64,000 bases of DNA from an uncultured Ignavibacteria bacterium (GTDB lineage: Bacteria > Zixibacteria > MSB-5A5 > CAIYYT01), in assembly GCA_964617645.1 (NCBI GenBank), contig CAZTYE010000005.1:73350-137349 (forward strand), given 5' to 3'. Both the position numbers and the translations under genes were made by a program. Under the pieces are notes generated by a model. It saw nothing but the letters and a program-made list of their open reading frames with translations. It was not told where the DNA came from and did not search any database. Shown here one piece after another: positions 1-64,000 of the stretch. The stretch's first letter is position 1. The number at the start of each line of letters is the position of its first letter.

Positions 1-1364
1 CCGGCGATCAAGCCGGAGAGGATATTCAGCGACGCGCCGCCTTCACGCGACGACGCTACAACTTCCTTAACATGGCGCGATTTGGTTGACGTGAAAATCT
101 TAACCAGTTCGGGAATAATCGCTCCCGCCAGAGTGCCGCAGGAAATGATCGAAGCCAACTTCCACCACAGCGTGCTGTCGCCGCCAAGATTCGGAATCAT
201 CAAATACGAAATCAAGTAGGTCATGATGATCGAAACGATCGAAGTGATCCAAACCAGTGACGTGAGCGGCGCCTCAAAGTTGAAGCTCGGCAGTTTCGAG
301 TACTTCGCCTTCGCAATGATGCTGTTAATCCAGTACGATCCGATCGACGTCACGATCATCATCACGCGCATCGCGAAAATCCACACCAGAAGCTGAACTT
401 GATTTTCAGGATTCAAAACCGCGAGAAGGATGAACGTGATCAAAGCGACACCGGTCACGCCGTAGGTCTCGAATCCGTCAGCCGTCGGCCCAACCGAGTC
501 GCCGGCATTGTCGCCGGTACAATCGGCAATCACCCCGGGATTGCGGGCATCGTCCTCTTTGATGTTGAAGACGATTTTCATCAAATCGGACCCGATATCG
601 GCGATCTTCGTGAAGATACCGCCCGCAATGCGTAGCGCCGCGGCGCCGAGCGATTCACCAACCGCGAAACCGATGAAACAGTAACCCGCCAGATTCCCCG
701 GCACCCAGAGCAGAATCGCCAGCATGATGATCAGCTCGATGGAGATTAACAGCGTGCCGACGCTGATTCCGGCGCGGAGGGGAATTTCGTAAGTCGGAAA
801 GGCGGCGCCGGTCAGCGAGGCAAACGCCGAACGTGAATTCGCAAAGGTGTTGATTCGAATTCCGAACCAGGCCACGATGTAGCTGCCGGCAATACCGATC
901 AAGCTGAAGAGAATAATAATCATCAAGTTCGCCGCGCCGACCGGACGCAGCCAGCCGAAGTAGACGACCATGATGATCGCAATGAACGCCCACAGGAGCA
1001 GGATGAAACGCCCCTGAGTCAGCAGGTAGGTCTTGCAGGTTTCGTAGATCAGTTCTGAGATTTCAGCCATCGATTTATGAACCGGTAGCCCTTTTAATCC
1101 CCGAAACATGAACCAGCCGAACAGCATGCCGAGGAAGCAGACCACGATGCCGATCAACAGCAGCGTGTAGCCGTCCATCCCGAAAAATTCTTGCTGGCCG
1201 AGGTCCGGAACCTTGATATCGGCTTCGCCGGCCATCAGCGTCGGCGCGATGCTCAACACCAACGCCATCGCCAGCATCAGGGGAATTAAAGTCGCTTTGA
1301 GTGTGAACCGTCTCTTCACAGGACCCTCATTGCTAAATGTTGAATGTTTCTTGCTCACCGTCAT
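1..1364 (-). CDS. hppA: Membrane-bound H+/Na+-translocating pyrophosphatase, partial: N-terminal ~455 aa, gene continues past the window start
   Basis: My minus-strand translation from the ATG at 1364..1362 gives a multi-TM protein with V-PPase motifs (GGIFTKIADIGSDLMKIV, DCTGDNAGDSVGPTADGFETYG). The ORF runs off the window edge, so it is missing from the ORF track. Confidence 0.85.
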   Translation of the reverse strand, partial: MTVSKKHSTFSNEGPVKRRFTLKATLIPLMLAMALVLSIAPTLMAGEADIKVPDLGQQEFFGMDGYTLLLIGIVVCFLGMLFGWFMFRGLKGLPVHKSMAEISELIYETCKTYLLTQGRFILLLWAFIAIIMVVYFGWLRPVGAANLMIIILFSLIGIAGSYIVAWFGIRINTFANSRSAFASLTGAAFPTYEIPLRAGISVGTLLISIELIIMLAILLWVPGNLAGYCFIGFAVGESLGAAALRIAGGIFTKIADIGSDLMKIVFNIKEDDARNPGVIADCTGDNAGDSVGPTADGFETYGVTGVALITFILLAVLNPENQVQLLVWIFAMRVMMIVTSIGSYWINSIIAKAKYSKLPSFNFEAPLTSLVWITSIVSIIMTYLISYLMIPNLGGDSTLWWKLASIISCGTLAGAIIPELVKIFTSTKSRHVKEVVASSREGGASLNILSGLIA

Positions 1365-1465
1365 GTCATCATTGCAGCGCGAGTGCGACCCCAGTCCCGA
1401 GCGGTCGGAAACATCGGGCGCTTCTCGCTCCAAAGTGGCGGTGAATATATGGGAACGTCTCGGGC

Positions 1466-2221
1466 TTAGCCACACAAAACTGCGCCGCCGTTAACATTGA
1501 GAATCTCGCCGGTGATAAACGTGGATAACTCGGATGCCATAAACAATATTGGCCCGGCGATTTCCTCGGCGGTTCCGGCGCGACCCAAAGGAATCAAGCG
1601 CAAATGCCGCTCAGCATCGGCGGCGACCAACTCGGCGTGGCTCATATCGGTATCCACCCAGCCGGGCGCCACGCAATTGACGCGGATGTTAAACGGCGCC
1701 AACTCCGGCGCCAGCGATTTGGTCAGGCTGATTACCGCGCCTTTGCTGGCGGCGTAATGGCTGTGAAACGCCTCGCCGCGCTGACCCGCCGTCGACGCGA
1801 TGTGGATGATGTTGCCAATGCGTCTTTGCTTCATGTGGCCGACGACGGCGGTTGTGAGGAAGAACACTCCCTTGATGTTGACATCGAGCATCTCAGTTAG
1901 TTCTTCCTCCGACATCGAATCAATCGCTGCTTCTTTCCAAATTCCCGCATTATTCACGAGAATGTCGATTTGACCAAGGCTGTCGACAGCAAAGCGAGCC
2001 ATGGCTTCGCAGTCGGCTTGCTTGGAAACATCCGCCCGGTAAGCAAACGCCTTCACGCCCAGCTTCTTGCATTTGGCGACGACGTCGGTCGCGGCGCGTT
2101 CGTTGTTGAGATAATTAACGACTACGTGGCAACCCGCCTGCGCGAACATTATCGCCGTCGCACGACCGATCCCACGCGATGCGCCGGTAATGATGGCGGT
2201 CTTGTCTTTGAGAGATATCAT
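1466..2221 (-). CDS. SDR family oxidoreductase, FabG-like 3-oxoacyl-ACP reductase
   Basis: 251 aa. TGASRGIG Rossmann motif, NNAG, and a YxxxK catalytic pair (YAASKGAV). Confidence 0.85.
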   Translation of the reverse strand: MISLKDKTAIITGASRGIGRATAIMFAQAGCHVVVNYLNNERAATDVVAKCKKLGVKAFAYRADVSKQADCEAMARFAVDSLGQIDILVNNAGIWKEAAIDSMSEEELTEMLDVNIKGVFFLTTAVVGHMKQRRIGNIIHIASTAGQRGEAFHSHYAASKGAVISLTKSLAPELAPFNIRVNCVAPGWVDTDMSHAELVAADAERHLRLIPLGRAGTAEEIAGPILFMASELSTFITGEILNVNGGAVLCG

Positions 2222-2385
2222 TCCACCTCCAAGAAAATAAATTCAGAATGAGGTGATGATACTCGTGTGAGTTGAGGTTGAGAAGACATTTATCAACGCG
2301 CCTCCAGCCGTTGACGGTCAGGCGCTCCGGCCACGCGGTGCGGGACGGAACCTTGTGCAAAGTACCAGCGTAGCAATGATAGTGA

Positions 2386-3123
2386 TTGGAAGGAGGAAGC
2401 CTGAAATTCCAGAACGCCTACGATGAGCAGCGCGCCAAAGCCTATGCGACGCTCAAATTTCACGATACCTATTATCTGGCCTTTCGCGACCTGCCACGAC
2501 TGATTGCCGATCATGTTCGTGGAAAAGAAGCGCTGGACTTTGGTTGTGGAGCCGGCCGTTCGACGCGGTTTTTGCGGCAACTTGGAATGCAGACTATCGG
2601 GGTAGACATTTCGACCGGCATGCTCGCACATGCGCAAACCATCGATCCGAAGGGGGATTACCGCCTGATCGGCGACGGCGATCTCAGCTCATTCGCGGCA
2701 GGGGCATTCGATCTGATACTCTCCGCCTTCAGTTTCGACAACATCCCCGGGGAGGATCACAAGGTCGCAATCTTCAGGGAACTCAACCGGGTCCTCCGAC
2801 GCGACGGACACATGGTAAATCTCGTATCGACTCCGAACATATACCTCTACGAGTGGGCAACCTTTACCACGGCCCAATTCAAAGAAAACCGTGAAGCGAA
2901 ACCGGGCGACATTGTCAGGACAATCACCAAAAATTCGGCCGATTCGCGTCCCTGTGATGACATCCTTTGGCCGGACGAAGATTATCGGCGTGTGTATGCC
3001 GCGGCCGGATTCAAAGTGGTCGAGAAACTTCTGCCTTTAGCTGACGGCAGCGAGCCGTACGAATGGGTTAATGAGACGCACATCGCGCCGTGGGCGATCT
3101 ATTTGCTGAAACCTGTGATCTGA
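2386..3123 (+). CDS. Class I SAM-dependent methyltransferase
   Basis: 245 aa with the DFGCGAGRST motif I. A TTG start is implied by the in-frame TGA just upstream. Confidence 0.75.
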   Translation: MEGGSLKFQNAYDEQRAKAYATLKFHDTYYLAFRDLPRLIADHVRGKEALDFGCGAGRSTRFLRQLGMQTIGVDISTGMLAHAQTIDPKGDYRLIGDGDLSSFAAGAFDLILSAFSFDNIPGEDHKVAIFRELNRVLRRDGHMVNLVSTPNIYLYEWATFTTAQFKENREAKPGDIVRTITKNSADSRPCDDILWPDEDYRRVYAAAGFKVVEKLLPLADGSEPYEWVNETHIAPWAIYLLKPVI

Positions 3124-3148
3124 GTGCGGTGCAGCCGCGAGAGTCCTG

Positions 3149-3182
3149 CAAAAGAAGTAGGCGGGCCTCAATGAGGCCCGCC
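3149..3182 (-). terminator. Probable intrinsic terminator of the ferritin gene, in the convergent gap with the methyltransferase gene
   Basis: GC-rich hairpin GGCGGGCCTCA/TGAGGCCCGCC at 3160..3182, followed on the minus strand by CTTCTTTTG. Confidence 0.45.
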
Positions 3183-3260
3183 CGACTACGTGACTATTTC
3201 GAACCACAAAAAGGTTATCGCGTGCGCGCCACGGCAGTGCGCCCACGCACAGTCAATCAC

Positions 3261-3758
3261 TTACTCGCCGCGAAGACTAAAAATACGGCCTTCAAGCATG
3301 AAGAGATGAATCTTCTGGTCGCCGGCAGCTTCCACCATCGCCAGAAGCTTCTGCGCCGTGACGACTTCCTCCACTTGCTCGTCGACAAACCACATCAGAA
3401 AGTTTTCGCTCGCCTTGTCGTTGTTCTTGGCGGCGACATCGACGCATTCGTTGATGCACTTCGTGATGTGCTTCTCATGATCGAGCGCCGTCTGCACGAT
3501 CTCCTTCACCGACTTGTAATCGGCTTTGGGTGCGTCAAGCACCGGCAACTTCACGGTCGCGCCAACCTCGACCAGGAAGTTGGCGATCTTCGTCGCGTGC
3601 TGCAATTCTTCGCCGGCCTGCTGCTCGAACCACTTGGCGAAGCCGTGATGTCCCTGGTTGTGCAGATTGTACGACATCTGCAGATAGATCCAGTAGGAGG
3701 CAAACTCTTCCTTGACCTGCGCATTGAGTTTGTCGGCTACAGCTTTCGGAATTAACAT
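3261..3758 (-). CDS. Ferritin (non-haem Ftn-type)
   Basis: 165 aa with ferritin-like di-iron carboxylate signatures (EEFASYWIY..., E-x-x-H region QQAGEELQHATK). Confidence 0.85.
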   Translation of the reverse strand: MLIPKAVADKLNAQVKEEFASYWIYLQMSYNLHNQGHHGFAKWFEQQAGEELQHATKIANFLVEVGATVKLPVLDAPKADYKSVKEIVQTALDHEKHITKCINECVDVAAKNNDKASENFLMWFVDEQVEEVVTAQKLLAMVEAAGDQKIHLFMLEGRIFSLRGE

Positions 3759-3987
3759 CGCGTATTACTCCTTCATCATCAGCGTGCTCTCGATCGGGCA
3801 CGGTTAAAGCACCAATTGCAGTTATACGATAGGCGCACGCCGTCAATTTGTGAACATCTTAGCAAGATTTCTCTTCGGGGCAAGCCCTAAATCGGACCGC
3901 GAGTTGCGATGCCCCGAACCAGGCTGCAAAACAGCCGCCGACAAACTGCTGGGAAATGAATCTCCTTCTTTCACTCGAGCGCGCAGT

Positions 3988-5484
3988 TCAGAGCGGCAGT
4001 TTCTGATCCACACGTAATTGCAAGTGCGGGATGAGACGCTCCAGAACATGAAACTGCGAGTACGAAGCCCAGGCGCGGCGCATCGCACGCGTCGCAAATG
4101 CCATCCGTTCGGCGTCGTGATTCAAGTAATAATCAAACATCCCAGCGTATTCTCTTGGAGTCGCTGCGCTTGCAACTTCATCGTCACGGTAGAGAGAGCT
4201 GAGCGCCTGCGGTCGATCGCAAAGTTGGAAAGCTCCGCAGGCGGCAAGCACGTGCGCGCGCTCGTTCACTTCGTTGCCGGTCTCGATCTGGGCCTGTAGG
4301 TGAAAATTCGGACAAATGGCAGCGAAGTTGTATAGCAGTGCGGCGTCTGATTGACCGATATTGCCGAATCTCCCCGGCCAACCGACGCCCGCGAGAATGC
4401 CGCTTCGGTTCCGTACGACAGGCAATAGGTAAGCTTCCGTTTCGCGCAACTTTAGGGGTGAATTCGTACCGACGAAAGCGAAATCCCAAAGTGTGCGCGC
4501 CGGATGCGCGTAGTGAATGAGTGGGTTGAATGCAAATGGAAGCGAGATTACCGGTTTGCGACGCCGTGCAATATTCTCGTTGGACTCCGGCTGCAGATGG
4601 AATGTGATGTACAAATCGGCATCGCGTTGCTGCTTGCTGAACTCGCTCACGTAGATGATCGTTGTGCCGGCGCTTGTTAGTCGCTCCAGATTCTCGTTCG
4701 AGATGGCCCCTAAAACGGCGTCGGAATCAACCGACACGAATGCGCTTGCAGAGAAAGCCAGATCGGCATCGTCGAGACTCTCCCCGGCGATTTTCAGGCG
4801 CGTGCCAATTCCCATATACTGCAGTGATTGTTGCCAGCTCTCGAAAATGTAAAACAACGCGCCCATTGTGACGCTTGGCGCGTAGAACAGAACCCGCAGA
4901 TTCAGCGCCCGATACTTGTCCCGATACTGAGCCAGCAGGGCGTCGCGCAATCGGTGATTTTCTTTAACCAGCGCCATTCTGCCTTCGTCCGGAAAGAATT
5001 CGGAGAACCACCGCAACTGTGCCACCAGTGGGCTGGTTTTGAGCGCAGCGTTAGAGTCGGCGAGCGTCAGCCGACCATATAGCGAGCAAAGATTCATCCG
5101 CGCATCGAGATCGCTCGGTGCAAGCTCCAAGCTGCGTGTGAAGTAATTGAGCGCGGCCTCGTAGCTTCCGGCATGACACAGCATCACGCCGACATTGTTG
5201 AGAGTGCGGTGATCGTTCGGATCAAGTTGCAGCGCCCGTTGAGTCGAGCGGACGGCGGCATCGATGTTATTTAGCGCAAACTGGCTCTCACCAAGTCCGC
5301 GCCAAACCGTTGCATTCGACGGGTCGAACTCAAGCGCCATTTGAAACGCTTCCTCGGCGCCGCTATAATCCCTGGCTACCAGGAGCTTCTCGGCGCGCTG
5401 AAGCGCTAACGTCTGGTTTGATGTCTCGAGAACATCCATGATATCATCTTCGGCAATCTGCCGTAAGTTCTTGAGCCGCAACAA
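3988..5484 (-). CDS. TPR-repeat protein fused to a CgeB-like glycosyltransferase domain
   Basis: 498 aa. N-terminal TPR-like repeats (AEEAFQMALEFDPSNA..., ALQLDPNDHR...). The C-terminal half resembles spore-maturation CgeB / glycosyltransferase family domains. Confidence 0.55.
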   Translation of the reverse strand: MLRLKNLRQIAEDDIMDVLETSNQTLALQRAEKLLVARDYSGAEEAFQMALEFDPSNATVWRGLGESQFALNNIDAAVRSTQRALQLDPNDHRTLNNVGVMLCHAGSYEAALNYFTRSLELAPSDLDARMNLCSLYGRLTLADSNAALKTSPLVAQLRWFSEFFPDEGRMALVKENHRLRDALLAQYRDKYRALNLRVLFYAPSVTMGALFYIFESWQQSLQYMGIGTRLKIAGESLDDADLAFSASAFVSVDSDAVLGAISNENLERLTSAGTTIIYVSEFSKQQRDADLYITFHLQPESNENIARRRKPVISLPFAFNPLIHYAHPARTLWDFAFVGTNSPLKLRETEAYLLPVVRNRSGILAGVGWPGRFGNIGQSDAALLYNFAAICPNFHLQAQIETGNEVNERAHVLAACGAFQLCDRPQALSSLYRDDEVASAATPREYAGMFDYYLNHDAERMAFATRAMRRAWASYSQFHVLERLIPHLQLRVDQKLPL

Positions 5485-5554
5485 CTCAAGAAAATTGCAA
5501 ACTCTGCCGAAATTGTGTGAAACACAACTAATCTAATTGAGGCGAGGACGCATC

Positions 5555-6688
5555 ATGTCAGTAGCAATGGAAATTTTAGAGTGGCTTGATCCTACCGGCG
5601 AGGAAATGATCTTTCGGCTTCCGCAAGAAGGCTCGGCCGATTTCAAATTGGGCGCGCAACTGATCGTGCGCGATAGTCAGATGGCGGTTTTCTTCAAGGA
5701 TGGTCACGCCGCCGATTCATTCACGGTCGGTCGTCACACGCTCACGACGTTAAACATCCCGATCCTCACGCGGCTTCTGTCATTGCCGTGGGGATTCACT
5801 TCGCCATTCCGCGCCGAGGTGTACTTCATCAATCTCAAGACCTTCGTAAGTCTCAAGTGGGGAACCAAGCATCCGGTCACGTTCCGAGACAGCAAACTCG
5901 GTTTGATCCGGTTGCGCGGTCACGGCGCCTTCACGATGAAGATCGCCGAGCCGATTCTCTTCTTGAACACCATCGTCGGTCGCCAGGCGCGCTACACCAC
6001 CGATCAGATTCAGGAGTATCTACGCGATGTCATCATCGCCCGCATGAACGATATGCTCGGCGAGAAACTCGACTCGATACTGGAACTGCCGAAGCAGTAC
6101 GACGAGTTGGCGGCGGAATTCAAGAAGCGTGTCGTCGATGAGTTCGACAAATACGGACTTGAGTTGAAGGACTTCTACATCGGATCGATCACCCCGCCGG
6201 AAGACGTCGCCAAGCTCATTGACCAGCGATCGGGCATGGAGGCAATTGGTGACCTCGACAGATTCTTCAAATTCGAAATGGCGCGGGGATTGTCTAATTC
6301 GGGAATCGCCGGACAAACCGGTTCGACCCTCGGGATGGCGGCGGGCGTCGGCGTCATGATGCCGACAATGATGTCGCGCGTCTTTTCGCCGGAGCAGACC
6401 GAGTTGCGCACCCACTCGCTGCCAACCGTCACCTGCCCTAAGTGCCATACCGATACACCGGAGCAATCGCGCTTCTGCTATCGCTGCGGCAATCCCATGG
6501 TGCTGCAGAATGCCTGCCCGAAATGCACGGCAGTGCTGCCCAGCGAGGCCAAGTTTTGTCATCAATGCGGCTTGCAACTCGACGCGCGAACGCGCTGCCC
6601 GCATTGTCAGGCGGATCTGATTTCCGGCTCGCGCTTCTGCGGCTCGTGCGGCAAGGAAGTTGGTGGTGGCGACACCTCCGGCCGCTAA
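5555..6688 (+). CDS. SPFH/band-7 domain protein (virion-core-like, YdjI-type) with C-terminal tandem zinc ribbons
   Basis: ATG at 5555 preceded by GAGGCGAGGA. SPFH-like core, then CPKCHTDTPEQSRFCYRCG, CPKCTAVLPSEAKFCHQCG and CPHCQADLISGSRFCGSCG. Confidence 0.75.
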   Translation: MSVAMEILEWLDPTGEEMIFRLPQEGSADFKLGAQLIVRDSQMAVFFKDGHAADSFTVGRHTLTTLNIPILTRLLSLPWGFTSPFRAEVYFINLKTFVSLKWGTKHPVTFRDSKLGLIRLRGHGAFTMKIAEPILFLNTIVGRQARYTTDQIQEYLRDVIIARMNDMLGEKLDSILELPKQYDELAAEFKKRVVDEFDKYGLELKDFYIGSITPPEDVAKLIDQRSGMEAIGDLDRFFKFEMARGLSNSGIAGQTGSTLGMAAGVGVMMPTMMSRVFSPEQTELRTHSLPTVTCPKCHTDTPEQSRFCYRCGNPMVLQNACPKCTAVLPSEAKFCHQCGLQLDARTRCPHCQADLISGSRFCGSCGKEVGGGDTSGR

Positions 6689-8066
6689 TCGCGGGTTCAG
6701 TATCAGCGCCGGCTGTCCGGCCTGCGGCGGCGAGCTTCAGCTCGACGAAAATTTCTCCGTCACGCACTGCGGTCACTGCGGTTCGGTGGTCCGGCTGCGG
6801 CTGCCGAGCACGCCGCCGGCGTGGTTAGTCAAGTGCCGCATCGATCGCCTGCGCGTGCGTTTTTTCGTCGACCGCTATCTCACCGAACGGACGCGTCCGC
6901 TCAGCGACCCCGCACTCGAGATCGAAGGCTTCTACGCGCCGTATTGGAAAATCGATGCCTTGCTGCTGCGGCTACGGCATCACATCGACAAACGTTTTGT
7001 CTTTTCGGACGTGGGTGCTGCTCAGGATGTGCGCGAAATAGAGCAAGAAGCCAGTTCGACGCTGCTTTCGCCATACTCGGTCACCATTGCGGCTGTCGCC
7101 GCAGTCCTGCCGGTTCCGGCTTCGCTTGGTCTGCGCGCAGAGATTATGAAGCTGCGGCCGTTCGCTACCGAAATCGTCGACGGCGACTTCGCGCTACTCA
7201 ATCCGTCGCTAAACGAGGCCGGTGCAGTGGCGCAAGCGGTGGAAATCGCCGCAAACCTCGATCGCTCAACGACGTCGACGAATCGCCGAAACTCGTCGCG
7301 TCTCTTTGCCCAGCGGAGTGGCATCATCTATCAACCATTCTATCTCGTGCGAGGCCGCAGCGGTGAAAATCGCCTCTCACTGCTCGTCGATGCCACGAAC
7401 GGCGACGTGGGTGAATGGAATTCGCGCGCCGCGCTCGAAAGCAGCGGCGGCACCGGCGTCGGCTTTGCCGCCGTTCAGGTTGAATTACACCAGTGTGGAA
7501 ACTGCGGGTCGGGGCTTCCGGAAGTAAACTCACTGTTGCACGTCTGTCCGGATTGCGACAATGTGGTACTACTCGATCCGGAAATCAGAACCGGGCAGCC
7601 ACCGCTGCTGTTCGGGCCGATCGCGGAAGCGCACAACGAGTTGTTTCCGTTTTGGATATTGCCCCTCAGTGGCGACATCGCTGCGAGAGTTCGGCGTCAT
7701 ATCGGTGCGACGAATCCGGTGACGAATTTGGTGGTGCCGGCATTTCCGTTACGCAATTACGAAACGCTGTACAAACTCTCGTTGCGTATGACCGCCGCCA
7801 TCACCCAATTCACTCCCCAGGAGAGCGACGCTTGGCCGGTCGGCGCCGCTCCCGTAGCAGTCTCCGCTTCACGGGCGCGCGCCCTCGCGAGCGCCATCGT
7901 CGCACGGAGCGTGGCCGCCAGAGAAGGGAAGATCGACGCAGCGGCAGCATGCGGCTTTGCCGAAGCGAATCCGCGCCTGCTGCTTGCGTCATTCCGTGAA
8001 GAAGGCTACTTCTTCATGGACGATCATCTCAATGTCGTGACATTTGAACGCGCAGCGCTTTCCTGA
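6660..8066 (+). CDS. Zinc-ribbon domain hypothetical protein, partner of the upstream SPFH gene
   Basis: 468 aa. Overlaps the upstream gene by ~29 nt. N-terminal CPACGG...HCGHCG and a second ribbon HQCGNCG...CPDCD. The start codon is uncertain. Confidence 0.5.
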   Translation: MVVATPPAANRGFSISAGCPACGGELQLDENFSVTHCGHCGSVVRLRLPSTPPAWLVKCRIDRLRVRFFVDRYLTERTRPLSDPALEIEGFYAPYWKIDALLLRLRHHIDKRFVFSDVGAAQDVREIEQEASSTLLSPYSVTIAAVAAVLPVPASLGLRAEIMKLRPFATEIVDGDFALLNPSLNEAGAVAQAVEIAANLDRSTTSTNRRNSSRLFAQRSGIIYQPFYLVRGRSGENRLSLLVDATNGDVGEWNSRAALESSGGTGVGFAAVQVELHQCGNCGSGLPEVNSLLHVCPDCDNVVLLDPEIRTGQPPLLFGPIAEAHNELFPFWILPLSGDIAARVRRHIGATNPVTNLVVPAFPLRNYETLYKLSLRMTAAITQFTPQESDAWPVGAAPVAVSASRARALASAIVARSVAAREGKIDAAAACGFAEANPRLLLASFREEGYFFMDDHLNVVTFERAALS

Positions 8067-8100
8067 GCGCGGGGACTTAACTACTCAAAGCTCGATCCAC

Positions 8101-8409
8101 TCACTCGACGATATTGAATATCTCCCGGCGTCCGGATTCGGCCAAGGGGATGAATCGCTCGTACCATGCGCGCCATTCTTTGTAGGACGACGTGCCCATG
8201 GCCTTTGCATGGGCGGCCTCGAATGCCGTCAAACTCTCATAGGTCGATTCAAACACCAACGTATAATAGGGAGCGCCGGTCAAGTCGGTGCAGACACGCC
8301 CCGGCGGCAAACCGACTTTCTTCATGAATTCGGTGCCTTCCTTCCAGGCTGCGATGGCCTCGCGGGCTTTGCCGAATTTCAGTTGAAAGATGTCGCGAAC
8401 GAGAATCAT
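8101..8409 (-). CDS. Small hypothetical protein, possibly a dimeric alpha/beta-barrel stress-type fold
   Basis: 102-aa ORF with plausible coding composition. No recognisable motif. Confidence 0.4.
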   Translation of the reverse strand: MILVRDIFQLKFGKAREAIAAWKEGTEFMKKVGLPPGRVCTDLTGAPYYTLVFESTYESLTAFEAAHAKAMGTSSYKEWRAWYERFIPLAESGRREIFNIVE

Positions 8410-8662
8410 AACTTCCTCCGGAAACTAAGAGAGAATGGAAATGGTCATGGTCATGCCTGCTGTCGCATCGATGATAAATCCATAATATCCACTTTGAAGC
8501 CCGTCGTCAATGCTGATGTTCGGGAAAGCTCAATCTCCTCGGTGGTGTAGGCACGGCTCCTGCCGGATCGGAGAATACCGACCAGCAATATCCGACCAAC
8601 GTATGGGCGGGTCCGCGCGAGACAAGCCCTGTATTGTCAGCGATCGGAAATGAACTTGAAAA

Positions 8663-9493
8663 TCACTCTGTGTTCGCGAGTGAGACCTCAAGCCAGATCT
8701 CGCTTGTCTGGTCGAAGTTCCCGCGCGGCGGGCCGCCCTGGGGTCGTCCTCCTCCCATCCCGCCCCCGGGACCGCCGCCCGGGTGTCCGCCTCCGCCGGC
8801 AGGCGGCCCAAATCCTCCTGAGTCCTTTCCGCGATGTTCCTTCATCTTGGCCTTTTCGTCGTCGGTCATGTATCCGAATTCGAGCCCGAGTCGAAGTTTG
8901 CTGTTTTCCGTCATTCCGAGTGCGATCGTCTGGTCGTTCAGCGCTGTGAGTGGGATGCGCCATTCATAGAGATATGTCCCGGCGCTGAAACCGGAAGCCA
9001 CCATCGGCCCGCGCTCGCCCGTCTGCGGGATCTCCTCCACTTGGCCTTTCCGAACGACCTGAATGAACTGCCGGGCGTGGGCCTGCTCTTCCAACATCTC
9101 ATCGCGACGCCGCGCAAACTCCGGAGCGGCCTGATTGGCGCGTTCGTCGAGTCGGCTTTTCGGAATTCCGCCGCGATAGCGCAGGCCCAGGTTGCGGTTT
9201 TTCTTGCCGTCGAGATTCACCCAGATCGTCAGGCCGCGCGTTTCCATTTGCCGCACGACGTTTGGGTCGCGCGACAGGGCGATGAGATAAACATTCGCGC
9301 TATCTTGGCGCAGCGCGATCGCGGTGTTATCGTCATCGAAATAGCTGAATGCGGCATCGCGCCAGTCATCGGCGCTGCCGTCCACGAAAACGCCGCCATT
9401 TGTCGCGACGCTGCTTATCTTGCCATCCTCGGCAAGTGCTGCGGCGCAGATCGCGATCGCGAAACAGTAGGCCAGTACGAGTAAGCGTCGCAT
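8663..9493 (-). CDS. Secreted hypothetical protein with a Gly/Pro-rich C-terminal tail
   Basis: The internal Met at 9493 gives a signal peptide, MRRLLVLAYCFAIAICAAALA. The C-terminus is GGFGPPAGGGGHPGGGPGGGMGGGRPQGGPPRG. Confidence 0.5.
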   Translation of the reverse strand: MRRLLVLAYCFAIAICAAALAEDGKISSVATNGGVFVDGSADDWRDAAFSYFDDDNTAIALRQDSANVYLIALSRDPNVVRQMETRGLTIWVNLDGKKNRNLGLRYRGGIPKSRLDERANQAAPEFARRRDEMLEEQAHARQFIQVVRKGQVEEIPQTGERGPMVASGFSAGTYLYEWRIPLTALNDQTIALGMTENSKLRLGLEFGYMTDDEKAKMKEHRGKDSGGFGPPAGGGGHPGGGPGGGMGGGRPQGGPPRGNFDQTSEIWLEVSLANTE

Positions 9494-9609
9494 CGCAGAG
9501 AATCCTTCCGTAGTACGGTTGCTTCGTGCCCAGTCATCGATACAACCATTGGACAACGCCACGCTCTTCATTCTTGCGACACGTCAGTGCCGGCGCTGCT
9601 GCGAGGACG

Positions 9610-10197
9610 TTAGCGGTAGCTGTATTTCGGCTGCCACTTGTCGGCGCCACGCGGCAACAAGTCGAATAAGTGCCAGGTCGCACAGAAATCATCACCCGGC
9701 CCGAAATAGGCGTGAGCGATGCGATACATCCTTCCTTCTGAGTCTCGACGAAACGTCGAAACCCCCGGCCATGGCGACCCGTTCTCGCCTTCGAACCCGA
9801 GGTCTTTGCCGAATGACGTGCCACGATAGGAGTAGATCGGGAATTTCCAGCGTCGCCCCTTGGCGAAGTCGCGCATGACAATCGGATCATCGGGCGAGAT
9901 CACAACGAATCCGGCGCGATCCGACAGATGCTCGCGCAGACCGTTGAAACCGTCCGCCCACATCGTGCAATAGGCGCAGCGTACGCCCATGTTATGGATC
10001 AGCAGCAGTTCATCTCGGCCGCCGAAAAGTTTGGAGAGGCTGACTTTCTTGCCGCCGCCGGTCGTGAAAACGTAGTCATCCACGGCTTGCGGCGGCACGG
10101 ATTTTCGCAGCTTGGCGAGTTTTTGCTTGTCCTTGAGAATCTGCTTTTCCAATCGTTCGACTTGCTTGAGTCGACCGGCGGTGCTCTTACTGGCCAT
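9610..10197 (-). CDS. DUF899 thioredoxin-like family protein
   Basis: 195 aa. The CAYCTMW motif and overall similarity are typical of the DUF899 family. Confidence 0.65.
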   Translation of the reverse strand: MASKSTAGRLKQVERLEKQILKDKQKLAKLRKSVPPQAVDDYVFTTGGGKKVSLSKLFGGRDELLLIHNMGVRCAYCTMWADGFNGLREHLSDRAGFVVISPDDPIVMRDFAKGRRWKFPIYSYRGTSFGKDLGFEGENGSPWPGVSTFRRDSEGRMYRIAHAYFGPGDDFCATWHLFDLLPRGADKWQPKYSYR

Positions 10198-10280
10198 CGT
10201 CTTGTCCTTTCAATTTCGTCGGTTTTATCAACTGCTACGAAACCTGATACAAGAAGTTCAACGGCGAATTCGCAAAGCAA

Positions 10281-11204
10281 TTGAATGACTCCGCGAAATT
10301 GGCGATATTCTCCGTCGTGACAGATCACGCCAGAATCGTCCGCGCCGGATGGGAACTATTAGCCGGAGCTGTTTTGATCAGCTTCTCGGCGGTGTTCGTT
10401 CGCTTGGCCGGCGTTGGACCGTCAACTTCGGCATTCTACCGGATGGCTTTTGGCGGAACCCTCTTGCTCGTTGTCACGCTGACGATGGATCGTCGGTTGT
10501 GGCCGGGTTGGCGCGTTCTTGGTCTGGCCGTTCTAACCGGCGTCTTCTTCTCAGGCGATCTCTTTTTCTGGCACCGGAGTATTCTTGATGTCGGCCCGGG
10601 ACTGGCGACGATTCTCGCCAACTTTCAGGTGTTTTTTGTGACGACCTACGCGGTGTTCATGCTCAAAGAGCGTCCCAGTTGGCGCTACTACACCGCAATC
10701 CCGCTTGCGCTCGTCGGGCTGTTACTATTGGTCGGAACGCAGTGGAGCGAGGTCGGCGCACAGTACAAGCTCGGCGTCGTATTCGGTCTTATTACCGCGC
10801 AATTCTACGCGGCTTACGTGCTCACACTCCGGGGCGTGCAATCGCGCGCGAGCGAACCGTCCTCCCTTGCGGTGATCACCTTCTCATCGTTCACAACCGC
10901 GTTGATTAGCGGCGTCGTTGCGCTCGCGGTCGGGGAAAACCTGGCCATCCCGTCGGTAGCATCGGTTTCGTGGCTCGTACTTTACGGTGTCTGCGGCCAA
11001 GTGTTCGGTTGGGTGTTTATTACTCGAAGCATCCGTCATCTGCCCGCCTCGCGCGTATCATTGACGCTACTTCTGCAACCGACACTTTCATTTGTCTGGG
11101 ATATGTTGTTCTTCGATCGCCCCACCCACGTCGTCGAGTTGATTGGCGCCGGAATCGCGCTGGCGGCCATCTATCTTGGCAATTCGCGCGCACGGAGAAA
11201 GTAA
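10281..11204 (+). CDS. EamA/DMT-family transporter
   Basis: 307 aa, ~10 TM helices, duplicated EamA-like halves. Confidence 0.8.
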   Translation: MNDSAKLAIFSVVTDHARIVRAGWELLAGAVLISFSAVFVRLAGVGPSTSAFYRMAFGGTLLLVVTLTMDRRLWPGWRVLGLAVLTGVFFSGDLFFWHRSILDVGPGLATILANFQVFFVTTYAVFMLKERPSWRYYTAIPLALVGLLLLVGTQWSEVGAQYKLGVVFGLITAQFYAAYVLTLRGVQSRASEPSSLAVITFSSFTTALISGVVALAVGENLAIPSVASVSWLVLYGVCGQVFGWVFITRSIRHLPASRVSLTLLLQPTLSFVWDMLFFDRPTHVVELIGAGIALAAIYLGNSRARRK

Positions 11205-11205
11205 A

Positions 11206-12468
11206 ATGACCCTGCGCAAACCACCCGCTTCTTCGCTTACGGTCATCGCGGGGGCTTTGCTATTATTTTTCGGCGCCTGCAGCTCCGACAAGGTCACTGA
11301 TCGGAAAAATCGCGCGCCGGAGCGGCCCCATGATCCGATTCCGGCCGACGGCGCGGCCGCACAGCCGGCCACGCTGACCCTCCGCTGGCAGTCCGCTGAT
11401 CCGGACAGTGACAAAGTGACTTTCAATATCCGTCTTGACACGATCAGTCCGCCGCTTGCCCAGCCGGTTGGCTACACAACCGAGCCGTTGCTGGTTGTGA
11501 GTCTCTCGCAGGGGCGGCAGTACTACTGGCGGGTGACGGCGTTGGACGACAACGGCGGGAGTGACAACGGCCCGGTCTGGACGTTTCGCACTGGTGTATT
11601 TCACAGCGGCTGGAGTGAAGCCGCATCGATGAACGTTGCGCGTCTCGCTGCGATGGGCGACGCGCATGGCGGAAAAATCTACGTCTTCGGTGGTATCGGA
11701 TCTGACGGCGAACTGCGCAGCGCCGAATCATACGATCCGGCGACGAATGTGTGGTCTATGCTTCCCAGCATGCCATGGCCCAGATCCTACGGCGTCGCAA
11801 TCGCCGCCGGTGAGTCAATCTACTTGATCGGCGGCGGCAGCACACAAAATCCGCTCAGCCGGGTCGATCGATTCGACGTTGCCACGAATCAGTGGTACGA
11901 GGTTGCGCCGCTGCCGTCGCCGCGCTCGCGCTTCGCCGCCGCCGTGTATGGAAAGCGCATTCTTGTCTTCGGGGGTTATGAAAATGATCTCGCGATTTTG
12001 TCCTATGACACCGAGGTCAATCGCTGGGATACCGCTGGATTCTTGGCCACTTCACGTAATGGTCACAGTGTCGTCGTGGCCGAGGACTTCTTCTACATCA
12101 CCGGCGGCTCCACTGACCGGGATTTCTGGCTCGCCCGGCATGACCGTTGGGATCCGCGCGACGGCGATTTCAAGCCGCTGGCGCCGATGCCGAGTGCGCG
12201 GCGAGATCATCGCGCCGTTGCGGTCGATGGTCGCATCATCGTGACCGGCGGCTTCAACGCCATCGTCGGCCATGTATTTTTCGGCTCAGTGGAGATGTTT
12301 GATCCGAAAAGCGGTCAGTGGTATACGCGCAGTACCATGACTACTCCGCGCCACGATCATGTTGCGGTAGCGCTGGGCGGCAAAGTGTACTGCATTGGCG
12401 GCCTTGCCGAACGGGCGCCGGATGTACTCAGTTCGGTCGAAGTTTACGAACCGGCTGCCGACCAGTGA
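11206..12468 (+). CDS. Kelch-repeat beta-propeller lipoprotein with an N-terminal FN3-like domain
   Basis: ATG at 11206 lies right after the EamA stop. Lipobox LLFFGAC. Repeated Kelch motifs (IYVFGGIGSDGELRSAESYDPATNVWS, IYLIGGG..., ILVFGGYEND...). Confidence 0.75.
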   Translation: MTLRKPPASSLTVIAGALLLFFGACSSDKVTDRKNRAPERPHDPIPADGAAAQPATLTLRWQSADPDSDKVTFNIRLDTISPPLAQPVGYTTEPLLVVSLSQGRQYYWRVTALDDNGGSDNGPVWTFRTGVFHSGWSEAASMNVARLAAMGDAHGGKIYVFGGIGSDGELRSAESYDPATNVWSMLPSMPWPRSYGVAIAAGESIYLIGGGSTQNPLSRVDRFDVATNQWYEVAPLPSPRSRFAAAVYGKRILVFGGYENDLAILSYDTEVNRWDTAGFLATSRNGHSVVVAEDFFYITGGSTDRDFWLARHDRWDPRDGDFKPLAPMPSARRDHRAVAVDGRIIVTGGFNAIVGHVFFGSVEMFDPKSGQWYTRSTMTTPRHDHVAVALGGKVYCIGGLAERAPDVLSSVEVYEPAADQ

Positions 12469-12549
12469 GGAAGTCCGCAAGGAGCGAGATTGACGAAAAT
12501 TCCAAAGAATGTGATTGCCGGCGAACGCCATCTTCTGCAACATCGGTCC

Positions 12550-13176
12550 ATGAAGAAGTTTGACTGGTCTGAAGCCGAGGCCCATCTCGAGAAGGTCGAT
12601 CCGAAACTGGGACGCATTATTGCCGAGAACGGCTGCTCGCAACTTAAGCGCTCGCGCGGCGGCTTTGAGTTCCTCGCCCGCTCAATCGTGTTCCAACAGC
12701 TTTCGCTCAAAGCGGCGGCGACGATCTTCGGTCGGCTAACCGCCGCTTGCGGTGGCAAACTCACGGCTGACTCAGTCGCAATGCTAACCGACACCCAATT
12801 TCGAAGCGCCGGAGTCTCACGGCAGAAAGCCAACTATCTTCGAGATCTCGCGCGCCATTCGCTTGACAAGACGCTGCCCATCGCAAAACTGTCGCGCTGG
12901 CCGGATGAGCGCGTGCGCGAAGCGCTAACCCAAGTGAAAGGTATCGGTGTCTGGACGGCGGATATGTATCTCATGTTCGTGCTGAACCGACCAGATGTGC
13001 TGCCGTCGCTCGATCAGGGAATTCGCATTGCGATTCAACTTCTCTACAAGACGCCAGTCCAAAAAATCGACTGGGAGCGGCTGAGACGCCGCTGGTCGCC
13101 CTACTGCACGATCGCTTGTTGGCACTTGTGGCATTACAAGGGCCGCATGAAGCAGCAAAAGCGCAGGCAGGCGTAG
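12550..13176 (+). CDS. DNA-3-methyladenine glycosylase II, HhH-GPD superfamily
   Basis: Helix-hairpin-helix with GIGVWTADMYLMF and a catalytic Asp region. The start at the internal ATG is uncertain; the ORF opens at a TTG at 12490. Confidence 0.7.
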   Translation: MKKFDWSEAEAHLEKVDPKLGRIIAENGCSQLKRSRGGFEFLARSIVFQQLSLKAAATIFGRLTAACGGKLTADSVAMLTDTQFRSAGVSRQKANYLRDLARHSLDKTLPIAKLSRWPDERVREALTQVKGIGVWTADMYLMFVLNRPDVLPSLDQGIRIAIQLLYKTPVQKIDWERLRRRWSPYCTIACWHLWHYKGRMKQQKRRQA

Positions 13177-13264
13177 TAGCGCGGGCTTCTCAGGCTCCGA
13201 CCCAATCAGCCTCACCAGAAATTATTGTTGGCGGGATCAACTCTCATCGTCATCTTTTCACGCG

Positions 13265-13990
13265 ATGAAACGAGCTATCGTCACCGGCGCCTCCGCAGGA
13301 ATCGGTTGGTCACTCTGCCTTCGTCTTGCAGATGCCGGCTATCTCGTGGGCGCGATGGCCCGTCGTGCCGACCGACTCGCCGAGCTTGCGGCGCTACGGC
13401 CCGGCAAGATAATAGCACATGCTTGCGATATGCTGCACCATGATCACTTGGTTGATAATCTCAATGCTTTGGCGGCGAAACTCGGCGGTATGGATTTGAT
13501 GATCGCCAATGCCGGTGTCGGGCGACGCAATCCCGAGTTGCTTATCGAGCCGGAACTGGAAACTATCGGTGTTAACGTGACGGCGTTCGTCATCTGCCTG
13601 GATTGGGCTGCGGCGCGCTTTCGCGCGCAGGGACGCGGCCATCTCGTTGGTATCTCATCGGTGGCCGCCTTCTGGGGCAATGGCCGTAATCCGGCATACA
13701 ATGCGTCCAAAGCGTTCGATCTGCGTTACCTTCAGGGATTAAATTCGAATCTTCGACCGCAGGGAATTATCGTTACCGACATTCGCCCCGGCTTTATCGC
13801 CACAGAAATGACTGCCGGGCGCGACGACATGTTCTGGGTGGCGAAACCCGAGAAAGCTGCCGATCAGATTTATCGGGCCATCAAAAGCCGCAAGCGGGTG
13901 GCCTATATCACACGGCGTTGGCGGTTTATGGCCTGGATGATGCGCTTAATGCCGTATCACTTGTATCGATACTGGACAGTGCAAGATTAG
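13265..13990 (+). CDS. SDR family oxidoreductase
   Basis: 241 aa. TGASAGIG motif, NAG, and a YNASK active site. Confidence 0.8.
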   Translation: MKRAIVTGASAGIGWSLCLRLADAGYLVGAMARRADRLAELAALRPGKIIAHACDMLHHDHLVDNLNALAAKLGGMDLMIANAGVGRRNPELLIEPELETIGVNVTAFVICLDWAAARFRAQGRGHLVGISSVAAFWGNGRNPAYNASKAFDLRYLQGLNSNLRPQGIIVTDIRPGFIATEMTAGRDDMFWVAKPEKAADQIYRAIKSRKRVAYITRRWRFMAWMMRLMPYHLYRYWTVQD

Positions 13991-14017
13991 CAATCTGAAT
14001 ATACGAAAGGACGAAAC

Positions 14018-14305
14018 ATGGCGACCTACATCATACTCAGTAAACTCGGTCCGCACGCGTTTGAGTCACCCGACGGCCTCAAAGGGCTGGCGCAACAAGT
14101 TCGCGCCAAGCTGGAGCGGGAGTGCCCCAAAGCGCGCTGGGTGAAGAGCTACGGATGCATGGGGAGTTATGACGTTGTCGATATCGTCGAATCGGACGAT
14201 CCGCAGCAAATTGAGAAGGCGGTGATGATCATCCGCGCACTCGGACGGTCAACGACCGAGACACTGCTGGCGACACCCTGGGAGGACTTCCTCAAGGCGT
14301 TGTAG
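14018..14305 (+). CDS. GYD domain protein
   Basis: 95 aa, typical GYD-family size and sequence (YIILSKLGPHAF...GSYDVVDIVESDD). Confidence 0.7.
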   Translation: MATYIILSKLGPHAFESPDGLKGLAQQVRAKLERECPKARWVKSYGCMGSYDVVDIVESDDPQQIEKAVMIIRALGRSTTETLLATPWEDFLKAL

Positions 14306-14363
14306 CCAGCCAAGATCCTGTTGACATCGATACTCGAATTGATACTTCGGCTTTGCAATCCTT

Positions 14364-14394
14364 GGATTTGTAGCTCAGTTGGTTAGAGCTCGCG
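14364..14394 (+). other. Inverted partial copy of the tRNA-Ile 5' half (acceptor + D-arm), not a complete tRNA
   Basis: GGATTTGTAGCTCAGTTGGTTAGAGCTCGCG on the + strand, against GGGCTCGTAGCTCAGTTGGTTAGAGCGCGCG in the minus-strand tRNA-Ile. The following 11-bp-stem hairpin (14391..14417) is not an anticodon arm. Confidence 0.6.
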
Positions 14395-14554
14395 TCCCGA
14401 CCTTTGGTCGGGACGCGCGCAGCGTCATCAGACGGGGAATCTTCAAATGGGTTCGGGCAGAGTTGCGCTGCCGATCCCGACCTTTGGTCGGGATGCACAC
14501 AGCGTCATCAGGCCGGGAAATTTCAAATGGGCTCGGGCAGAGTTGAACTGCCGA
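14395..14554. repeat. Two tandem 80-bp units; each is a copy of the tRNA-Ile 3' end (T-arm + acceptor) plus ~53 nt of its 3' flank
   Basis: Units 14395..14474 and 14475..14554 align base for base: TCCCGACCTTTGGTCGGGA...CAAATGGG(T/C)TCGGGCAGAGTTG(CG/AA)CTGCCGA. The second unit supplies the real tRNA 3' end. Confidence 0.75.
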
Positions 14555-14601
14555 CCTCGCGCTTATCAGGCGCGCGCTCTAACCAACTGAGCTACGAGCC
14601 C
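14528..14601 (-). tRNA. tRNA-Ile (anticodon GAT)
   Basis: The reverse complement folds as a cloverleaf: acceptor GGGCTCG/CGAGCCC, D-arm GCTCAGTTGGTTAGAGC, anticodon stem CGCGC/GCGCG with loop CTGATAA, T-arm GGCAGTTCAACTCTGCC. Confidence 0.85.
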
Positions 14602-14893
14602 AGGAATAGGGAATGCCAAAGTACCAATCGACTTGAACTTGTCAATAAGATTTTCCTCGTTCCTGAAAGGCAAAGCCGGCGAATCTCATCGATCCACCGG
14701 CTTGTTGGGTGAGTGGAGGGATTATGACCAAACCCGCAATAGGGGGTAATCAGGGTAAAAGCTCTCGCGGCTAATCTGACTAATGGAGCAACTGAACTTG
14801 AGCCGCTTAGTCGCCTTTACACTGGGGAAGACGCACCGCCGGAAATGGTGTTTAATCCGTTCGCGAAAAATCTGGGTTTCGTATATTCGAGTC

Positions 14894-15733
14894 ATGCACA
14901 CCCGCGCTGCACAATTCGCCGGGAGCTTCTACACTAATAGCTCGTCGCGCCTCCGATCCGAGGTAGATTCGCTGCTCGCCGCGAATCCAGATGTCGGCAG
15001 CGAACGGCCTTACGGCATAATCGCACCCCATGCGGGTTACATGTACTCCGGCGCCTGTGCCGCCTTGGCCTATGCTCGATTGCGCCGGCACCGCGACAGC
15101 TACACTTCTGTTGTTGTGATTTCACCGTCGCACCGGGTTGGTTTCGATTTCGGATCGATATTCCACGGTGATGCCTACTCGACTCCGTTAGGCGCAATCG
15201 AAGTCGATACCGACCTGCGTACTAAGCTGGCTACCTATGACGGCTTGCGCGTCTCCGATTTGGGGCACTCCGAAGGTCGACTCGCCGAGCATTCTCTCGA
15301 AGTGCAATTGCCGTTTCTTCAGGTCGTCCTTGGAGACTTCAAGCTGATGCCAATCGTCATGGGCGAGCAGTCGCGGGATGCTGCAGCGGAGATTGCCGAA
15401 GCATTGTCGGGAGCTGTCGACATCACCTCGACGCTGCTCGTCGCCAGCTCCGACCTGTCCCACTTTCACTCGGCCGACCGCGCCGAGCGACTCGACCATC
15501 GAATCGTCGAAGCCATAAGTCGCTTTGACCCGCAATCGTTGCTCGACCTGATCGATTCCGGCCGTGCCGAAGCCTGCGGTTTTGGTCCAATGGCCGCCGT
15601 CTTGATAGCGTGTCAGCGACTCGGCGCAACCAAATGCGCGGTCGTCGATTACCGGCACTCTGGTCAGGTCACAGGCGACGCCGATGAAGTTGTCGGATAT
15701 CTTGCCGCTGTCATCACCGAGAATCGCAACTAA
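14894..15733 (+). CDS. MEMO1-family protein (AmmeMemoRadiSam system protein B homologue)
   Basis: The internal ATG at 14894 gives an N-terminus AAQFAGSFY. Conserved GIIAPHAGYMYSG and VVVISPSHR motifs. Confidence 0.8.
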   Translation: MHTRAAQFAGSFYTNSSSRLRSEVDSLLAANPDVGSERPYGIIAPHAGYMYSGACAALAYARLRRHRDSYTSVVVISPSHRVGFDFGSIFHGDAYSTPLGAIEVDTDLRTKLATYDGLRVSDLGHSEGRLAEHSLEVQLPFLQVVLGDFKLMPIVMGEQSRDAAAEIAEALSGAVDITSTLLVASSDLSHFHSADRAERLDHRIVEAISRFDPQSLLDLIDSGRAEACGFGPMAAVLIACQRLGATKCAVVDYRHSGQVTGDADEVVGYLAAVITENRN

Positions 15734-15863
15734 ATCGCCATTTTGGATACGCAACGCGACGCATTTGACATCGAGAATTGCCCGATCAAATACTTGACAA
15801 AACTACCCCAATACCGACATTGCGAGCAGTTTGACAATCAGGTTCTTCAGCAGGGAAGGTACT

Positions 15864-18197
15864 ATGTCCGCTCGTTTTGCTCCTCGGCAGTGGTGGATTG
15901 CCACGGCGCTTCTCGTCTCTTTCGCCCTAATTTCATGTTCATCCGACAGCAACGGCCCCGACAATCCGCCACCTGGTCCCACCGTGGTCGATCAAGTGAA
16001 GGCTACGATTTCCACGGCCGGGGGTGCGCTGCAACTCAAGAACGGCATCAGCCTTGCCTTTCCCAACGGCAGCGTCACGAAGTCAACGAATGTTGTGCTC
16101 ACTCAGTACGCAAATGACGACTTGTTCAATGATCCGTCACAAGTCGTGCTTGGACTCGAAATGGACGGCGCCGCATCGGCAGCACACTTCAAAGTTCCAC
16201 TCAAAAATGCTGAGACCCCCGAATTGCTCGGCGCCGCCAAGAGAAGCGCTGATGGCATGCGGCTTACTTATCTCACGCACACCTCTAACAGCGCAGGCGA
16301 CACCTGCGCCGTCGATCTGGCTTCCAGCCAAGGGTTGTCATTAGGTGCCACCCAAAACGTTAGTAGCGGCACTTATGTTATTGAGGCCGGCAGCCCGATC
16401 ACACTATCGACCAACAGCAAGGAAATCGCGATCCAATATTACGAACAGGACGGCGGCAATTGCTGGGCAGCCTGCTGGTTGTTATGGATGCGCGCCTACG
16501 AGAAGCTTCTCGCACGAGATGAAGTTCACGAGTTATTGGCTTTCATGGACATCGAGAAAGATAGCGGCCTGAATTGGCGTAAGACCGGCCAGTTGAAAAC
16601 CAAGACGAAGGAACTGACCCGACTCGATCCGGTCAAGAACACGTGGATCAGCTACTCGAATTTTGTCAACTACGTTGTGTCCTCGATCAATGCCGACAAA
16701 CCGGTGATGGTCAACCTAATTTCCCACCAAGGCGTCTTCGTCGGTTATGACATTCAAAACCCGGGTCCGAGCCAGACAGTAACGCTGATCTATCATGATC
16801 CCCAAAACAGCGCCACGCAAACACCTTACCGTCGAGTCACGCCTGCACAACTCAAAACCCAATTCTGGGATCAGCCGCAATGGGATATGGCCATCAGCAA
16901 CTACTTCGCCACTCTGGCTATGCCGACGGCGCTGCCGTCGCCGCAGGAACTACAGACAATTGAAATGATGGACATTCAGGCCGGTGGCAGCGTCAGTGGT
17001 ATGGAGAAGGGTGTTGCGTTTGCGCGCGGAAATTTCATCGTCGATGGTGTCTATTGGGACCACACGTTTCCCCGTGGATATCGCTTCGAGGTTCCGGCCA
17101 AAGTGATGCGCCGCATCGATCGCATTCACTACGATTCGCTTCCGGTCTGGAACATGGCGTCAAGCGCGGCTCCGGTAACCGTCGACTTGAGCCTGCATGT
17201 CGAAGACAATGGCGTCCCGCTTGATCCGCCGGTCTCAACAGCATCCGTCAGTGTAGTCGCCCCGCCGCGGGGAAACAAAGTTTTTAATGCCGACTTGCGT
17301 GTGGATCATTTGTTGCCGCAATTCGAGCTGTCCGACACGCTGTTCGTCGCCAAAGCTATCCTCAAAGATCAAGCCGGTACCGAGCTTGACGACTTTGATA
17401 TCCGCTTCAAGTATGTGCCGTTGCGCCTCGATGCGCTCACACCGACAAGCGGACAGGCCGGAGATCAGATTTTCCTCACCGGCATCGGCTTCGGCAACCA
17501 ACCGGGCAAAGTCGAATTCACCCAGAGCCAGCAGGCGGAAATCGTCAGTTGGAATCCGGGGCAGATCAAAGTCAAAGTTCCCGCCGCAGCCGCCGGCGGC
17601 CCGGTTGTGGTTATCATCGATGACGATACTTCCAACGCCATTAGCTTCTCGGTCGCCGGCTTCGTTGATAAAGTTCGTAGCTGTAGCTGGGATCAACTGT
17701 CGATCCAGGGTGTCTTCGAGTACTCTAATAGTCAGGTCGGCTACTCCGTTTTCGACCCGGTCTACGGCTACGACTATCCGCTCAGGTGGAACGGCATGAT
17801 CGCGCAAAAAGAGTTTCGCCACGGAGCCGACAGCGAGTCCGAATCGCTCTTCGTCAAGATTGAACTGGAACCAGGCGGACAGAAATTAAAATCCGTAATC
17901 GGCTACTTGCTTCGCGAGCAAATAAGTGAAGGAAAAGTCCGCGAACGCACGACAACAACTGTCACACTGAGCAATCTACCGTTCAGCTTCATAGATGAAG
18001 ACGCCGGCAACATCATCATCATTTACGAGTTAAGTGGCGCCGCTGTCGCCGGAGCCGCTCCGGTGATGAGCCGAATAAAGACCGACTACAACGAGCAGGG
18101 CCAAGTAACCGGGACGACGGTGTTAACCCGAAGTATCTTTACTGATCCGGCGCACAACGGCCGGATCCAATTCTGGTTGCACAAGATCAAGCCTTAG
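15864..18197 (+). CDS. Large lipoprotein with a papain-like (C1-type) cysteine peptidase domain followed by an IPT/TIG domain
   Basis: ATG at 15864 with a GGGAAGG ribosome-binding site. Lipobox LISC. YEQDGGNCWAACW resembles papain Q..CGSCWAF, and SHQGVFVGYD resembles the His motif. IPT/TIG-like LTPTSGQAGDQIFLTGIGFG...VVVIIDDD. Confidence 0.55.
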   Translation: MSARFAPRQWWIATALLVSFALISCSSDSNGPDNPPPGPTVVDQVKATISTAGGALQLKNGISLAFPNGSVTKSTNVVLTQYANDDLFNDPSQVVLGLEMDGAASAAHFKVPLKNAETPELLGAAKRSADGMRLTYLTHTSNSAGDTCAVDLASSQGLSLGATQNVSSGTYVIEAGSPITLSTNSKEIAIQYYEQDGGNCWAACWLLWMRAYEKLLARDEVHELLAFMDIEKDSGLNWRKTGQLKTKTKELTRLDPVKNTWISYSNFVNYVVSSINADKPVMVNLISHQGVFVGYDIQNPGPSQTVTLIYHDPQNSATQTPYRRVTPAQLKTQFWDQPQWDMAISNYFATLAMPTALPSPQELQTIEMMDIQAGGSVSGMEKGVAFARGNFIVDGVYWDHTFPRGYRFEVPAKVMRRIDRIHYDSLPVWNMASSAAPVTVDLSLHVEDNGVPLDPPVSTASVSVVAPPRGNKVFNADLRVDHLLPQFELSDTLFVAKAILKDQAGTELDDFDIRFKYVPLRLDALTPTSGQAGDQIFLTGIGFGNQPGKVEFTQSQQAEIVSWNPGQIKVKVPAAAAGGPVVVIIDDDTSNAISFSVAGFVDKVRSCSWDQLSIQGVFEYSNSQVGYSVFDPVYGYDYPLRWNGMIAQKEFRHGADSESESLFVKIELEPGGQKLKSVIGYLLREQISEGKVRERTTTTVTLSNLPFSFIDEDAGNIIIIYELSGAAVAGAAPVMSRIKTDYNEQGQVTGTTVLTRSIFTDPAHNGRIQFWLHKIKP

Positions 18198-18370
18198 AAA
18201 GAGCGCATTATTCGTGGTGTAGTTCCGGCAAGTCAAGTGCGACGACGCAGATTCCCATATGTGTTGAAGGACAAGAAAAGTCCGGGATATCCGCATGTAG
18301 CTATTGGACAACAACCTCGCAGCCGGGCGCCGGCTTCTACATTTTCCCGAAAATTTTCCGAAAATTCCTA

Positions 18371-18398
18371 TTGACAGCCGAACCGCGCCGTATATATT
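18371..18398 (+). promoter_or_regulatory. Sigma70-like promoter for the tRNA-Ala–23S–5S unit
   Basis: TTGACA (18371..18376), 16-nt spacer, TATATT (18393..18398). Upstream is an AT-rich tract with repeated CCGAAAATT, which looks like an UP element. Confidence 0.45.
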
Positions 18399-18538
18399 GC
18401 GCGTCGCTGTTTGAGGGCGTACGGAAAGTCGACTTCGCAGAAAGCGCGAAGCGATTTTTTTTCGATACCAGATTCATACTCGGCGGGGCGACGGGAACAG
18501 GTATCCTCAGGCAGAAATATGGCAGTCTTCGATTTTTC

Positions 18539-18611
18539 GGGGATGTAGCTCAGTTGGGAGAGCGGCGGCTTTGCAAGCCGTAGGTCGTCGGTTCGAACCC
18601 GATCATCTCCA
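18539..18611 (+). tRNA. tRNA-Ala (anticodon TGC)
   Basis: 73-nt cloverleaf: acceptor GGGGATG/CATCTCC with G3:U70, anticodon loop TTTGCAA, T-loop TTCGAAC. Confidence 0.9.
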
Positions 18612-19300
18612 GGACGAGTAAGACCGTAAGGTCTTCAGATAGATGTGACAAGCTTGTTTCCCGCGTCGTCGGGAAAGTCACGATCTTTGACAACTAAATA
18701 TCAGAGCCGATGCGGATCGAAACCAGCGTGACTACAGAGATCGAGCTTTTAGGATTTCGATCAAGTTAATAAGAGCATACGGCGGATGCCTTGGCATCAA
18801 GAGGCGATGAAGGACGTGGTAAGCTGCGATAAGCCTCGACTAGGAGCAAACATCCTTTGAGTCGGGGATTTCCGAATGGGGCAACCCAGTGCCGCGAAAG
18901 CGGTATCTATCGCATACTGAATTCATAGGTATGCGAGGCGAACGGGGAGAACTGAAACATCTCAGTACCCCCAGGAAGAGAAAACAACCGTGATTTCCTG
19001 AGTAGCGGCGAGCGAAAGGGAAAGAGCCTAAACCGACGGGTACGTTAAAGCGGATACGCGTTGTACCTTCGGTGTAGCGGGGTCTGTTCGGACCGAAGTG
19101 TCCATAGGTCGGTAAGTCAAAAACCGTTTGTTTAGTCGAATACGCCTGGAAAGGCAAACCAGAGACGGTGACAGTCCGGTAGACGAAAAACAAACGACTT
19201 ACTCGAATGGATTCCCAAGTAACTCGGAGCACGAGAAATTCTGAGTGAATCTGTCGAGACCACTCGATAAGGCTAAATACTCCTTGATGACCGATAGTGA

Positions 19301-19332
<32 letters not shown>

Positions 19333-20475
19333 GCTGACGCGGAGTGAAATAGTACCTGAAACCGTGTGCTTACAAGCTGTGGGAGGAAGAGATGTCCTTC
19401 GGGATGTCTGGACTGACCGCGTGCCTATTGAATAATGACCTAGCGAGTTACTCCTCGGTTGCAAGGTTAAGGCAAACACTGCCGGAGCCGTAGCGAAAGC
19501 GAGTCTTAAACGGGCGTTTAGTAGCCGGGGGTAGACCCGAAGCCAGTTGATCTATGCATGGCCAGGATGAAAGGCCGGTAAAACGGTCTGGAGGTCCGAA
19601 CTCACCGCTGTTGAAAAGGCGGGGGATGAGCTGTGCATAGGGGTGAAAGGCCAATCAAAACTGGAAATAGCTGGTTCTCCCCGAAATAGCTTTAGGGCTA
19701 GCCTCGTGTTAAAGTGTGACGGAGGTAGAGCACTGAATTGGCTAGGGGGCCTACAAGCCTACCGAACCGAATCAAACTCCGAATGCCGTCGACATGTTCC
19801 ACGGGAGATAGTCTACGAGGGATAAGCTTCGTAGGCGAAAGGGAAACACCCCAGACCGCCGGCTAAGGTCCCTAATCAGAGCTAAGTGACAAAGGATGTG
19901 GAATTACTGAAACAGCTAGGATGTTGGCTTAGAAGCAGCCATTCATTTAAAGAGTGCGTAATAGCTCACTAGTCTAGTGATTCTGCGCCGATAATAAACG
20001 GGACTAAGCTTTGCACCGAAGCCGCGGACTTCCTGCCGCAAGGCAGGATTTGGTAGGGGAGCATTCTGTTGTAGTGCGAAGGTGTCGCGACAAGCGATGC
20101 TGGACGAATCAGAAGAGATTATGCTAGGACGAGTAGCGATAAAACAGGCGAGAAACCTGTTCACCGTAAACCTAAGGGTTCCTGAGGAAGGTTAATCCGC
20201 TCAGGGTTAGTCGGATCCTAAGTTCAGGCCGAAAGGCGTAGATGATGGAAAGCAGGTCAATATTCCTGCACCAGGTGTGAAGCGTTTGAGCTATGGGGTG
20301 ACGCAGTCGTGAAAGAGCAGCCGGCCGATGGATGCCGGTCCAAGCAGGTAGGCGGATCGCACAGGAAAATCCGTGCGGTCAACGCCGAGATGTGACGGGG
20401 AAATGAGTCTTCGGACAAACCAACTGCTCCTAATCATACTGCCGAGAAAAACCTCTCTGCAAGCAACACATCTGT

Positions 20476-20509
<34 letters not shown>

Positions 20510-20995
20510 ATATCCTAAGGTGCTCGAGCTAACCCACGTTAAGGAACTAGGCAAAGTGGCCCCGTAACTTCGGAAGAAGGGGTGCTCCTAAGTAGGTGTA
20601 GCGTACAGCGAAGCCGAATGGAGTCACAGTAAAGAGGCCTGGGTGACTGTTTACTAAAAACACATGTCTCTGCTAAGCCGTAAGGCGACGTATAGGGACT
20701 GACACCTGCCCGGTGCTGGAAGGTTAAGAGGAGGGGTCAGCTTTGATTTATCATTGCGAAGCTCTGAATCGAAGCCCCAGTAAACGGCGGCCGTAACTAT
20801 AACGGTTCGAAAACGTTCCTTTCTTTCGATTCGCGATCCTTAATTCATCGGCTTTCAGCAATGAAAGCTTGTGATTATGGGCCGTTACAAAATCCGGCTA
20901 TATGCTGGAAACTCCGTGTATCTGACGCTACCCCGCCTTGGCGGGGTGACAATGCGCTCAGTGCGGACAACCAGCAGGAAAGATCAAGTCAGCTT

Positions 20996-21039
20996 GGGTG
21001 CCCCACAGACCTGTCCCGCTTTGCGGGATTGCGGTGGGA
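20996..21039. repeat. Hairpin repeat family B, copy inside the 23S insertion
   Basis: GGGTGCCCCACAGACCTGTCCCGCTTTGCGGGATTGCGGTGGGA, with nested inverted repeats CCACAG/CGGTGG and TCCCGC/GCGGGA. Confidence 0.7.
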
Positions 21040-21092
21040 AAACGTAAGCTGCTCGATATCCTCAGAGACTGTACGCCGGACGGATTTTCTCG

Positions 21093-21124
21093 GGTGCCCC
21101 ACAGCTTGCTGTGGGGTCAATGAG
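21093..21124. repeat. Hairpin repeat family A, copy inside the 23S insertion
   Basis: GGTGCCCCACAGCTTGCTGTGGGG, palindrome CCCACAG-CTTG-CTGTGGG. Confidence 0.7.
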
Positions 21125-21264
21125 AGATCTAAAGATACAGTCCGAACTTCATGGCGACATGAAGAGTGCGGCAGAAATGACCGCACCCATTGCCTCGATC
21201 CGAACATCGGTCAAGTGATAGAGACGCTTGACCACAAACGTGATCTTGCATTGAGTAACAACTG

Positions 21265-21320
<56 letters not shown>

Positions 21321-21573
21321 AACTTGGGCGCTGTCTCAACGTGGGACTCGGTGAAACTGTAGCAGCGGTGAAGATGCCGCTTACCCGCATCGGGACGAAA
21401 AGACCCCGTGGACCTTTACTATAACCTGGCATTGGTATTTGGACGGGCATGTAGAGCATAGGTGGGAGGCTTTGAAGCTGGGGCGCTAGCCTCGGTGGAG
21501 CCATCAGTGGAATACCACCCTTGTTCTTTCGGATATCTAACCTTGACCCCTGAATCGGGGTGAGGAACACTGC

Positions 21574-21606
<33 letters not shown>

Positions 21607-21824
21607 CAAAGAGTAACGGAGGCGTACAAAGGTTGACTCAGGCTGTTTGGTAATCAGCTGTAGAGCGCAAGGGTATAAGTCAGCTTAACTGCGAGACGTA
21701 CATGTCGAGCAGGTACGAAAGTAGGTCCTAGTGATCCGGCGGTTGTGCGTGGAAATGCCGTCGCTTAACGGATAAAAGGTACCCCGGGGATAACAGGCTG
21801 ATCTCCTCCGAGAGTTCACATCGA

Positions 21825-21888
<64 letters not shown>

Positions 21889-22327
21889 CTGGCTGTTCGC
21901 CAGTTAAAGTGGTACGTGAGCTGGGTTTAGAACGTCGTGAGACAGTTCGGTCTCTATCTGATGCGGGCGTAGGAGATTTGCGGGGAGTTGACCCTAGTAC
22001 GAGAGGACCAGGTCGAACGGACCGCCAGTAGACCAGTTGTCGCGCCAGCGGCATGGCTGGGTAGCTGTGTCCGGTAGGGATAAGCGCTGAAGGCATCTAA
22101 GTGCCAAGCCCACCCCAAGATTAGATCTCCCTGACGTAAGTCCTAAAGGCTCCTGGAAGATGACCAGGTGATAGGTCACAGATGCAAGCGCTGCGAGGCG
22201 TTCAGTCGAGTGATACTAATTGGCCGTGAGACTTGATCTATAAATTTGTCGGCGGGGCGAGAGCATCAAACTCACCCCATCCCGATAAATCTTGATCCAA
22301 GTACGTCAAACTCTTCGGTGGCCCACA

Positions 22328-22349
22328 GCTTGCTGTGGGAAATTCGAAG
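22328..22349. repeat. Family A hairpin in the 23S–5S spacer
   Basis: CTTCGGTGGCCCACAGCTTGCTGTGGG. Confidence 0.7.
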
Positions 22350-22461
22350 GTTCAAGGGACTACAGTGATCAATCGCAATCCAAAAAGCTTCTCTGATCGC
22401 GTTGCTTCGATCCACATCGGCTTCTGATATTTGGTGATAAATTTCGCCATCCTTTCCGACT

Positions 22462-22575
22462 TGTCATTCCGGCGAAAGCCGGAATCCAGGTTTCGCCCGT
22501 CATTCCCGCGCAGGTTGAGCGCGACGAAATCCCGCGCTTCAGCGGGACGGGAATCCAGCGGAGTCGGGAAGAGAA
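22462..22575. repeat. Composite RS3-like stem-loop repeat (family E variant) in the 23S–5S spacer
   Basis: GTCATTCCGGCGAAAGCCGGAATCC...CATTCCCGCGCAGG...CCCGCGCTTCAGCGGGACGGGAATCCAGCGG. Related to the units at 61.7 and 63.1 kb, with the first module inverted. Confidence 0.6.
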
Positions 22576-22591
22576 TAGGCAACCGAATTTT

Positions 22592-22707
<116 letters not shown>

Positions 22708-22716
22708 TAAATGACA

Positions 22717-22748
22717 AAACCCCTGCTTGGAAACGAGCCGGGGTTTTT
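22717..22748 (+). terminator. Intrinsic terminator of the rRNA unit
   Basis: AAAACCCCTGCTTGGAAACGAGCCGGGG hairpin followed by TTTTT. Confidence 0.6.
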
Positions 22749-22785
22749 GGTTTGCGGTTTTGATGACCCCCGATATATTTGGAAC

Positions 22786-23085
22786 ATGACACCGAAAATT
22801 GCCATTCCGCAGGCGCAGATCGAGGACTTCTGCCGCCGGCATCACATCAAACGCCTCGCGTTGTTTGGATCCGTGTTGCGCGACGACTTCACGCCCGAAA
22901 GCGACGTCGATGTGCTGGTCGTCTTTGAGGAGGGTAAAACGCCGGGATTGGAATTCATCACCATGCAAGATGAACTTTCGGAGCTGCTTGGGCGCAAGGT
23001 CGATCTGAACACCGAGCAGTCCCTGAGTCCCTATTTCAAGAAACGTGTGTTGAACAGCCTGATGGTGCTCCATGAGCGAACGTGA
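22786..23085 (+). CDS. Nucleotidyltransferase-domain protein, MntA-type antitoxin
   Basis: Using the internal ATG at 22786 avoids overlap with the rRNA terminator. GS-x9-DxD motif (LFGSVLRDDFTPESDVDVLVVF) and typical ~100-aa size. Confidence 0.7.
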   Translation: MTPKIAIPQAQIEDFCRRHHIKRLALFGSVLRDDFTPESDVDVLVVFEEGKTPGLEFITMQDELSELLGRKVDLNTEQSLSPYFKKRVLNSLMVLHERT

Positions 23086-23225
23086 CGAATACACTCCAAA
23101 GCGCGAAACCAGGCGCTTTCCAAACCAGTACTAATCCACCGTGCCCGATCGTAACTCGGGTTTCTACTGCTCCTAACTCGTCGACAATATATCACCTCCG
23201 TTCAATCGCTTTCCGCACGAATGCT

Positions 23226-23353
23226 CCCTCAAACAGTTACGGTCGTGCAATCGTAGGAGTCTTCATAGAGGAAATAAGTCCACAAATTCTCGCGCGGTCG
23301 GGAATCCTTTCCCGACCGTTGCGTGTGCCGTCAGGATCGGAATCCTGACGGCG
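23226..23353. repeat. Composite repeat X+C, upstream flank of the dockerin-protein gene
   Basis: Module X: CCCTCAAACAGTTACGG...TCTTCATAGAGGAAATAAGTCCACAAATTC. Module C: GCGCGGTCGGGAATCCTTTCCCGACCGTTGCGTGTGCCGTCAGGATCGGAATCCTGACGGCG. Confidence 0.7.
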
Positions 23354-23365
23354 CATCGTTGCCGC

Positions 23366-23417
23366 GGGTGCCCCACCGACCTGTCCCGCCCTGCGGGATT
23401 GCGGTGGGATTAGACTC
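23366..23417. repeat. Family B hairpin repeat
   Basis: GGGTGCCCCACCGACCTGTCCCGCCCTGCGGGATTGCGGTGGGATTAGACTC. Confidence 0.7.
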
Positions 23418-24054
23418 CCGTGCGTGATACGCGTCGCCGTCTGCCACAGCGCGTACTACGGAAGATGTTGGCCCACGAGAGCGTACGTCAATCACGCGTG
23501 CGCCTTTGGCGCATTGTTCGACAGCGGTCGAACCCACAGAAGCCCAGCCGGAAGGTCAAGCCCTTGCGGGGCTTATCACCCAAGTTAGTACTTTCAAAAT
23601 CACTCCAATAAAATGTACAAAAAAGTACTTGACCTGAATCGACCGATGTAGTAGTCTTTCACAACGCAATCGAAACATTTCGAGACTAAAATTCTTAGTC
23701 AAAAAACGATCTAAGAACTGCACTGCTGCAATTGACTCTCATCCCGCGAAAAGATCGTGGATAGGTGTAGGGATATTGTTGCTCCGATCGCTGTTAAACG
23801 CGAGTTGTCGGGTGACTGGGCCTGCATTCACAAAGCCACGCGCAGCGAGTGCTCAGGCCGTGGAGTTGAAATACAGCCGGTTTCAGGACGACCTAATCAA
23901 CTCGGAAATGCCGGACCGATGATAATTACCTGCAGCGCAACCTCAGCCGAAGAACTATCCGGGACGACCGGACAGAAATGGGAGGTAAGAGAGAGTTTGC
24001 ATTACATCGTACGTTGACAACGACCTACTATGGAACTGAACCACATGGGAGAAC

Positions 24055-26388
24055 ATGCTCATGAAAACGTTGTTAAGAATTGTCCCTGTTGCATTGACTC
24101 TTCTTTGGTACATCGGTACATCTGCCAAGAGCGGAACGGACTCGCCGGCGCCTCAGGGATCGCTGCTCAATCATGCCGAGATGTCGCGGTCGCCTCACGA
24201 GGATCATGGCAGCACGTTTCGGTCGACGACATCGAATCTTGCGTCGACATGTTCGACGCAGAATTATCTCGCAGGCCCACTGACATATTTCTGGACCATT
24301 CCGAGTGATCAAGGTGCATACACCGAATTAGCTATGCGTTTTAGCACGGTCGCAGACGACACTCTAAAGGAAGTGAGTGTTGCCATTTACGACCAGGGCA
24401 ACGGCCAGTTCGGGAATGACACAATCTACATTAAAATCTACGCAGACAATCTCGGGCTTCCGGGTACATTGCTCGATACGAAAGCCGTGGCGCCGGGAGC
24501 GTATCCGGCATTTCCTGGCCGTCTGACCGTTACTTATGTCGCCGGTCCGGTGCTGTACGCTGACTTCCACGTCGGAGTCAGCACGAGTGCGCTTCAGCCC
24601 TTTCTGTGGGAGTCAATCTTATCTGACAATAAGCTCTTGGGAAACGACCGGTCCTCTTACAAGCAAAGCGGAGTCTGGGAGCCGTTCTCTCCAGGGAATC
24701 AAGACGACCCCAATTTCGACATAGCGGTCGTCACTTGTCGTACCGCGGGCCCATTCACAGGATCAATTATCGGTAAGAAGTTCTATGACGAGAACCGAAA
24801 TGGTGTAGAGGATCCGGGCGAGCCGGGACTGCAGAACTTCAAGATCGAGGCACGCAAGGAGGGTGTACCCGGTGTGTACGACACAAAATTCACCGATATC
24901 GACGGCATCTACTTGTTCGAGAACCTGCCATATGGAAATTACTACATTAGTGAGGACTTATCGTCGCTTCCGGGATGGACACAGACTGCGCCATCCAGTG
25001 TCGGGGGATTCGTCGAAGTCAGGGAAGATCAAGGTTATTTCGGTCCCGATTTCGGCAACGATTCGGCGAGTTGTCTCTTTCCGTATTTTGTCGACTTTGA
25101 TTCGTGTCTGAATGGCACACAGGACGGATTCGCAGGGCCTGAGCCGGCCTCGCCGACCGGCACTCTATTACTTCATATGTATGGCGTAAGTACCGGGGCC
25201 CTGACTGCTTTTGACGCGATCGCTGATAAGAAGTGCTTCGGACATACGCTGCGATGTTGGGACTCGACTTGCATGGTGATCAGCGCGACGTTGACCATGC
25301 ACATCCGGGCAACGGCAGCGTCTTGTGAATCCGACGTGTTCCAGCTTGGCGATTTCATAGCTGGTGGGCCGGGTGTGATCTGGAGCATACCGGTTCGTGA
25401 GTTGATCCCTTTCTCAGTCGGGACTCCTCAGGACGGAAGCTGGAATCTAAACGATGATATGACTTTCGTGCTTGATCTGGCCAACTTGCCGGCGACTGCG
25501 GGAGCTATCGGACCGCGCAATATATTGGCGGCGATGCATGATGGCAATCTCGATGTGCTCTTGTACGATGACACCATGGTTGACTACATATTACTCGAGG
25601 TCATTCGCTGCTGCAGTAATCCGTGCGAACAGGATACCTTGTTCATCAACAGCGGTTTTAACCAGCTGAAGGAGCTCGTACTGGCGCCGGGAACTGTCGA
25701 TGCGGAGTGGAAGGTTACCAAGGAATACGGCGCTGCGGTCAGCCCGCCTCGCGCCGCCTTCGTAGTCCAGAATGATCCGGCGTGGAACGCTGCTCAGCCA
25801 CAAAGTCAGTGGCTGACATCGTTCATCAAGACTGGTGACCCCACTTTGCCTTCCCCTGCTTCGTGGCCGGGCGAGTACGATTTTGAATACGAGTTCTGCC
25901 TTGACTCGGGTTTTACGAATCCGCGACTTGCCATCGAGATGATTTCGGATAATGCCGCGTCCGTTCTCTTGAATGGGCACTCGATTGGGTCAACCGCATG
26001 GAATTCCTATTCGCAGCCTCCCGTTGCGATAGTCACCTTTAATGCGGCGAACTTCAAAGTCGGTCGCAATAGACTTGTGATCAAGGTTGACAACACAGAA
26101 CCGGCGGATAGCCCGGTCGGCATCGATCTTGTCGGCTGGGTGACCGCTGATGGTTTCAGTGTTGGACAGGACAGCTGTTGTTGTAAATGTGGCGATGCAA
26201 ATGGCGACGGGAATGTCAGTATCGCCGATGCCGTTTACATGATACAGTACATATTTGGCGGCGGTCCTGCGCCGTGTCTTGGCGCGGGCGATGTAAACTG
26301 CGATGGAACGGTCTCTATTGCCGACGTGGTATATATTATCAATTACATTTTTGGCAGCGGGCCCGCACCCTGCGCAAACTGCAAATAG
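24055..26388 (+). CDS. Secreted protein with an SdrD-B/Cna-B-like domain and a C-terminal type-I dockerin repeat pair
   Basis: Signal peptide MLMKTLLRIVPVALTLLWYIGTSAKS. GSIIGKKFYDENRNGVEDPGEPGLQNF...DIDGIYLFENLPYGNYYI. C-terminus CGDANGDGNVSIADAVYMIQYIFGGGPAPC...GDVNCDGTVSIADVVYIINYIFGSGPAPC. Confidence 0.7.
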   Translation: MLMKTLLRIVPVALTLLWYIGTSAKSGTDSPAPQGSLLNHAEMSRSPHEDHGSTFRSTTSNLASTCSTQNYLAGPLTYFWTIPSDQGAYTELAMRFSTVADDTLKEVSVAIYDQGNGQFGNDTIYIKIYADNLGLPGTLLDTKAVAPGAYPAFPGRLTVTYVAGPVLYADFHVGVSTSALQPFLWESILSDNKLLGNDRSSYKQSGVWEPFSPGNQDDPNFDIAVVTCRTAGPFTGSIIGKKFYDENRNGVEDPGEPGLQNFKIEARKEGVPGVYDTKFTDIDGIYLFENLPYGNYYISEDLSSLPGWTQTAPSSVGGFVEVREDQGYFGPDFGNDSASCLFPYFVDFDSCLNGTQDGFAGPEPASPTGTLLLHMYGVSTGALTAFDAIADKKCFGHTLRCWDSTCMVISATLTMHIRATAASCESDVFQLGDFIAGGPGVIWSIPVRELIPFSVGTPQDGSWNLNDDMTFVLDLANLPATAGAIGPRNILAAMHDGNLDVLLYDDTMVDYILLEVIRCCSNPCEQDTLFINSGFNQLKELVLAPGTVDAEWKVTKEYGAAVSPPRAAFVVQNDPAWNAAQPQSQWLTSFIKTGDPTLPSPASWPGEYDFEYEFCLDSGFTNPRLAIEMISDNAASVLLNGHSIGSTAWNSYSQPPVAIVTFNAANFKVGRNRLVIKVDNTEPADSPVGIDLVGWVTADGFSVGQDSCCCKCGDANGDGNVSIADAVYMIQYIFGGGPAPCLGAGDVNCDGTVSIADVVYIINYIFGSGPAPCANCK

Positions 26389-26404
26389 TCGATTCCATCT
26401 TTCT

Positions 26405-26549
26405 TGCGCGGTCGGGAATCCTTTCCCGACCGCTGCATGTGCCGACGGGATCGGCGTCCTGGCGACGCGTTGTTGCGCGGGTGTTCCCTCAAACAGCTAC
26501 TGCCGTCCACTCGTAGAAGTCTTCATAGAGGAAATAAGTCCACAAATTC
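26405..26549. repeat. Composite repeat C+X, downstream flank of the dockerin-protein gene; same modules as 23226..23353 in swapped order
   Basis: GCGCGGTCGGGAATCCTTTCCCGACCGCTGCATGTGCCGACGGGATCGGCGTCCTGGCGACG, then CCCTCAAACAGCTACTGCCG...TCTTCATAGAGGAAATAAGTCCACAAATTC. Confidence 0.7.
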
Positions 26550-26577
26550 AAGCATAACTCGACGGAAGGAGTTTGTC

Positions 26578-27093
26578 ATGAGAGCAAGGCATGCAGCCAA
26601 GCCGCTACTACTTATTGCGCTGATTTCATTACTATGCGCAGGACTTTGGTCTTCAGTCGCCGCGCAACAAAATGCGCAACCGAAACCGGCGGCTGGAAAA
26701 TCGTTGTATGACCGATTGGGCGGCGCCTACGCCATCGCAACGGTTGTCGACGACTTTATCGAAAGACTGCTGGTTAACGATGTTCTCAACGCAAATCCCG
26801 CAATCAAAGAAGCTCGCGATCGCGTTCCGAAGGCCGGACTGAAGTTTCACGTGACCACGCTGGTCTGTCAGGTCACCGGTGGCCCGGAAAAATACAGCGG
26901 CCGCTCGATGAAGGATGCGCATGCGCATCTAAACATCACCGAGACGGAATGGGCGGCAATGGCTAAAGATTTCAAGACGACACTTGAAAAGTTCAAAGTT
27001 CCCCAGAAAGAACAGGATGAGCTCTTTGCCATCGTTGGTACCACCAAGGCCGATATCGTCGTGGGTTCGACTTCGCAATCGACGAAGAAATGA
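26578..27093 (+). CDS. Group I truncated haemoglobin (2/2 Hb, trHbN-like) with an N-terminal signal peptide
   Basis: ATG at 26578 with a GGAAGGA ribosome-binding site. Signal MRARHAAKPLLLIALISLLCAGLWSSVAA. Globin core SLYDRLGGAYAIATVVDDFIERLL...FHVTTLV...YSGRSMKDAHAHLNITETEW. Confidence 0.7.
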   Translation: MRARHAAKPLLLIALISLLCAGLWSSVAAQQNAQPKPAAGKSLYDRLGGAYAIATVVDDFIERLLVNDVLNANPAIKEARDRVPKAGLKFHVTTLVCQVTGGPEKYSGRSMKDAHAHLNITETEWAAMAKDFKTTLEKFKVPQKEQDELFAIVGTTKADIVVGSTSQSTKK

Positions 27094-27250
27094 GCGGCGA
27101 AGTCTGATTACCCTAAGTCCCGTATGTCAGGAGCCCCACGCTCCTGACGCCTTACCGTAGACGCGGTTAGCGCGCGCGACCACGCGAAATTCACCCCGGC
27201 TTGACCCTTCGACTCGACTCCGAATTTCCTCTTGTCCCCACATCGTCAAC

Positions 27251-27268
27251 TTGTGATAATCATCACAA
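27251..27268. promoter_or_regulatory. 18-bp perfect palindrome TTGTGATAATCATCACAA, 20 nt upstream of dapF; candidate operator with a Fur-box-like core
   Basis: The TGATAATCATCA core resembles the central Fur-box TGATAATCATTA. Confidence 0.3.
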
Positions 27269-27288
27269 GGCGGGCAGGGAAGAGGCGT

Positions 27289-28131
27289 ATGCGCATTGCA
27301 TTCCACAAGTACCATGCCCTCGGTAACGACTTTGTAGTCATCGATCAGGCTAAACTTAACCCACGAGTTTTCGGCAAACTCGCGCGCGCCATCTGCGATC
27401 GCCACCGCGGTGTCGGCGCCGACGGTTTGCTCATCTGCCTTGTAGCGGGGAAAATACCACAGATGCGCATCATCAATGCTGACGGCTCCGAGGTCGAAAC
27501 TTCCGGCAACGGGCTACGCATCCTCGCGGCGCACTTGACCCGAACGAAGAAAGTGCGCGCGCCGCGCTTCCTGATCGAAACAATGAAAAGCGTTAGCGAA
27601 GTTCGGATTATTAGATCATCCGGCAATACTGCAACCGTCGCCGCCGCCCTACAGCCGGCCGATTTTCGCACTGCATCGCTGCCGATGAAAATTGGCACGC
27701 CGCACTTCGTCGGGCGGCCGCTGCGCACGGAAGCCGGCGATTTAATCGCCACCGCCGTTTCCGTCGGCAATCCGCATTGCGTGTTCTTCGTTGATAACTA
27801 CGACTTCGATTGGCAATCGTACGGCCGTGCGGTCGAGACCGATTCCCGATTTCCCAAGCGCGTCAATGTCGAGTTCGCGCGTGTGCGCTCACGCCGTCGG
27901 GTCGAAGTTCGGCTCTGGGAGCGCGGCGTTGGCGAAACCGATTCGTCCGGCACCGGAGCAGCGGCGGTCGTCGCCGCGGGAATCATCATGGGCCTGCTCG
28001 ATCGCCGTGTCAAAGTCGAATCGTCTGCCGGCGCTCTGGATATCTCCATCCCGACGCTGGACGCCCCGATTCAAGTCACCGGGCCGGTTACCTACATCGC
28101 TTCGGGCGAGTTTGAATATTCAACTTCGTGA
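27289..28131 (+). CDS. dapF: Diaminopimelate epimerase
   Basis: MRIAFHKYHALGNDFVVID N-terminus; second catalytic-Cys region GNGLRIL; ~280 aa. Confidence 0.9.
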   Translation: MRIAFHKYHALGNDFVVIDQAKLNPRVFGKLARAICDRHRGVGADGLLICLVAGKIPQMRIINADGSEVETSGNGLRILAAHLTRTKKVRAPRFLIETMKSVSEVRIIRSSGNTATVAAALQPADFRTASLPMKIGTPHFVGRPLRTEAGDLIATAVSVGNPHCVFFVDNYDFDWQSYGRAVETDSRFPKRVNVEFARVRSRRRVEVRLWERGVGETDSSGTGAAAVVAAGIIMGLLDRRVKVESSAGALDISIPTLDAPIQVTGPVTYIASGEFEYSTS

Positions 28132-29408
28132 AACGCATCATTGCCGACTACATCGCTGACATCAAACTGATTCAGCGCAACATTTACCTGTTCGTCGGGG
28201 GCTGTTTACTGATCGGCCTCTTGCAAGCCGCCATGTCGCTGCTGATGAATCTCTACCTCAAGGACATCGGCTACGGCGAGGCTTTTATCGGTCGCACGCT
28301 TTCGATCAACTCTCTTGGCGCCGTCGTTGCCGGATTGCCGGCTGCGTATCTCGCCGCCCGCTACAAGATTAAACCGATCCTGCTGATATCGACGGTGCTG
28401 GTCGCGGCAGCGTTCTATCTGATGGGTCATGCCGACACCGAATGGCTCATTCTCTCCGGCGCGTTTTTTTTCGGCTTCTTTACGTCCGTCCGCGGTGTGA
28501 TCTCCGCGCCCTTCATCATGCGCAACACCGGCGAGACTGAACGCATGCTGGTCTTCACGATGAATTACTCAACTTGGATGGTCGCCGCTATCATCGGTTC
28601 CTACCTCGGCGGCTGGCTGCATGATCTCTTCTACGAGTTGTATCGCGCGACCGCCGCCGCCGTTGCGCTTGAGCAGGCCGCCTATCAGGGCGCGATGACG
28701 ATCATGACCTTCATCGGCTTGCTCTCGTTGATTCCGTTTTTCTTCATCAAGGCCAAAGCCCCGGCTCCGGGTGAAGCCGCCAAAGCGTTTTCGTGGCCGA
28801 TGCTCAAGGGCAATGGCGTGCTGCTTTTCAAACTCAATCTTCCGTTCCTCTTGCTCGGTACCGGCGCTGGACTTATCATCCCGTTTCTCAATCTCTATTT
28901 TCGCAATCGCTTTCACCTCGACACGGTGCAAATTGGCGTTTACTTCTCGATTCTCAGTGTCGTCATGCTCATCGCCGTCGCCTTGGTGCCGATTCTCAAG
29001 CGCAAACTCGGCTTCATCCGCACTGTCGTCATGACCGAGATTGCGTCGATTCCATTCATGATGATCCTCTGCTTCACCGATTCCGTCAATCTGGCATTCT
29101 GGGCGTTCCTCTTTCGCGGCGCGCTGATGAACATGGGTAGTCCGGCATCGACCGGCTTCATGATGGAGGCCGTGCCGCCGGAATTGCACGGCATCATCAA
29201 TTCGCTATCCGCTACCGCCTGGACCGTCTCCTGGGCAATCACCGCCCCGATCGGCGGCGCCTCGATCGAGCGTTCCGGTTTCGTGCCGGTTTTTCTCTGG
29301 GCGATTGCGCTGTATATCGCATCCGCAGCCTCCTACTATTATTTCTTCGGTCGCGTCGAGTCGCGGCAAGAAGGGAAATGGAAACTCGACATCTCCCGCA
29401 TGCGCTAA
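28128..29408 (+). CDS. MFS transporter
   Basis: 426 aa, 12 predicted TM helices. GTG start overlaps the dapF stop. Confidence 0.8.
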   Translation: MKRIIADYIADIKLIQRNIYLFVGGCLLIGLLQAAMSLLMNLYLKDIGYGEAFIGRTLSINSLGAVVAGLPAAYLAARYKIKPILLISTVLVAAAFYLMGHADTEWLILSGAFFFGFFTSVRGVISAPFIMRNTGETERMLVFTMNYSTWMVAAIIGSYLGGWLHDLFYELYRATAAAVALEQAAYQGAMTIMTFIGLLSLIPFFFIKAKAPAPGEAAKAFSWPMLKGNGVLLFKLNLPFLLLGTGAGLIIPFLNLYFRNRFHLDTVQIGVYFSILSVVMLIAVALVPILKRKLGFIRTVVMTEIASIPFMMILCFTDSVNLAFWAFLFRGALMNMGSPASTGFMMEAVPPELHGIINSLSATAWTVSWAITAPIGGASIERSGFVPVFLWAIALYIASAASYYYFFGRVESRQEGKWKLDISRMR

Positions 29409-29448
29409 AAGCGGTTGTTCGCCGCCAAAAATCTGATATATACGACTC

Positions 29449-31161
29449 GTGAGCACGCTCGATATCAAACAGAAAATCGCCGAACTGATCGCGCCTTCCG
29501 TCGGCATCGATGCCGCTGAGATCGTCTCATTCTTCGAGCTGCCCAAGGACACTTCCCACGGCGATTTGGCGCTGCCGTGTTTTCGATTCGCTAAGCAGCT
29601 CAAGAAAGCCCCGCCGGCGATCTCTGCCGAGTTACACAAATCGCATTTCACCGGGGCGCTGCCTACTGGTGTCGCTAAAGTCAATCCGGTTGGCGGCTAC
29701 TTGAACTTCTTCATCGAGACAAGCTCCATCGTCACCGACTCATTGCGGGCAGTGCTGAGGCAGGGTTCCGGTTTCGCCGCTACTGGCGAAGGCGTCGGCA
29801 AGACCGTTGTCGTCGAGTATTCGTCGGTCAACATCGCCAAGCCATTCGGCATCGGCCATCTGCGCACGACCGTCATCGGCGCGGCGTTGGCGCGGATTCA
29901 TGCCAAACTCGGCTACAATGTCATCCGCATCAACCACCTCGGCGATTGGGGCACACAATTCGGCAAAGTCATCGCCGGTTTCAAACGTTGGGGAAGCGAA
30001 TACGTCTTCACCGAGAAGCCGATCATGCGGCTCTACGAAATCTATGTTCGTTTCCACGCGGAGGCCGAGAAAGACCCCAGCCTTGAAGCCGAAGGGCGGG
30101 AGGAATTCCGCAAGCTCGAGCAGGGAGACCCGGAGAATCTCGATCTCTGGAAGCGCTTCATCGACTACAGCATGATCGACTTCAATCGCATCTACAATCT
30201 GCTGCATGTCGAGTTCGACTACAACACCGGCGAGTCGTTCTATCGCGACAAGATGGACGCCGTAATCGCGAAGCTTGAGGCCAGAGGGCTACTCAAGATT
30301 AGTCAAGGCGCGAGCGTCGTCGATCTCGAGGAGTTCGGCATGCCGCCTTGCCTGATCAGGCGCTCCGACGATGCCTCGCTTTACGCCACCCGCGATCTGA
30401 CTGCGCTTCTGTACCGCAAGGCGACGTTCAATTTCGCCAAGATGCTTTACGTCGTTGGTGCCGCGCAGGCACTGCACTTTCGCCAGTTTTTCAAAGTCGC
30501 TGAACTGATGGGCAACGACTGGATCAAAGAAGTCTTGCATATCGAATTCGGTTGGATCAAGTTTGACAATCAGATGATGTCCACCCGCCAGGGCACGATC
30601 ATATTCCTCGACGATGTCCTCGACGAAGCCCGCTTCCGCGCCAAAGCCGTGATCATGGAAGTCAATCCCGAGCTGCCCAACCTCGATTGGACTGCCGAGC
30701 GCATCGGCGTGGCGGCGATTATTTTTGGACAACTTCGCGTGCGGCGCAACAAGGACATCAACTTTGTCTGGGACGAAGCCCTCACTTTTCGCGGCGAAAC
30801 CGGCCCGTACCTGCAATACACTCACGCGCGGCTCACTTCGCTGATGCAAAAGTACGGCAAGTCACTGCCCGACCTCGATGCCGACTTCTCCGGCTTCGAT
30901 GACGAGGAGAAGCAGATCATCAAGCTTTTCGAACTCTACCCGCAGAAGCTCCGTCTCGTGACGGAACTCTATGAGACCAATATCCTCACCGACTACCTCA
31001 TCGACTTAGCCGGCGCCTTCAACAGCTACTGGCAGCGCATCCGCATCATCTCCGATGATGAGCGCCTGACCCGTGCCCGAATGCAAATGGCGTTTGCCGT
31101 CCGCACCATCATCGCCGACGGTCTCCGGTTGCTCGGTATCGAACCTTTGGAGCGAATGTAA
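29449..31161 (+). CDS. argS: Arginine–tRNA ligase
   Basis: 570 aa. Class I HIGH-type motif (NIAKPFGIGHLRTTVIG) and a C-terminal DALR-type anticodon-binding region. Confidence 0.9.
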   Translation: MSTLDIKQKIAELIAPSVGIDAAEIVSFFELPKDTSHGDLALPCFRFAKQLKKAPPAISAELHKSHFTGALPTGVAKVNPVGGYLNFFIETSSIVTDSLRAVLRQGSGFAATGEGVGKTVVVEYSSVNIAKPFGIGHLRTTVIGAALARIHAKLGYNVIRINHLGDWGTQFGKVIAGFKRWGSEYVFTEKPIMRLYEIYVRFHAEAEKDPSLEAEGREEFRKLEQGDPENLDLWKRFIDYSMIDFNRIYNLLHVEFDYNTGESFYRDKMDAVIAKLEARGLLKISQGASVVDLEEFGMPPCLIRRSDDASLYATRDLTALLYRKATFNFAKMLYVVGAAQALHFRQFFKVAELMGNDWIKEVLHIEFGWIKFDNQMMSTRQGTIIFLDDVLDEARFRAKAVIMEVNPELPNLDWTAERIGVAAIIFGQLRVRRNKDINFVWDEALTFRGETGPYLQYTHARLTSLMQKYGKSLPDLDADFSGFDDEEKQIIKLFELYPQKLRLVTELYETNILTDYLIDLAGAFNSYWQRIRIISDDERLTRARMQMAFAVRTIIADGLRLLGIEPLERM

Positions 31162-31163
31162 TC

Positions 31164-32486
31164 ATGAAACTCAGGCGTCCGCGCGAATATGAACTGGTCC
31201 TCGAACCGGTCACCGATCTTCAAACCGCGATTGCCGCAATGACCCTTGCGACTCTCAAGGCCACGCCCACGACACTGCGCAACATCGAACGCACCGCGCT
31301 GGTCGCCGCCTTCGAGCCGTTGCTCGAGTCGGGTGGCGCGCAGCTTGCTTGGGACGGCTTCACCGTAACCGTTTCCCGGCCTGAGCGCCGTCCGTTTCGC
31401 CTTCTACAACCGTTGCCGGCGCATGAGCACTGGTGCTACGCGCTGGTTCTGGCCGCGACTCAAATCGGGAGCGAGATCGTAGTGCCGAACGAGTTCGACG
31501 AGACATTACAGAATATCGTGCTCGCGCTGCGGCGCATGGGCGCGGAACTCGAGTTCACTCATGCGGATCAACCACGCTTGGTTGTTCATAAGGCGATTGA
31601 CCGCGGTATCAAATATCACTTCAAGCGCGAAAGCGCCAAGATCGCGGCGCCGGTGATCGTCGCCGCTGCGGCGCTGAGCACGGAATCGGAGTTCAACGAT
31701 CTTTTCGAATCGAACCGCCTCGACTACCTTTTCGAGTCATTGATATCGCGTTATCGCCGCGAGGATCTCACTAAGTCGAAAGTGGATGACGAACTTGAAC
31801 GGAGATTGCAGAGGCGGCAGCCGAAAGTCTCTGAATTCAAATCCCGCGTCGTTGTGCCCGGAGGCTTGTCGCCGGACGCTGCCGAAATCTCATTGCGTCC
31901 CGATGCTGAATTGGCCGCTTACTTGGCTGCTGCAGCTCTGAATCACCCGAAAGGGAAATTGGTCTTGCAGCGCGTTCACGTCGATGACCTGACTTCAACA
32001 CCATTATCGCAATTGCGCCGCATGGGCGCCGACATTCAGAGCCAGAAAGGCAGTGGTGGTTCGGACTTGACTGTCTCGCGCTCCGAGGTTAAATCCCGAA
32101 GCATTCACTACGATCAGTTACACGACTACCCCGACGCGATCGGCGCGCTGGCACTGGCCAACGCTCGCACCGACGGCACAGCGGTAGTCCGCTCTTCGCC
32201 GTTTAATACGCAGCGCGAAGAATCCCGTCGCAACCGCATCTGCGCGGCGATGCGCGCGCTCGGCGTCAAGGTCGCCGAAATCAGCGACGGCGTAGTAATC
32301 GAGGGCCGCAGCGAATTGTCCGGCCAGATCATCGATACCGGTGGCGACCCGATTTGCGAACTGATGGCCTTGGCCGCCGTTCTGGGGCCGGTGCGGGAAG
32401 TCGAAGTCGACTCCGTCGCCGGCGGCAAAGCGCGCTGGGGAGAAAACTTCTCTCGCGCCCTGAACTTGGTCGCCGCATCCGAATAG
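31164..32486 (+). CDS. Hypothetical protein with a divergent enolpyruvyl-transferase (EPSP synthase/MurA-like) fold
   Basis: LRRMGADIQ...GSGGSDLTVS...DYPDAIGALALANARTDGTAVV...DPICELMALAAVLGPVREVEVD parallels AroA LRxMGA...DHRIAMAFAVAGL. Confidence 0.4.
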   Translation: MKLRRPREYELVLEPVTDLQTAIAAMTLATLKATPTTLRNIERTALVAAFEPLLESGGAQLAWDGFTVTVSRPERRPFRLLQPLPAHEHWCYALVLAATQIGSEIVVPNEFDETLQNIVLALRRMGAELEFTHADQPRLVVHKAIDRGIKYHFKRESAKIAAPVIVAAAALSTESEFNDLFESNRLDYLFESLISRYRREDLTKSKVDDELERRLQRRQPKVSEFKSRVVVPGGLSPDAAEISLRPDAELAAYLAAAALNHPKGKLVLQRVHVDDLTSTPLSQLRRMGADIQSQKGSGGSDLTVSRSEVKSRSIHYDQLHDYPDAIGALALANARTDGTAVVRSSPFNTQREESRRNRICAAMRALGVKVAEISDGVVIEGRSELSGQIIDTGGDPICELMALAAVLGPVREVEVDSVAGGKARWGENFSRALNLVAASE

Positions 32487-32506
32487 TTGATTGCCGCCAC
32501 GAGCCC

Positions 32507-33865
32507 ATGACCGAGAACTTCATCAACATCACCGAAGGCTCAATCCCACGTCAAGTTATCCGGCTGGCCTGGCCGGCCGTAAGCGCCATGTTCTTGCGCA
32601 CGGCGCTCACCATCACTGATGCCATTTGGGTTGGTCGTCTCGGCGCCGAGCCGATGGCCTCGGTCATCAGTTCGATGTTCGTCATTTGGATTCTCTTTAG
32701 CCTGTTTGATATCGTCTGGACCGGCTCGGTCGCCGTCATCGCACGCTTTTACGGCGCCCGTCAATTCGACACCTGTTCTCACGCCGCAAGGCAGGCGGTG
32801 TTGATTGGCGTTGTTGGCGGATTCCTGATCGCGATCGTCGGATTCCTCACGGCGCGATGGACTTTCGAAATCATGCAGACTGCGGCTGTCGTCACCGACT
32901 ACGGCACGACCTATCTCCGCATCTTCTTCATCGGAGCGGTTCCGCTGGTACTGGAGGAACTTTTTGCTGCCATGTTTCGTGCCTCCGGCGATACCCGCAC
33001 ACCGCTGATGATTTCCGGGGCCATCACGGCGCTGAACATCGTCCTCGATCCGCTGCTGATCTTCGGCATCGGGCCGTTCCCGCGTCTTGAAGTTGCCGGC
33101 GCTGCCATTGCCACCGCGCTTGCCTATTTCGTCGGATTCCTGCTCTACCTCTGGGTGATCAAGCGCGGCCGACTCACGGTGAAATTCCGCTGGACGCGTG
33201 ATGTGCGCTTTGACATGAGCATGATCTGGCAAATGATCAGAATCGGTTCGCCGCTGGCCGCAGCCGGGGTGATTTTCTCGGTCGTCTATCTCTTCATGAA
33301 CCGCATCACGGCCACCTTCGGCACCGAGGCTGTCGCGGCGCTGGGAATCGGCAATCGCTGCGAGTCGCTCTCTTATCTCGGATGCTTTGGTTTCTCCATC
33401 GCCGTAGCCACCCTGGTCGGCCAGAATTTGGGCGCCGGCAAACCCGACCGCGCCGCCAAATCTGTTTGGTATGCGTTGCTTTTTACGGGCATATTCACCG
33501 CGATCATCTCGGCGGGATTCCTTACGATTCCGCGTCTGATCTCGTCTGCCTTCATTGATGATCCGAAGGTGATTCAGATCGCCGCCGATTATCTGATCAT
33601 TCTCGCGCTCTCGCAGGTGTTTATGGCGGTGGAGATCGTCCTGGAGGGCGCATTTTCCGGCGCCGGCGATACGTTGCCGGCCATGACCGTCTCCGTGCTC
33701 GGATCGTTTGCGCGCGTACCGCTCGCCGACTATATTTGCCACGATCTCGGCGTCGGCGTCAACGGCGTCTGGTGGTCGATCACGTTGACGACGATTGTGA
33801 AAGGCACGATTCTCATTATCTGGTTCAGTCGTGGCAAATGGAAACACAAGCAGCTCCATTCATGA
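32507..33865 (+). CDS. MATE-family efflux transporter
   Basis: ATG at 32507 (MTENFINITEGSIPRQVIRLAWPAV...). 12 TM helices. Confidence 0.8.
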   Translation: MTENFINITEGSIPRQVIRLAWPAVSAMFLRTALTITDAIWVGRLGAEPMASVISSMFVIWILFSLFDIVWTGSVAVIARFYGARQFDTCSHAARQAVLIGVVGGFLIAIVGFLTARWTFEIMQTAAVVTDYGTTYLRIFFIGAVPLVLEELFAAMFRASGDTRTPLMISGAITALNIVLDPLLIFGIGPFPRLEVAGAAIATALAYFVGFLLYLWVIKRGRLTVKFRWTRDVRFDMSMIWQMIRIGSPLAAAGVIFSVVYLFMNRITATFGTEAVAALGIGNRCESLSYLGCFGFSIAVATLVGQNLGAGKPDRAAKSVWYALLFTGIFTAIISAGFLTIPRLISSAFIDDPKVIQIAADYLIILALSQVFMAVEIVLEGAFSGAGDTLPAMTVSVLGSFARVPLADYICHDLGVGVNGVWWSITLTTIVKGTILIIWFSRGKWKHKQLHS

Positions 33866-33979
33866 CACCGTCCGTTTGCGACATAATACTAACCGCTCCG
33901 CAAATTGCGTATCCAACCGCGGGCGCGAATTTATTCGCGCAACGCGCCAAAGGCGCGTCCCTTAGTGAGGGGTAAACCG

Positions 33980-34918
33980 ATGCCTCGCGTCGCCTACATC
34001 ACTCATCCCGACTGCCTGCTCCACACCTGTGACGGCCACCCCGAACATGCCGGCCGCCTCAGCGCAATCGACCAAGCGATTCGCGAATCGGGGCTGATTT
34101 TCCAGATGATCGAACTCCAGTCGCGCCCGGCCAGCCTCGATCAACTGTGCCTGAACCACTCGCTGGATTACGTCGAGTCGATTTTGCATCTCAAGATCGA
34201 TGGGCTACGATTACTCGATGCCGACACTTACGTCAATCAACACTCGACCCGCGCCGCGTTGCTCGCTTACGGTGCGGGAATTCTGGCCGTCGAGAAAATC
34301 ATGCACGGCGATATCGACCGCGCTTTCTGCGCCGTGCGGCCGCCGGGGCATCATGCCGTCCCCGACCGCGCTATGGGCTTCTGCTTGTTTAACAACATCG
34401 CCGGGGCGGCCCGCTTAGCTCTTGAGTACGAGCTCGTCGAGCGCGTCGCGATACTCGACTTCGACGTTCACCACGGCAACGGCACGCAGGCCGCATTCTA
34501 CAACGACGGTCGCGTGCACTTTACCAGCCTGCACCAATTTCCGTATTATCCCGGCTCGGGCGGTGCCAACGAGCGTGGCGCCGGCGCCGGCAACAATCGT
34601 ACTCTTAACATCCCTCTCGAAGCCGGCACCGAAGGTCACAAAGCGCTCAAGCTCGCCGAAGAGATGTTCACCGCCGCAATGAACGACTTCAGGCCGAACC
34701 TGATTCTCATTTCCGCCGGCTTCGATGCCCACAAGGACGACCCGTTGGCGGCGCTTCGCTTTGACGATTCTGACTATTTCAAAATCACTCGCCTCATCGT
34801 CGACAATGCCAGGCGTCACTGTCAAGGGCGCGTGATCTCGTTTCTGGAGGGCGGCTACAATCTTGAAGCTCTGGCGCGATCCGCTTGCCAGCATGTGAAA
34901 GGACTGCTCGATGATTAG
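33980..34918 (+). CDS. Histone deacetylase-family protein (AcuC/AphA-like)
   Basis: ATG at 33980. HDAC motifs RPPGHHA, DFDVHHGNGTQ, YYPGSG. Confidence 0.8.
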   Translation: MPRVAYITHPDCLLHTCDGHPEHAGRLSAIDQAIRESGLIFQMIELQSRPASLDQLCLNHSLDYVESILHLKIDGLRLLDADTYVNQHSTRAALLAYGAGILAVEKIMHGDIDRAFCAVRPPGHHAVPDRAMGFCLFNNIAGAARLALEYELVERVAILDFDVHHGNGTQAAFYNDGRVHFTSLHQFPYYPGSGGANERGAGAGNNRTLNIPLEAGTEGHKALKLAEEMFTAAMNDFRPNLILISAGFDAHKDDPLAALRFDDSDYFKITRLIVDNARRHCQGRVISFLEGGYNLEALARSACQHVKGLLDD

Positions 34919-35684
34919 AAAATACTGCCGCGTCGAATTTCGCTCGCGCGCCTGCTGGGGTCTGGTCGACGGCGACATGATTCGTATGATTGAAGGCGAA
35001 CCCTACGGTACCCACGGTATTACTGCCGACCGCATGCCCCTCGCCGGGGCGCGACTACTTCCGCCGGTAACGCCGACCAAAATCGTTTGCGTCGGCCTGA
35101 ACTACGCCGATCACGTCAAAGAGAGCCAATCGGCCAAAGAAGTCCCCGCCGAGCCGGTCACCTTCATGAAGCCGCTCACCGCCCTGATCGGCCCTGAAGA
35201 CACAATCATCCTGCCGCGAGCGTCGCAGCGTGTCGACTACGAAGCTGAAATCGGCATCGTCATCGGCAAGGCTTGCAGAAAGGTCGCGCCTGAACGCGTA
35301 CCGGAACACATCTTCGGCGTCACCTGTGTCAACGATGTCACCGCCCGCGATCTACAGAAGAAGGATGTCCAATGGACGCGCGGGAAAGGCTTCGACACTT
35401 TCTGCCCGTGTGGGCCGTTCCTGATTTCAGGGCTGGATTACCTTGCGCTCAACGTGCAGTCGCGCTTGAACGGGGAAGTCCGGCAATCCGGCAATAGCCG
35501 TCAGATGATCTTCCCGATCCCAACCTTGATTAGCTTCATGAGTCATGTCATGACGCTCAACGTTGGCGATTTGATCGTAACCGGCACGCCTGAAGGCGTC
35601 GGTCCGATGGCCGATGGCGATGTTGTGGAAATCGAGGTCGAAGGCGTCGGCATCTTGCGAAACACCGCGCGACGCGAATCCTAA
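34911..35684 (+). CDS. Fumarylacetoacetate hydrolase (FAH)-family protein
   Basis: KIVCVGLNYADH...DYEAEIGIVIGK...GTPEGVG motifs. Overlaps the HDAC gene by 8 nt. Confidence 0.8.
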   Translation: MIRKYCRVEFRSRACWGLVDGDMIRMIEGEPYGTHGITADRMPLAGARLLPPVTPTKIVCVGLNYADHVKESQSAKEVPAEPVTFMKPLTALIGPEDTIILPRASQRVDYEAEIGIVIGKACRKVAPERVPEHIFGVTCVNDVTARDLQKKDVQWTRGKGFDTFCPCGPFLISGLDYLALNVQSRLNGEVRQSGNSRQMIFPIPTLISFMSHVMTLNVGDLIVTGTPEGVGPMADGDVVEIEVEGVGILRNTARRES

Positions 35685-35815
35685 TCGATCACCACCGAAC
35701 CACATCACAACCCCGCGACATTCACGCTGCAGGCTAACGGCGCCAATTCACTCGCATCGCGTAGCTCAATCATTTTCTCAATTGTCCAATCTCCTGCAAC
35801 ATATAATCTATTGCC

Positions 35816-38800
35816 ATGATGCGGCTTTGCCTCTGCGCCATCACAATGTCGATCTTGATGATCGACTCGCTCACTGCCGGCAAAATCCGCTTTGAGGGCG
35901 CCGATCAACTTCGTTCGCAGCAGACTGAGCAAGGCACGATCATCGAGTTCATCGGTAATGTGCGGATCGCGCGCGATTCCAGCGATCTCTATGCCGACTA
36001 TGCCGTTTGGTACGAAAGCCGCGAGTTCGTGCGCCTGATCGGCAACGTCTATCTGCGCCAGCCGGGACGCGAACTCAAAGCCGACAGTCTGCATTACGAC
36101 CAACGCAGCGAGATTGCCCGCGCCTGGAGCAACGTCATTGTGGAAGACCGTTTGCGCCACGTCCGCGTCACCGGTCGGCGCGCGATTCTCTTTGAGCGAG
36201 AGGAAATCGTCGTCGTTTCCGGCGAGCCGCGGCTGCTGATCGACTTCGACCAGCCAACGGTGCCGACCTCGATCGTAGCCGACACGATTCGTTTCTATTC
36301 CCAGTCCGAATCCGTCGAGGCCGTCGGAGCAGTCGATATTCGACAAGGCTCGTTGGAGGCGAAAGCTGATTCCGCCTTGATGGGGGTGAACGGCGCCGAA
36401 ATTGAACTCTTCGGCAACGTCCGCGCTGCGCAGCGCTCCAATGAGTTGCTGGGCAAACGCATGACTGTCCGTTCCGAGAACAAGGTCATTGAGCGCATCA
36501 AAGTCGGCGGCAGCGGGGAAGCGATCTACCGCCAGCCGGTTTTCATCGAAACCGACACCACCGTCTACAATCAAAGCCGACTGACCGCCGACAGCATTGA
36601 CTTCTTTTTCGTCAATGATCTCCTGCACTTGATCAAAGCCAAAGGCAACAGCTACGTATACTACACGCCGGCGCTTGAAGACACGACCGCTCGCGGCTCG
36701 AACACCGCCTCCGGCGACTCGACAATACTGCTGTTTGATGGCCAGGAATTGCGTGAAGTTACGGTCGTGACCTCGGCTGAAGGGAAATACCAAACCGTCG
36801 CCAAGCGCGACTCGCTCGGGCAGGTCGCCGCCTACGACACCATCGCTTACAAAGCGGACCGAATTCAGTTTCAGATCGCGGCTAACATGATTCGCTTGCG
36901 TACCGGTGCGCAGGTGAAGCAAGGAACGATCGTGCTTGACGCCGATCGCATCGATTACGATCTCAATCGCAAGGTCGTGTATGCTCACGCCCGCGACGAC
37001 ACTGCCCGCGGCCCGTACCAGCCGCTGACGCTCCGCGATGGCGCCGAAGCGCTTGATGGTGATGAACTGGTGTTCAACACCGCCGACCGGCGCGGCAAGA
37101 TCAAAAACAGCAAGACCAAACTCGAGCAGGCGTACTACTCGTCACAGGTGTTGCGCAAGGAGGAGGAAGGCGAATTCCTCGTTCGCGATGGCGTGTACAC
37201 CACGTGCGAATCACCGGAGCCACACTTCCATTTTCAGGCTCGAGACATGAAGCTGAAAACCGACGACCGCGTGATAGCCCGGCCGGTCGTGCTCTACATC
37301 GAAACCCTGCCCGTACTGGCGCTGCCGTACTTTGTATTCTCGATCAAGAAGGACCGCCACTCCGGCTTTCTTCCCTTGCAATTCGGCAACTTCGAACGCG
37401 GCAGCCGCTTCGTCAACAACATTGGCTATTATTGGGCAGTGAACGACTACTGGGACTTGAAAACTTCTATCGATGTCTCGGACTTCGGCCTCAAATTCAA
37501 CACCGGTGTCCGCTACGCCCTGCGCTATAAGCTGAGCGGCTCGCTCAGCGGCTCATACACTCGGGAAACCGAATTCGCCGATCGTCGCCGCGGCAGCAGT
37601 CGTCGTGGACAATTTTCGTTTTCGCACAGTCAAACGATTGATCCGACACTCTCGATTCAGGGAAGTGGCGCCTTCGTCTCCGACAGCCGCTACTTCAGCG
37701 ATTTTTCAACCGACTTGCAGAATCGCCTGCGGCGGCAGATCACGTCGAACATCGGCATTACCAAGCGCTGGGAGGGGCCGTCCTTGACCGCATCGGTCGA
37801 GCAGACCCGCGACCTTGATCTGCAGTCGCATTCTGAGCGATTGCCGTCTTTGCGCTTCTCGCTGCCGCAGCGGCCCGTGATCGGCAAACCAAAAGTGGAC
37901 ACCAATCGCCGTTGGTATCACGACCTGTATTATTCGTACTCTAATCAACTCCTCAACTCGCAGAGCAAGTCGATGCGAGATCTCCCGGATACCACGATTG
38001 ACGGCCGCGACACCGTGCGCAGCACGGCTACACGCAAGAAGTACGCGGTTTTTGAGCAAGCGGTCGGACTGAACGCGCCGGTGAAACTGGGCGGCGTCAT
38101 CACAACGGCTCCGTCGCTTTCAATCCGAGACTACTGGTATTACCTTCCCGAATCGGATCAAGCCGAAAGTTTTGGCGTCCAGACTAACTCGCTGCACTCG
38201 CGTCAAGTCTGGTCGGGTTCGGTTTCGCTGTCGACAAACCTCTACGGCGTCGTTGCGCCCAATATATTTTCGGTCACCGGCTTGCGCCACGTGTTCTCAC
38301 CTTCGGTCTCTTTCAACTACCAGCCGAAGATCGAACGCAACGCCGAGTTCGCGCGTTTCACGGGCTTTGGCGGTGCGGCTGCGGAGTCCAAATCCTTGGG
38401 CCTGCGCATCAACAACTCGCTGGCCATGAAGTATCTCAAAGACGGTAAAGAATCCAAGCTCGACCTCCTCAATTTCGACTTTTCGACGTCGTACAACTTC
38501 AAAGCAACGAGCCGCAAATGGGCCAATGTCGCCTCATCCATTCGCGCGCCGCAGATCAAGAAGTTGACGCTGCAGGCGTCCTTTACCCACGATCTCTATG
38601 AGCCTGTCTCCGGCAAGCTCCGCTGGTGGAGTCCCTATCTTCGCAACGTGTCAGTCTCAGCCGGATACTCCGGCGCGATCAAGCTGCCGATCGGAAATCC
38701 GAACTCGCTGCAAGTAGAGCTATCGCAACACCCGAGCACGATTCAGTACTCAATCGCCGAGCGCTTCAGTGAAAGTCGCGATATCAGCAGCCGGAAGTCG

Positions 38801-39088
38801 CTGTCGCATTGGATCGACTTTTCGCTCTCGTTTTCTCCGAGCAAGAACTGGCGCCTTCAGTATCGTCAGAACTACAATGTGCGCGGTAAGGAAGCAACCG
38901 ACATGCGGGTTGAATTGTATCGGGACTTGCATTGCTGGGAGGGCGTCTTCACCTGGATTCCCGACGGTTCGCTACAGGGATACTACTTCCGCATCAACGT
39001 CAAGCAACTTCCGGACATCAAGTTCGAGAAATCCGAATCCGGCATTCGCGACGCGCTCTTCGGCGGTTTCCAGGCGTTTCAACAGTGA
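35816..39088 (+). CDS. LptD/OstA-like outer-membrane protein
   Basis: 1090 aa. N-terminal OstA-like beta-jellyroll repeats (GNVRIARDSSDLYADYAVWY, GNVYLRQPGRELKADSLHYD), then a long beta-rich region with alternating hydrophobics. The antisense 427-aa ORF was rejected. Confidence 0.55.
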   Translation: MMRLCLCAITMSILMIDSLTAGKIRFEGADQLRSQQTEQGTIIEFIGNVRIARDSSDLYADYAVWYESREFVRLIGNVYLRQPGRELKADSLHYDQRSEIARAWSNVIVEDRLRHVRVTGRRAILFEREEIVVVSGEPRLLIDFDQPTVPTSIVADTIRFYSQSESVEAVGAVDIRQGSLEAKADSALMGVNGAEIELFGNVRAAQRSNELLGKRMTVRSENKVIERIKVGGSGEAIYRQPVFIETDTTVYNQSRLTADSIDFFFVNDLLHLIKAKGNSYVYYTPALEDTTARGSNTASGDSTILLFDGQELREVTVVTSAEGKYQTVAKRDSLGQVAAYDTIAYKADRIQFQIAANMIRLRTGAQVKQGTIVLDADRIDYDLNRKVVYAHARDDTARGPYQPLTLRDGAEALDGDELVFNTADRRGKIKNSKTKLEQAYYSSQVLRKEEEGEFLVRDGVYTTCESPEPHFHFQARDMKLKTDDRVIARPVVLYIETLPVLALPYFVFSIKKDRHSGFLPLQFGNFERGSRFVNNIGYYWAVNDYWDLKTSIDVSDFGLKFNTGVRYALRYKLSGSLSGSYTRETEFADRRRGSSRRGQFSFSHSQTIDPTLSIQGSGAFVSDSRYFSDFSTDLQNRLRRQITSNIGITKRWEGPSLTASVEQTRDLDLQSHSERLPSLRFSLPQRPVIGKPKVDTNRRWYHDLYYSYSNQLLNSQSKSMRDLPDTTIDGRDTVRSTATRKKYAVFEQAVGLNAPVKLGGVITTAPSLSIRDYWYYLPESDQAESFGVQTNSLHSRQVWSGSVSLSTNLYGVVAPNIFSVTGLRHVFSPSVSFNYQPKIERNAEFARFTGFGGAAAESKSLGLRINNSLAMKYLKDGKESKLDLLNFDFSTSYNFKATSRKWANVASSIRAPQIKKLTLQASFTHDLYEPVSGKLRWWSPYLRNVSVSAGYSGAIKLPIGNPNSLQVELSQHPSTIQYSIAERFSESRDISSRKSLSHWIDFSLSFSPSKNWRLQYRQNYNVRGKEATDMRVELYRDLHCWEGVFTWIPDGSLQGYYFRINVKQLPDIKFEKSESGIRDALFGGFQAFQQ

Positions 39089-39178
39089 TTTGAGGCGTCA
39101 AGACACAGTCGAGTGTTCGGAACAATTCACCGGAATGTTATTGTTGACGCCCTCTTGTTTGCAGGGTAAATTTTTCCT

Positions 39179-41566
39179 ATGGGTGTGAAGTCTTTCTTCG
39201 AAGCCGGTCGTCGTCAGGAGATAACCGGATTCCTTCTAATCGTCTTTGCGATCTTTGTGCTGATTTCTCTGGCAACCTACGACCGTGACGACATCGGCCG
39301 CTTCACGCCCCAGCCGCTGCCCGGCGATTCCGCCGGCGAAGACCCAGACATCATGATCTCGGAAGGCGACTATTTCGAGACCGCCGTCACGCCCGACACC
39401 TTGCCGGCAAATGAGGCTTCGCTCACGTTCTCCGAACTTCTCGATGTCCACGTCGAGAACCAAGCGGGAATTGTCGGCGCCTGGGTCAGCGAATACACTC
39501 TGCAAGGCATCGGACGCTCTTCGTTTCTGATCACGCTCGTCTTGATGGTCATCGGCTGGCGCCTGCTCTTCAAGTACGAAAACAACTGGCTGCGCAACAA
39601 GCTGCTGATGGTATTCCTCTTCATCTTTGTTCTCGGCACGTTGCTTCACCTCCTCGATTTGGACAATCCCGGCATTGAAGACACCATCACTTTCAGCCTC
39701 TCCGGTCATCTGGGATTGAGCATCGCTCGTTTGGTTAAGTCTCTTTTCGCTGTTGCCGGCGGCTTTGCGCTCTTGGGAGCGTCGCTGCTTTTCATCTTGT
39801 TTGCAATCATCCCCTTTCGACCCGGCAGCATCCGCAAGGGCATCGATACGGGCATTGATGTTGCCGGTCGTTCGTCGCGTTCGGCGGCGTTTCACCTGAA
39901 AGAACAGTCGCGCGGATGGTTTGCCAGTCTCAAAGATCTCTTCAAGCGCCCATCGCGCAGCGAACCCGAAACAGCCACTGAACCGGAATCTAATGCTATC
40001 GTTGATGAAAATCCTGTTGAGGCCTTGACACCGGTCTCCAAGAAGGCGCCCGAGCAAATTCCGCTCGGATTCGACGAACCGAACGAGAAACGCAAACTGA
40101 AGCTGACCCGCGCCACACGCGTCTCGAAGGACGGCCATCTCATGCCGCCGCTGGATCTGCTCCAGATGCCGCCGATGGGCGAGGTCACCGTTTCTAACTC
40201 CGACCTCGACGAAACCGGCAATGCGCTGCTGCAGACTTTGACCACGTTCGGCGTCGAAGTAATTCCGAACAGCCTCGAAAAGTACCCCGGCCCGATCATC
40301 ACGCGGTTCGAATTCAAGCCGGCCCCCGGCATCAAAATCAATCAGATTGTCAACCTCGCCGACGACTTGGCGCTCGCTCTCAAAGCGTCGCGAATTCGCA
40401 TTATTGCCCCGGTGCCCGGAAAGTCGGCGGTCGGCGTCGAAATCCCCAACCGCAAATCGCAAAAGGTCTTCGTCCGCGAAATCGTCAACTCGGATGCCTA
40501 CCAGCGGGGGAAGTACAAGCTGCCGCTGGCGCTGGGAAAAACCACCATGGGCGCGCCCTACGTCGTTGATCTGGCCCGCATGCCGCATCTTTTGATCGCC
40601 GGCGCCACTGGCTCGGGAAAATCCGTCTGCCTGAACACCGTTATCACCAGCCTGATCTACAAGCACACACCGAAAACGCTGCGCTTCATCTTCATCGATC
40701 CGAAGATTCTTGAGCTTTCCGTTTACGCCGACATTCCTTTTCTCGCCCGCGGCGTCGTCACAAAGCCGAAGATGGCCGAGTCCGTCTTGGCGGGCGCGGT
40801 CGCCGAGATGGAAGAACGTTACAAGAAGCTCGCAATGCAGTCGGTGCGATCGCTCGACGATTACAACGCCAAGGTTCCCGAGATGGATCGCCTGCCGTAT
40901 CTGCTGATCGTCGTCGACGAATTAGCCGACATGATGATGTCATCGTCGGCGGCGAAAATCGAGCTCCTGATCACACGGCTCGCGCAGATGGCGCGCGCCG
41001 TCGGCATTCACCTGATCTTGGCCACTCAGCGTCCGTCCGTCGATGTCATTACCGGTCTGATCAAGGCCAATTTCTCGTCGCGTATCGCGTTTCAGGTTGC
41101 CTCCAAGGTCGACAGCCGCACGATCCTCGACGCCAACGGCGCTGAAAAATTGCTGGGGCAGGGCGACATGCTGCTGCTTCTCGCCGGCGAACCGGAGCCG
41201 ATTCGCATTCACGGCGCCTACGTTTCGTCTGATGAAACTGAAGCGATCGTCAACTTCCTTCGCGAAAACAACTCCGATTCCAAGCCGCTTGAGGCATTCT
41301 CCGAAGAGGCCGAGAAGGCCGTCGTCGAACGCAATAACCAGGACGTGCTCCTCCCGGAGGCCGCCGAATTGGTCATCCGTCACAAACAGGGATCAGTCTC
41401 GCTTCTGCAAAGGCGACTCGGCATCGGCTACCAGCGCGCCGCGCGCATCATGGACCAACTTGAGCAAGCCGGCGTTGTTGGTCCGTTTGACGGGGCCAAA
41501 GGCCGCGAGGTTCTCGTTGACAAATCGTATCTCGATTTGATGAAAAAAGACAAACCATCAGTTTAG
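39179..41566 (+). CDS. ftsK: DNA translocase FtsK
   Basis: N-terminal TM segments and a Pro/Glu-rich linker. Motor domain with Walker A GATGSGKSV, and the C-terminal gamma-domain winged helix SVSLLQRRLGIGYQRAARIMDQLE. Confidence 0.9.
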   Translation: MGVKSFFEAGRRQEITGFLLIVFAIFVLISLATYDRDDIGRFTPQPLPGDSAGEDPDIMISEGDYFETAVTPDTLPANEASLTFSELLDVHVENQAGIVGAWVSEYTLQGIGRSSFLITLVLMVIGWRLLFKYENNWLRNKLLMVFLFIFVLGTLLHLLDLDNPGIEDTITFSLSGHLGLSIARLVKSLFAVAGGFALLGASLLFILFAIIPFRPGSIRKGIDTGIDVAGRSSRSAAFHLKEQSRGWFASLKDLFKRPSRSEPETATEPESNAIVDENPVEALTPVSKKAPEQIPLGFDEPNEKRKLKLTRATRVSKDGHLMPPLDLLQMPPMGEVTVSNSDLDETGNALLQTLTTFGVEVIPNSLEKYPGPIITRFEFKPAPGIKINQIVNLADDLALALKASRIRIIAPVPGKSAVGVEIPNRKSQKVFVREIVNSDAYQRGKYKLPLALGKTTMGAPYVVDLARMPHLLIAGATGSGKSVCLNTVITSLIYKHTPKTLRFIFIDPKILELSVYADIPFLARGVVTKPKMAESVLAGAVAEMEERYKKLAMQSVRSLDDYNAKVPEMDRLPYLLIVVDELADMMMSSSAAKIELLITRLAQMARAVGIHLILATQRPSVDVITGLIKANFSSRIAFQVASKVDSRTILDANGAEKLLGQGDMLLLLAGEPEPIRIHGAYVSSDETEAIVNFLRENNSDSKPLEAFSEEAEKAVVERNNQDVLLPEAAELVIRHKQGSVSLLQRRLGIGYQRAARIMDQLEQAGVVGPFDGAKGREVLVDKSYLDLMKKDKPSV

Positions 41567-41585
41567 ATAATCTGTATAAGTCAAT

Positions 41586-42212
41586 ATGATTGTGCGTATT
41601 ATCGCCTTCGCTGCCATGCTCGCCGCCACCGTTCTTGCCGATTCGGCAGGTGAAATCGCGACTCGAATCGAGCAAACATACACTGCAGGAAAGACGTTCT
41701 CGGTGAATTTCTCGCAGGTCGTCCAGACCGGCAACTTCTTTGACGATGAAAAGGTGTCCGGCGTTATGCTCTTGGCGTATCCGGAAAAATTCCGGATCGA
41801 GACTTCCGCGCAGACCCTGGTTTCGGACGGCGACACGCTCTGGACTTACTCCGAAGAGAACCGTCAGGTCACGATTGAACCCATGAATCGGCTTGAAGAC
41901 GTCGTTACACCTGCCGACTATTTGTTCCGGCTGCGCGAGCGGTATGATCTGACCGCAGATTCATCGGAGGTCATCGACAAGCGTGTGCATCACCGCCTGT
42001 CTTTGCGGGCGCGTGACGATGACTACTACGTGCGTTCGATGCGCGTCTATGTTGATCCCGCGACGAACTTGATTCGCCGCGTCGTCTATCGCGACATCAA
42101 CGACAACCGCATCACGCTTGACTTCTCCGATTGGAAACTCGGCGCCGCAATCAAATCGGAACAATTCCGCTTCAAGACGCCGTCCGGTGTAGAAGAGGTT
42201 CGCGTCCCTTGA
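41586..42212 (+). CDS. lolA: Outer-membrane lipoprotein carrier protein LolA
   Basis: 208 aa with a signal peptide. LolA-like FSQVVQTG...LLAYPEKFRIETSAQTLVSDGDTLW. The ftsK–lolA order is conserved in many bacteria. Confidence 0.7.
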   Translation: MIVRIIAFAAMLAATVLADSAGEIATRIEQTYTAGKTFSVNFSQVVQTGNFFDDEKVSGVMLLAYPEKFRIETSAQTLVSDGDTLWTYSEENRQVTIEPMNRLEDVVTPADYLFRLRERYDLTADSSEVIDKRVHHRLSLRARDDDYYVRSMRVYVDPATNLIRRVVYRDINDNRITLDFSDWKLGAAIKSEQFRFKTPSGVEEVRVP

Positions 42213-43552
42213 ATTCTCCGAAAAAGAAACGAGTCTTTTTTAAAGGACTGGGCTGTCCGAAAAACGAAGTCGACGGCGACATCATTCTTGGCTACCTCAA
42301 GGAGCGTGATGTCGAGATTACCGATGACGTCGATCAGGCCGATTATCTGCTGATCAATACCTGCGCGTTTATTCAATCTGCCAAAGAAGAATCGATCGAG
42401 GAAATACTCAAGCTGGCCGCCGTCAAGGAGCAGAGCGGCAAGAAACAGCGCTTGCTGGTTTCGGGTTGCCTCTCACAGCGTTACGCGAACGAGCTGCTTT
42501 CCGACATCCCCGAAATCGACGGTATGATCGGCATCGACCAATTCGACAAGATCGGTTCGCTGCTCGACGCCGATTCGGCTTACATCACCCGGCCGCCAAG
42601 CCAGTACAAGGAAGTTCACTCCGTGCAGTTGCTGCGCGAGCGGCCGTTTGCCTATCTCAAAATCGCCGACGGCTGCGACTGCCGTTGCTCGTATTGCGCG
42701 ATCCCGATGATGCGCGGCGATTTTCGCTCGCGCAGTCTTTCCGCCATCGAGTCTGACGTCGACCGGCTGTTGGCGCACGGTGTCGTTGAATTCAATCTTA
42801 TCGCTCAGGATGTCGCCTACTACGGCCTCGACCTCGGCCGGCGGCCGCTCGATTTGCTCGAGATGCTCGAAGGCAAGTCGGGCAACTTTTGGGTGCGGCC
42901 GTTTTACCTGCACCCGCTGCACGTGTCCGACGAAATACTTGATTTTCTCGCTTCATCACAGAAATACTGCCGTTACCTTGAAAGCCCGATTCAGCACGTT
43001 TCCAGTCCGTTGCTCAAGAAAATGAATCGCGGCTACGATCGCGCTCACGTTGAGAACATGATCGCGCGATTGCGAGCCAAATTGCCCGATACCGTCTGGC
43101 GCACGACGTTCATCGTCGGCTTTCCCGGCGAGACCGAGCGGGAATTCTCCGATCTTTGCGATTTCGTCGTCGACCACAAGATCCACCGGGCCGGCGTCTT
43201 CGGCTACAGTCACGAAGAGGGCACCGCCTCCTTCAAATACAAGCGTGTCCACTCGCAGAAAACGATCCGCGAACGTCAGGACGAGCTGACACGTTTAATC
43301 AATGAAAGCGCTGAAGAATTCAATTCGTCGCTGATCGGCCGGACACTTCCCATGCTCGTCGAGGAATACGACGTGGAAACGGCACGGCTCTCCGGGCGCC
43401 TCTTCTGCGACGCCCCCGAAATCGACTTTTCAATCAGCGTGCCGTCCGGACGACCGCAGGCTCTCGGCTTCCATCCGGTTCGAATCGTCGGAATCAGCCC
43501 CGAGGGCTTTGTCGGCGAATTCGCGCCGCTGGCCAGAGCGAAAGCAGTCTGA
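42209..43552 (+). CDS. rimO: Ribosomal protein S12 methylthiotransferase RimO
   Basis: TTG start overlaps the lolA stop. MTTase N-domain KRVFFKGLGCPKNEVDGD, radical-SAM CDCRCSYC, C-terminal TRAM domain. Confidence 0.85.
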   Translation: MNSPKKKRVFFKGLGCPKNEVDGDIILGYLKERDVEITDDVDQADYLLINTCAFIQSAKEESIEEILKLAAVKEQSGKKQRLLVSGCLSQRYANELLSDIPEIDGMIGIDQFDKIGSLLDADSAYITRPPSQYKEVHSVQLLRERPFAYLKIADGCDCRCSYCAIPMMRGDFRSRSLSAIESDVDRLLAHGVVEFNLIAQDVAYYGLDLGRRPLDLLEMLEGKSGNFWVRPFYLHPLHVSDEILDFLASSQKYCRYLESPIQHVSSPLLKKMNRGYDRAHVENMIARLRAKLPDTVWRTTFIVGFPGETEREFSDLCDFVVDHKIHRAGVFGYSHEEGTASFKYKRVHSQKTIRERQDELTRLINESAEEFNSSLIGRTLPMLVEEYDVETARLSGRLFCDAPEIDFSISVPSGRPQALGFHPVRIVGISPEGFVGEFAPLARAKAV

Positions 43553-43614
43553 ATCGACTTAGCGGCGCGAAAGTTCAATGCGGCAGCGTCGCTCCGGATT
43601 GCATATAATCGTTT

Positions 43615-44283
43615 GTGACAAAAACGCGTTTCCGTCACTCAACGCGACAGCTAATCGGGTATTGGTCATCGCCGGTTGGGTCGTGGAAGATTCTCCCATT
43701 CCTATCATTGCTTCTATTCGGCGTCGGTTTCAGAATTCAAGCGCAGCCGGTGGATAATCGCAGCTATGTCAAGGCCGGTGTCGTTCATCTATCCGGTATC
43801 ATCTCCGATTCCATCACCGTTGCCGCGAACTCGGCCATCCGGATCGATCCCATCGAGGGCCGCTGCGGTATCGATCTCGCTCACAGCTTGGCAACGAATC
43901 TGACAGCGCGAGGGTTTCGCATTCTGCTCGCGAACGCCGCGGATCCGGCAGACTTTTCCTTGCAAACAACCGTGAAAGAGTATAGTCTTCGCTATCGTGC
44001 CGTCGGCGGCAGACTGTTTCGTCAATCGCGCATTGAGCGCAGTTTTTCGATTTCCGCCGGCGCTGTGTTATCGACCGGAACCGGCAAATTCGTCCGTGCT
44101 CTTCACGATGCACAGCTCGTTCAACGCGACACACTCAGCTTCGCCGAGGCCCGACAAGCGCGCGGCGATGACCCGTTTCTCGCGCCGCCGCTTCCGCCGG
44201 GCGTCTTTCAGCGGGTTGTCGAACCGTCGATCGTCGTCGGCATCACCGGCGCGTTGGTATATTTCTTTTTTGCTTCAAGGTAG
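43615..44283 (+). CDS. Hypothetical secreted protein
   Basis: 222 aa with an N-terminal hydrophobic segment. No motif recognised. Confidence 0.4.
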   Translation: MTKTRFRHSTRQLIGYWSSPVGSWKILPFLSLLLFGVGFRIQAQPVDNRSYVKAGVVHLSGIISDSITVAANSAIRIDPIEGRCGIDLAHSLATNLTARGFRILLANAADPADFSLQTTVKEYSLRYRAVGGRLFRQSRIERSFSISAGAVLSTGTGKFVRALHDAQLVQRDTLSFAEARQARGDDPFLAPPLPPGVFQRVVEPSIVVGITGALVYFFFASR

Positions 44284-44292
44284 GCATCACGG

Positions 44293-45120
44293 ATGAGTAA
44301 ATCTTTTGGTTGGTTGTGGTCGGGAATCGGGGTTCTTCTCGCGCTGGCGCTCTTTGCCGGCTGCGCGTCGCAATCACAAATGTCCGGCGCCGATCCGCGC
44401 GTCACTTACGATGCGGCGCTCAAGAAACTGGAAAATGAAAAGTGGGCCGATGCCCAACTGCTACTGCAACGCGTGTCGTTGAGCGCGCCCGGCAGCAGTT
44501 ACATCGACAGTGTTCAGTACTATCTCGCCATGTCGTTCTTCGGCAACGGCGATTACCATCTGGCGATCGCCGAGTTTCGTCGTCTGGCGAATTCGTTTCC
44601 GCGATCCGAGCTTCTGGACGACGCGCAGTACATGGTCGGAAAGTCGTACTTCCTCGCGGCGCCCGGCAATGTCGGCCTCGACCAAACAGATAATGAAAGC
44701 GCGATTCGCGAATTGCAGGCATTCCTCGAAGAGCATCCGCGATCGCCGCTGCTGGTTGAAGCCTCTCAGCTTTTGTCGACCGCTATTGAGAAGCGCGTCC
44801 GCAAGCAGTTCCAATCCGGTCGCCAGTACTTCCGCATGGGTAACGGTGAGTCGGCACGGCTCTACTTGACCGACATCATTACCGAGTATCCTGAGTCGCG
44901 TTACACGCCGGAGGCCCTCTACCTGCTGGCGCGCGTCGACGCTAAAGAAGGAAAACTCGAGGATGCCCGCGACAAGCTCAACAACCTGATCAACGCTTTC
45001 CCGGATTCCAAGCTGACCAAGCGCGCCGCGCAATTGAAGTTGAAAATCGAGAAGTCGATTGCCGAGGCGGCGGCCGACACTGCCGCCGCCGCCCAACTTA
45101 ACGGTGGAAAGAGTGAGTGA
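44293..45120 (+). CDS. bamD: Outer-membrane protein assembly factor BamD
   Basis: Lipobox LFAGCAS. TPR-like repeats with DDAQYMVGKSYF..., typical of BamD/YfiO. Confidence 0.8.
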   Translation: MSKSFGWLWSGIGVLLALALFAGCASQSQMSGADPRVTYDAALKKLENEKWADAQLLLQRVSLSAPGSSYIDSVQYYLAMSFFGNGDYHLAIAEFRRLANSFPRSELLDDAQYMVGKSYFLAAPGNVGLDQTDNESAIRELQAFLEEHPRSPLLVEASQLLSTAIEKRVRKQFQSGRQYFRMGNGESARLYLTDIITEYPESRYTPEALYLLARVDAKEGKLEDARDKLNNLINAFPDSKLTKRAAQLKLKIEKSIAEAAADTAAAAQLNGGKSE

Positions 45121-45688
45121 AAAGATTGGCGTCCTCGGCGGCGCGTTCGATCCGATTCATCTCGGGCACTTGATCCTCGCGCAATCGGCGCTCGACGAAC
45201 TACAGCTTGAGCGCATCTTGTTCGTCCCGTCGTTTCAGCCGTCACATCAGCATAAAGTCATCGTCACCGACTTCGAGCACCGCCTGCTTATGGTAAAGAA
45301 GGCCATCAACGGCAATCGCGCCTTTCACTGCCTTGATCTTGAGCGTGAAATCGAGCCTCCGACCTACACCGTCAAGATGATTGAGCGTCTGCGCGCCGAC
45401 CTGCCGCAAGCAGAGTTGTTTTTTATCATCGGCGCCGACAGCCTCGAACAAATCGATACCTGGTACCAGCCCGACAAGATCGTGAAACTGGCGCGATTGG
45501 TCGTGGCGGCCCGGGACGGACATCGACTACAGTCCACGCACCCGTTTACGCGGCTGGCGATGCCGCTCATCGCGATTTCCGCCTCGCAGTTGCGCGAGCG
45601 TGCGCGTGCCGGGCAATCGTTGCGCTACCTTGTCCCTGATCAAGTCATTTCGTATATTGCCGCACAGAAAATCTACCGTGAGGAGTGA
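45113..45688 (+). CDS. nadD: Nicotinate-nucleotide adenylyltransferase
   Basis: GTG at 45113 gives VSEKIGVLGGAFDPIHLGH (HxGH motif) and a later ISASQLR motif. Confidence 0.85.
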   Translation: MSEKIGVLGGAFDPIHLGHLILAQSALDELQLERILFVPSFQPSHQHKVIVTDFEHRLLMVKKAINGNRAFHCLDLEREIEPPTYTVKMIERLRADLPQAELFFIIGADSLEQIDTWYQPDKIVKLARLVVAARDGHRLQSTHPFTRLAMPLIAISASQLRERARAGQSLRYLVPDQVISYIAAQKIYREE

Positions 45689-48384
45689 TGTCCGTTAATC
45701 GCCTCTTCCTGATCGATGGCTCGGCGTTGGCGTACCGTTCGTACTACGCCTTCCTTGCCAATCCGCTGCGCACCAAGCGCGGCGAGCCGACGTCTGTCGT
45801 TTTTGGCTTCGCCGCCACCATCTTGCGCCTGTTGAACCAGGAAAAACCTACTCACCTTGCGGTCGTTCAGGACACCAAGGAACCGAGTTTCCGGCACAAA
45901 ATGTATGACGAATACAAAGCCCAGCGCGCCACCATGCCGGATGACATGGCGCAACAGCTCCCGCGGCTTGACGAAATGCTCGCGGTGATGAACATCACCA
46001 ATCTTAAAATGCCCGGCTACGAAGCCGACGATATTATCGCCACGCTTACGCGCCGCGCCGAGTCCGCCGGCTGGGAAGTCGTTGTGGTTACCGGCGACAA
46101 GGACCTGATGCAACTGGTCAACGACAAGGTCAAAGTCTTCAATCTGAAGAAACTCTCGGAGGCCGGCGAATGGTTCGATCGGGCCGCCGTCAAAGAGAAG
46201 ATGGGCGTCTATCCCGAGCAGATTCTCGACTACCTTTCGTTGATGGGCGATACATCCGACAACATTCCCGGCGTCGACGGCGTCGGTCCCAAGACCGCCG
46301 TCAAGCTGATCGAGGAATACGGCTCGTTTGAAGCCGTCCTCGCCAACGCGGAGAAAATCTCGAAACCGAAGCTGCGTGACTCGCTGATCGCGTTTCGTCC
46401 GCAAGCGGAATTGACCCGCAGGCTCGTTGCGCTCGAGTACGATGTTCCGGTCAAATGCGACCTTGACAATCTCGCGATTCCCAGTCTCGACAATCCCCAA
46501 TTGCGCCAGATGTTTCTCGAGTTCGAGTTTGTCTCACTCGCCAAGCAGCTCTCGCCGGCGGCGACGCTCACCGAGCAGACGTCAACCACGAAGCAGAGGT
46601 ACACGACGGTCGATAGCGAAACGAAACTCCGGGATGTCATCAAACGCATTCGCCAGACCGGTATTTTCGCCTTCGACACCGAAACTACCGGCCTTGATTG
46701 GATGACCTGCAAACTCGTCGGCATCTCGCTCGCGGCGTCCGAAGGCGAAGCCTGGTACATTCCGCTCGGCCACAGCCAGGGAAACAACCTTGATGCATCC
46801 GCGTGTCGCAAGTTGCTGCAACCGCTCTTCGTTGACCCTCAACTCAAGCGCGTAGCGCAGAATTTCAAATTCGATTGCCATGTCTTGACTCGGCATGGCT
46901 ACGAAATATCCGGCTGCGACCACGATCCGATGCTTTCATCGTATGTCGTCGATCCGGCCGGGCAGCATGGTCTCGATGCGCTGGCGCTCAAGCACTTTGA
47001 CTACACGATGCAGCCGATCTCTGATTTGATTGGCTCCGGCAAGAAACAAATCACTTTCGCCGAAGTCCCGATCGACAAGGCGACCTTCTATTCTGCCGAA
47101 GACGCCGACTTCACACTGCGCCTGGCGATGAAACTCGAACCGATGGTCAAGGCGATTGGCGCCGACAAACTGCTGAACGAGATCGAACTGCCATTAACTG
47201 TTGTATTGGCCAAAGTCGAGGCCAACGGCGTGCGCATCGATGCTGCATTCCTCAGGAAAATGTCGGCCGATATCGGCAAGCAACTCGAGAAGATCGTGCA
47301 CGATATTCACACGCTGGCCGGCCGCGAATTCAATATCAACTCAACGGCGCAACTATCGGAAATTCTGTTCGACGAATTGAAACTTCAGCCGCTGCGCAAG
47401 ACCGCGAAGAAGACCGGCTATTCCACCGATGTAAATGTCCTCACCGAATTGGCCAAGGTCCACGATCTGCCGCGGCTCATTCTCGAATATCGAAAGCTCG
47501 CTAAACTGAAATCGACATACGTCGACGCTTTGCCCGAATTGGTGAACGCCGAATCCGGCCGCGTGCACACTTCTTACAATCAGGCGGTTGCGACCACCGG
47601 GCGGCTTTCCTCCACCGACCCTAACCTGCAGAACATTCCGATCAAGACCGAGGAGGGAAGTCAGATCCGGCGCGCGTTCGTTCCTGCCGACAGCGGGCAC
47701 AAACTCCTCACCGCCGATTACTCGCAAATCGAACTGCGGGTGCTCGCTCATTGCGCCGACGAGCGCGTCTTGATCGAATCTTTCCGCAATGGCGAGGACA
47801 TCCACGCCCGCACCGCTTCGGAAGTCTACGGCGTCGATCTCAAAGCCGTGACGGCGCCGATGCGCCGCATGGCCAAGACCGCGAACTTCGCGGTTATCTA
47901 CGGCGTCACCGCCTTCGGCCTCTCGCAGCAATCCGACATGACCGTCGGCGAGGCGAAGGAGTTCATCGATGTGTACTTTTCGCGCTATCCTGCGATCCGC
48001 GGCTTCATCGATGCAACTATCGCCGCGGCGCGCCGCGACGGTTACGTTACGACACTTTTTGGTCGCCGCCGATATCTGCCGGAAATCAATTCCAAAAACG
48101 TCAGTCTGCGCCAGTTCGCCGAACGCACGGCGGTCAACACGGTGATCCAGGGCACCGCCGCTGATATGATCAAGATTGCCATGATCCAGATCGACCGCGC
48201 CATGCAAGACATGAAATCACTGATGATTCTGCAGGTTCACGATGAGCTGGTGTTCGACGCCGTGATCTCCGAGCTTGATGACTTGCGCGCGCTCGTGTGC
48301 GATCGGATGGAGAATTGCGTGAAGCTGAACGTACCCATCAAAGTCGAAGTCGGTATCGGCGATAATTGGCTGGAGAGTAAGTAG
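45685..48384 (+). CDS. polA: DNA polymerase I
   Basis: 899 aa: 5'-3' exonuclease, 3'-5' exonuclease and polymerase domains. Motifs A (DYSQIELR), B (RRMAKTANFAVIYG) and C (QVHDEL). Confidence 0.95.
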   Translation: MMSVNRLFLIDGSALAYRSYYAFLANPLRTKRGEPTSVVFGFAATILRLLNQEKPTHLAVVQDTKEPSFRHKMYDEYKAQRATMPDDMAQQLPRLDEMLAVMNITNLKMPGYEADDIIATLTRRAESAGWEVVVVTGDKDLMQLVNDKVKVFNLKKLSEAGEWFDRAAVKEKMGVYPEQILDYLSLMGDTSDNIPGVDGVGPKTAVKLIEEYGSFEAVLANAEKISKPKLRDSLIAFRPQAELTRRLVALEYDVPVKCDLDNLAIPSLDNPQLRQMFLEFEFVSLAKQLSPAATLTEQTSTTKQRYTTVDSETKLRDVIKRIRQTGIFAFDTETTGLDWMTCKLVGISLAASEGEAWYIPLGHSQGNNLDASACRKLLQPLFVDPQLKRVAQNFKFDCHVLTRHGYEISGCDHDPMLSSYVVDPAGQHGLDALALKHFDYTMQPISDLIGSGKKQITFAEVPIDKATFYSAEDADFTLRLAMKLEPMVKAIGADKLLNEIELPLTVVLAKVEANGVRIDAAFLRKMSADIGKQLEKIVHDIHTLAGREFNINSTAQLSEILFDELKLQPLRKTAKKTGYSTDVNVLTELAKVHDLPRLILEYRKLAKLKSTYVDALPELVNAESGRVHTSYNQAVATTGRLSSTDPNLQNIPIKTEEGSQIRRAFVPADSGHKLLTADYSQIELRVLAHCADERVLIESFRNGEDIHARTASEVYGVDLKAVTAPMRRMAKTANFAVIYGVTAFGLSQQSDMTVGEAKEFIDVYFSRYPAIRGFIDATIAAARRDGYVTTLFGRRRYLPEINSKNVSLRQFAERTAVNTVIQGTAADMIKIAMIQIDRAMQDMKSLMILQVHDELVFDAVISELDDLRALVCDRMENCVKLNVPIKVEVGIGDNWLESK

Positions 48385-48389
48385 CTGCA

Positions 48390-49628
48390 GTGGGCAAGAG
48401 AAAGAAATCCGCGGCGCCGCCGGTTTCTCGTCCGCGTTCGCACTCCGGCATTGGCCGCTGGTACCGCCATAACAAGGCGCGCGTCCAGCGATTTCTCGTC
48501 ATCGGAATTCTTGCGGTCGCGGCGCTAATTCTGATCGTCGTCGGCCTGCGGTATGTGCTCGGTCGCGGCGAGCGAATGTCTAAGGCGGACTTGATATCTT
48601 TGGGCCGGGAAAAACTCCTTCTTGGCTACTTCGATGACGCAATTCTCAACTATCACAAGGCCTCTAATCTCGATCCGAACGATCCATTGCTGCAGCGCGA
48701 GTACCGCTTGGCCCGCCAGCGCTCGACCGTAAGCAACCGCGGTTCTCTCGATCAGACATTCCTGACCGCTCATGAAGTGCTGCAACTCGATTCGCGCTCT
48801 TTGGTCGCCACTGTCTGCTTGGCCCAGTATTTCGAGATGCGCAATTTGCCCGATTCGCTGCGACACTATGCGCATCGCGCTCGCGACTTGGCGCTGCAGT
48901 CGGGCGATCGGGCCGGGCAAGTCGCCTCCGGACTGTTGCTGGCGACATACTTTCGTACCTTCGATCGGCAGGATTCTGTTCTGGTTTACGACCGCGAAGC
49001 GCTGGCGGCGGCGACAACTATCGGTGATACGCTGCAGATTGCGTTTGCCTCCGCGTCGCTGGGATTTGCGGCCGTTCGTTTGGACAGTCTTGAAGCAGCC
49101 CGTGAGCTGTTCACGATGCTGGTCGACTACCGCGGCCAAAATCGCGAAGCCTATGTCGAGATCGGCCGCACCGGCCTGGCCGACTATTTTCATCGAAGCC
49201 GGCAGTATGATTCGGCGCTCGTCTACCTGCGCGCCCTGCAAACCAAAATCGAGCGCGGCGCCGTCGATGGCACTACTGCTTACGCCACTTCCGTCTTCGG
49301 CCGCGTGATGCGCGACCGCGGCGACCACGAAATGGCGATCACGCTGCTGCTCGGCGCTCAGCAGAACTGGGAGAGCCTGAGATCGACTCCCGACATCATC
49401 GACAACCTCAATGATCTGGCGAAAGCCTATCGCGCCAAGAACGACTTCTTCAACGCCCGCAAATACTATCTCGCGGCCGGCAAGTTGGCCGGCACGGCCA
49501 AACTGCCGCACAAAGACCAGTACACTGCCGACCTGAACTTGCTCTTCCTGAAGAATCTCAAGAGCGATGAGTACGTCCGCGCCGGCGCTGAGGGCGAGGA
49601 ACTGGCGACTCGCCTGCAGGGAAGTTAG
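48390..49628 (+). CDS. TPR-repeat protein with an N-terminal membrane anchor
   Basis: 412 aa, one TM helix, multiple TPR-like repeats. Confidence 0.5.
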   Translation: MGKRKKSAAPPVSRPRSHSGIGRWYRHNKARVQRFLVIGILAVAALILIVVGLRYVLGRGERMSKADLISLGREKLLLGYFDDAILNYHKASNLDPNDPLLQREYRLARQRSTVSNRGSLDQTFLTAHEVLQLDSRSLVATVCLAQYFEMRNLPDSLRHYAHRARDLALQSGDRAGQVASGLLLATYFRTFDRQDSVLVYDREALAAATTIGDTLQIAFASASLGFAAVRLDSLEAARELFTMLVDYRGQNREAYVEIGRTGLADYFHRSRQYDSALVYLRALQTKIERGAVDGTTAYATSVFGRVMRDRGDHEMAITLLLGAQQNWESLRSTPDIIDNLNDLAKAYRAKNDFFNARKYYLAAGKLAGTAKLPHKDQYTADLNLLFLKNLKSDEYVRAGAEGEELATRLQGS

Positions 49629-49631
49629 GCC

Positions 49632-50243
49632 ATGTTCGTCGTCGGTCTCGCCGGACAAATCGCCTCGGGCAAGTCCACGGTCGCTGAAGTATGGCGAAGC
49701 TCTGGCGCGGTGGTCATTTCGGGCGATGAATTGGGACGTCAGGCGGTCGAATCCGCCCCCCGGGTGAAGCGCCAACTCGTCAGGGCCTTCGGCAAAGCGA
49801 TTCTGAATCGCCGCGGTGCGCTTGATCGCCGCAAGTTGGCGGCGCGCGCCTTTGCCGATGAGGCGGCGACGGCCATCCTCAACCGCATCGTGCACCCGAA
49901 ACTGCTGCAACTCCTGCGCGAACGCATTCGCGCGCAGCGCCGACGTCGGACGCAAGTGTTGATCATCGATGCCGCCTTGCTTCTCGATTGGAATCTGCGC
50001 TGCGAACTGGATTTCATCATCGTCATTGAAAGTCCGATTCCCGATCAATTGCGCCGCCTTCGCGCTAAAGGCCTCAGCGCGACCGAGGCGCGCCTGCGCA
50101 TCCGCCGGCAAATGCCGAAATACCGTCAGCGTCAGGCGGCCGACATCGTGATTCGCAACAATCGCTCCGAATCAGACCTGAAACGCAGAGCCGCTGAATT
50201 GTGGGCGCGCATTATCTCGATGGCCGCCAACAAAAAAAGTTGA
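49632..50243 (+). CDS. coaE: Dephospho-CoA kinase
   Basis: MFVVGLAGQIASGKSTV P-loop; ~200 aa. Confidence 0.85.
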   Translation: MFVVGLAGQIASGKSTVAEVWRSSGAVVISGDELGRQAVESAPRVKRQLVRAFGKAILNRRGALDRRKLAARAFADEAATAILNRIVHPKLLQLLRERIRAQRRRRTQVLIIDAALLLDWNLRCELDFIIVIESPIPDQLRRLRAKGLSATEARLRIRRQMPKYRQRQAADIVIRNNRSESDLKRRAAELWARIISMAANKKS

Positions 50244-50298
50244 TTTCGCCTGCCCGACCGATATCTTCTGCCTCATTCGACTTCGGGTCGGAGGACGT

Positions 50299-51162
50299 TT
50301 GAACCCGTTTAATTACTCGCTCGAACAACTGCAGGCCAAGGCGCTCGATGTCCGGCGCGATATCATCACCATGTTAATCGAGGCCAAGTCGGGGCACACC
50401 GGCGGACCGTTGTCGTGCACCGATTTTGCGACGGCGCTCTTCTTCCGCTATCTCAATCATCGTCCCAAAGAGCCCAAGTGGCCGGATCGCGATTTTGCTT
50501 TCTATTCGATTGGCCACGTCACTCCGGTGAATTATTCCATTCTTGCCGAGTGCGGCTATTTCCCGCTGAAAGATCTAATGAAATTCCGCAAACTGGATGG
50601 CCACCTGCAGGGCCACCCGCACCGGCTCGACACCCCGGGAATCGAAATCTCGTCCGGTTCGCTGGGACACGGTCTCGGAATCGCCTGCGGCGTTGCCAAG
50701 GGCTCCAAGATTGACAATCACCCGCGCCGCGTTTACTGCATTATGGGTGACGGCGAATTGCAGGAAGGCTCCTGCTGGGAGAGCGCGATGTTTGCCGGAC
50801 ATTATCGACTCGACAATCTTGGCGTGATCGTTGACTACAACAACGCCCAGATCGATGGCCGCGTCGTCGACATCATGGACATTGCGCCGCTCGCCGACAA
50901 ATGGCGCGCCTTCAACTGGAACGTGATCGAAATCAACGGCCACGACTGGACGCAGATACTCGCGGCTTACGACACCATGCTCGCCACCAAAGGCAAACCG
51001 ACGGTCATCATCGCGCACACGCGGATGGGGCAGGGCGTGTCGTTCATGAGCGGAAAATACCAGTGGCACGGCAAACCGCCAAAGCCCGACGAAGGTGAAG
51101 CGGCGCTCAAAGAGTTGGGCACAAACTACGCCGACTGGTCGGCGCGGCTCTTGGCGAATTAA
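50299..51162 (+). CDS. Transketolase, N-terminal (thiamine-diphosphate-binding) subunit
   Basis: GHTGGPLS, GDGELQEGS, and the typical split-Tkt N-subunit size. Confidence 0.85.
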   Translation: MNPFNYSLEQLQAKALDVRRDIITMLIEAKSGHTGGPLSCTDFATALFFRYLNHRPKEPKWPDRDFAFYSIGHVTPVNYSILAECGYFPLKDLMKFRKLDGHLQGHPHRLDTPGIEISSGSLGHGLGIACGVAKGSKIDNHPRRVYCIMGDGELQEGSCWESAMFAGHYRLDNLGVIVDYNNAQIDGRVVDIMDIAPLADKWRAFNWNVIEINGHDWTQILAAYDTMLATKGKPTVIIAHTRMGQGVSFMSGKYQWHGKPPKPDEGEAALKELGTNYADWSARLLAN

Positions 51163-51166
51163 AGAA

Positions 51167-52123
51167 ATGCTGAAGGCGATGACAGAAATCAAACTCGAAA
51201 AGACGCGCTCCGGCTGGGGGCACGGCTTGGTCGATCTGGGCACGCGCAATTCGCAGGTCGTTGTTCTGACTGCCGACCTTGCGGAATCGACGCACTCGCA
51301 TTGGTTTCAGGAGAAATTTCCCGAACGCTTCATTCAGGTCGGTGTCGCCGAACAAGATCTCGCCGCCGTCGCTACCGGATTGTCGCTTCTGGGCAAGATT
51401 CCGTTCTTTGCGACCTACGGTGCCTTTGCTTCCTATCGCTGTCTTGATCAGGTGCGCATCTCGATTTGCTACTCGCAGGCCAATGTCAAGATCGGCGGCG
51501 CTCACGGCGGCATCTCCGTCGGTCCCGACGGCGCCACGCATCAGGCCCTCGAAGAACTGGCGATCATGCGTTCGCTCCCCAATATGCGGGTGATCGTTCC
51601 GTGCGACTATTGGGAAGCCCGCAAAGCCACTGTCGCCGCCGGCGAGGCTGAGGGTCCCTTCTACATCCGCTTCGGTCGCGAGCCGGTGCCCATGATCACC
51701 GAAGAAGCGACGCCGTTCACGGTCGGCAAAGCGCTCACTCTCCGTGAAGGAAGTGATCTCGCGATCATCGCTTGCGGCACAATGGTCTACGAAGCCTTGG
51801 TCGCTGCTGAGCAGCTCGCCTCTGAAGGCATCAACGCTCGCGTGATCAACATGCACACCATCAAGCCGCTCGACCGGCAGGCAATCGTCCACGCTGCCGC
51901 AGGCTGTGGCGCGATTGTCACTGCCGAAGAGCATCAGGTGCATGGCGGTTTGGGCGGCGCTGTTGCCGAAGTCGTCGTTAGGGAACATCCCGTCCCGATG
52001 GAGTTCGTGGGGGTGATGGACACGTTCGGGCAATCGGGCAGGATGGATGAGTTGATGAAGGCCTACGGAATCAAAGCTCCCGATATCGTAAAGGCCGCAC
52101 ATGCAGCTCTTCGCCGCAAATAG
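51167..52123 (+). CDS. Transketolase, C-terminal (pyrimidine-binding/TKC) subunit
   Basis: ATG at 51167 lies just after the N-subunit stop. Typical C-subunit motifs VGVAEQDLAAVATGL..., GPDGATHQALEE. Confidence 0.85.
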   Translation: MLKAMTEIKLEKTRSGWGHGLVDLGTRNSQVVVLTADLAESTHSHWFQEKFPERFIQVGVAEQDLAAVATGLSLLGKIPFFATYGAFASYRCLDQVRISICYSQANVKIGGAHGGISVGPDGATHQALEELAIMRSLPNMRVIVPCDYWEARKATVAAGEAEGPFYIRFGREPVPMITEEATPFTVGKALTLREGSDLAIIACGTMVYEALVAAEQLASEGINARVINMHTIKPLDRQAIVHAAAGCGAIVTAEEHQVHGGLGGAVAEVVVREHPVPMEFVGVMDTFGQSGRMDELMKAYGIKAPDIVKAAHAALRRK

Positions 52124-52404
52124 CTACGAGTTGAAGGTTTACTTTTGATCGTTACTGTAATGCCAAGAGACTCATTAGATTGTCAGTAATGTGGCAATCC
52201 GAGCGCCATTATTACCCTGTTTCTGCCCGTGAATTCTGCCGCCAAGCCGTGACCGCACGTTCTCGCAGCCTTTTGTTCGTCTCGCTTGACTCAACAACTT
52301 CGTGAGCGGTCGTCGCCCAACCGCAATTTTATCATCGGCTTACGCAACTTTATCCGACCACTCTCGTAAACGTCGGCAGGAGTATTTTCTTTCACGGAGG
52401 TGCG

Positions 52405-53640
52405 ATGTATCGCCTGACATGGTGTGCTTTCGCGGGCCTGCTTGTGTTCATTGGAATCACCGGCGCCCGCGCTGAATCGGGACGAATCTATGGTCGGATA
52501 ACTACAGTCGATAATGAAGTCTTTGAAGGTTGGATTCGCTGGGACAAGAACGAGGCTTACTGGGACGATATTCTCGACGGCATCGTCGAAAAAGAACGCC
52601 GCGACAAGCCCGGACGGACCGGGAGACGTTACAAGGAATCCCGCCGAAATTACACCTTCGATTTGTTTGGCCTCAAGGTCGGAGAAGGCAGCAGCTATTT
52701 TGGCGCATCCTCTGAATCGCAACTGCAATTCGGGCACATCAAGACCCTCACCCCGGACGGCGACGGCGCAGTCATTCTTCTGAAATCCGGTCAGGAAGTC
52801 GTCATGGAATCCGGTTCCGATATCGGTCCCGGACTGCGCGAAATTCTCATTTCCGACCCCAAGGAAGGCGAGATCTTCTTTGATTGGGACGACATCGATA
52901 ATGTCGAGTTTTTGGAGGAACGTTCCGAGCCGACAGACGGCTTCGAGCGGCTTTACGGCCGCGTCAGCACGCGCCGGGCCGGCGAATTCACCGGCTGGGT
53001 TGAGTGGGATGTCGACGAAGTGTTTAACAAGGATGATCTTGACGGCGACGAGGACGGCGGCCGCAACCGAAAGTTCAAGTTCGAGCGCATCACTTCAATC
53101 GAACGCAACTCTTCATCCTCGGCGCGCATCCTTCTCCGCGACGGCAAAGAAATTGTCCTGCGCAACTCCAACGACGTCAACTCGGAAAATCGCGGCATTG
53201 TCGTCAAGTCGGCGGAACTCGGCCGCGTTCGCGTCGATTGGGCGGATTTCGAGAAGGTCGATTTTCTGCCGGCGCCAAAGAGCGAGTTGCCGCGCTATCG
53301 CAGTTTTGACGGCGGTTACAAAGTGCAGGGCACTGTTACCACCGAAGACGGCGAAGAATTCTCCGGCGAAATCGCCTGGGACAACGACGAAGAATACTCG
53401 TGGGAGCACATCAACGGCGAATACAAAGGTGTTGAGATGACGATTCCGTTTTCCGCTGTCGCCAGTATCGAGAAAAACTCCCAGCGCAGCTCAGCGGTCA
53501 CGCTCAAGAACGGAAACACCTACTTGTTGTCGGACTCCAACGATGTTGACGAAACCAACAAGGGCGTTTTTGTAATCCGCGACAAGAAGACCGCCGAGGC
53601 CATCGACTGGTATGATTTCGCCAAGCTCGTCATGAAGTAG
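52405..53640 (+). CDS. Secreted hypothetical protein built from ~6 internal repeats of a ~65-aa module
   Basis: Signal peptide present. Recurring G-x-(V/I)-x-T-x-x-x-x-(V/E)F-x-G-x-I-x-WD-x-(N/D)E module (EVFEGWIRWDKNEAY, GEFTGWVEWDVDEVF, EEFSGEIAWDNDEEY, ...). Confidence 0.55.
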   Translation: MYRLTWCAFAGLLVFIGITGARAESGRIYGRITTVDNEVFEGWIRWDKNEAYWDDILDGIVEKERRDKPGRTGRRYKESRRNYTFDLFGLKVGEGSSYFGASSESQLQFGHIKTLTPDGDGAVILLKSGQEVVMESGSDIGPGLREILISDPKEGEIFFDWDDIDNVEFLEERSEPTDGFERLYGRVSTRRAGEFTGWVEWDVDEVFNKDDLDGDEDGGRNRKFKFERITSIERNSSSSARILLRDGKEIVLRNSNDVNSENRGIVVKSAELGRVRVDWADFEKVDFLPAPKSELPRYRSFDGGYKVQGTVTTEDGEEFSGEIAWDNDEEYSWEHINGEYKGVEMTIPFSAVASIEKNSQRSSAVTLKNGNTYLLSDSNDVDETNKGVFVIRDKKTAEAIDWYDFAKLVMK

Positions 53641-53668
53641 ATTTTCCCCTCTTTTGTTTTCACCGTCA

Positions 53669-53703
53669 GCCCCGTTCGGCGCAAACCGAACGGGGCATTT
53701 ATT
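53669..53703 (+). terminator. Intrinsic terminator
   Basis: GCCCCGTTCGG-CGCAAA-CCGAACGGGGC hairpin followed by ATTTATT. Confidence 0.7.
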
Positions 53704-53729
53704 GACCGGACCAACCAGGAGGTTCTTCG

Positions 53730-54038
53730 ATGCGATTCACAGTTATTACAATCATCGCCGTCGCGATCGGACTGTTCATTGCTTTCGTGGATTCGCGACC
53801 CGGGTGGGACGACACGTTTGTGACTGTGCTTACCGTGTTCGCCGCCGCATTCACGCTCGCCGCCATTGCCGGACGACGTCCGTGGTTGATCGCACTCGCG
53901 GTAGGCCTCTGGACTCCACTCTGGGAAGTACCTATGTCAGGGAACACTGGCGCCCTTGCGGCTCTGGTCATCGCCTCGGTTGCCGCGTTTCTGGGATGGG
54001 GCGCGCGAAAACTCCTGCGCCTCGCGACCGCGATTTAG
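53730..54038 (+). CDS. Small membrane protein (hypothetical)
   Basis: 102 aa with three hydrophobic helices. Confidence 0.4.
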   Translation: MRFTVITIIAVAIGLFIAFVDSRPGWDDTFVTVLTVFAAAFTLAAIAGRRPWLIALAVGLWTPLWEVPMSGNTGALAALVIASVAAFLGWGARKLLRLATAI

Positions 54039-54125
54039 GAAGTGTTCGATTCCTGCCGCGCCGCAGGCGGGAGATAGCTCAATTTCCTTACGCTTGCTGC
54101 CGGAACCGCGTCCGAGGGAGACTCC

Positions 54126-54773
54126 TCAAAGCCGCGCCGCGATGGCGACCATGATCTCAAACGGAGAAATCGGTTGATTGAGTATTCCGCAATCGTCGGT
54201 TGCATAGAACCACTCGCCTGTCGCGAACCGCTGCCGGATGATGCAATCAAGTTCCAACGGCTGAAACCGCTTCGGCGCAATCTCGAAGTCGGCGATGAAC
54301 GATGCGGCCGGGCTATTGAACGGGCGGTCGTTCTCGCTCCGCCCGCTATTTCGTCCGACAATCGACCCTGATAGTCTGACGACACCAAGCCCAAGCCCCA
54401 ACCGGAGTCGAAGCGGCTCACTTCCGATTACCGGCACAAGCAGCGCAAGTTCTCCACCACCGAGTTGTCCGCGTTCTATCCAGAGATCGCGAACGGTGTC
54501 CGGAAACGGGTCACAAAATCCGTCGAAAATCCGTGCTTCGAAGATGCGGTTTTCCTCGGTAAGCCGATTATAAGTGAATCGCAGGCATACACCCTTGCCG
54601 AGCGATTGCTCAACGAATACGCCCCATCCCAGAGCGCTGGGCACGAGTCTGTGATCGGTGAATCCCTTACCGCCGATGATCCCGATCCGCTGGTCAGCGA
54701 ACCCCTGCGACCAACCAACTGCGAGAATCAGGACGAAGGCAGAGATGATCGTGCGCCAGACCTTTGTGCGCAT
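54126..54773 (-). CDS. Secreted hypothetical protein, possibly an outer-membrane beta-barrel
   Basis: Signal peptide MRTKVWRTIISAFVLILAVGWSQGFA. Alternating hydrophobic pattern and a C-terminal aromatic residue. Confidence 0.45.
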   Translation of the reverse strand: MRTKVWRTIISAFVLILAVGWSQGFADQRIGIIGGKGFTDHRLVPSALGWGVFVEQSLGKGVCLRFTYNRLTEENRIFEARIFDGFCDPFPDTVRDLWIERGQLGGGELALLVPVIGSEPLRLRLGLGLGVVRLSGSIVGRNSGRSENDRPFNSPAASFIADFEIAPKRFQPLELDCIIRQRFATGEWFYATDDCGILNQPISPFEIMVAIAARL

Positions 54774-54983
54774 TGTGTCCTCCCGAGTAATCTGCTAATA
54801 TGACGCTAAAAGTCCCTGATCATCAAATTTCTTCGCCACAAATGCGATCACAAGCGCAATTAGTCTTGACAACGAAATCCAATTGCGCTCTCTTACATCG
54901 TTCTACTGATCAGCGCGGATGCGCTTCATCGAGTCGGTCAAACGATGTTGTGTAACATCACACTCTAATCGGAGGTTCTCAAC

Positions 54984-55589
54984 ATGAGAATGCTTCTGCT
55001 CTTGGCGTCAATATTTGGTCTGCTCGCGCGCGGTAATGCTCACGGAGAGTATTCGAGCTCGACCTTCTCCGCCGATCACTTTCGCCAGAAATGGTCGCTT
55101 CAAGTCAGCCCTCTGGCAACGGCCCGATTGGAGATTCTTGCGTCCGCAGACAGTCAGCAATTTGTCTTGCCGTCACCCGGCGCCGCCGAATCACGCTCGA
55201 TTCTCTACACGTTGCTGCCGCTGCCGACGCTGATTCTCAGCGTGCCGGCGTTGATCGTCGGCCCTGCAACCGGCTTTTTCTACGGCGGCCTCAAAGGACG
55301 CGCTTGGAAGGGAATCGGCATCCGCACGCTCGGACTCGGCGGCATGTTCTCGGCCTTCGGTATCTGCGGCTGGGATTGCGGCCCCGGCGATAGCTCTTAC
55401 GACATCGCCTGGGCGGTGTTTATCGCCGGCGGGGGAATCGTCGTTGTCTCCGCGATCTACGATATGGCGACCGTCCGCGCCGCCGTCGCCAAACGCAACG
55501 CATCGCTGACAGCTCCCAAGGCGGAGATCGTCCCCGTCTATCTCGTGCATTCGCACGCTGCTGGCGCGAAGCTCGTGCTCCGCTTCTGA
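54984..55589 (+). CDS. Hypothetical membrane/secreted protein
   Basis: Signal peptide plus two internal hydrophobic helices. Confidence 0.4.
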   Translation: MRMLLLLASIFGLLARGNAHGEYSSSTFSADHFRQKWSLQVSPLATARLEILASADSQQFVLPSPGAAESRSILYTLLPLPTLILSVPALIVGPATGFFYGGLKGRAWKGIGIRTLGLGGMFSAFGICGWDCGPGDSSYDIAWAVFIAGGGIVVVSAIYDMATVRAAVAKRNASLTAPKAEIVPVYLVHSHAAGAKLVLRF

Positions 55590-55891
55590 CGCTGGAACAT
55601 AGCTGGTCGTCATCCAATGTCTTCGTGAAATATTTCACATTTTCCCCTTGCGCCGGCACATTAAACATGATAAGTTTAACCGTCGTTTCGAGGCTGGCTT
55701 CATGCGAGATTTGCCCGTCCCGGAAACGGCGTTTTGCTTTGGTGACACTACACGCGGTGCGCCGGAGATTCCCCTCTTGAGAGGGGTGCTGTCCCGTAGC
55801 TATGCTGCGGGACAGCGGGGTGTGTCTGCTCTTGCAAGATGCTCCCCCTTGATGAACGAATGATTTCAACTTTAGCTCAGGCAGGTAACCG

Positions 55892-57109
55892 ATGAGTATC
55901 AGCACTCTCGCGCGGGCGATTGCCGAATCCCCGACATTGAAACTCAACGAGGAAGCGCAAGACCTGCGCGACCGCGGCGAGGCCGTCATTCATCTCGGCG
56001 CCGGCGAACCGAAAAGCAAAGTCCCGTTCGAGGCTTTGCTCAACTGCGCCGCGCAGATTTCCACCGCCGAGGTGCGCTACACGCCGACCGAAGGCATCTC
56101 GCCGCTGCGCAAAGCGATCATCCGCTACACCGAAGAAAACTACGGCAAGGTGATCGGCAAAGACAACGTGATGGTCTCCGGCGGCGCCAAACAAGCGCTT
56201 TCGGTGCTGCTTACGACTTTGATCAATCCTCAGGATGAAGTGATCATTCTCGCGCCGTACTGGGTCAGCTACCCGGAAATGGTCAAGATGGTCTACGGCA
56301 AGCCGGTGATCGTCACCCCCGGTGACGGCCGTTTCGAGCCGTCGATCAAAGATGTCACGGACATGGTGAGTTCCTACACCAAGGCGATCATCGTCAACAG
56401 CCCGAACAATCCGTCCGGTGTCGTCTACTCCGAGCAGTTCATCGCCGAGATCGTGCAGTTCTGCGAGAAGAAGGGCATTTATCTGATCATGGACGACATC
56501 TACCACAAGCTCGTCTTCTCGGGCAAGTCGTGGACGTCATGTTACAAGTACGCCAAAGAGCAAGGCGACAACTCGCGCATCATTGTGATCAACGGCGTCT
56601 CGAAGCTCTACGCCATGACCGGTTACCGCATCGGCTGGACAATCGCCAACTCGCAGATCATTGAAACGATGGTCAACGTGCAGGCGCAGACGACGAGTTG
56701 CCCGGCGCTGCTGTCGCAAGTGGCCGCTGTCGGCGCGCTCACCGGTGTGCAATCGGGCGTGAACTCGCTGCGTCTGATGCTTGAAAACAATCGAAAGGTG
56801 ATGGTGCAGGAACTGAACGCCTTCGAGGGCGTCAAACTGATTCCGCCGGATGGCACTTTCTACGCGCTGCCCGACTTCCGCGCTTATAGCAGCGATTCGG
56901 TCGGCCTCTCCAAACTGCTGCTCAAACGCGCGATGGTCGTCGCCGTGCCGGGCAAGGAATTCGGCATGGAAGGCCACCTGCGCCTCAGTTTCTGCGGCAC
57001 GATCAAAGAAATCATGGAAGGCATCGCGCGGATCAAATGGGCGCTCGATCCGAAGTCACCCAACGAAATCTACATTGGCGACCGCAAGCTGGTGAGGGAC
57101 TGGAAATGA
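55892..57109 (+). CDS. Class I/II pyridoxal-phosphate aminotransferase (aspartate/aromatic type)
   Basis: PLP-lysine motif NGVSKLYAMTGYRIGW; 405 aa. Confidence 0.85.
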   Translation: MSISTLARAIAESPTLKLNEEAQDLRDRGEAVIHLGAGEPKSKVPFEALLNCAAQISTAEVRYTPTEGISPLRKAIIRYTEENYGKVIGKDNVMVSGGAKQALSVLLTTLINPQDEVIILAPYWVSYPEMVKMVYGKPVIVTPGDGRFEPSIKDVTDMVSSYTKAIIVNSPNNPSGVVYSEQFIAEIVQFCEKKGIYLIMDDIYHKLVFSGKSWTSCYKYAKEQGDNSRIIVINGVSKLYAMTGYRIGWTIANSQIIETMVNVQAQTTSCPALLSQVAAVGALTGVQSGVNSLRLMLENNRKVMVQELNAFEGVKLIPPDGTFYALPDFRAYSSDSVGLSKLLLKRAMVVAVPGKEFGMEGHLRLSFCGTIKEIMEGIARIKWALDPKSPNEIYIGDRKLVRDWK

Positions 57110-58749
57110 ACAGCAACTATCTCAATATCAAATCGCCGGCCGCTGACATCGCCCGCGAACGCGCCAGCGACTTCGGTCTGAAAAATCACGGCCTGGCGAA
57201 TCTGCACATGGTCTACTGGAATCTCGCCGAGCCGGCTCTTTACGAAGAAGCCATGTTCCGCCGCGAGGGCAGTATCTCGCATATGGGGCCGCTGGTCGTG
57301 AATACCGGCAAACACACGGCGCGCGCCGCCAATGACAAATTTGTCGTTCGCGAAGCCACCACCGAAGAACGAATTTGGTGGGGACAGTACAATCGCCCCT
57401 TCAATCCCGACAAATTCTCGAGCGTCTACGAACGCCTGCAGGCGTTCTTGCAAGACCGCGATGTCTTCGTGCAGGATTGCTACGTCGGGGCCGATCCCAA
57501 TTATCGCCTGCCGATTCGCGTCATCACCGAGTACGCATGGCACTCGCTGTTTGCGCGCAACATGTTCATCAAGATCGACGCGCTCGACGAACTCAAGCGC
57601 CACGTGCCGGAATTCACGATTATTTCCGTGCCGTCATTTCAGGGCGTTCCGTCCATCGATGGCACGCTCACGCCGACCTTCATCCTGCTCAATTTCGAGC
57701 AGCGCCTCGTAATCATCGGCGGCACCGGCTACGGCGGGGAAATCAAGAAGTCGGCATTTACGATTCTCAATTATCTCCTGCCGCTGCAAAACGTCATGAC
57801 CATGCACTGCTCGGCCAACGTCGGCAAGGCCGGCGATGTCGCGCTTTTCTTCGGTCTCTCCGGCACCGGTAAAACCACGCTCTCGGCCGATCCGCGCCGT
57901 CATCTGATCGGCGACGACGAACACGGCTGGAGCGATGAAGGCGTTTTCAACTTCGAGGGCGGCTGCTATGCGAAAGTGATCAGCCTCTCGCCAACCGCCG
58001 AGCCGGAGATTTTCGCCTGCACGCGCAAGTTCGGCACGATTCTCGAGAACGTCGTTTTCGATCCGATCACTCGCCATCTCGATCTCGACGACGACGAGCG
58101 CACCGAAAACACGCGCGCGTCGTATCCGCTCGACTTCATCGAAAATGCGCTGCCGGAGAAACGCGCCGGACATCCGAAGAACATCATCATGCTCACCTGC
58201 GATGCCAGTGGCGTCTTGCCACCGATCGCGCGGCTCACGCCCGATCAAGCGCTCTATCATTTTATTTCCGGCTACACTGCCAAAGTCTCCGGCACCGAGA
58301 TCGATCTCGGCAAAGAACCGGAGATCACCTTCTCGGCTTGTTTCGGCGCGCCGTTTATGGTGCATCATCCGTACTTCTACGCCGACCTGCTCAAGCGGAA
58401 AATCATCCGCCACGGCGTCAAATGCTGGCTGGTCAACACCGGCTGGACGGGCGGGCCGTATGGCGTCGGCAAGCGCATCAGTATCCGTTACACTCGCGCA
58501 ATGCTCGAGGCCGCCCTTACCGGCGCGCTCGATAGTGTGAAGTATCGCACCGACTCGGTGTTTGGTTTTGAAGTGCCGCTCACTTGTCCGAACGTGCCCG
58601 ATGAAGCTCTCTATCCGGAGAGCAGTTGGCCCGACAAAGCGGCGTACTCGAATCGTTACAAGCAACTCGCGTCGCTCTATGTCGAGAACTTCAAGAAGTT
58701 CACTGACGGCTGCCCCGCCGAGATCGTCGCCGCCGGCCCGCGACACTAA
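57106..58749 (+). CDS. pckA: Phosphoenolpyruvate carboxykinase (ATP)
   Basis: ATG at 57106 overlaps the upstream stop (ATGA). Kinase-1a FFGLSGTGKTTLS; the FILLNFEQRLVIIGGTGYGGEIKK region. Confidence 0.9.
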   Translation: MNSNYLNIKSPAADIARERASDFGLKNHGLANLHMVYWNLAEPALYEEAMFRREGSISHMGPLVVNTGKHTARAANDKFVVREATTEERIWWGQYNRPFNPDKFSSVYERLQAFLQDRDVFVQDCYVGADPNYRLPIRVITEYAWHSLFARNMFIKIDALDELKRHVPEFTIISVPSFQGVPSIDGTLTPTFILLNFEQRLVIIGGTGYGGEIKKSAFTILNYLLPLQNVMTMHCSANVGKAGDVALFFGLSGTGKTTLSADPRRHLIGDDEHGWSDEGVFNFEGGCYAKVISLSPTAEPEIFACTRKFGTILENVVFDPITRHLDLDDDERTENTRASYPLDFIENALPEKRAGHPKNIIMLTCDASGVLPPIARLTPDQALYHFISGYTAKVSGTEIDLGKEPEITFSACFGAPFMVHHPYFYADLLKRKIIRHGVKCWLVNTGWTGGPYGVGKRISIRYTRAMLEAALTGALDSVKYRTDSVFGFEVPLTCPNVPDEALYPESSWPDKAAYSNRYKQLASLYVENFKKFTDGCPAEIVAAGPRH

Positions 58750-58766
58750 GTTTGCTTTGGTCGCTT

Positions 58767-58790
58767 CGGTGCCCCACAGCTTGCTGTGGG
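58767..58790. repeat. Family A hairpin repeat, directly after pckA
   Basis: GCTTCGGTGCCCCACAGCTTGCTGTGGG. Confidence 0.7.
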
Positions 58791-59063
58791 TTCGTCGATA
58801 TGTCCTGTGCGCGGCTGACGCCCACGTCGGCCACGTGAGATTAGGGAGCGCATTGTGGTGACGTGTACGAAGCGTGCGGAGGCTATTGTCATTTTGGCGA
58901 AAGCCGACAGGCGATTTGACGATAATGTCGGGTGCCAAGCGGCACTGAGAGCTTAACTCGGGCGATTGAGTTCAACGTAATATCATTGACAAAATTCTAC
59001 ATCAATCTCAAAGTAATGATCAAAAATACCATCACATGAGTGAAGAGAGTTTGGAGCAAAAAA

Positions 59064-60980
59064 ATGGGTAAGGAAACTTATAGCGAGACACTTATAAGCC
59101 TTGCGATGCTCAAGGTCAATGCTGACGTAGAGGGTAAAGACTATATTGAATACTTGGTGCCTTTTGTTCAAGCCGTCCTTGCAGAGCACAATCCGAGTCC
59201 GGTGACAGCCCAAGCAACAACAGATCTGCTCTTTCAAGATTTTGGGCTCCGAGTTACAGATAGAGGTTGCGAATTAGTTCTCCGAAGGCTCGAGAAGAGG
59301 CAAATTCTCCAAAAGATCAACTACCAGTATCAAATTTCCAAATTGCCAAAGTCCGGTGACATCCGGCTCAAGCGGGAAGAAGCTCAGAAGAGGCTCGAAG
59401 AATTCATTGCGTCATTGATTGATTTCGCAGCAAGATCGTTCTCATTCGAGTGGACGACTGAAGACGCGAAGTCTGCTTTTATTCACTATCTGTCCAAGTT
59501 CTCGATTGAATGCCTCAAGGCCTTTCAACTTGGAACTGCCCTTCCTCGGGTCAACGACCCCGACCCGAAGAACGTCTACGCTTGCGCTGCCTTTATTAGA
59601 GACTTGAAGGAGACGGCCAATCCACTCTTTGAGGCCGTAATCGTCTATGTTAAAGGACACATGCTCGCCAATGCCTTGATTTGTCCCGACTTGGCCCAAG
59701 TCACAACTAAATTCAGCGGCGTTAAGTTCTACTTAGATACCCCTGTTATACTGAAACTGCTTGACCTTCAAGGGCATCACGAAAAGCGAGCGGCCGAAGA
59801 GCTTCTTGAAGTTGTTGTTGCACTCCGGGGCGAATTCTACGTCTTCGAGCATACTTTTCAAGAAGTCTTTCGCGTCATCCAAGGCGCGGAAATGCACCTC
59901 GACGATCCCAAGGGTCGGGGACGCATCGTCAGCGAAGCACGGCTACGAAACCTTAGTAAGAGTGACTTGGCGATGATACGAACCAATCTTGAGGAAGTAT
60001 TGAAACAACACTCGGTTCGAAAGATCGATACACCAGACTATAGCTTGAGCTTTCAAATCGACGAGAAGCTTCTCGCAGAAACCATTGACGATGACATCGA
60101 TTATCTGAACGAAAAGGCACTCGCTTATGACGTGAACTCCATCCGTAGCGTGTATGCACTTCGCAAAGGAAAGGAACCAACCAAGTTGGAGGACGCGAAT
60201 GCTGTGCTGGTCACCTCGAATGGAGCCTTAGCGAGAGCAGCATACGAGTACGGGAGGGAAGTCGAGTCAAGTCGCGAAGTGTCGTCTGTCATTACCGACT
60301 TCAGTTTAGCGAACATCGCTTGGCTGAAGGCACCGTTGAAGTCGCCAGAATTTCCACGTTTGGAGTTGCTGGCCTCGTGCTACGCGGCAATGGAGCCGAA
60401 GGCATCTCTTTGGAATCTCTATTTGTCCGAGATCGACAAGCTTCGAGAATCAGGTCAAGTTAGTGCTGACATGCACGCTGTCCTCCGTTATTCGTTGAAA
60501 GCGAAGGAAGAGCTCATGAACCTGACGTTGGGCTCTGAAGAAGATTTCTCTCAGAGAACTGTTACCCAGATCATTCAGCGAGTGAGCAGTGAGCTCTCCA
60601 AAGAGAAGCAGAAAGAAATCGAGGCAGAAAGACTGGCGCGGCAGGCTGAAGCTCGAGGTCGGGAGCGAGAATTGAGCCTGCGACGTGAGATCGAAGATCG
60701 TGTCAAGGCTCGGGTCTCAAAAGTCTCAGCAATATCGAGTGCGGTGATCATGGTTATGGCTGCCTTTCTAATTGTTACAGGGTCGGTATATCTCGCATTC
60801 TTCTCAGGTAATTTCGTTGAATGGCCTCTCGGTACACGAATAGTCCTGGGCCTTGCAGTGACAGTTGTATTCGTCTGGGGAATTCTCGATCTGATCCTCG
60901 GAGTCTCGGTAAGAGACGCGTCACGCAACCTCAATGAGTGGCTGCGGCGAAAACTAGAAAAATGGTTATTGCCGGGATAG
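59064..60980 (+). CDS. Hypothetical protein on a lower-GC island: PIN-like nuclease motif in the middle, C-terminal coiled-coil and two TM helices
   Basis: ATG at 59064 with a GGAG ribosome-binding site 8 nt upstream; the ORF track opens at a GTG at 59040. KFYLDTPVILKLLDL resembles PIN motif 1. Acidic FYVFEHTFQE sits ~40 aa later, and AVLVTSNGALA resembles the T-x-D motif but with N. C-terminus: KEKQKEIEAERLARQAEARGRERELSLRREIEDR, then two hydrophobic helices. Confidence 0.5.
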   Translation: MGKETYSETLISLAMLKVNADVEGKDYIEYLVPFVQAVLAEHNPSPVTAQATTDLLFQDFGLRVTDRGCELVLRRLEKRQILQKINYQYQISKLPKSGDIRLKREEAQKRLEEFIASLIDFAARSFSFEWTTEDAKSAFIHYLSKFSIECLKAFQLGTALPRVNDPDPKNVYACAAFIRDLKETANPLFEAVIVYVKGHMLANALICPDLAQVTTKFSGVKFYLDTPVILKLLDLQGHHEKRAAEELLEVVVALRGEFYVFEHTFQEVFRVIQGAEMHLDDPKGRGRIVSEARLRNLSKSDLAMIRTNLEEVLKQHSVRKIDTPDYSLSFQIDEKLLAETIDDDIDYLNEKALAYDVNSIRSVYALRKGKEPTKLEDANAVLVTSNGALARAAYEYGREVESSREVSSVITDFSLANIAWLKAPLKSPEFPRLELLASCYAAMEPKASLWNLYLSEIDKLRESGQVSADMHAVLRYSLKAKEELMNLTLGSEEDFSQRTVTQIIQRVSSELSKEKQKEIEAERLARQAEARGRERELSLRREIEDRVKARVSKVSAISSAVIMVMAAFLIVTGSVYLAFFSGNFVEWPLGTRIVLGLAVTVVFVWGILDLILGVSVRDASRNLNEWLRRKLEKWLLPG

Positions 60981-60990
60981 AGTGCGCGTG

Positions 60991-61039
60991 TGTACCACCG
61001 TGCAGTCCCGCCTTGCCGGATTGCGGTGGGATTAGACTC
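60991..61039. repeat. Family B hairpin repeat, directly after the low-GC gene
   Basis: TGTACCACCGTGCAGTCCCGCCTTGCCGGATTGCGGTGGGATTAGACTC. Confidence 0.7.
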
Positions 61040-61180
61040 TGATTGAGGCACTCATCCCCAATCTCGAACTGCCTTCTTCGTGGAGCACGAAAGCGGACTT
61101 GCGTGTCCCCAACAGTCAACGCCTCACATTAAATTCTGCCGTGCTTTGGGCATCACGCCGCAGGCGTCGTCGAAAAATCA

Positions 61181-61238
61181 ACCCTCATCCCCAACCCCTC
61201 TCCCTGACAGGGAGAGGGGCAAGGGGAGAGGGTCGCGC
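61181..61238. repeat. Family F palindromic repeat (CCCTCTCCCTGACAGGGAGAGGGG core), upstream of the DUF559 gene
   Basis: CCCTCATCCCCAACCCCTCTCCCTGACAGGGAGAGGGGCAAGGGGAGAGGGTCG. Confidence 0.7.
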
Positions 61239-61267
61239 ATCATTCCAAGAATCGTTATCTTACATTG

Positions 61268-61633
61268 ATGGGCAAACTTCCGCCGTACATGATCGCGCTT
61301 TGCCGTGAACTTCGTAAAAACCAGACCGACGCAGAAGCGCTCCTGTGGGCTTGCCTGCGACGAAAGCAACTTGGCGGATTCAAATTCCGACGGCAGCATC
61401 CGATCCGGCGTTATGTCGCGGACTTCTGCTGCATCGAAGAAAAGCTGATAATTGAACTCGATGGGGAAGTTCATAATGATGCTGATCGACATGACTACGA
61501 TCGGCGACGCGTTAATGAACTGAGATCGCGCGGCTTTCGAGTCATGCGCTTCCGTAACGAAGCGGTGCTTGAGCAGACGGAGAATGTTCTTCGCAAGATT
61601 CTCTCGGCCCTCACCCCCAACCCCTCTTCCTAA
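61268..61633 (+). CDS. DUF559 endonuclease-domain protein (Vsr-like fold)
   Basis: ARELRKNQTDAEALLWACLRRKQLGGFKFRRQHPIRRYVADFCCIEEKLIIELDGEVH is the canonical DUF559 core. Its 3' end runs into a family F repeat that encodes ...LTPNPSS. Confidence 0.8.
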   Translation: MGKLPPYMIALCRELRKNQTDAEALLWACLRRKQLGGFKFRRQHPIRRYVADFCCIEEKLIIELDGEVHNDADRHDYDRRRVNELRSRGFRVMRFRNEAVLEQTENVLRKILSALTPNPSS

Positions 61634-61660
61634 GCGGAAGTGGGGCAGGGAGAGGGTCGC
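61608..61660. repeat. Family F repeat variant overlapping the DUF559 3' end
   Basis: CCCTCACCCCCAACCCCTCTTCCTAAGCGGAAGTGGGGCAGGGAGAGGGTCG. Confidence 0.65.
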
Positions 61661-61665
61661 GAGTC

Positions 61666-61900
61666 TACTCCTGACGGCACGATGAAGCTGGATTCCGGCG
61701 TTCGCCGGAATGACGAACTCGGCTGGATTCCCGCTTTCGCGGGAATGACACGCACCAAGAAAAGTTTCTCCATGCGTTGTCTTCCCCGCGCAGGCCGAAG
61801 GTCCCGCGCTTCAGAGGGACGGGAAACCAGCGGTCTCGAAAATCAAACCCTCACCCCCAACCCCTCTCCCTGACAGGGAGAGGGGCAAGGGGAGAGGGTC
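61666..61900. repeat. ~235-bp composite repeat (RS3-like ATTCCC-N8-GGGAAT modules + family F), copy 1
   Basis: CCTGACGGCACGATGAAGCTGGATTCCGGCGTTCGCCGGAATGACGAACTCGGCTGGATTCCCGCTTTCGCGGGAATGACACGCACC...CCCGCGCTTCAGAGGGACGGGAAACCAGCGG...CCCTCTCCCTGACAGGGAGAGGGG. Near-identical to 63041..63272. Confidence 0.8.
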
Positions 61901-61911
61901 GTGAGCCCAAT

Positions 61912-62055
61912 CCCGACCGAGGTCGGTTCCGTCAGGATTGGAATCCTGACGGCGCAAAGAATGGCGCATTGCCATGCGCCCCGATGCGATGAAATTAACG
62001 CTCGTCGACGATCTCTCCCACTGTCAGGGCATGGGGCGCAGGAAGAGGGTCGGGC
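61912..62055. repeat. Partial family C module + module D + family F' variant
   Basis: CCCGACCGAGGTCGGTTCCGTCAGGATTGGAATCCTGACGGCG, then GGCGCATTGCCATGCGCCCCGATGCGATGAAATTAACGC, then CTCTCCCACTGTCAGGGCATGGGGCGCAGGAAGAGGGTCG. Confidence 0.6.
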
Positions 62056-62056
62056 C

Positions 62057-62953
62057 TCAATCGCGCTTGATCAGGCTGCCGTAATTCAGTGTTATCGATT
62101 CGCCCGGCTCGGCGTCGAAGTGCTTGAAGACGTTGAGCTTCACCAGTCCAAACGGTCCATAGTGCTGTACATAAAGTTCTCGAATTGGCGTTAAGTCGAA
62201 GCGAAGCCTCGCGCTCATCCGGCAACGCTCGCCGCCACAATCTGCATTGCGGCAATGATCATCGTTGTCGTAGTGGCGAAGGTAGAGATTGGCTTGAACC
62301 GGATCTGATTCCATGAAAGTCCGCGGCGCCATGTACATGAAGAAATAGTGATTCTTGCAGCCGCCGCCGAATTCGACATCCAGGATAATCGTATCCCTCA
62401 GAACCCGAGCAGCGACGAGATCATACTGGTCATGCGACAATCCCGAAACATAGTCAGTAAACATCACAGTGCCGGTCAATGAATCGGAAGGCGCTGACCT
62501 TGAGACCATGAGACCCGCTCGCGCATCCGGCATCGGTGGCGTGGCTAAATCGTCGATTCTTCCGAGATTTGGATCGGGGAACAGGGAATGCAACTCGAAG
62601 TAATAGCCGTTCCAGAACACCCGACGTCGGGAGCAGTCACCGTCGGACGCAGCGCCAATGATCCCCAGCGTCAGAAGCTGTGCTGGAGTCGAACCGCGTT
62701 TGACCAGGATGGTGGCCTCGGCGTAGCCGGGGAATAGATATTCGGGGTGCTCGGGATGGCGCAGATCGACCGATGTGCCATTGAAAGTTACGGCTAAATC
62801 TTCACCGTGCACGCGCGCAGTTTGGCGATAGTCGAGAATGAACGATTGCTCCATCTGGACGACAATGTCACGATCGTCATCTTCATTGCATTGAATGGTG
62901 AGCAGGGAGAAAGCAGAGATGGCAATGATCGCGAGGGAAGTGGAATATCGCAT
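62057..62953 (-). CDS. Secreted hypothetical protein (possible lipoprotein)
   Basis: 298 aa. Signal peptide MRYSTSLAIIAISAFSLLTIQCNE. No recognised catalytic motif. Flanked by the ~235-bp direct repeats. Confidence 0.5.
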   Translation of the reverse strand: MRYSTSLAIIAISAFSLLTIQCNEDDDRDIVVQMEQSFILDYRQTARVHGEDLAVTFNGTSVDLRHPEHPEYLFPGYAEATILVKRGSTPAQLLTLGIIGAASDGDCSRRRVFWNGYYFELHSLFPDPNLGRIDDLATPPMPDARAGLMVSRSAPSDSLTGTVMFTDYVSGLSHDQYDLVAARVLRDTIILDVEFGGGCKNHYFFMYMAPRTFMESDPVQANLYLRHYDNDDHCRNADCGGERCRMSARLRFDLTPIRELYVQHYGPFGLVKLNVFKHFDAEPGESITLNYGSLIKRD

Positions 62954-63040
62954 GCGTATGTCCTCCTACCCTGAAGGGACGCAAATGTAGACGAATTGTG
63001 CAACGCCGATTTGTGGATACGCTTGCCGAAGGCGAGTCCA

Positions 63041-63272
63041 TTCCTGACGGCGCGATGAAGCTGGATTCCGGCGTTCGCCGGAATGACGAACTCGGCTGGA
63101 CTCCCGCCTTCGCGGGAATGACACGCACTAAGTAAAGTTTCTCCATGCGTTGTCTTCCCCGCGCAGGCCGAAGGTCCCGCGCTTCAGAGGGACGGGAAAC
63201 CAGCGGTCTCGAAAATAAAACCCTCACCCCCTACCCCGCTCCCTGACAGGGAGAGGGGCAAGGGGAGAGACG
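63041..63272. repeat. ~235-bp composite repeat, copy 2, same orientation as 61666..61900
   Basis: Near-identical sequence. Differs by a few substitutions, e.g. ACTAAGTAAAG vs ACCAAGAAAAG. Confidence 0.8.
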
Positions 63273-63330
63273 GCGCACAAGACCGTCATGCCGACGGAAG
63301 TCGGCATCCAGCTTCTTTGCTGTTGCTAAC

Positions 63331-63535
63331 CTGGATTCCGGCGTTCGCCGGAATGACGGGCTCGGCCGAATTCCGGCTTGCGTCGGAATGACAGTCTCCC
63401 CAACAGGGAGAGGGTCGCGTAACCAGCGCGATCGGGAATCCTTTCCCGACCGTTGCCCATGCCGTCAGGATCGGAATCATGACGACGCGATGCAGGGCGC
63501 ATGGCAATGCGCCCCGACGCGAATTAGTCTCGTCA
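63331..63535. repeat. Partial family E module + family C module + module D
   Basis: CTGGATTCCGGCGTTCGCCGGAATGACGGGCTCGGCCGAATTCCGGCTTGCGTCGGAATGAC..., then CGATCGGGAATCCTTTCCCGACCGTTGCCCATGCCGTCAGGATCGGAATCATGACGACG, then GGCGCATGGCAATGCGCCCCGACGCGAATTAGTCTCG. Confidence 0.65.
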
Positions 63536-63541
63536 AATTTG

Positions 63542-64000
63542 TTAGCGGATCGTCAAAGTGTTTATCGAATAGCAGACTCTCACCTGGCCCCACTCAAGTC
63601 CCGAGATTGTGACCCCCGCCGGAATCGACGCTTCGACGACGTAGGCAGCCGTCGAAGTGCTCACAACGGGATGACTCAGCGACACCGACAGCAATTGCCA
63701 CGTGCCTCCGGATCCTGACGAAGAAACAGAGGCCAATTGGGTCGCCTGAGGCTGGTTTGACACGAGCTGGATGTGGCGATGGAGTTTGAAAGTAATGTCG
63801 GCTGCGGCGTGACTGTCCTTCACATACACCTGAAGGCCGGTAATCGTCGCACCGACCGGAACGCGTACTTCGGCGAAGAGACTAAACGTCAGCCCGGAGG
63901 TCGACCAGGCGTAAATCGAAGACGCGGTGCAGTTATAGGTATAAATATCGGCCCCGTTACTTTTGACCCAGCCGCCGCACGGTGGAATGACCCAGCAGTC
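63542..64000 (-). CDS. Hypothetical protein, C-terminal part; the gene starts beyond the window end
   Basis: The minus-strand frame stays open from the window end down to the stop at 63542 (...LTFSLFAEVRVPVGATITGLQVYVKDSH...TLTIR). The track lists only the internal GTG-started piece. Confidence 0.4.
   Translation of the reverse strand, partial: DCWVIPPCGGWVKSNGADIYTYNCTASSIYAWSTSGLTFSLFAEVRVPVGATITGLQVYVKDSHAAADITFKLHRHIQLVSNQPQATQLASVSSSGSGGTWQLLSVSLSHPVVSTSTAAYVVEASIPAGVTISGLEWGQVRVCYSINTLTIR

Follow-up and report, generated by a model that had tools for sequence, protein, structure and literature searches.

PrrC is found almost exclusively embedded in type I restriction-modification (R-M) operons, where it is kept inactive by EcoprrI and acts as a back-up that is released once the R-M complex is inhibited (10.1101/2024.01.29.577857). 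SNIPE, a GIY-YIG nuclease bound to the membrane, cleaves phage DNA while it is being injected; its anchor restrains the nuclease, which becomes toxic when the anchor is removed (PMC13190303). The VapC toxins of type II toxin-antitoxin systems (VapBC/FitAB) are ~130 aa long. The PIN or PIN-like systems HEC-03B and HEC-09 (PADLOC) and DS-3 and DS-5 (DefensePredictor) have been linked to phage defence through embedding or through machine learning. DS-5 depends on a second protein, and published tests of HEC-09 showed no protection.

In this article we analyse a 638-aa protein encoded in a 64,000-nucleotide stretch of an uncultured Zixibacteria genome (hereafter the window). The best overall explanation, to which we assign a probability of about 0.6, is a horizontally acquired, membrane-anchored PIN nuclease that serves as an immune effector. 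About half of one clade of its family occupies the same slot as the anticodon nucleases PrrC/RloC (EcoprrI), namely hsdM-hsdS-X-hsdR with overlapping frames, and the family protein is predicted to be, as PrrC is known to be, an RNase without an antitoxin. In contrast to PrrC/RloC, the family has no ABC-ATPase domain, its nuclease has a PIN fold, it carries a membrane anchor and a winged helix, and neither the window copy nor any other member of its clade is embedded in an hsd operon (0 of 17). SNIPE likewise unites, in one polypeptide, a nuclease with a membrane anchor and a nucleic-acid-binding module; it is encoded by a standalone defence gene and is poorly conserved in its N-terminal anchor region, as the family is in its own anchor. 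However, the order is reversed, with a C-terminal hairpin in place of a single-pass N-terminal helix, a PIN domain replaces GIY-YIG and a winged helix replaces DUF4041, and there is no homology. Compared with VapC, the family protein is much longer, has no sequence-level similarity to PIN models, contains an insertion of ~75 residues between the Glu and the second Asp, lacks the fourth acidic residue, has no separate antitoxin gene, and has its PIN domain fused to a winged helix, two helical domains, a stalk and a membrane hairpin. HEC-09, in which a PIN-like (NYN) domain comes after an HTH-like N-terminus, resembles the family in domain order, but no description of HEC-03B, HEC-09, DS-3 or DS-5 includes a coiled coil together with a membrane hairpin.

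The locus comprises the following features.

57103..58749, plus strand: pckA (ATP-dependent PEP carboxykinase), native flank, with homologues carrying PF01293
58750..61169, plus strand: 2.4-kb single-gene insertion with the 638-aa gene, missing here in relatives and low in GC
58768..58790, plus strand: REP-like hairpin 'A' (GGTGCCCCACAGCTTGCTGTGGG), directly 3' of pckA; fold -16 kcal/mol, z -1.4
59064..60980, plus strand: 638-aa ORF, an intact member of the wHTH-PIN-coiled-coil-2TM family that keeps 18 of 18 family-invariant residues
60985..61039, plus strand: REP-like hairpin 'B', just 3' of the 638-aa stop codon; fold -24 kcal/mol, z -1.9
61181..61233, no strand assigned: palindromic REP 'F', core CCCTCTCCCTGACAGGGAGAGGG, matched in the related contig L088
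61268..61633, plus strand: DUF559 gene (Vsr-like endonuclease fold), Pfam PF04480, E 3e-39; start at 61265 or 61268
61659..61896, plus strand: left copy of a direct repeat, 238 nt, a composite of REP modules (families D4, D6, D2)
62057..62953, minus strand: 298-aa ORF with an N-terminal signal-like sequence, between the 238-nt repeats
63032..63269, plus strand: right copy of the direct repeat, 238 nt, 96% identical to 61659-61896

The reading frame is open from a GTG at 59040 to 60980, and the ATG at 59064, which yields 638 aa, is preceded at a distance of 8-9 nt by GGAG (59052-55). Judged from its sequence, this is a genuine ORF and a complete member of a large unnamed family. Its GC content of 0.491 is the lowest when the window's 45 non-overlapping ORFs with 150 aa or more are compared, and its GC3 is 0.536 compared with a mean of 0.671 (sd 0.061) and with 0.74-0.80 in the flanking pckA and aminotransferase genes. 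Both the position of the ORF and its low GC relative to the surroundings had been proposed in a first-pass annotation and are confirmed here.

That annotation had also suggested inspecting the site downstream of pckA in related genomes. The gene was not found after pckA in three related Zixibacteria contigs (L088, L089 and a JGI contig); it is accessory, and its distribution is patchy. The pckA genes of the relatives that lack it at this site are 91%, 82% and 81% identical to that of the window. A blastn alignment with L088 runs at 80% identity as far as window position 58740, and synteny with the relatives stops at the pckA stop codon. In L088 that stop codon is followed by 15 nt and then by a palindrome matching window positions 61170-61233, with synteny picking up again at REP 'F'. 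The gene entered this genome horizontally, as a one-gene insertion directly 3' of pckA.

An AlphaFold2 model computed from an input of 119 sequences (pLDDT 88, pTM 0.73) predicts a winged helix, a helical domain, a VapC-like PIN fold, a second helical domain, a charged stalk helix and a membrane hairpin, in this order (all on the plus strand).

59064..59336, plus strand: winged helix-turn-helix, residues 1-91; its recognition helix is basic and its R75 invariant
59361..59699, plus strand: helical domain, residues 100-212, ending in the invariant motif GHMLAN(203)ALxCPD(209)L; no structural match to it was reported
59706..60338, plus strand: predicted PIN-like nuclease domain, residues 215-425, with invariant D225, E267, D356, N386 and N417/W420/K422
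60351..60533, plus strand: second helical domain, residues 430-490, with invariant H471 and an ELMNLTLG motif
60552..60713, plus strand: charged helix, presumably a coiled-coil stalk, residues 497-550, sequence KEKQKEIEAERLARQAEARGRERELSLRREIEDRVKARV
60714..60914, plus strand: predicted membrane hairpin of two hydrophobic helices (residues 551-617), with a basic amphipathic tail behind it (618-638)

The assignment of residues 215-425 to the PIN fold is a prediction of the model, whose closest structural neighbours are all VapC-type RNases. Sequence profiles reach no PIN model, and hhalign aligns the FYLDTP motif only. The first-pass annotation had pointed to a PIN-like pattern of hhhDT with a Glu ~40 aa further on and to a T-S-N element in place of the usual T-x-D. 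Both hold across the family: FYLDTP (D225), HTxxE (E267) and VTSN (N386) are invariant in 119 homologues, and the T-S-N element aligns with the VTNN/VTRN strand of true VapCs. The residues D225, E267, D356 and N386 are invariant in the 119 sequences and separately in a set of 65; at 22% identity, members from E. coli, Klebsiella and Enterococcus still keep them, and their order along the strands is the one seen in real VapCs, D-E-D-(T.N). At a mean column identity of 38% in the family (119 sequences), none of the three acidic residues varies, and the order of secondary-structure elements in the model suggests that they cluster in space. The site corresponds to the minimal three-acid VapC pattern rather than the richer FEN/Exo1 pattern; the fourth acidic residue of canonical PIN domains is missing, with N386 invariant and the D of 'RDF' replaced by L or F. 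A catalytically active PIN domain is fairly likely.

Residues 497-580 form one continuous helix in the model, and two hydrophobic segments (~551-582 and 587-617, with Kyte-Doolittle 19-mer peaks of 2.4 and 2.6) follow the charged helix, in agreement with the coiled coil and two transmembrane helices previously proposed for the C-terminus. Most of the first 25 family members listed (0-8 hydrophobic runs per member) have both segments in the corresponding position, and so do the members from E. coli, Klebsiella and Enterococcus. The position of the hairpin is kept in the family, its sequence hardly.

The family comprises 3,254 clusters at 50% identity (more than 743 at 90% identity), and 80 GTDB species loci of it come from more than 15 phyla. 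Among viral sequences, matches were confined to 2 of 2.9 million viral contigs, with none in GenBank phage records. The 638-aa protein has no sequence match in Pfam, NCBIfam, PADLOC or the PDB, in line with the first-pass annotation, which could not match it to any named system. Searched with the family, PADLOC-DB 2.0.0, which includes PDC models and presumably HEC models too, produced no match. PrrC, according to the paper, is also among the PADLOC models that the family does not match.

The conserved neighbours are HsdM, HsdS and HsdR (confirmed by Pfam). In clade B of the family, 33 of ~65 members are embedded in a type I R-M operon, with hsdM/hsdS as same-strand upstream genes; at 24 of these 33 loci hsdR lies downstream as well. 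The hsdS stop codon abuts or overlaps the start of the family gene at 18 loci, and at 9 or more the stop of the family gene overlaps the hsdR start. The clade of the window copy consists of standalone genes that have no conserved neighbour, and many copies, including that of the window, lie alone between chromosomal housekeeping genes. Since this clade contains no hsd-embedded member, the strongest contextual evidence comes from relatives that are 35-40% identical. Other family members have UvrD/GajB-like or CapP/RmrA-like neighbours, or ParE-RHH, integrase, transposase or prophage-tail genes beside them (ParE/RHH and BrnA at two loci), and plasmid-borne copies occur between IS elements. Both of the two E. 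coli members found reside in P2-like prophages. In NZ_CP070026.1 the gene has the tail-fibre assembly gene G on one side and the tail sheath gene FI on the other, a point that we take to be the position of the P2 Z/fun locus. The Z/fun locus is known for excluding T5. It is named as a P2 antiviral locus, without its position, in PMC13586616. The E. coli protein WP_096936374.1 is listed as a 'Predicted novel defense gene' with mean log-odds of 8.9 (DefensePredictor Table S10; outside the screened transcription units).

Because of the type I R-M embedding, the P2-prophage accessory loci and the DefensePredictor listing, a function in defence or in conflict involving mobile genetic elements (MGE) is quite likely, and we infer that the family acts as an anti-phage or anti-plasmid immune effector. 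Every element of the first-pass interpretation that was open to testing held up, with defence and nuclease activity being predictions. The hairpin and stalk would tether an auto-inhibited PIN endoribonuclease to the inner membrane, with the winged helix and the helical domains acting as sensor and lid. Infection would free the VapC-like RNase onto tRNA, rRNA or mRNA, and translation would stop before the phage cycle is completed, an abortive infection. In the clade embedded in hsd operons, loss or blockade of the Hsd complex would probably set it off, as for PrrC; as a member of the standalone clade, the window copy would have to sense infection unaided. We offer this specifically PrrC-like latent-RNase mechanism tentatively, at somewhat less than even odds.

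An anchor is not obviously restraining for an RNase that acts on cytosolic tRNA, which favours direct cleavage at the membrane. The protein would then be constitutively membrane-bound, its winged helix binding nucleic acid and its PIN domain cutting phage or plasmid DNA, or the first transcripts, upon entry at the inner membrane; the anchor would keep the nuclease off the chromosome, location would provide self/non-self discrimination, and the type I R-M embedding would reflect cooperation on incoming DNA, not guarding. The basic recognition helix fits such a role, as do the location between G and FI in NZ_CP070026.1, presumably the Z/fun site, and a hairpin conserved in position and scarcely in sequence, as a plain anchor would be. 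SNIPE combines membrane anchor, nucleic-acid-binding domain and nuclease by the same logic (PMC13190303), but the 638-aa protein has no DUF4041 or GIY-YIG domain, and its C-terminal hairpin on a ~50-residue stalk differs from the SNIPE anchor. The exclusively VapC-type RNase neighbours and the three-acid site also argue against this explanation, contact with the phage injection machinery is without evidence, and we consider it unlikely.

VapBC consists of a DNA-binding antitoxin and a PIN toxin, and here a winged helix precedes a PIN domain in one chain, so the family could represent a fused addiction or exclusion module with an 'antitoxin-like' N-terminus and no general immune role, which stabilises its carrier (R-M operon, plasmid or prophage) or mediates superinfection exclusion by a prophage at the membrane. 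The IS-flanked plasmid sites, prophages and R-M operons would all gain from addiction, and the ParE/RHH and BrnA neighbours point the same way. However, there is no separate labile antitoxin gene, the standalone clade lacks a conserved neighbour, and the many solitary chromosomal copies among housekeeping genes have nothing to stabilise. Addiction and defence are moreover compatible, many toxin-antitoxin modules being now known as defence systems, and we regard addiction without an immune role as improbable. Still less probable is a function outside conflict, as a regulator or RNA-processing factor tethered to the membrane, its PIN-like fold degenerate and its contexts incidental. The missing fourth acidic residue and the lack of any sequence-level match to a nuclease family agree with it, and some membrane-tethered transcription factors are likewise built from a winged helix and a membrane anchor. 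Against it stand the strict invariance of the three acidic residues despite low overall identity, the patchy distribution over many phyla with absence at the same site in close relatives, the atypical composition of the window gene, the copies at prophage-hotspot and plasmid locations, and the overlapping frames within type I R-M operons in clade B, for which the chance expectation is far below 1% by a rough estimate rather than a calculation.

The surroundings of the gene had been described as a repeat-dense accessory region. The repeats are present as described, namely the family A and B hairpins around the ORF, the DUF559 gene between palindromes (61181-61233 and 61596-61661) and the direct repeats, reported as ~235 bp and found as two 238-nt copies flanking the 298-aa ORF, but their density belongs to the genome and to the DUF559 unit, not to the 638-aa gene. 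The 298-aa ORF was not found in L088, and a comparison of REP 'F' with Rfam returned only sub-threshold miRNA-hairpin noise. The DUF559 gene, judging by the compared contigs, is native to the post-pckA site and lies outside the insertion: L088 has a homologue at 11730-12071 (51% protein identity) in the same position with the same flanking palindromes, so that the REP-DUF559-REP unit follows pckA also in a relative without the 638-aa gene, and in the JGI relative pckA is likewise followed by a DUF559 gene. REP-like elements of this kind occur genome-wide, and those around the 638-aa gene do not belong to it. The same modules form clusters at 14.4 kb and at 20.9-26.5 kb of the window, where hairpin A recurs at 21093 (exact) and 22317 (one mismatch; chance expectation 0) and hairpin B at 20993 and 23363.

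The 638-aa reading frame that the first-pass annotation had placed directly after pckA is present on the plus strand (ORF 59040..60980, with its ATG at 59064 and a GGAG 8–9 nt before it) and contains neither a frameshift nor an internal stop. Its GC content, which had been described as visibly low, is 0.491, the lowest for any of the window's 45 non-overlapping ORFs with 150 aa or more, and its codon composition deviates as well, with a GC3 of 0.536 where the window averages 0.671 (sd 0.061), compared with values of 0.80 and 0.74 in the upstream neighbours, an aminotransferase gene and pckA. A scan for a plus-strand promoter or terminator of the gene found none, the counts being no better than those in shuffled sequences. 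Every one of the repeats that had been listed around the gene occurs in the window; those at the site, together with the neighbouring genes, are the following.

58768-58790: hairpin A; further copies at 21093 (exact) and 22317 (one mismatch), with 0 expected by chance
59064-60980 (+): the 638-aa gene
60985-61039: hairpin B; further copies at 20993 and 23363
Palindrome CCCTCTCCC...GGGAGAGGG: five copies
61268-61633: DUF559 gene (PF04480, score 133.7 bits, gathering cut-off 20.6, E 3e-39)
61659-61896 and 63032-63269: 238-nt direct repeats, 96% identical, bracketing a minus-strand ORF of 298 aa

Homologues of PckA put the organism among the Zixibacteria, to which the named hits at 77-78% identity belong. 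The closest available relative (locus L088, pckA 91% identical) is syntenic with the window as far as the pckA stop codon. Only 15 nt past this stop it carries a palindrome matching window 61170-61233, which is followed by a DUF559 gene whose product is 51% identical to that in the window, a second palindrome, a methyltransferase gene and gatE-gatD. Because this relative goes from pckA straight to the palindrome, window 58750-61169 is a 2.4-kb segment without a counterpart. The gene is also missing after pckA in two more relatives (pckA 82% and 81% identical), each of which has different small genes there, so that the comparison of this position proposed in the first-pass annotation shows the gene absent from three relatives. 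The site after pckA is therefore a variable insertion point in Zixibacteria and the 638-aa gene is accessory, with a composition compatible with recent acquisition, while the unit consisting of the DUF559 gene between two REP-like elements is native to the site. Since modules A, B and F also occur elsewhere in the window, the density of repeats is a property of the genome rather than of this one gene. We considered whether the repeats form a mobile element carrying the gene and rejected this idea, given that L088 has the REP-DUF559-REP unit without the gene and that modules A, B and F are found elsewhere in the window. A 646-aa product encoded after pckA in relatives was likewise rejected as the same gene; it is GatE, with a PF02934 domain. 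A search of the palindromes against Rfam gave only sub-threshold, miRNA-like hairpin noise.

Several other arrangements of these repeats were observed. The layout of hairpin A, a cargo gene and hairpin B occurs twice, at 58768-58790/60985-61039, where it encloses the 638-aa gene, and at 22317-22339/23363-23417, where it encloses a 124-aa nucleotidyltransferase-like ORF (22711-23085, plus strand) that resembles the MNT half of a HEPN-MNT pair; at 20993-21115, moreover, modules B and A are separated by 46 nt that contain no gene. Such a layout might mark a REP-bounded cassette site. The DUF559 gene has CCCTCTCCC...GGGAGAGGG palindromes on either side in the window (61181-61661), an arrangement kept after pckA at L088:11650-12164, and in a Nitrospira MAG (L038:7794-9992) an HsdS reading frame is interrupted by a DUF559 domain with similar translated-repeat flanks. 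These cases suggest a small mobile unit of DUF559 plus REP. The 298-aa ORF (62057-62953, minus strand) has a signal-peptide-like N-terminus (MRYSTSLAIIAISAFSLLTIQC) and no match in Pfam, NCBIfam or PADLOC; lying between the 238-nt composite REP repeats and absent from L088, it looks like a second lineage-specific insertion. Another REP-type cluster is found at 14395-14554, where an 80-nt unit with a TCCCGACC...GGTCGGGA hairpin is present as a tandem duplicate (88% identical).

The structure of the protein was predicted with AlphaFold2 (AF2) on an alignment of 119 sequences (pLDDT 88, pTM 0.73), which replaced a single-sequence AlphaFold2 model that was all-helical with a pLDDT of 43. The predicted domains, in residues of the window protein, are the following.

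1-91: winged helix-turn-helix
100-212: helical domain
221-422: alternating beta/alpha domain with five strands
432-488: second helical domain
490-503: low-confidence linker
497-580: single very long helix
589-635: two further helices

In the model, the beta/alpha domain adopts the three-layer alpha/beta/alpha fold with a parallel five-strand sheet that is typical of the PIN superfamily. The first-pass annotation had noticed a PIN-like pattern with a T-S-N element, and the elements concerned (D225, E267 and T384-S-N386) are present and fall, on the predicted secondary structure, in the same order as in VapC. The putative active-site positions and their VapC counterparts are the following.

D225: after strand 1 (FYLDTP); VapC YLLDTN
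E267: six residues past strand 2; VapC Glu about 40 residues after the first Asp
D356: N-terminus of helix 350-366; Asp of VapC 'D..IAA'
T384-S-N386: end of strand 4; VapC VTNN or VTRN

D225, E267 and D356 are invariant both in the 119 sequences and in a set of 65 and are kept in members at 22% identity, and the order of secondary-structure elements suggests that the three would cluster in space. The strand that ends in the T-S-N element reads VLVT(384)S(385)N(386), and its N386 is invariant. PIN domains have a fourth acidic residue, which is less conserved; it is absent here, position 389 (D/E in the 'R-D/E-F' of VapC) being L or F. Neither the window protein nor any of 39 members matches a curated PIN model in Pfam or NCBIfam, and profile searches against PDB sequences returned no PIN domain: the full-length profile gave VAMP2 and anoctamin and the profile of the PIN region gave histone H4, all of which are noise. 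When the PIN region was compared with four VapCs by hhalign, 13 columns were aligned and only FYLDTP was paired with YLLDTN; since the first motif alone is seen in this way, the mapping of the catalytic residues rests on the fold and the order of secondary-structure elements. A Foldseek search against the PDB gave no E-value below 0.04 and no match to the whole protein. By its predicted fold and its triad, the central domain is thus assigned to the PIN-like superfamily, with neither a sequence-model match nor the fourth acidic residue.

Outside the central domain, the winged helix has a recognition-helix region that is basic throughout the family (+3.9 over 17 residues). The basic coiled coil and two transmembrane helices noticed at the C-terminus at first reading agree with the hydropathy profile, which shows hydrophobic segments at about 551-582 and 587-617 that follow a highly charged helix and precede a basic tail. 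In most of the listed members the two segments lie at the same position, with very little conservation of their sequence. On this layout, about 550 N-terminal residues would form a cytoplasmic body carried on a stalk, followed by a membrane hairpin and a tail that is again cytoplasmic. We set aside a role of the C-terminus as a pore-forming effector; segments that are conserved in position but not in sequence are a better fit to an anchor, though not decisively so.

The protein belongs to a large family. A word-indexed search found at least 743 proteins, all about 640 aa long, which align with 95-100% of the query at 36-48% identity, and an exhaustive search of representatives at 50% identity found 3,254 proteins at E ≤1e-3 and 1,212 at E ≤1e-30. 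Scanning one genome per GTDB species yielded 119 confirmed loci. The 80 loci that were kept spread over more than 15 phyla and include Acidobacteriota, Planctomycetota, Chloroflexota, Nitrospirota, Gemmatimonadota and Verrucomicrobiota as well as Bdellovibrionales, Spirochaetia, candidate phyla and several classes of proteobacteria. The window protein aligns end to end with 119 homologues (95-100% of its length, 36-48% identity). In these 119 sequences 18 residues never vary (R75, N203, D209, D225, H263, E267, P324, D356, R367, N386, N417, W420, L421, K422, P424, P431, H471 and L474), and the window protein has all of them.

The window protein matches no Pfam, NCBIfam or PADLOC model, and 39 homologues scanned singly gave only sub-threshold coiled-coil or membrane matches (for example to DUF2207_C, DUF2721 and CorA). 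The earlier impression that the protein corresponds to no named system held when it was run against PADLOC, which returned 0 families at E-values up to 1. PADLOC-DB 2.0.0 likewise gave 0 families for the E. coli-type (Klebsiella plasmid) and Enterococcus members, and for one member embedded in an hsd operon the sole match was LeoBC, in the coiled-coil region (E 2.8e-4). This release holds models of PDC candidates (a match to PDC-M69B was encountered), which we take to be those of the guilt-by-embedding study, and presumably also holds the HEC models. The source records examined label members 'hypothetical protein', with the exception of some stray JGI names, among them 'predicted transcriptional regulator'.

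Genomic context was assessed by clustering all ORFs within 5 kb of the family gene at 86 loci, and this evidence is drawn from relatives 20-45% identical to the window protein. The dominant neighbour families, named by Pfam, are HsdS, HsdM and HsdR. By profile detection, hsdM and hsdS lie upstream on the same strand at 33 loci, at 24 of which hsdR lies downstream as well, always in the order hsdM-hsdS-X-hsdR, where X is the family gene. The hsdS stop codon abuts the start of the family gene or overlaps it by 1-4 nt at 18 loci, and the stop codon of the family gene overlaps the hsdR start at at least 9, distances that are approximate because the ORF caller picks the most upstream start codon. 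The slot between hsdS and hsdR is the position that prrC occupies in EcoprrI. In the guilt-by-embedding study PrrC is described as occurring almost exclusively within type I restriction-modification (R-M) systems and as a back-up that is freed on inhibition of the R-M enzyme (10.1101/2024.01.29.577857).

A neighbour-joining tree divides the family into two clades. One, of about 65 loci, contains all 33 hsd-embedded cases; its other members are at times followed by a UvrD/GajB-like helicase gene, or by a CapP/RmrA-like peptidase gene with a DUF4411-like protein. The second clade, of 17 sequences, includes the window protein and has no hsd-embedded member (0/17). No conserved neighbour was found at 16 loci of the window's clade, and no conserved small, antitoxin-like neighbour either there or at the 86 loci. 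The window gene stands alone between pckA and the REP elements, and other standalone members similarly lie between housekeeping genes or in settings that include a prophage tail gene with a transposase, a ParE-RHH pair, an integrase, and IS1595 with BrnA.

Members also occur in cultured bacteria. Searches with tblastn found plasmid-borne proteins of about 650 aa, 20-27% identical and all annotated as hypothetical, in Enterococcus faecium, Klebsiella quasipneumoniae, Pantoea, Arthrobacter, Sporosarcina and Hymenobacter; on the Klebsiella and Enterococcus plasmids examined the gene is flanked by IS elements, and the Klebsiella protein is WP_258336611.1. The family profile matches the plasmid members end to end (profile positions 7-633, E 1e-83 to 1e-95), and they retain D225, E267, D356, N386, the WLKxP motif and the membrane hairpin. 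At the DNA level the gene is present in 2 of 5,426 complete E. coli genomes, both times in a P2-like prophage. In NZ_CP070026.1 the gene, which encodes WP_204691543.1 and occupies 4009886-4011862, lies between a tail-fibre assembly gene and the tail sheath gene; the order of genes in P2 is H-G-Z/fun-FI, and we take this position to be the Z/fun lysogenic-conversion locus. Both Z/fun and a tail-gene hotspot have been named as sites of antiviral cargo in P2 (PMC13586616). In NZ_CM149560.1 the gene lies between ogr and gene D, and the protein of this strain, WP_096936374.1, appears in DefensePredictor Table S10 (uncharacterised clusters of 3,000 E. coli strains) as 'Predicted novel defense gene' with a mean log-odds of 8.9 and no remote defence homologue; it is absent from the DefensePredictor tables of screened or validated units. 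No paper citing any of four family accessions was found in the literature searched. GenBank phages gave no family match by tblastn, and a scan of IMG/VR found 2 family loci, neither of them hsd-embedded.

Comparison with known systems separates the family from each of them. VapBC modules have an adjacent, co-transcribed antitoxin gene, and the window gene has none, so the family is not a VapBC module. The position of PrrC/RloC between hsdS and hsdR is shared by 33 of the roughly 65 loci of the larger clade but not by the window copy and its 17-member clade. PrrC/RloC proteins further combine an N-terminal ABC-type ATPase with a C-terminal anticodon-nuclease domain, whereas no ATPase is found in the family by Pfam, NCBIfam or the structural model and PADLOC gives no match; lacking the ABC ATPase, the family is not PrrC/RloC. 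SNIPE is defined by DUF4041 and a GIY-YIG nuclease behind an N-terminal membrane anchor (PMC13190303), whereas the anchor predicted here is a C-terminal hairpin and Pfam finds neither DUF4041 nor GIY-YIG, which excludes the family from SNIPE. We predict that the family acts like single-gene nuclease-based defence genes, including R-M-embedded ones, which are a known kind. The predicted architecture, in which a PIN nuclease is joined to a winged helix, a coiled-coil stalk and a membrane hairpin, is new, no characterised system having been described with it. Machine learning has singled out one member; the family itself is nameless and its role in defence is a prediction.

The architecture, the intact VapC-like acidic triad, the accessory status and the horizontal spread of the family are shown by this analysis, as is a strong link, seen repeatedly, to plasmids, to cargo loci of prophages and to type I R-M operons. 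Three independent signatures of immune genes are present, namely R-M embedding at the PrrC position, location in P2-prophage accessory loci and a high DefensePredictor score, and we infer with a probability of about 0.7 that the family functions in defence or in conflict between mobile genetic elements. More specifically, the protein may be a latent PIN endoribonuclease acting in a PrrC-like manner, a proposal that we favour tentatively and at somewhat less than even odds. It is favoured because the closest folds are all tRNA- or rRNA-cleaving VapCs, because the active site is of the minimal VapC type and because the embedded clade copies the PrrC arrangement, including translational coupling with hsdS and hsdR. 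In the absence of an antitoxin, sensing of the trigger and gating of the active site would fall to the winged helix and the helical domains at the N-terminus, and the stalk and hairpin would hold the protein at the inner membrane. This last element is better explained by the main rival, in which incoming nucleic acid is cut directly at the membrane, as shown for SNIPE (PMC13190303), since tethering cannot keep an RNase off cytosolic tRNA; direct cleavage also accounts for the poorly conserved hydrophobic segments, but it is a poorer fit to the VapC-like site, and we regard it as rather unlikely.

The same mobile settings could reflect addiction or superinfection exclusion, a reading that the solitary chromosomal copies and the missing partner gene weaken and that we judge improbable, and a role outside conflict, against which the distribution of the family speaks, is slightly more improbable still. 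Beyond the latent endoribonuclease, a broader and more doubtful idea is that the family represents a previously unrecognised class of immune nuclease at the inner membrane that works with type I restriction enzymes. Its tethered PIN endonuclease would either watch over the Hsd complex and become active once this has been disabled by anti-restriction proteins of a phage, or cut invading nucleic acid at entry, and standalone versions such as that in the window would be autonomous sensors. If true, R-M systems would be physically linked to the membrane, and a widespread defence with an architecture unlike that of any characterised system would be added in more than 15 phyla, E. coli prophages and Klebsiella and Enterococcus plasmids. 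Given the members in E. coli, Klebsiella quasipneumoniae and Enterococcus faecium, the function is directly testable in model hosts. Should such a test be positive, the family would be a new addition to known defences, and the work could reveal how a PIN RNase is kept inactive when no antitoxin is present and whether immune nucleases are generally restrained by membrane tethering, as reported for SNIPE.

Some neighbours of the family gene were seen at single loci or a few. In Syntrophobacter fumaroxidans (CP000478.1; L001:7355-7600) a gene for an 81-aa DUF6650 protein lies next to a prophage tail gene, 400 nt upstream of the family gene; DUF6650 is among the domains newly tied to defence by DefensePredictor, and this is a single instance beside the family gene. 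Four family-carrying hsd operons (L033:5099-5998, L026, L077 and L086) contain, either between hsdM and hsdS or next to them, a gene whose product of about 200-300 aa bears an HExxH motif (LAHECVHLL) and is not matched by Pfam. In two Bdellovibrionales MAGs (L040:11955-13636 and L046) the family gene is followed after 0-11 nt by a gene for a CapP/RmrA-like HTH-peptidase and by one for a 166-aa PIN-like protein that starts MPYLLDSNIFIQ and resembles DUF4411, a set that may be a three-gene variant of the system.
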